Shown here piece by piece: positions 1-64,000 of a DNA stretch of 64,000 nucleotides. The notes under the pieces are model-generated. The model ran no database searches. It was not told where the DNA came from and saw only the letters and a program-made list of their open reading frames with translations. This stretch comes from Pavona decussata (Eukaryota): the NCBI GenBank assembly GCA_977016875.1, contig CDRNST010000144.1, positions 310,001-374,000 on the forward strand, given 5' to 3'. How positions within the stretch are numbered: position 1 is the stretch's first letter; each line of letters starts with the position of its first letter. The position numbers and the translations under genes are program-made.

Positions 1-423
1 TAAGAGGACATAAATCGTACAGCAGTTATCACTCTGTTCCTCTTCAACAAACAACTACAACTGCGTCCAGATCATCCACTGTTGGCTCATCGGATGCAAT
101 TTGGTCACTCATCTCCACGTTTTTTCAACGAGCTGTGACAGATATTCATGTGTGAAGCCCTCACCTTTTTACTAGACACAGGCCTGCCCTTGGAAAGAAC
201 ACAAGGACACGAAACAGACGAGGACGATGCCAAAGATGCCATTTTGGATCTTGTCCTTCTCGGGCAGCATGCATCTCGGTCGTACATAAGGACGGTGTGA
301 TGTCATTGTCATTTCTTCTTTTCATTGGTTCTTCGCATAAGGTAACATTCTGGGCGGGAAAATATTCCCGGCCTTTCTGAATTTTTACGTTCCCCATATT
401 TTACACAAAGTGACAAAGCTAGG

Positions 424-672
424 ATGGAGTCTTTTGATATTACTAAACTTTTTAACTTGTTAGATCCGGAAAAACAAAAATTTCTGCTTTCTGGGCTATT
501 GGCTAAGCAGCACCAAGATCAAGATAAACCCGCAACAGACGAAAAGACGACAAGCTGTGAGAGCGTGACTAACAAAAGCGAGAGTGAAGAGGGAGTTAGG
601 TTTACTGCGGATGAGCTCCTTGAAAAAGTTCGCGGAGGTAACAAAGAGACGGAGGCCCAAAACTACTTTAAG
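424..672 (+). other. Putative first coding exon of unknown protein
   Basis: ATG-initiated open frame MESFDITKLF...EAQNYFK followed by donor AAG|gtatg; no recognised domain. Confidence 0.3.
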
Positions 673-1067
673 GTATGCCGTGATTTTGCACCCATAAATT
701 GTATTTGATTTACTTAATCTTTGCATCAGTTGCAAGACGAAATACAGAAATATTATCCTACACTTACATGCATTTAAAGGCGAGCCTATACTCATTGCAC
801 GTTTAGCATAATTTCCTTAGTCCCCAAAGTTAAGACTTCGCTTTCTAAATGACGTGCTAGGAAAATAATAGGTTATCCTGAATACGGTGATAGAAAGCCT
901 TTTAACGTCTGTTTTCTTTTATCTTCATCTGCTTCTTGCTCTTTATTTGCTGTGATCGATTCTGGTCCCTAGCTTGCTTTGCGCTTAATGAACTAAGCTA
1001 CTGTATCATCCGGTTGGGTAATTTTGTTAGTTTGTGATCAACCATGAATAATGCCGAATAAATGTTA

Positions 1068-1200
1068 TTTCAGTTGGAGGAGCAATGCGTCGGTATCTCA
1101 GAGCACTTGGGTTCGATTCCAATAAAAGTCTTAATTTTTCCAGGATTTCTTTTTAACAAATATCTTACCAGTAAATCTTTCAGCTTATCACTCACTTCGT
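1068..1200 (+). mobile_element. Degenerate tRNA-derived SINE
   Basis: A-box-like ttcagttggaggagc, B-box gggttcgattcc, then a T-rich body. Confidence 0.55.
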
Positions 1201-2144
1201 TGTTGCATACAGCTGTAGATCGCGCACATTCATTGGCTGGTCCGTGGTCACATGTTGTCCAACAATGGCGCTTTTTCCCGCCAACAAGAAAACACGGTCA
1301 TTGTTCAATGATGAATCTTTTTTCCCCCTGTTTTGATAATTTTGTTCGGTGAAGTGAAGGAAATGTTGAAGTCTATTGATCAAACTCATTTTGTTTTATA
1401 TTTCTCGGAAGTGTAACGAAATATATCGGCGGCGACGATTCGATGGCCATTTTTTTATGTTGATTCTAACCGACTAGTATGTAAATCCTGGAGAAAAACT
1501 AGTAACACATTAACAGTAAGTTGCTGGTCTACAGCTTGTTTTAAAACAGACCTACCTTATTGACAGTTTCTGCTGAAGGAGGCTGCCAAACGAGCCAGAA
1601 TTTGGGATAAAGCCCCGCCATTTTCGAGAATTTCGGGAGGCAAATGGAACTCCTTCAACCAGTTGGTAAGTCTTCTTAGTTCTTCGTAATCTCTGCAGAC
1701 TGTCCAATTAATTCTGGACTATGCTGTAACCTTTTCACCGATTTGTGAAAACAATAATTATCAGACGCAATGAGAATGGAATACTGGTTCAACTGGGACG
1801 TACTTCAGTGCAGGATGCAACCACTTTGCATAGCGTATAAGTTGTGTGATCAAAACAAAGGGTTTATTCCTGTTTCGTTTATTTTTATGCCGAGCTTGTT
1901 GATTTAGTATAGGCAGCAATTTACCAGCTTTAATGTCAGCTGGGTGTTTTGTACCTAAGTTATCTTTGTTTGCATTGTACAGGTCATTGACTTTTGCCCC
2001 CAATTGAAGAACCGGTTTCATGATGTTAAAAAGTGCTTAAGCACTTCCCTGATCAATCGCAGAAATTATCTACCGCGAGTGGGAAAGTTGCAGGTGTGAT
2101 TCTTTATTCCATTTCATTTATTTCATTTCTTAAGTTTCATTTAA

Positions 2145-2446
2145 GTTCTCGGCTGCGAGTGCATGGAACAAACTACCAAGAGAGTTACGTGTGCTAAGAA
2201 CACTTGCACAGTTTAAGGTCAGAACTTTTACTTACTTGATGAACATGGATAGGGCCAATCATACATATGTATTTGTAAAAGCGACACTTAGTTCATTTTG
2301 TTATATTTCACTCACTATTTTTTACTGCTGTTTTTCATGTAAATATTTTTATATATTTCTTATGTGCTGGTCACCGATTAATACCAGTCTAACAACCTTT
2401 GTTGTTTGACTGACTGGTCTTTTATCGGGATAAATAAAGTTATTAT

Positions 2447-2489
<43 letters not shown>

Positions 2490-2490
2490 G
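2145..2490 (+). mobile_element. 3' fragment of CR1/L2-group LINE
   Basis: ORF2 C-terminal motif AASAWNKLPRELRVLRTLAQFK, 3'UTR, AATAAA and (TTA)n tail. Confidence 0.7.
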
Positions 2491-3296
2491 ATTGTAATAT
2501 ACAGTACAAAACAGCTACCAAAACTATCCAGTAAGTGTTCTGTGTACCTAAAAGGTGCATATATTTCATATAAGTTCCTAATTATCTGGCAGCTACTTGG
2601 TTGACCTTGAATTTCTGCTCGATTTTAATACACAAAACACAGTCTAAATTAAAGGATTATGGGAGGCAACTGTTTAAGTTGTGACTATTCAAAGACTTAC
2701 CCGGATAGCATAATGCTGTCTACTCTTACTTTGAATCAACAGAAGGGACGGAAGGAAATTAAGACTGACAAACCTGCAGTTAAAGAACCAGGGTAAGTTC
2801 AGTATGTTATTGACAGATGTTTAAACTGAATGAATGGGAGCCAGCTTATAAACGATTAAGAGCAATATCATATAATCCTGGAGGTTGCTATGTCAGAAAA
2901 TTTAAGTTCACTATGTTTGCAAGCGACTCACCTGAGACAGTTTGCCCTACGGTTATTGTTTTTATAATTCTTGAAGGTTATTGGTCTGTTATATGAAAAA
3001 TGAGATCTTTAATGGAATTAAAGATGAGATGCTATTCCCTGTTTTTAAATAGAGTTGCTGGTGATGATGGTGCATTATGAAGTGATAAGCTTGCATTGGA
3101 TTCTCACTTCGTGCTATAATCTCTTCAACAGACCAAATGCCAGTTGCTGGATATCTTCTAGTAACCATCGTTATTGTAACACAATTCCGCTAATTAATGA
3201 CTAACTTTCCAAGTAATTTTTCTGCTTGTGCAACCTTAATTTTTAAATGAGAATAAACCTCTTCCTGCTATACTGCACCTTATAACTCTTTCCACA

Positions 3297-3382
3297 CCTG
3301 GGTCTAAGGAAAGGGGTTCCACGTGAGGTTACACCAGTTACCACATAGCTGGTGTAAGGCAGTTCGAGTCTGCCAGGCTCCA
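3297..3382 (+). other. tRNA-like / Pol III B-box structure (pseudo-tRNA or SINE head)
   Basis: T-arm GGCAG-TTCGAGT-CTGCC followed by AGGCTCCA; preceded by 9-bp stem TTACACCAG/CTGGTGTAA; 5' acceptor strand incomplete. Confidence 0.45.
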
Positions 3383-5094
3383 AATAAGCAGTACTTAAGG
3401 CTGTGCAACCGTTTGTTTAACCCTTACACACGTTGGCATGTTGGATTAACAGCTTAACAATACACTTTAATTGACATAAAGAAACGTAACTTGTTGTGTT
3501 AAAATAATCTCAACATAAAATAATAATATGTTGGTGACCATGAGCTGGGTAAAAGGTGAGACCAGCTGGAAAAGGTATGTATCTTCCTGAATTGATTGTG
3601 CTTGATAAAAAAAACATGCATGCGCACTTCTGTAAATTCTTTGTACATACACAGAGAGACAATATCCACAAACCATACATTTCACAAATAGCATATTTGG
3701 ATTTGAGAAAGATAAAATGTCCACATGTGAAATGCAACATTATGCAAGTCATAAATATTTTACTGAAAAGCAGAACTGCACTTACTTAATTTCTCCCTCA
3801 TCCAAATTTGTTATTACTTCTGCAACTGAAAACCAACTAAAAATGTTTTACTTTTCTTGTCTATACATGTTTTTGACACAGACAATGTAAGTAAATAGAC
3901 GAGTTATTATGGAGTGTGGTATCACTAGGTTATCATTTTAAGGCAATCAGGATCATTAAATGATTACAAACATGCTCTGTAAATTTCATAGGATAGTTAA
4001 TATGGTGTTTGCCTGTTCAAATAAATGAACTGTTTAAATACTTATGTATTCATTTGCAGAGGTCTTGATCTTCTGAAGATTATGTTTAAAGGAAAATGTC
4101 TTGGCACAGGAGTGATAATTAAACAACAAAATGGTAAGATAAGTAATTATTATTTGTCCCATAGACAACTATTTTAAAATTCTCAATCTTGGTCATTGAA
4201 TTTTTAGCTTTCTCACTGGTTCATGCACCCTGTAGTCAGGTTATCAGCATAATTAATCGATAAATTGGATGCTGGGTCATGAATTAATCCTGCCACATTG
4301 ATTTCAAAGGTTTTCAGAAGTTTTGTCTCGAAGCATAATGAAAAATTCAATAACACTTCCCAATGTTGAGAATTTAATAAAATAATTAGAGTGACTTATT
4401 TATGTTAGATATACTGTACAAGGTAATGTAATATCTAACCAATTACTCACTTATCACTTCATGTTGAGCATTAGTGCCTATGGAATAACAGTGTTAAGTC
4501 TTTGAGTTCCTTAATCAAATTTACAGGCATAGACTAGCATTATCTTCCAAAACACTATTGTAAGTAATAACACTTTTCCTCTCTACGCTGAATTTCTGTA
4601 AATAGTAAATCGGTGAGAAAATCCAAAGCAATTCATCTGACTGGTCCATATAATTCGTCAAACTGTTAATTCAGATAACCAGAATCCTCCACAGTTCATA
4701 GAGAACCAGCTCATGATCAGGTTTACAAGTAAATCAAGAGTTGTTCTCAATTTTTTGGTTTTAGAAATGTTTTCTAGAGTTTTGCTTAAATCAAAGTATT
4801 TGAACACCGGCCTTGGAGAGTTCAGTCTCCCGCAAACTACAGATGGGAAAACAAAACTCGATGAACTGAAGGTCAGTGTCTATATATAGTCAATAACAGT
4901 GTTTGGTTTTTGAATGCATGCTAATATGAACGAGTTGTAACTCGTGGGAGCAATCTCATGCTCCCACTCAATCGGGTGAAGTTGACTTTACTGGAACAAC
5001 TCCTTATACAACATATACAGTTTATAAGCTGACTGAAACACATGGCTCAATAAAAGTATGAGGCATGATCCCTGGCCTCTGGCAATAAAAAACC

Positions 5095-5181
5095 TCCTTC
5101 TTCTTCTTCTCCTCCTCCTCCTTCAGTTCTTCTTTTCCTTCTTTTAATCCGATCCTCCCCCTCCTCCTCTTTCTTCTTCTT
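5095..5181. repeat. CT-rich low-complexity tract
   Basis: (CTT)n and (CTC)n runs. Confidence 0.85.
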
Positions 5182-5266
5182 TATGATTATTTAGCAACTG
5201 GAAGTCATTTGCTATTTGTGCCTTCTGACTTGGGTGGAGGTTTTTAATAGCAAGACTGCTGATTCA

Positions 5267-5769
5267 GGGTGGGAAAAACATGGACCCAATCCAAAGGGTA
5301 AGGGGACTTTTCACTCATATGGACTTGGACCTGACTGACATGGACCCCATTTTGTCTCTCATAGAAAAATAGAAAGACATAAATCTGGTAATATTAGGAA
5401 GCTAATTTTAGATTTTGATCTTGTGGTCATACCTGATCTTTTACAAGGGTTTGTACTTTGCTTCAATGAAACAAATCGAAGGGAAACAATTAAGTTGTGG
5501 ATCAAAATAATAATCATTTAAACATTAATAGTCCCCTTTATATATGACAACAACTTTATCGATCTTTGGTGCTAGGGGTACTGCTGTCCCAAAATCCTGC
5601 AATTTGACTAGTTACTTGAATAATATCTGTTCCATTTCAATTCATTTCATTTTACTTTATTCAATGGCATGGGTCCATGGACCAGGTCCATATAAGTGCT
5701 CCAACTTGGACCTGGTACAAAGAGGTTTCCATGGATGCCTAGCGTAAGTCCAAGTTTTTTCCTGACGCC
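5267..5769. mobile_element. Degenerate MITE-like element
   Basis: Imperfect terminal inverted repeats (gggtgggaaaaacatggac / gtccaagttttttcctgacgcc) and subterminal atggacc/ggtccat motifs. Confidence 0.45.
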
Positions 5770-7722
5770 GTGATCTATTTGGAGTGTACAGTCATTCTGC
5801 AGGATGGATTATTCTTTTGAAATCACATGGCAATAAAATTGTACTATAAAAGTAAAGAGCTTTTATGCTGACATTACACTAACAGTTTTCTAATCAGAAC
5901 CAGGAGGGAAAATTAGGGGTAACATAGTTATTCTAAAGGTAACATGTATATTTGTTTGCAGGTGGGAATGGAATTCCTATGGAAATCCGAGAGCCGGTAC
6001 GAACGGCACAACGCTCCTGCAGCGTTACATAAGTTTACACTTTCAGTTGCACAGCACTAATGCGTCGCTGTTGCAGTGTTCTTGAATCGGTCAAGCGTCC
6101 GAAGCAGAAAATCAAACGCTGCATAAAAGTTGCAAAATTTAACAATGATAAAGCAATGTTTAAGTAGCACTGCAAATCATTGCTAAAAAGCTGCAGCTGC
6201 AACATGTGTGAACATCTCCAGCTAACTAGAATACTTAGATTTCTTAGCGCTGCTAATCCAGACTGGAAGATTGCACATTCAATGCAGACAGACCATTGGA
6301 AATTACACGCACGTGTGCAGTAATTCGGACAAGAAAATGTAAGCTTAAGTATATCTACTATTCGAAGCAATAAACGAAGGAGTTTCTTAGAAAATATAAC
6401 CTACGCTTTGTTCTGATAGCACCCTAAACATAACACGTATCTCGCATGATCTTGGAGTGGCATGCATTGGATCGAAGGGTACGTTTCTACTGAGAATTGC
6501 AATTTTCTCACCTCTTCTGCGGGATGAGTGTGAATGTCCTACGTTATTCTACGAACGCCTCTAGCTGAAAAGGTTGTAATGAGCAAAAGAAAAAAAGATA
6601 ACAACTGAAGCTGCAATGTATAAATGTACGTAATCGGTAACATTTTGGCAGTACGTTCCACTAGTGATATACGCAGGCTCTGGTCAGCGGCAACTAGTAT
6701 CAAGCGAGCGAGATCGATGTGAAACTGACTGTGAAACTCAGATGCTTCAGATGTACTTCTTGCTGTTTTAAAACGTCGTTTTCCTTGGGGCTCACTCTTC
6801 GTAACATCATAGTCGAGCTGTAGATCGACTGGCCATGCGATTTGTTCAATTTCATCCCCAAGTAACCTGACATATATCGCTGCAGGTTTTCTCTAAGTCA
6901 GTTTTTGTGAGCTGAGATATACCGGTTTTAACGTCGGAGATTAAGTCACTGGATTCTTCCATTTCGTTTTAAACAAGATGCCTATTGCCATTCACGCTTG
7001 ATGGCTTTATTTCCCATTGTACCCGACTCGGTCACGATAATATATGTTTGTGTTGACAGACTCTTTCCTTGCCTAGTCAGAGAAAATAGCGTGCTAGTAA
7101 CCTGCTCACGCAATGATTGGTTTCCGTGTTAGTTGTCTACCGGTCATAAATGAAAGTGCGCTATGAATTGTTCTGATCAGTAAAAGGAAGGTGGGGTAGA
7201 AAGTGTACCACAGCTACGTTTCAAGAAAAAGCAGACGTAATGAAGGAGAAGGGAAAGACAAACCGGCCAATTTCGTGATACCCATGCAAAGTCCACTAGA
7301 TGACGAGTGCGCTATTTCCGGAATTTCCGCCATGTCAAAGTACTCAAGAATGGACGCCAAACGCCATTTCATCATCAATTAAAATTCAGCAAACAAGAAT
7401 AAAACTCTTAGATGGTTTGATTTTTTTAGTTCTTCGGAAAGAACCATCAATAATAAAAAAAAAATTCAGGAAAGGTGTTATTTTTTCTGATGGCTTTAAT
7501 CTTTAACAGCCACCTGAAAGAAAACTACCTTATTTTTTTTGCAATAAAAGGTATGTGCACGGCAGATAAGGAAAACATTTCAATCATGCTGACAGATTTT
7601 ACTGAAAAAGGACCATATTAATCGTTCGAAGCGAGGCTGGGGTGTGTTGCGCGCAAAATTTGAATTGAAGTGACCTTCTTGTAGTTCTAACGACGGGAGT
7701 GCTTCATTAGATTTTCAGTGAT

Positions 7723-8861
7723 ATGTCTGTAGCAAACCTTGCAAGCAAACTTCTCCAACTCGAGGCACCAGCTGAAAAATCGATTGGTCAGAAAAGGGAA
7801 GAGCCCAACGAAATATGCCATTGTCTACTGGATTGAAACCAAACATTTTAATGTCATGGCGTTGTTCAAAATTCCGAAAGACAAGAGAGAGGAGGGAGCT
7901 TCGGCAACTTTAACAGCTGAAGGCAAGGGATGGGCGACAAAGATAGTTAAAATTGGAGGTAAGAAGACAATATATGCTGCACCAAGATTAAAAAATCGGT
8001 TGGCTTTTTATTCGACCAGAGATTTCAAAATGAAAGTTCGGAAAGCATTTTGGCGCCCAACAAAGTGGGTTTAACTGTACGTTATATTTTGTTCAGTTTT
8101 ATTTCCAGTTTTGAAGATCGAAGTCAAGAACGATCAGTGATAGTTGCCTGAGACAATTCCACTAAATTACGCAGTTTTCCCTGCCAGATTTGCTGTTGAG
8201 CGTGGTATCAGTTAACCAGCGCCTAGACCGTTGCAAAATGGCATTTCTTTCAGCGTGGACAAACATTTCTACATTTGCACATCAAGGAATAAGTCAGAAC
8301 AGTCACAAAACCCAGCATGACAATTCTACGTAGATGTTTCAAAGGTACAGATGTTGTGCCACACTGGTTTCTACGCAATTACATTCCCTTGAAATGTGCA
8401 TCAGAAAGTATAAATTATAATGAAGCCACTGTCATTCCCTTCACAGAGAACAAAGCTTTCCTTACCGATCACATGAATACGTTGATAGATGAAGTAATGA
8501 AGGCAAGTCAGTGCAGCGAGATCAAGAGCTTCTCATCTAGCAAGGAACAGGCAACCCGAAAGCGAAAATTGCAAATTGACAACGGTAAAGATCACTCCAG
8601 CTTAAAAGACCCAGAAAATGTCCCTCGTCAAAAGGCGAAGAAAAAGAAAGTGAGTGGAAGCGAGAAGCGAACTAAATCAAAGTCTCTATCAGTGAAAGAA
8701 AAAGAAAAGGAAAACTGTTTGGGCTCCAATGACCAGTCTCCCAGAAACCAAGCTTCTGCAAAAAAGAAAAGCTCCAAGAAGGACAAGGAGAAAGCAAAAA
8801 CCCATGCTGCCAACCAAGCTGCTCTACAGTTCACACCAGAAGATTGTTCATGCAATCATTG
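7723..8861 (+). pseudogene. Spliced gene fragment with a Lys/Ser-rich exon, probably a TE accessory gene
   Basis: Exon ending WATKIVKIG with donor G|gtaag at 7958 joins in phase with acceptor cag|AG at 8447 (ENKAFLTDHM...); next donor at 8861; frameshift near 7800. Confidence 0.45.
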
Positions 8862-10192
8862 GTAAGATCAGTAAGATGAACCGAATGATAACTACACTGA
8901 TTTCGTTTTTAAAATAAATTGCCCTAAATTATACGACCATCACGCAATGACGTTCAATATCATCACTTGTCTAGAAGTCGCTAGATTTCTTCGCTTCGCT
9001 TAATTTAATCATTGTAGTATAAGATGACGAAGGTGAGGCCGAGAAAGTCAGAATTGCCTCCATGCATTGACATATAGTGCTAAACTTGACAAGGTTTCTT
9101 GCATGTAAACAACAATCCATGTGACGCATTTCATTCACGTGATCAAGTATGAAACATTAGAGTGTGCGGAAATTATTGGACATCGGGTCTTAAAACTAAT
9201 CGCACTGTTTTATTGTTTGTTCATAGTATATGCTAAGAAGTGCCATTCCGTGTGGTTGAAGGACAATAAACTAAAGGACCCAGAGGCGAAATTAGATTGG
9301 GGTCGAATAATCCGCAACAAATACATGTGTCACTGCTGTTCGACGGCTTCAGAGAAAGCTCACGCTTACAAACGATAAGTGACTGTGCACGTTGAAAACG
9401 ATTTATATAGTTTTCCAACTTTTATTTTATTTTATGGATCTTGTGTACCGAAAGTTTCAGTTGTAAGTCTATATTAATACGCGAGACATATTAAGACGTT
9501 TGTTACATGTTATAATGTTAATTATAGCCTCAACAAGCTGTTCGAATTAGACGAAATTTGTACATGTACATGTCACTGTACAAATGCAATACTGATACAT
9601 GTAATTATTATGCCTTAATTTGAGCCTAGTTAAATAAATACCGCAGGGTTGTCTGCCTTTTTTATTTATTTTAAAAATAGTGCTACTCGTGACCGAAAAA
9701 ATTGATTTTGACAGGATACGTCAGCATCGTAATACCCATAACGTAACAACAAATGTGTTGTGCTGACTATCGATTAATGCTGCGTTACGGCCAAGCTAAA
9801 TTCACGCTGCGACTGGATTGGAGCTACAAGAATACACCACTGTTTTGTGATAGTTATGCTCATAGACGTGGATGCATATTTATCTATTGAAAATCAGCGC
9901 TCGCATCACGCGACCGCTGCGCAAGCAATGCTTATCTAGCCGTAGCTCAATCAATAGCTTTGCATGACTTTTTACGGGCAGTTTTCTGACAACTCTTCTA
10001 CAGCGCACGGCTACCTTCCTGCAACGCACTGCCTAGCTTATGCATAATTCATGCAGCCATTTTTCGAAAGTCAGGCACCGCTAAAAAATGTAACTTTCGT
10101 GCAACCTTTCTGCAACGCTTCTCGCAGCGTTCGTGCGTCGCTCAAGCAACGTTGCTTAACAGTAATTTGTTTGGTACGGGAGGCTGCAGATC

Positions 10193-11018
10193 GTGTCCAG
10201 CAACAAGGCAATGGCCAAATCCCCACCAAAGGAGGGAAAAACCAAAGCTAAGCAGAAATCCAAGACTAGGAGACTGAGTGTAGAGGCACATTCACCCACC
10301 CCATCTACATCTACGTCTATATCTTCACCATCCACAGTGCATTCATCCACCCCATCTACGTCTACGTCTATGTCTTCACCAGCCACAGTGCATTCATCCA
10401 CCCTTCCTTCTTCTTGTTCTAATTCTTTGTGTACGTCTGTCACACAATTATTATCACAACCCAATACTCCACCACCATCCATCACACCTAGTAACTATCG
10501 AGGGTGGGTGAATGTACCTGTAGATAAGTTTATACCAAAGGATATCTTCTTAACAACAACCTGCAGTGGGAAAAGAGCAAAGAAGGCTAAACAACAGTTT
10601 GATATCTAGCTCAATTGAAAACGCCAAACTGTTAAAGTTCGAGTAAAATACAATATTATTGGTCTCTAGTTATTTGCATGAAAAAGCAAGGGGGTGGTCT
10701 ATCTTCTGAAGATTTAACCTGAACATTTTTAAACTGAACTTTTAAACGGGAACAAACTTCAAAAAGCATCAACACTTTTTTTTGCAAAGAAGGTATCTTA
10801 GAACATTTGTGCCGATTTTCAGCCCAATCGGTTGGGTGATGCGGGAAATTTTGTTTGTCACCAATTTGGCTTGACTGGCACTGACTGCTTCTTCAGGTTG
10901 TTCTGGCTTATCGCCATCCAAGTCCTTCAACAATTTTTGCCTGATAAAAATATGAGCCGCGATCGCTTGAAGAAAGACAATGTGCACGCTCATCGCTGAT
11001 GGGAATTCGGCCACTGTG
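10193..11018 (+). mobile_element. Putative right-end fragment of a Transib-like DNA transposon
   Basis: Ser/Thr-rich ORF end (10193-10609), then noncoding DNA ending in CACTGTG at 11012-11018 (minus strand CACAGTGGCCGAATT); left end not found. Confidence 0.4.
10287..10405 (+). repeat. 54-bp coding tandem repeat (~2.2 copies)
   Basis: Encodes HS(P/S)TPSTSTS(I/M)SSP(S/A)TV twice. Confidence 0.85.
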
Positions 11019-12887
11019 TTGCCCTTTTGCCTTCTTTGCTAATTTAAATGGACACAAAGTTTTCTTTCACTTAATGCGAGGGCATCAAAACAACGACAGT
11101 AGAGCAAAATAATTTTTTTAGAGAAACTAATGATACCAAAGTTGATTAGATGGATGGCTTACGTGTACGCTTGCTTTGCTGTGATAAATATCATGCTGAA
11201 ATGTTTCATGTTCATATTACACATGACTTGCGGCGAATATTAATTAGCGGTGACAGAACTGGTGACTTCCAAATTGTCATAAAACTGGTAAAAAACTAAA
11301 CAATTGTACTTAATTAATAAGTAATGAAGGTGAGGCACAAGTGAAAGAATGCAAAGTTCATATTAAGGTGCAACACAGCAAAGGCAAGATAATGAAAAAA
11401 GGCAACGGCAGTGCTGACATGGATGAAAGTTTTCTGATAAATATTACAACAGTTAAAGATGTCTCCTCCATGAATCATAATTACTCCATATCTGCACTTT
11501 CCTTGGGGCGATTTCAAGAATGGAAACCTTGGTAGTGTTATGAGGAATGCTGGATAAATGATTAGATGAGGTTTGGAGCAATAAATGAATAGTAGGAACC
11601 CATGCCTTTTAATTTGGTTGTATATTCACGTTAGCCACTGATAAAGCAATTACCTGACCTAATTTGAAGGAATATTGTTGTGACCACTTGCCAGACAGCT
11701 CTATCGAGATTAATCACTTGTAAGGTAGAAACAGAAAGAATCATCTTTAGTCTTTTAGCTTATTATACAAAACCAAAGCTGAACAATCTTGAACACTGCA
11801 GATTTGTTTTATTGAGTGGTTGGATTGTTTTAAATTGGTGTGACATATGGCCTGAATCTTGAACAGTGTGGTTGCCCTCAGTCTGGCCATTCATATTGAC
11901 ATCTCTTGTGTATTGCTCCTGTCATTCAAATTTTCACTGTGACAGATAATGTTCTATTATCACAGAGGTACTTCATTTTTGTGGAATGAATCCTGCTTTC
12001 TTGTCACCAATATGTTTTGTTATTCTCTTTCTCTTAGGGCATACATGGATATAATGCTCTTCTTGCTAGGAAGTTTCAGATGATGGTATTTTTTTTGTCA
12101 TTTCTACCAAAAAATTTAAGAGAACCATACACATTTACAGTATATTAACTTACTATTTATCCCTCTGAAATTCAAAGGGGAAGGCAATCTACATTTTCAG
12201 TTCCTATTTTTTCCAACGATGGAATAATGCATTTCAAAGCAGCACACCTGGAAAAGTTCTTCATTCTGTGTGTCAGGTAATAATTATAAAGTCAGTGATA
12301 CATATTATTTATGCTAATTATCATTATTACTGTAAACATTACTTTGTTTATAACATAGCACATATGGTTCAGGATGTAAGTAAGTAAGTACATGTAAGTA
12401 CAAGTCTGGTGAGCCTCTGGAATGGATTTTCATTCATTAAATCACGCTTCCAATCAAGTGAGTAAGCGAATGTGGGCTTATAGGAACTTGCCCTTCCTGA
12501 GCATTTTGAAATTAAATTGCTCTAAAAGACAATTGTCTATTTTGGAACTAAAATAAATGAGGAATTAATAATATTAATTTATGAGGCCTTGGACTTGGGG
12601 CTCAAATACATGCAGAATCAAAGATAATGCAATTAAATTATTTATAGATACTGTTCATTACTATATATAAACATCTACGCTATTGTGATCAGATCAGACA
12701 TTTTTATTAATAACAACCCACCTTCTACTCCAATGAACCAAGAATATCTTACCCATATCGTGCGTGTTAACACAAAGAAAAAAGACAACGATGATAATTG
12801 GAATTTACTTCAATACAAAGAAGCCTAACATATCAAGCGCTCAGCAATGAATAATGGTTTAAAGGGGGTCTTGACAATCTGTGAGCC

Positions 12888-13041
12888 AGCGAGCCATGCG
12901 AGGCAGCCGTACGAGGCACTCAAAGCACTCCGGTTAGCTTAAATAGCTCCCCGGTTAGCATTTATCTTGGGGGTTGTTCATGCCTCGCAAGCCTCGCATG
13001 TTTTGTTCATGCCTCTCACGTCTGCCTCGCGTGGCTTGCAC
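12888..13041. mobile_element. Short inverted-repeat (MITE-like) element
   Basis: gcgagccatgcgaggcagccgtacgaggca is the imperfect reverse complement of tgcctctcacgtctgcctcgcgtggcttgc. Confidence 0.5.
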
Positions 13042-13317
13042 ATTGGCCACACTCATTTAAAGGCTACCAGAGAACTATGCCTATTCTCCTGAAATTTTTA
13101 TTCTTGTTTTGTATTTTCATGTGCATGTTTTAAATTGCTAATTTACCATCTTTCACTATTTAAATCATAGCTACTTGTTGTCACCTTAGTCTGAAGATGA
13201 TATAGTATCATATCGAAATATAACAATTAAGTACATACACCAATGTTTCCTTGCATTTGTTGTCCATATCATTGACACAATGCATTTCCTGGGAATTACA
13301 TTTATTCTCTCTATTTT

Positions 13318-13636
13318 CTCTTCATACACGCCCATCTGATATATACAAATATTTATGATATGTCGTTTAAAGTGACTCAAGGTGCCCCAAAATGATCTGA
13401 AATACTAAAAATATTTGAAGAGAAACTGAATGCGCATATATAATAATAGTAGCCATCAATACGTTTTGCATGATGCCTGTTCGGTAAATGCCCTGGTCTT
13501 GTTTTAGACATAAATGCCAATAACCGCAAACTAATTTTGGCAACAGTTCAAGTCCAAACCAAGCACTGCGAACATAACATGTCAATCAACTTCATCCCTA
13601 CAGTGAAATTCCAAAAGGTACCAGGATTCATAAAAT
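13318..13636. repeat. Dispersed repeat, copy 1 (copy 2 at ~25216-25520)
   Basis: Colinear ~300-bp similarity (cacgcccatctgatatatacaaatattta...gattcataaaa); the matching minus-strand ORFs 13367-13585 and 25220-25477 are homologous. Confidence 0.9.
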
Positions 13637-26401: not shown

Positions 26402-27562
26402 CCGGTGTACCCTTGTAGCTTTCTTTTCAAGATGCCTTCATATGTATTATTTTTACATACAGACATGTAATATCTGCATCTTGAATAAGACGTGTGTCAG
26501 TTCATCTTATTGGAACGCAAATTAGTGTTTCGCCAATGAGAATGTGGATTTCAAGTAACAAGTATTATAGCCCAATCATGTTAAAATCACCAGTTGTGAC
26601 CAAAATTGTCAACTATTAAAACAACAAAAGTAACGTGATTAACGTAATTTAGAGTTTAACTTATGATTGTGCGGTAAAAGATTGTTCTTTCCGGTTTAAT
26701 GTTCAGGTTGTGTGCGATAACAAGACTCAAGGAATTTGATTAAAGGTATCTTTATTTGACTTTACTACCAACGATTTCTCTGCCCAGTTCAAGTCTTGCT
26801 ATGCAGCAAACGCTTTGGGAAGAGCTGCCGCATAAGAAAGCACGTACTTCAATGACTGATGAAGTAAGTGGGAATCCGCTTGTTCCAAATGAGGTAGCCG
26901 TCACCAGCGCAAGTCACTCCAAAACTAAAAGGGACGATAAAAACACACATTCAGCAAGAAAACAACAAGACTTGGTGAAGCGGCCAAATGAGAGTATGTT
27001 TTTCTGCTACTGATGAAAAAAGTGATAGTCCACCTGTTCCAAACAGAGTAGTTACTGCTACAAGTCATGACTCAAAAAGTGAACGTGAAGAGGAGGACAC
27101 AAGTTCATAGGATGGTGCATTTCTGAGTGAGATTACCGAGTATGCGGTTCACGGTAAGCTATAAGACATTATCGTTTGTGGTTTGAACAAAAGTCAGAGT
27201 GACTAACAATGCATGTGCAATGGGAGTGCTGATACGCTATTTTTGGTTCAAAATTGGATGGGACATTGCAGCGACAAATTGCCCTCAAATTACACTGAGA
27301 AAAAACCTCCACTTTAAATTCTACATTGCTAGGTTTAGCCCACAAAAGTCCATATTTTTAGTTTTTCTACTGTTATAATCCCGAGTATGCAGTATTTTGT
27401 TGTTGTTATTGTTGTTGTCAGCTTAAGCTCGAGATGAAATAATTGCCAAAATTCACTCCACCATAAACTTTTGTTTCATTGTTTAAAAAAATCGCATGTT
27501 CTTTGTTTTATCATATCAATGCCACAGTACGGTTCTTGCTGGGTCATTCAACATCGCTTCTA

Positions 27563-28021
27563 ATCATCTCCATCGTCTAGATAAAAATCTGAACCATTGC
27601 CATAAGCGCAATATTGATTGGGACCTTCTACCTTAATCTATATGGCAGGTGAGTTGGAAATATATTTGCACATAATTTTTTTTTCACAAATAGTAATACT
27701 TTGCTTACGAATTCCATGTATCTTTCTTCTAGGCAAGCAAACTCTTTGGAAAAGGAATGAAGCAACGAGGCACTTTGATCCTCTTTGGAGTAACATCATC
27801 TCCATCGTCTAGATAAAAATCTGAACCATTGCCATAAGCGCAATATTGATTGGGACCTTCTACCTTAATCTATATGCAGGTGAGTTGGAAATATATTTGC
27901 ATATAATTTTTTTTCACAAATAGTAATACTTTGCTTACGAATTCCATGTATCTTTCTTCTAGGCAAGCAAACTCTTGGGAAAAGGAATGAAGCAACGAGG
28001 CACTTTGATCCTCTTTGGAGT
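27563..28021. repeat. Tandem duplication, 232-bp period
   Basis: atcatctccatcgtctag...ctctttggagt starts at 27563 and 27795, nearly identical. Confidence 0.95.
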
Positions 28022-28871
28022 CCTTATCCTCGTGGCATTTTGCATGGGACATCCCTGTATGAATGTTCATGTCTTCTGGATGAAAACGGTGATTATGTGG
28101 GTGGCCTGTGTCATAACTACAGGTATTTACACATTTTATCTATCAAAAAGAACTAATAACCCTTACAAAACGCCTCAAAAAAATTGTCAAAAAATATTTT
28201 AACCTACGATTTTTCAAACTTCTTCCAGTTCACGAACCATACCTGCTAAAACAAGACAACATAAATATACACTGAGGTACCCAACTAACCAACATCTTTA
28301 TTTATAACCATCCATTCCATTATTGTTTGAAGGGCGTTGTAAATCTACGTCCCACAAACACCTCGTTGAAATACTAAAGCTGGTGGCAGACCATGTGATT
28401 GTTCGTGATGTCTCCCCAAAGTCTTTGATTCTACCCCATTGCACATGGGATAAATTTGCTGAGATTCTAGCTGATGGAGGAGGAAGATCGTTGTGCTTGT
28501 TTTAAGAGTTAATGTCATTTGTAACTACAATGAACATGTACTCATCAAACAAGATGCAAGTCTCAGATACATGGGAGTATCAGGATTTTCTACAACCGTT
28601 TAAAGACAGTCTAAAACAAGAGAGACAGGTAAAACCACATCCTTAAGTTTATGGTGATTATTCTAATATTGAAAACAATTTAATGCTGCATTCCAATTTT
28701 ATAATCCCTCTTCTTCTTTTCAATGCATCTTAAGAATTCTTTTACTAAAATCTACCATCAATTTAATGTTTACAAAATATCAAATAGATTTTAGGAATAA
28801 AGAAAGTAATAATAAGAAAAAAAAGGAAAAAGACAGGAACAAAATGAGAAGAACAAGAAAAATATAAATTA

Positions 28872-29170
28872 TAGCCTGCAGAGCAGGTGTATTTTTAGTG
28901 GGTAGGCGTTAAAGGCTACAATATAGGATACAAATACTCTATGCCGCCATCTTGGATGATAAAGCTGACAGAGGGTTGGGGCAAGCCCAAAACGGATTCC
29001 GAGGAAGAGGACGATGGATTTAAAAAAGAAGAGGAGAAGGGGAAAAGCCCCTCACCCGCCCCTCCTCTACTAGTCCCAATTCTCTACGAGCTGTGCATTT
29101 AAAATAGCGGCCTTCTAACAAGCGTTCGAATAAATGAGTGTTTCTACACCAAAATGCCTGCTCCGCCATA
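28872..29170. mobile_element. MITE with TAG-start termini (Academ-like)
   Basis: tagcctgcagagcaggtgtattttt ... aaaatgcctgctccgccata imperfect TIRs. Confidence 0.5.
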
Positions 29171-29944
29171 TAAATTATTATTATTATTATTATTATTATC
29201 ATTATTATTATAAGTAAAAACTGAATTTACCTACTCTTACCCTTTACAAGTACATAACCCCTCAACCAATGAAAAATATACATGTAATTATTTACGACCT
29301 GAATTAATTGTGCTATTTTCCAATCAACAGTCACCGGCAATGCAAATTTCAATATGCAATGCCATTTGGATTTTCTTCCCATATTCTGTGGTATTTTCCA
29401 CCCTCAGGGAATCCATTTTAGCTCCAGACAAATGCGAAATCGTTTTTACATCCTACATCTTTTTGACTCCATATCTACCATGTAATTCTCCACATTTCTT
29501 AAAAATAATCAAATCATACCATCGCAAAAAATTCCTATTAGGCAACTTCATCTTGCTTTCCACAATTCAGCCATATTATTTCTTAAATATCTTTGTCATG
29601 TTCTTAAATTTTAAAACTCAATACAACCTTTTCAATTAAATTGGAGCTATGATCAAAATGACTTACTGTCATTTCACTTTCCAACACAACTTAATGAGCT
29701 GCACTGTTTTTGAAAATATTTCAGTATTTTGCTATAACTCACTTTAATTAAATACTTAATAGTACTATTTTAGAAAGCTAAATAACACATTTAACTAACA
29801 GTTTATCACAAAGCATAATGCCCTATTACCAACAACATTATTATGCGATTTTTAAATCTCAATCCAAAATGCATTTTACCAGTTGATTTTTTAGCGGACT
29901 TGTATATTCATAGCAAGATGACATACCAAATAGAATGCAAATTT

Positions 29945-30165
29945 TGACCACTGTGATGACGAATATCGTTGTCGATAAGAGTGCAGACAATGCTAAACCA
30001 CATTCGATTTGTTTTTCACCACAAAATCAACGTCAAAGAAAATGTTCACTATAACTGTCAAAATTTGCGCACGCTAATTGATGCGAGCAGCGTTGTCTAG
30101 ACTCTTATCAACAACGGAAAATTAGCCAATCAGATTGCGAGATTAGAAAAAATTGTAGTAAAAAT
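29945..30165. mobile_element. Non-autonomous repeat with internal inverted repeat
   Basis: ttgtcgataagagtgcagacaatgct pairs with agcgttgtctagactcttatcaacaa. Confidence 0.5.
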
Positions 30166-30235
30166 ACTTGTATCCTCTCGTAAATTCATTTTCATGATTT
30201 TAAAAATAATTTCCTACAGTAACTGCATGCTCTTA

Positions 30236-30263
30236 GGCGGGAGTAACTATGACTCTCTTAAGG
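30236..30263 (+). other. 28-nt 28S rRNA fragment (sequence upstream of the R2 target site)
   Basis: GGCGGGAGTAACTATGACTCTCTTAAGG matches the conserved 28S sequence directly 5' of the R2 insertion site; no other rDNA nearby. Confidence 0.92.
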
Positions 30264-33200
30264 GGGGTTGCATGTTACGTCCTTAGCCCGAGGGAAGTGC
30301 CTTCACGAGTTGAGGCAGTTGTATGTGGGGGGACTTTACCATCTTCTCACCCTGTCCACAGTAATCATCGGTCTGTCTCTGGCGGGGGCCGTTAGTACGG
30401 GCCTCAGCCCCGAAGCTAAAACTTCCCAGGCCAGCGGGGCTAACCTCCCCGCTGGTCCAATCATCTGGTTCGAGACATATAAGAAGAAGGAACAGGGGCG
30501 GCCACCGCTGCCCCCACAGATGATGTACGGCGTGGTGGCACGGCGGCAGACATGGGATTGCTTTCCGTCTGTCCCGAATGCAAGAGAGCATTCGGGTCAG
30601 CGAGGGATCTGTCCCAGCACCGGCGCTGGGTGCACCCCACTGAGCACCATGCAGAGAACGTGCCCACTGCCAGGGTAAAGGCACGGTGGGATCACGAGGA
30701 GCTCTTAATCCTGGCACGTGCTGAAATTGTTCTCCAGGCATCAATCAACAATTGGTGCAAATCACCCCTGGCAGGACTCTCGAAGCCATCAAGGGAGTCC
30801 GCAAGAGTATGCGTTACCAGGAGCTGCTGGCCTCTTTACAGCCGGAGGCCCAGAGCAGCGACCTTATTGAAAGCAAATCAGTCGGCCCCGACCTGGGGTC
30901 TCCGAATGACTTCTCCGATGATACCACTCCCGACCATAGCCCTAATAGATGGGCTGTGGAGGTCCAGACGACCATTGAACAACTTGGCGTCCCTGATGGT
31001 ATTGACATCGATGCCATCAACCCTGGACTAGTGAACAACCATACCAGGGACATACTGGATGCGGAATATGCCAGGTGGTTGCCTCCACTGACAAGACCTA
31101 AGAGGAGGCCACCAAGACGATGATCTGGGACCCCAAGGGTACGGACTGGACTACCAGCAAGCACCGTAAGGGGGAGGCGTAGGACTTCCTACGCCCGAAC
31201 GCAGCGATCTTTCAGACTATCAAGGAAGCGCTCCGCTAACAATGTCCTTTCCGGTACCTGGGAGGAGCAACCTTCCCCAGTACCGGTGGCTACACAAGAA
31301 CCGTACTGGCGTGGCGTATTTCAACAGGCATCCATGCATGACGATTGCAGACCTCCACCAAAAGGGCCGGTTGAGTGGGACCTGGTCAATCCCATCACCA
31401 TCGAGGAAGTGACCAACGCCTGACGGGGCCCCAGGGCCGGATCGCCGATCCCTTAGCGGCTTGAAACGGCTTTGGCGGGAAGAGGTAGCGGCCCACTTCA
31501 ATGTGTGGCTGCTGGCAGGCTATCCGCCTGCGCCTCTCCGCCGCGGTGAGACAGTCCTGATCGCCAAAGAGCAGGGCGCCACCTCACCCGAGAAGCAACG
31601 CCCGATTACATTATCAGACACCATCTTGCGGTGCTTTCATAACATCCTTGCTTCCCGGTTTGAAACAACCTGCCGTGGAACAGGTGCCAGAAGGCGTTTA
31701 TGAAAGGGGTGGCGTGGCTGATTCAATCTGGCTACTGCAAACGATCATTCGCCAATATCAGAGGACGCTCAATCCGCTCAACATCGCCTTTCTTGACGTT
31801 AAGAAGGCCTTTGACTCTGTCAGCCACCAGAGGATGGGAGTGCCACCTCCATTGCTGGGCTATCTGGGCGAACTCTACGGAGACGCCTGGACATGCCTAC
31901 TCATTGGCCCTGACCACAGCTAGCCTATCAAAGTGGCGAGGGGGGTGAGACAGGGCGATCCTCTCTCTGTCCATCTTTTCAACGCATCTATCGACTGGGC
32001 TCTGGATCGTCTTCATCCTGAGCTTGCTGTAATGGTTGGGGAGATGAGAGTGAATGCTGGAGCATTCGCAGACGACATTGCGTTGATCGCAAGGACAACC
32101 GGCAGCCTCCAGCACCTGCTCAACGACCTTGCTGCTGAGTTTAGGCTCAGTGGCTTGGAAGTTAGTGCGAGGCTGGATGGAAAGTCAGCCAGTCTGCAGA
32201 TTGACATTGATGGCAAGAGGAAGATGTGGATTGTCAACCCACATCCCCACTTGCAGGTCTTCGGGCAACCAATTCCTGCAATAGGTGTCGCTGAAGTTCG
32301 CTGGGAGTTCCTCTCTCTCCAATGAGAATGAGGGCGGACATCACTGGCAAGCTTAATGAACATATCCCGAGCCCCCCTAAAGCCCCAGCAGCGGCTGTTC
32401 ATCCTCAACAACAATCTCATACCAGCCTTATATCACCAGTTGGTACTGACTACGACAACTAAGAAGTACCTAAAGTAGCTTGACAGATCTGTCAGGACGG
32501 CTGTTCGATCCTGGTTGAAGTTGCTGTGTAATACGCCCAAGGCCTTTTTCCATGCTAAGATCTTCGATGGAAGCCTTGGAATCGTCACCCTTGAGCATCA
32601 GGTCCCGTTGATGAAAATCAAGCGCATCGACGGTTTTTGGGCCAGCAATGACCAGTAATTAGGGAGATGCTGTCAACGGACGGTGCAGAGTCCCTGCTGG
32701 CTAAGCAAAGGGAGCCCAGCCGTTACAGGGGGTGGAGATCGCAAGTGGATCCAGCCTTCGAGCTGCACTGGCGATCGACCTCCATTCTTCTGTTGACGGC
32801 AGGGGATTGCGCGAGAGCGACCTTGTCCCACAACGACATCAGTGGGTTGCTGAAGGCACAAATCTGTAGTGCGACGCCAGTTATATAGGCAAGGTGAAGG
32901 TGCGAGGCAACGTTCTTCCTACAGCAGTCCGTTCTTCCAGGGCACGCACAGGTGTAAGCATCGTTTGTGCGGCTTCCCAGTGACCCGGATCACTTGGGCA
33001 CATACTTCAAGTTTGCCTTAGGACTCATAACTCGAGAGTTTCCAGACACGATAAGATTGTCTCCCTGCTGCAGTCCGCTGTGGGTAAAGCCGGGTGGTCT
33101 TGCATCAGAGAGGCTGCCATTCCAACCGCGGAGGGCCTGCGTAGACCCGACCTAATTTCCATCACGAATCGTGGTCCACTATCGTTCTGGATGTGACGAT

Positions 33201-33540
33201 TGTTGCTGACAGCGCGGTCCTTCACGAGGTGCATGCGCGTAAAGTCCAGTATTATGATGTCCCGGATCGCGCGGAATATCTCTGACAAACCAGTACAATT
33301 CTCTAGTGTGTTGCTCAGCTGGAGGGGGCTGATGGCTCGTGCATCAGCTGAGACCTTGTGCTAGCAACAGGGTCGGCAACTCTCAAGTCTCCTGTCCGCG
33401 GTCACCTGCGATAGGAGCCTGTGGATCTGGCATCATTTCCACAGAAGCAATTACACGCTCCGTGGATGACGGGCACTATGTGCCCCGACTTTCCGCTGTG
33501 CCTTCACGTCGGTATGTAGGGTCAACCTCCCCATATAAAA
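30236..33540 (+). mobile_element. R2 non-LTR retrotransposon, near full-length, decayed, outside rDNA
   Basis: One C2H2 finger (CPECKRAFGSARDLSQHRRWVH), Myb-like (RWDHEELLILARAE, PGRTLEAIKGVRK), RT (FLDVKKAFDSV, GVRQGDPLS, AFADD), KPQQRLFIL, restriction-like endonuclease region (HILQVC, RHD, RPDL, LDVTIV, KVQYY), stop at 33467-33469; many frameshifts; 3' boundary approximate. Confidence 0.9.
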
Positions 33541-34829
33541 GAGCAAAGAACATTTATTTACCACGACATTGTCAGTTAATGTAATCTTTATGTCTAGTCT
33601 AGCCTGGGCGCAGTGTATTGTGCTGCCCCTCACTCAAACCCACCACTCAAAACAGAAACATAATTCCTCAGGTTGCAAAGCGAGTAGTTTTTACAGCCTC
33701 TACATTAAACAGCCCTTAAAAATTTTGGATCAGCAGGATTGATTACAATTTGAAATCCCCAAAATACTTCACTTGCCCGCTGGACAGTCATTAAAAACAC
33801 AATATGTACTACTCAATAGTAACACAGATCCCTGCCAGTTAGCTGACATGACTTCCTTTGTATGCTGCTCCTACATACTCTACATTAAACTGTATATAGT
33901 ATATATTTTAGAATCTCTGTTTTGACATTTCACTTTTCTAGCATGGCAATGTTACCACTACTACTGAGCACACCAGATAGGATAACTTGTTCACACCAGT
34001 TCCAAAATTTTTCGACTTAATATTTATAACTTAGTGATTTTTGTTTCAATAATTTATTTACTTTAACATGTTACTGTCAACGTTACACTTATATCCTCAA
34101 AATGACACCTTAATGAAATGTTTCAATAGCACATCAAGTAACAGTACTTCCAACTATTACTTTCTGTACAAATAAGTATCACCTTTTTAAAAATACTGCA
34201 TGTCCATAATACCTGAGGTGCTTCTTCAGTAACCAATTCCACATTCAACCAGACAATAACTTGTATACCTGATTTATTTGCTGTGCAGGTGTATTTCCTT
34301 TGCAAGCAAGCTCAACTGCAAAATCGGAAGAGGTGTGGGAGTTTTCAACAAAGTTAGCAGATCTTGGAATGTCCATACAGAACTAGAATATTACAATATG
34401 GAAAATGATCAAAGGTAAGATTATGATCCACAGGCTATAATTATTTAACAAATTTACCAAAAAATTCTTTCCAATAGAGTAATACACGGCAAAAAAAACA
34501 AGTATTGATCATTCTACCAAATTAATGAAATCATAAAGTGCAAAATAAAATACAGTTGCACCTATATTAAGCGGCCACCCTGGCCTTTGAAAGCTGGCCG
34601 CTTAATAGAGGTTGGTCGTTTAATAGAGGTACAATATTAATTGGGTAGAAATGGCAGTCAACATAATTTTATTCCCTCCATTATAGTATATAGCAAAATG
34701 CTTGCTGAAAAGTGAACATATTTGAAGATAAATGCAAAAATCATTGAAACAAAATATTAAGTGCCCTGTATTTGTGCATTTTAAGTCTGTGCAAAGTGCG
34801 TGCTAGGCTCTAATACTAATCTGTCTGTC

Positions 34830-36790
34830 TGCCCCAGACTTGTCTTACAGTTAGGTACAAATGATCTTCAAACCATTTCTGCCGTTGAACCTGGCTCTGC
34901 TCTTGACAATCTAACTTGTTTGCTATATGAGTCATACAGTGTGCGGATGGTCTGCAATTGCCAGACGACTTTTCGCAGGGATACTCCTCTTTTGAAAACC
35001 AAGTGAAGTTATTAACTTAGTATCTTAAGGAGGCTCGAGGCAGTTTTTTTGGACATAGGGTGGAAGTTTTGAAATTACAATCTCGCATACAAGATAAACT
35101 TCGATCTCCTTTATACTACATCATCATTTCAACATGTGATCAAAGTTTATTTTCTCATCGGTTTCCAAGCAACAGCTATTACCATAGCAACGGAAGCGCA
35201 TAGCCTCTCATTTTCAACATTGTCGATTATCTAAAAATCTAGTTAGACACCTTATGACGAAACTTTAGGGATTTAAACTACTCAATCCAGACAACTTGTA
35301 GGCGAAATTAGAAAAAAATCTGTAAGAGCGTTTTCAAGTAAATAATGAATCAATTTTTACGGGGTGATTTTGTTTATTCCAGCATTTTTCACCAATATCT
35401 CTGGCAAAATAAAACTTGACACTTTGTCTTTTCTGTCAAAAGGTCATTGCTAATAGCAAAATATTCTAAATGTACATTGAGCTTCATGGGTGTCTCCGAT
35501 TTTATGATATTTATGTTTAAAAACAGTTAAAATAAAGCACAAATGAATGAAAAAGTTCCTACCTTGCATAAATCGAGATATCTTTAAAATACCCCAGCAG
35601 ATTTTTCTGTTAAATTACAAGCGGTTAGAGTAAGAATTCTTTTCGATATTCACACAATTTTTAGGCTCAAGAACCGAAACCGGTGTTAAATAAGGAGGCT
35701 GAATCTTGGTCAAGTTTCAGTCGTTATTCGCTTTCTCTGAACAAGAGTTTTATTTTGTTTGTCCCGGTCTATTCCACTCCTATTCACGTGCTGTGAATAT
35801 TTATGATTACGTGAAGTCATGCAAAAGGTAAAATTTACATAAATATATGCTCCTGCTTCTCAGGTCTTCCATTGTAAATCTTACCTTTTGCACGTCTTCA
35901 CGTTATGATAAATATTCAAAGCACGTGAATAGTAGTGAAATAGACCGGGACAAACAAAATAAAATTCTTGTTCGCAGAAAGCGAGTAACGACTGAAACTT
36001 GACCAAGATTCAGCCTTCTTATCTAACACCAATTTCGGTTCCTGAGCCTAAAACTTGCGTAGATATCGTAAGAATTCTTACTTTAACCACTTGTAATTTA
36101 ACAGATAAATGAGTGGGGGCATTTTAAAGATATCTTGATTTATGAAAAGTAGGAACTCTTTCATTCATCTGCGCTTTATTTTCACAGTTTTTAAACATAA
36201 ATATCATAAAATCGGAGACACCCATGAAGCTCAATGTACATTTAGAATGTTTTGCTATCAGGAAAGACCCTTCGACAGAAAAGACAAAGTGTCAAGTTTT
36301 ATTTTGCCAGAGATATTGGTGAAAAATGCTGGAATAAACAAAATTATTTACTTAAAAACGCTCGTACAGATTTTTTTCTAATTTCGCCTACAAGTTGTAT
36401 AGATTGAGTAGTTTAAATCCCTAAAGTTTCGTCATAAAGTGTCTGACTAGATTTCGAGATAATCGACAATGTTGAAAATGAGAGGCTATGCGCTTCCGTT
36501 GCTATGGCAATAGCTGTCGCTTGGAAATCGATGAGAAAATTAACTTTGATCATATGTTGAAATGATGATGAAGTATGAAGGAGATCGAAGTTTATCTTGT
36601 ATGCGAGATTGTAATTTCAAAACTTCCACCCTAAGTCCAAAAAAACTGGCTCGAGCCTCCTTAAGGGCGTATTGGACCCGCTCCCTTACGTTGTTTATTG
36701 CCGACACTGAGGCCTCTGGAACGGAATGGTGTTCACCTCAACTCCTTAGGTCACTACAATTTTTTTGGTAGCTTGTGAGGGGCAGTTATT
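34830..36790 (+). pseudogene. SGNH/GDSL hydrolase-like ORF relic split by the foldback element
   Basis: LVLQLGTNDL before the insertion; frame resumes across TTAA as YLK|GVLDPLPYVVYCRH*GLW, then GVHLNSLGHY. Confidence 0.65.
35029..36660. mobile_element. 1632-bp foldback DNA transposon with TTAA target duplication (Kolobok-like GG...CC ends)
   Basis: TTAA|GGAGGCTCGAG...CTCGAGCCTCC|TTAA; ~800-bp inverted arms around a ~35-bp spacer at ~35840-35872; no coding capacity seen. Confidence 0.9.
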
Positions 36791-37306
36791 AATGCTTGCG
36801 GTCTGTACAAGCCAAAAGTTTAATTGATCCACTTCTTCAATTTGCGTCTCTTGCCATTTCGGTCTTAAATCTTCGCTAGGCCAACGTTTTTTGATTCATG
36901 CCAAGCTTACTGTTCACAAAGTGTTGTTCGTTGCCTGTGTGGCTTGGTGGACGTGTTCACCAACAGTGCAAAAATCAATTGTATTGTCAGCCAGAGAAAT
37001 ATGTTCAAGTTGTATTTATAACATACCATGCAATTAACAGCCTTGGCATTGTTATTTTTATGCGATCAATTTGCCTTATCAGTGTACAACTAGTGATCAC
37101 CCCATTAAGGCTGTGTACAACACATTCATCTTGCCTCGCCGGCTTGGCACTTGACATGATTTTTTTTCATAAAACGCCCTTTGCAAGATCTATTCTGTTA
37201 GGTTTCCAGACAACAATACCAGGTGGCTATAGTTATTTTAGTGATCCCACATCCTGGGTTGTTGTCTGCTTTCTAGTATTTTATCATCAATTGTATTCTG
37301 TACGAA

Positions 37307-37840
37307 ATGCCTCCCAAAAAAAGTGCCGCCCTTGAGACTTCCATGGCTTCAGCAACTTCCAAACGAGCCAAAAGACCACGAGCCTCCACATTGAAGTCTG
37401 TTTTCAAGAGGGTTCAAGTCCCTGTTAGCGAAACCTCTTCGACCTGAGGCACTGTTTCGTTGGACGTTTACGCAATTTCAGCGACTGTGTCTTGTATGGT
37501 ATGTCAAGCCATCAACACCTCCTTTTCGCCAGAAAATATGGCTATTCTACTCGAAAGCAGTCGAGCTCCACAACGCATTTTGCCTGAGTCTCCCAAGGAT
37601 TCCTCTGGTGCTATTGATGATGCTGTCAGTGCTGAGGTCGTCGATATTATCCAGTACCACTCTCAGGGGAAGCACCCATCTCCTTTAGTTTCATCCGATT
37701 CACAACAAGAGACGAATTTCACGAGTATTTCTGTCCCTTTTAGTTCTAAGGTTAGCACTAAATTGAAAGCAAAATTTTTCACCAACCAATATTTATATTT
37801 TGGGGCGTTATTATCCTCTTTCCTTCCAGGAAATCAGCTA
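37307..37840 (+). pseudogene. gag-like relic of a DIRS/Ngaro-type element
   Basis: MPPKK start and SVPFSSKVSTKLKAKFFTNQYLYFGALL motif, resembling ORF1 of YR retrotransposons. Confidence 0.5.
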
Positions 37841-38008
37841 GAAACTGTGTTTTCAACGAAGGTTGCACTTTAACTGCACCTTATGTTTAATGAGAACATG
37901 CCTCAATATAAAAACAAGTTACAACTGTTATCACGTCCTACTTTTCAACTTTTATGTAGGTTTAGAGAATAAAAGCAGCAGTTGTGTGAATATTATAGCT
38001 AAAACAAA

Positions 38009-38450
38009 ATGGCATTGAAGGATTCAACCGGAAACAAGGCACAGATGAGCCCTTTGCATTTTCAGGTGCCTGCCAACATGTCTTGTTTCGGACCAACCCG
38101 CTCGGGGAAAACAACCTGGATATGCAAGTTACTATGAAATTTACTGGAACACTTCCAAACAAAAAAACGGAGAAACTATAAAGTGGATTGTATACTGTTA
38201 CAACTCCAACTACCAACCAGATTTCAAAATTCTGCTGAAAAAACGAGTTGAATTTATGGAAGGTATGCCGGCAGATGTCAAAGCACTTTTTCACAAAAGC
38301 AAGTAACCTGGAATTTTGATTCTGAACAATTTGATGAGTCCAATGAACAAGGATAAGCAAGCACTTCACGCAGTCACAATGACGACGCATCACAGCAATA
38401 TTTGTTTAATTTTTAAGCAGCAGTGTTTACACCCGAAAGGGCAGAAACCT
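38009..38450 (+). pseudogene. Polinton/Maverick (adintovirus-type) packaging ATPase relic
   Basis: Walker A FGPTRSGKTTWICKLL, WIVYCY...YQP, FMEGMP, decayed Walker B GILILNNLM, THHSNI; frameshifted. Confidence 0.7.
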
Positions 38451-38935
38451 GGTCCAACTGCAACAAAACGCAAGTGTTTAAAATAAAACAACTGTTTAAT
38501 TGTAAAAAACACAGTCTGTTATTTCTACATCATGTCTGTTAACAACTTATTTACACTCATCACAATATTCTCTAACGGAGTACCTCCTGCTACAATTATT
38601 TCTCAAAAAGATCGAATCGTACATAGCGCTATGTCAATTTTGGTTAACGTAATTAACAATGCTTAATTCAAAATTTGAATTTGCATAGTCCATACACCAT
38701 TTTTGCTTCTGTCGTGCACAAAGTTATAGTCTGCAGGCCTTCGCACGTTAACCCACATCCCAAGGGTGTTTCCCAATGCGTACACATTTTGCTCTATCCT
38801 AGTCACTTTTTTCTTTGAAAACGTCTCTGCAACCCTCTTCTGAAGTTGAAGATTCTGCTCTCTTGGAAAATGCATCAGGCATTGAAATGCACATCTCTTC
38901 TTTAAGCACAAGTTCAACAAACAGTTGAAAACCCA

Positions 38936-39170
38936 TTTATTTTTATTTATTTATTCACCACGGCATACAATGATAAAGTTATAGTGGATAATAAACTAGG
39001 ATCTTACATAAGTTTAGAGTGAATAATAGTAGTAAAAGAAGAAGTAAGAAGTGGCGAGGAGACCTCAAGAAACCCCTGGGCTTATACTGAGAGGTCTCCT
39101 CTGAGATATGTTAGGACTGTAAGACTAGTAAAGATATTGTATTTAGATTTTTTAACATACGGTGGTAAGA
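38936..39170 (-). mobile_element. LINE 3'UTR fragment
   Basis: (TTTA)n tail and stem-loop gaggagacctc...gaggtctcctc. Confidence 0.55.
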
Positions 39171-62915: not shown

Positions 62916-64000
62916 TCCTATCTCATGCACTCAAAAAGGCCTCGTGCGTCAAAGATATCATCGGGTGCCAAAAGATGGAAACCAGCGATTAGATGCCTGA
63001 GCCCATGCTTTAGACATGTACTATGCACGGCAGGTACTTGCCGTTCTGCAAGCAATGGTCAAAAAGGCACATGAATCTTCATTTCATATTCCTCTAATTC
63101 TTGTGTCTTCTGACATCTTTTCTGTCCAGTGGACAGTGACCAGCTTTTACTAGCACCCGTGCTAGAAACTATTTATAATTCCATTAAAAGAAATGTGACT
63201 ATCTTTTCGTATCCATCCATCACCGGAGACATTTTCATCTTTCCGATGATGACTGCTATAATAATTCTCTTAACCATTTGGTTACCAAATCCACCTTTTG
63301 GCATATTACATGACTGTCTGTGTGGTACAAACAAGCCTTTTGGCATATTTTAGAGAGTTCTCTTTGCAATAGCAAAATTTTGCAACTGGGGCCTCAAGAA
63401 ATGTTATTTTGACACATTCCAACGTGTCCACAGGATTCAAGCGAGAATTTTCTATATACTGTGAAAGGCAAGCTCTTAGTTTGCATGTTGAATTTTTGCG
63501 TTAAACATTGCAGTTTGTTGTTTGAGTGAAGTGTCACAATTTTGAAGAATGCTTCTAGTTAAAGACTCAGGATATAGGAAAGATTTAATGGCAAAAGGTA
63601 AGACTAAATATCGTGAACGTGCTGCATAGCTGGATATTCCATTGTGTAGGTAAGCAATCGAGCATTGGACATTTTCACAAAATGTGCTTGCTCCTTTAAG
63701 GAGTCTCTTTTGATCAATGCTTGAAAAATAAAATGAACGTATCGTCATTTCCCTACATTAAGCGTTTGCATGTTTGCAGTGTATAAATTTTGATTTCTTG
63801 CCTAACAAATGCTAGTTGTTGTAGAAGAGTTTTCTGCATGTTTATCTAGTCCTGAGGCAAATCTGCTAACTCAGCTTACAGTTTTCAGTTTTTGCTTTTT
63901 TGGAGTCATTAAAATAAATTATGGCTTGTAACTGTGAATCACTGGAAGAACAAATTCTCAATATGCTTTTTGATGATCAAGAGGAAAAGAAGCAGTACAA

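Follow-up and report, generated by a model that had tools for sequence, protein, structure and literature searches.

The window analyzed here, a 64-kb stretch of Pavona decussata DNA, contains a decayed R2 retrotransposon that begins with 28 nt of 28S rRNA sequence and lies outside the rDNA. We consider it fairly probable that this copy stems from one ancient ectopic R2 integration, joined in a non-canonical manner, later duplicated and now a dead relic. The site into which it inserted bears no resemblance to the R2 target. All features described below lie on the forward strand and are given in window coordinates.

A decayed R2 copy with a complete 5′ end

The element opens with a 28-nt leader, GGCGGGAGTAACTATGACTCTCTTAAGG (30236-30263), which is identical to positions -28 to -1 of the 28S of the same genome, as the initial annotation had claimed from the letters. 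It is followed by the R2 5′ UTR (30264-30551), which is conserved among three copies and is the expected place of an HDV-like ribozyme, and then by a decayed coding region (30552-33469) delineated with the ORF list, Pfam, phmmer against the PDB and translation. The decayed coding pieces were searched one by one, each separately (Pfam; phmmer against the PDB), and the ZF-Myb, RT and RLE pieces each had R2Bm (PDB 8gh6) as best match. An N-terminal C2H2 zinc finger and Myb (about 30567-30743) were recognized through Pfam zf-C2H2 and through a match between residues 6-64 of this piece and R2Bm residues 113-170 (E 6.5e-6). An R2-type RT is also present (31933-32322), with a Pfam RVT_1 match at E 2e-9, a phmmer match to R2Bm residues 583-705 at E 4e-10, and top PDB matches that are all R2 proteins. 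At the C-terminus, a CCHC and RLE nuclease piece (HILQVC..RHD..RPDL, 32984-33190) matched R2Bm residues 945-999 at E 2.5e-10 and is interrupted by stop codons. The three domains occupy three different reading frames, and in-frame stops occur, for example, at 32981 and 33191. Judged by these matches, the element is an R2 retrotransposon with a single zinc finger and Myb, R2Bm being the nearest relative of solved structure.

Its domain order (C2H2 finger and Myb, RT, CCHC/RLE) is that of R2Bm (PDB 8gh6, 8ibw) and of lineage-D R2; several cnidarian sub-lineages of lineage D with ZnF1-Myb are known (PMC13188248). In contrast to R2Bm, the copy described here lies outside 28S, its frame is broken, the end of its 3′ UTR is missing and Rfam detects no ribozyme fold in it. 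The part of the 3′ UTR that was retained spans 33470-33632, as indicated by alignment with independent copies and by BLAST to the tail of a sibling on contig C188. From its sequence, we thus regard this copy as a dead relic with a complete 5′ end and a truncated 3′ end, hence not full-length. The earlier description of a full-length insertion stands for the 5′ end and fails for the 3′ UTR, which lacks at least 90 nt in comparison to the C188 sibling.

Location outside the rDNA and the -28 start

No trace of a surrounding 28S gene was found. The 28S bases GGGTAAAC that precede the leader in the rDNA are absent upstream of the leader at 30236, where other bases are found, the sequence TAGCCAAATGCC... 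is absent from the whole 64-kb window with three mismatches allowed, and Rfam found no rRNA in searches of the element region and of the whole window. Furthermore, the flanks show no 28S homology beyond the leader and instead match a non-rDNA paralogue on contig C241, so that the copy does not lie in a 28S gene and its flanks are not those of a decayed rDNA unit; the absence of rDNA upstream and downstream had been correctly noted. The flanks of the ectopic relics are likewise free of rRNA, with the exception of an orphon on C188, outside the arrays, where 28S flanks the R2 piece and R2 3′ ends run into the 3′ half of 28S. The insertion site of the family can be placed at CTCTTAAGG^TAGCCAAATGCC of 28S, given that the C188 tail adjoins TAGCCAAATGCC and that the leader described here ends in AAGG. 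Of the 886 28S sites in the assembly, about 879 carry no insertion.

The length of the leader corresponds to the self-cleavage position of silkmoth R2 (R2Bm), -28, which is the commonest R2 ribozyme cut and has been reported for the silkmoth and many other R2 lineages (PMC3774820). The 5′ end was searched for an HDV-like feature in which 28S positions -28 to -22 would form P1. Rfam gave no ribozyme match at E<=1 in the element region, and two hand-written descriptor searches returned weak, non-conserved candidates only, such as one with P1′ CCCGCT at 30448-30453, which has no P1.1 and is not kept in sibling copies. The -28 cut would accordingly be assigned to a ribozyme by analogy only. A second ectopic R2 copy, on contig C334, has a different flank and also starts from -28 (GACAGGAG..., with two G>A changes). 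It sits between two repeat families, and a paralogue of its locus on C104 is without 143 nt, the R2 sequence and a further 178 nt. The C334 copy is independent, and its -28 start supports an RNA 5′ end at the known R2 cleavage position. These observations support the proposal of an ectopic R2 fossil that preserves, at its 5′ end, the start of an RNA begun 28 nt before the insertion site.

The insertion is one old event that was later copied four times on contig C144, and the resulting paralogues, at 87-93% identity, have the same 5′ and 3′ flanks, with small indels between them being common. One older paralogue lies about 97 kb away, and a second version of the entire window, about 99-99.6% identical, is found at a distance of 357 kb.

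The 5′ junction and the empty site

The 18 nt that directly precede the leader, AGTAACTGCATGCTCTTA (30218-30235), are present as the initial annotation had reported, and were taken there as a look-alike of the 28S target. The paralogue on C241 is homologous on both sides of the element, with breakpoints at 30224 and 33640, and offers a view of the corresponding empty site. AGTAACT (30218-30224) is found in this paralogue and in all filled copies, and forms the final 7 nt of the original target, whereas the 11-nt filler GCATGCTCTTA (30225-30235) is absent from the aligned C241 site, where AGTAACT is followed at once by unrelated sequence. Because the empty site holds AGTAACT alone, the insertion itself created 11 of the 18 bases of the look-alike; the filler is common to the 340k, 697k and 437k copies and thus dates from that event. 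The best ungapped identity between the empty site, seen in a single paralogue (87-91% identity) that is not the orthologous empty allele and whose breakpoints could themselves have changed, and the 60-nt 28S target was 24/60, a value matched by 65% of random regions of the window. Neither an insertion at a target look-alike nor the idea that the locus records which sequence the ZF, Myb and endonuclease tolerate is supported by this comparison, as the empty site is no more target-like than random DNA.

The same bases show a relationship to the leader. AGTAACT is identical to leader positions -22 to -16, a microhomology for which the chance of a junction-adjacent 7-mer matching the leader is about 0.0013. 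With small indels allowed for, the filler is similar to leader positions -15 to -3 (ATGACTCTCTTA), and the chance of its last 6 nt matching the leader is about 0.006. The filler thus resembles a slipped copy of the leader, an origin suggested by one sequence.

The 3′ junction

The 3′ end of the element had initially been placed at 33545, after ccatataaaa, with GAGCAAA read as a look-alike 3′ flank. Both motifs are common to independent R2 copies on C188, C20, C273 and C144 (at 1.6 Mb), and they are therefore internal parts of the R2 3′ UTR. R2 homology in fact extends to 33632 (BLAST to positions 177-214 of the 304-nt C188 tail), where it stops inside the second repeat unit of the 3′ UTR, about 90 nt before the R2/28S junction. 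The next 7 nt, CTCAAAC (33633-33639), are ambiguous in the alignment, as they could either belong to R2 or nearly duplicate CACTCAAAAC of the flank, and homology to the C241 empty paralogue resumes with the 3′ flank (33640-33941). A candidate homology between the C241 sequence that follows AGTAACT (AGGAAAAACAT...) and the 3′ flank as initially annotated (AGAGCAAAGAACAT...) was rejected, as the latter stretch is R2 UTR in independent copies and homology truly resumes at 33640.

In the C188 sibling, R2 ends in ...GTGGAAA directly before TAGCCAAATGCCTCGTCATC within 28S. Compared with this copy joined to 28S TAGCCAAATGCC, the element described here is without at least 90 nt of 3′ UTR, and a complete 3′ end adjoining the target was not found at the locus. 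A genome search returned no other copy of the C188 3′ UTR tail, so the assembly offers no rDNA-resident reference element. On the target side, the filled site is without 148 nt of the C241 empty site, a middle segment that is unique in the genome. All four filled copies have the same 3′ state or additional deletions there.

Origin of the insertion

These observations can be accommodated by a single integration through non-canonical joining. The template RNA would have been a 28S/R2 co-transcript cleaved 28 nt before the insertion site, yielding a cDNA with a 28-nt 28S leader that would have been joined at this site without canonical target recognition; the site may have been opened by either the R2 endonuclease or a pre-existing break. 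The order of elements at the 5′ junction, namely, the AGTAACT microhomology, an 11-nt filler like a slipped and aborted copy of the leader, and the complete leader, fits second-strand priming by microhomology that was restarted at the cDNA end. The 3′ junction could have been formed either by priming at an internal site together with a target deletion, or by the subsequent loss of about 240 bp spanning a once-complete junction, the order of events being read from one sequence. After insertion, the locus and its flanks would have been duplicated (giving the paralogue about 97 kb off and a block of at least 64 kb located 357 kb off), followed by decay of the ORF. If this explanation is true, the orthologous empty allele would be ...TACAGTAACT then AGGAAAAAC....

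The second of these routes amounts to a distinct history, in which a 3′-complete insertion between AGTAACT and AGGAAAAAC was followed by a deletion of about 240 bp (about 90 nt of R2 and 148 nt of flank) before duplication. One deletion would then account for both the lost end of the UTR and the 148 nt, and paralogues often differ by small indels. However, a loss of 148 nt at integration is equally possible, direct evidence for the deletion is lacking and the four filled copies all share the same 3′ state or carry further deletions, which makes us regard this history as rather unlikely. We give considerably less credence to the model of the initial annotation, in which the R2 protein recognized and nicked a 28S look-alike, with AGTAACT-N5-CTCTTA on its upstream and GAGCAAA on its downstream side, and ordinary target-primed reverse transcription placed a full-length copy there. 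AGTAACTGCATGCTCTTA does stand directly before the leader, and such a two-block match is unlikely by chance in 64 kb (the expected rate being computed for the version with a 6-nt spacer). However, the empty paralogue has AGTAACT without GCATGCTCTTA and compares with the target no better than random DNA, GAGCAAA belongs to the 3′ UTR of independent R2 copies, and the actual 3′ junction lies about 95 nt beyond, inside the UTR. Moreover, the spacer is one base shorter than that of 28S, and R2Bm is poorly tolerant of changes in spacer length (PMC12203849).

Two further explanations appear very improbable. Relocation at the DNA level, whereby recombination carried an R2-bearing piece of rDNA here and the rDNA around it decayed afterwards, has a precedent in the C188 orphon. 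It is difficult to reconcile with a 28S identity that ends exactly at -28 in two independent loci, with 28 perfectly conserved nt next to unrelated bases, and with flanks that are homologous to the non-rDNA C241 paralogue and carry no LSU signal. An equally implausible assembly artefact, with junctions that are chimeric joins, might be suspected from the recurrence of the window 357 kb away, which could be an uncollapsed haplotype. However, both junctions are spanned by assembled Logan contigs of three samples (at the 5′ junction with 36 nt of flank in one contig, at the 3′ junction with more than 90 nt to either side), the older paralogues at 87-93% identity have the same junctions, and a run under another organism label bridges both junctions of the filled site at about 91% identity. 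The possibility of misassembly at these junctions, raised by the initial annotation itself, was thus not borne out.

Relation to known R2 insertions

R2 cleavage at -28, copies of R2 and R1 at ectopic sites and 5′ junctions with microhomology have all been published before, and the copy described here is a tidy but ordinary fossil. Non-rDNA copies of R2 exist in Drosophila (Stage & Eickbush 2009, PMC2718515), and non-rDNA copies in Bombyx are attributed to Xiong et al. 1988, as cited in PMC3774820. These R2 and R1 copies are rare, mostly incomplete and diverged, and lie outside rDNA, as does the present one. Non-28S copies of R1 carry 7-28 bp of upstream 28S at their 5′ end, from which the transcript's 5′ end was deduced (PMC2718515), and the same logic is applied here to the 28-nt leader. 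In comparison to the Drosophila and Bombyx copies, the present one has a paralogous empty site that allows its junctions to be dissected, and segmental duplication has given rise to further copies of it.

Tandem 28S duplications together with non-templated bases are known from R2 5′ junctions, where they have been attributed to microhomology priming (Eickbush et al. 2013, PMC3774820); in that account, integration takes place at the cDNA end and no heteroduplex is involved (PMC3774820). As in those junctions, the full leader is kept here and extra bases precede it, but their upstream partner is true 28S, whereas here it is unrelated DNA with 7 nt in common. The 5′ junction looks like the product of microhomology-mediated repair, not of protein-guided targeting. 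Tentatively, it may represent the natural footprint of R2 cDNA-end joining without cognate upstream DNA (microhomology priming, abortive synthesis and terminal restart), and, taken together with the C334 copy and some 880 uninserted 28S sites, R2 may have died out of the rDNA of this genome, its processing signature surviving only in ectopic fossils; we regard this broader scenario as possible, if somewhat doubtful.

The locus provides a clean, datable example indicating that R2 RNA processed at -28 can on occasion be integrated away from the rDNA. Ectopic R2 events need not mean relaxed target recognition, and, where R2-based insertion tools are concerned, one should be wary of deducing off-target specificity from ectopic fossils.

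A dead R2 element preceded by 28 nt of 28S

The copy at 30236-33632 is a dead R2 element, of which a C2H2 finger plus Myb piece (matching R2Bm residues 113-170), an RT piece (R2Bm 583-705), and a CCHC/RLE piece (HILQVC...RHD...RPDL; R2Bm 945-999) are found in three different reading frames interrupted by stop codons. As the initial annotation had proposed, it starts with a 28-nt leader from 28S (30236-30263, GGCGGGAGTAACTATGACTCTCTTAAGG), which is an exact match to positions -28 to -1, counted from the R2 site, in the rDNA of the same genome (...GCGGGTAAAC-GGCGGGAGTAACTATGACTCTCTTAAGG^TAGCCAAATGCC...). The copy carries neither the 28S bases preceding -28 nor those past the R2 site. The proposed location outside rDNA also held, as no rRNA or any other Rfam family was found in the 64 kb and downstream 28S sequence was not found in the window with up to 3 mismatches allowed.

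The 3' end had been placed at the tail ATATAAAA, with GAGCAAAGAACATTT... (GAGCAAA) taken as flanking target DNA. Alignment showed that both are internal 3'UTR, shared with four independent relics (C188, C20, C273, and C144:1.6 Mb). The relic on contig C188 terminates with ...AACGTGGAAA immediately before TAGCCAAATGCCTCGTCATC and, since it abuts 28S, marks the true R2/28S junction. With this 28S-joined relic as the reference for the 3' junction, 33595-33632 aligned with the C188 tail (304 nt) at its positions 177-214 (E 5.5e-6). R2 homology thus extends to 33632, about 90 nt of the C188 UTR have no counterpart in the window copy, and the 7 nt at the junction (33633-33639) are of ambiguous origin.

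The empty site and the apparent target look-alike

Contig C241 holds a paralogue of both insertion flanks. Its left homology (~91% identity) runs up to ...TTTTCTACAGTAACT, equivalent to window position 30224, and its right homology restarts at CCACCACTCAAAACAG, equivalent to 33640. Between the two breakpoints lie 148 nt that are unique in the genome and that the filled copies lack. Because homology to C241 ends at AGTAACT, only this motif of the 18-nt look-alike (30218-30235) described in the initial annotation predates the insertion. The remaining 11 nt (30225-30235, GCATGCTCTTA), hereafter the filler, are common to the copies that keep the 5' junction and, by sequence comparison, arose with the insertion.

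Apart from the shared AGTAACT, the empty site has no meaningful similarity to the 28S target: the best ungapped identity with the 60-nt R2 target was 24/60, a value reached by 65% of random window regions, and 7 of the 20 bases after AGTAACT agreed with 28S when aligned in register (counted by hand). Moreover, the spacer between the motifs of the look-alike is one base too short, and a review describes R2Bm as tolerant of altered sequence, but not of altered length, in the spacer that separates its two recognition motifs (PMC12203849). Insertion at a target look-alike was thus not supported, nor was the idea that the locus records tolerated target sequences. The empty site shows the apparent look-alike to be a product of the insertion itself, which is no evidence for relaxed target recognition.

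Ectopic R2 copies are known from several Drosophila species (PMC2718515) and, according to a title cited in PMC3774820, also from Bombyx; ectopic R1 copies that carry 7-28 bp of upstream 28S have previously served to infer transcript ends (PMC2718515), and Cnidaria have lineage-D R2 elements with ZnF1-Myb (PMC13188248). The window copy is therefore of a known kind, and what is new at this locus is the empty site, of small added value.

Two independent insertions end at position -28

A search of the 602-Mb genome for related copies returned four on contig C144: the window copy (340 kb), a second with 99% identity (697.7 kb), and two with 87-90% identity (437.6 and 786.6 kb). The 3' flank is common to all four, and the 5' flank, filler, and leader to the copies at 340, 697.7, and 437.6 kb; the 786.6-kb copy lacks the initial 221 nt. 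By their sequences, the four represent a single old event that has since multiplied. Wherever the 64-kb window was sampled, its sequence is found again 357.4 kb further downstream on C144 (667446-737445), in the same order and with ~99.0-99.7% identity. The repetition is due either to a segmental duplication of ~350 kb, which would be very recent, or to tandem assembly of an uncollapsed haplotype.

Elsewhere in the genome, just one leader-bearing copy was found, on contig C334 (reading GACAGGAGTAACTATGACTCTCTTAAGG). Since its flank is unrelated while the C144 flanks are shared, these copies represent two independent events, not five, and the search for further R2 copies starting at -28 thus yielded one. 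Both events stop at -28, which is good evidence that the template RNA had its 5' end there. With window 30236-33545 as the query (3310 nt), homology to the C334 copy ends at position 3139. The C334 copy (C334:612863-618956) sits between two different dispersed repeat families and may lie inside another inserted element, because a paralogous locus (C104:6283657-6284318) lacks 143 nt, the R2, and 178 nt.

Among the self-cleavage positions reported for R2 ribozymes, -28 is the commonest (PMC3774820). No Rfam match to an HDV-like ribozyme was found; a descriptor search returned one candidate with a 6-bp P1 (CCCGCT, 30448-30453), which lacks P1.1 and is not kept in sibling copies, and a conserved one within the ORF start with three G-U pairs. 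Of the proposed ribozyme cut, the RNA end at -28 is thus supported by two events, and its production by ribozyme cleavage is suggested by analogy with published R2 elements.

Paralogues carrying the insertion diverge by 10-13% from each other, which together with the broken frame indicates that the insertion is old. Regarding misassembly, three samples from a single study have Logan contigs that span the 5' (30200-30570) and 3' (33517-33733) junctions with 0-2 differences and display paralogue-specific deletions, and a run labelled as a different organism bridges both junctions at ~91-95% identity. These contigs argue against a chimeric join and are not independent proof, as the runs may include the source data of the assembly.

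R2 in the rDNA and other relics

The 25-mer upstream of the R2 site occurs 886 times in the assembly, in which the rDNA unit period is 8.53 kb, and is followed by intact downstream 28S in 879 cases. The exact upstream 23-mer is always followed by T, except in three ectopic copies with the exact leader, and the 3'UTR tail of the C188 relic, which lies outside the arrays, had no other match in the genome search. For these reasons, no array unit with an R2 insertion is shown in the assembly, and R2 seems extinct in its rDNA, persisting only as ectopic relics. Those on C273, C58, C20, C6, C104, and C144:1.6 Mb are fragments, and no rRNA was found in their flanks; C188 is the exception, with truncated R2 3' ends joined to the 28S 3' half.

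The C188 locus (151045-154391, minus strand) is an rDNA orphon comprising an R2 3' end, 82 nt of 28S, a 5'-truncated R2, and the remaining 28S. The second R2 has a tandem repeat of ~105 nt in its 3'UTR and is joined at TAGCCAAATGCC to the remaining 28S, which runs to the 28S 3' end. At 3617-3761 of a segment of contig C227, in the rDNA spacer just past the 28S 3' end, Rfam scores mir-2513 at 41.9 bits, below the gathering threshold of 89; this is probably a chance hit.

Formation of the junctions

The final 7 nt of the target are identical to leader positions -22 to -16 (chance at a fixed junction, ~0.0013). The filler ends with CTCTTA preceded by ATG, in the same order as in the leader (ATGACTCTCTTA), and its last 6 nt would match the leader by chance with a probability of ~0.006. 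The 5' junction was probably formed by microhomology-primed joining with slipped copying and a subsequent restart: the broken upstream DNA end, which either the R2 nuclease or a pre-existing break could have provided, would anneal at AGTAACT to the leader part of the cDNA, copy a short, slipped stretch yielding the filler, and resume synthesis at the cDNA terminus, such that the whole leader would be retained. It resembles the microhomology-primed junctions of some 28S-resident R2 copies, which carry extra bases between two 28S-like repeats (Eickbush and colleagues, PMC3774820). For the 3' junction, two routes are both possible: reverse transcription could have begun inside the 3'UTR with the loss of 148 nt of target, or a later deletion of ~240 bp could have removed a once-complete junction.

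Just upstream of the insertion, 29938-30165 is a high-copy repeat of ~230 bp, with more than 35 copies on many contigs among the matches listed (91-93% identity). Its first ~73 nt also match in inverted orientation beside each copy, and by sequence it looks like a MITE.
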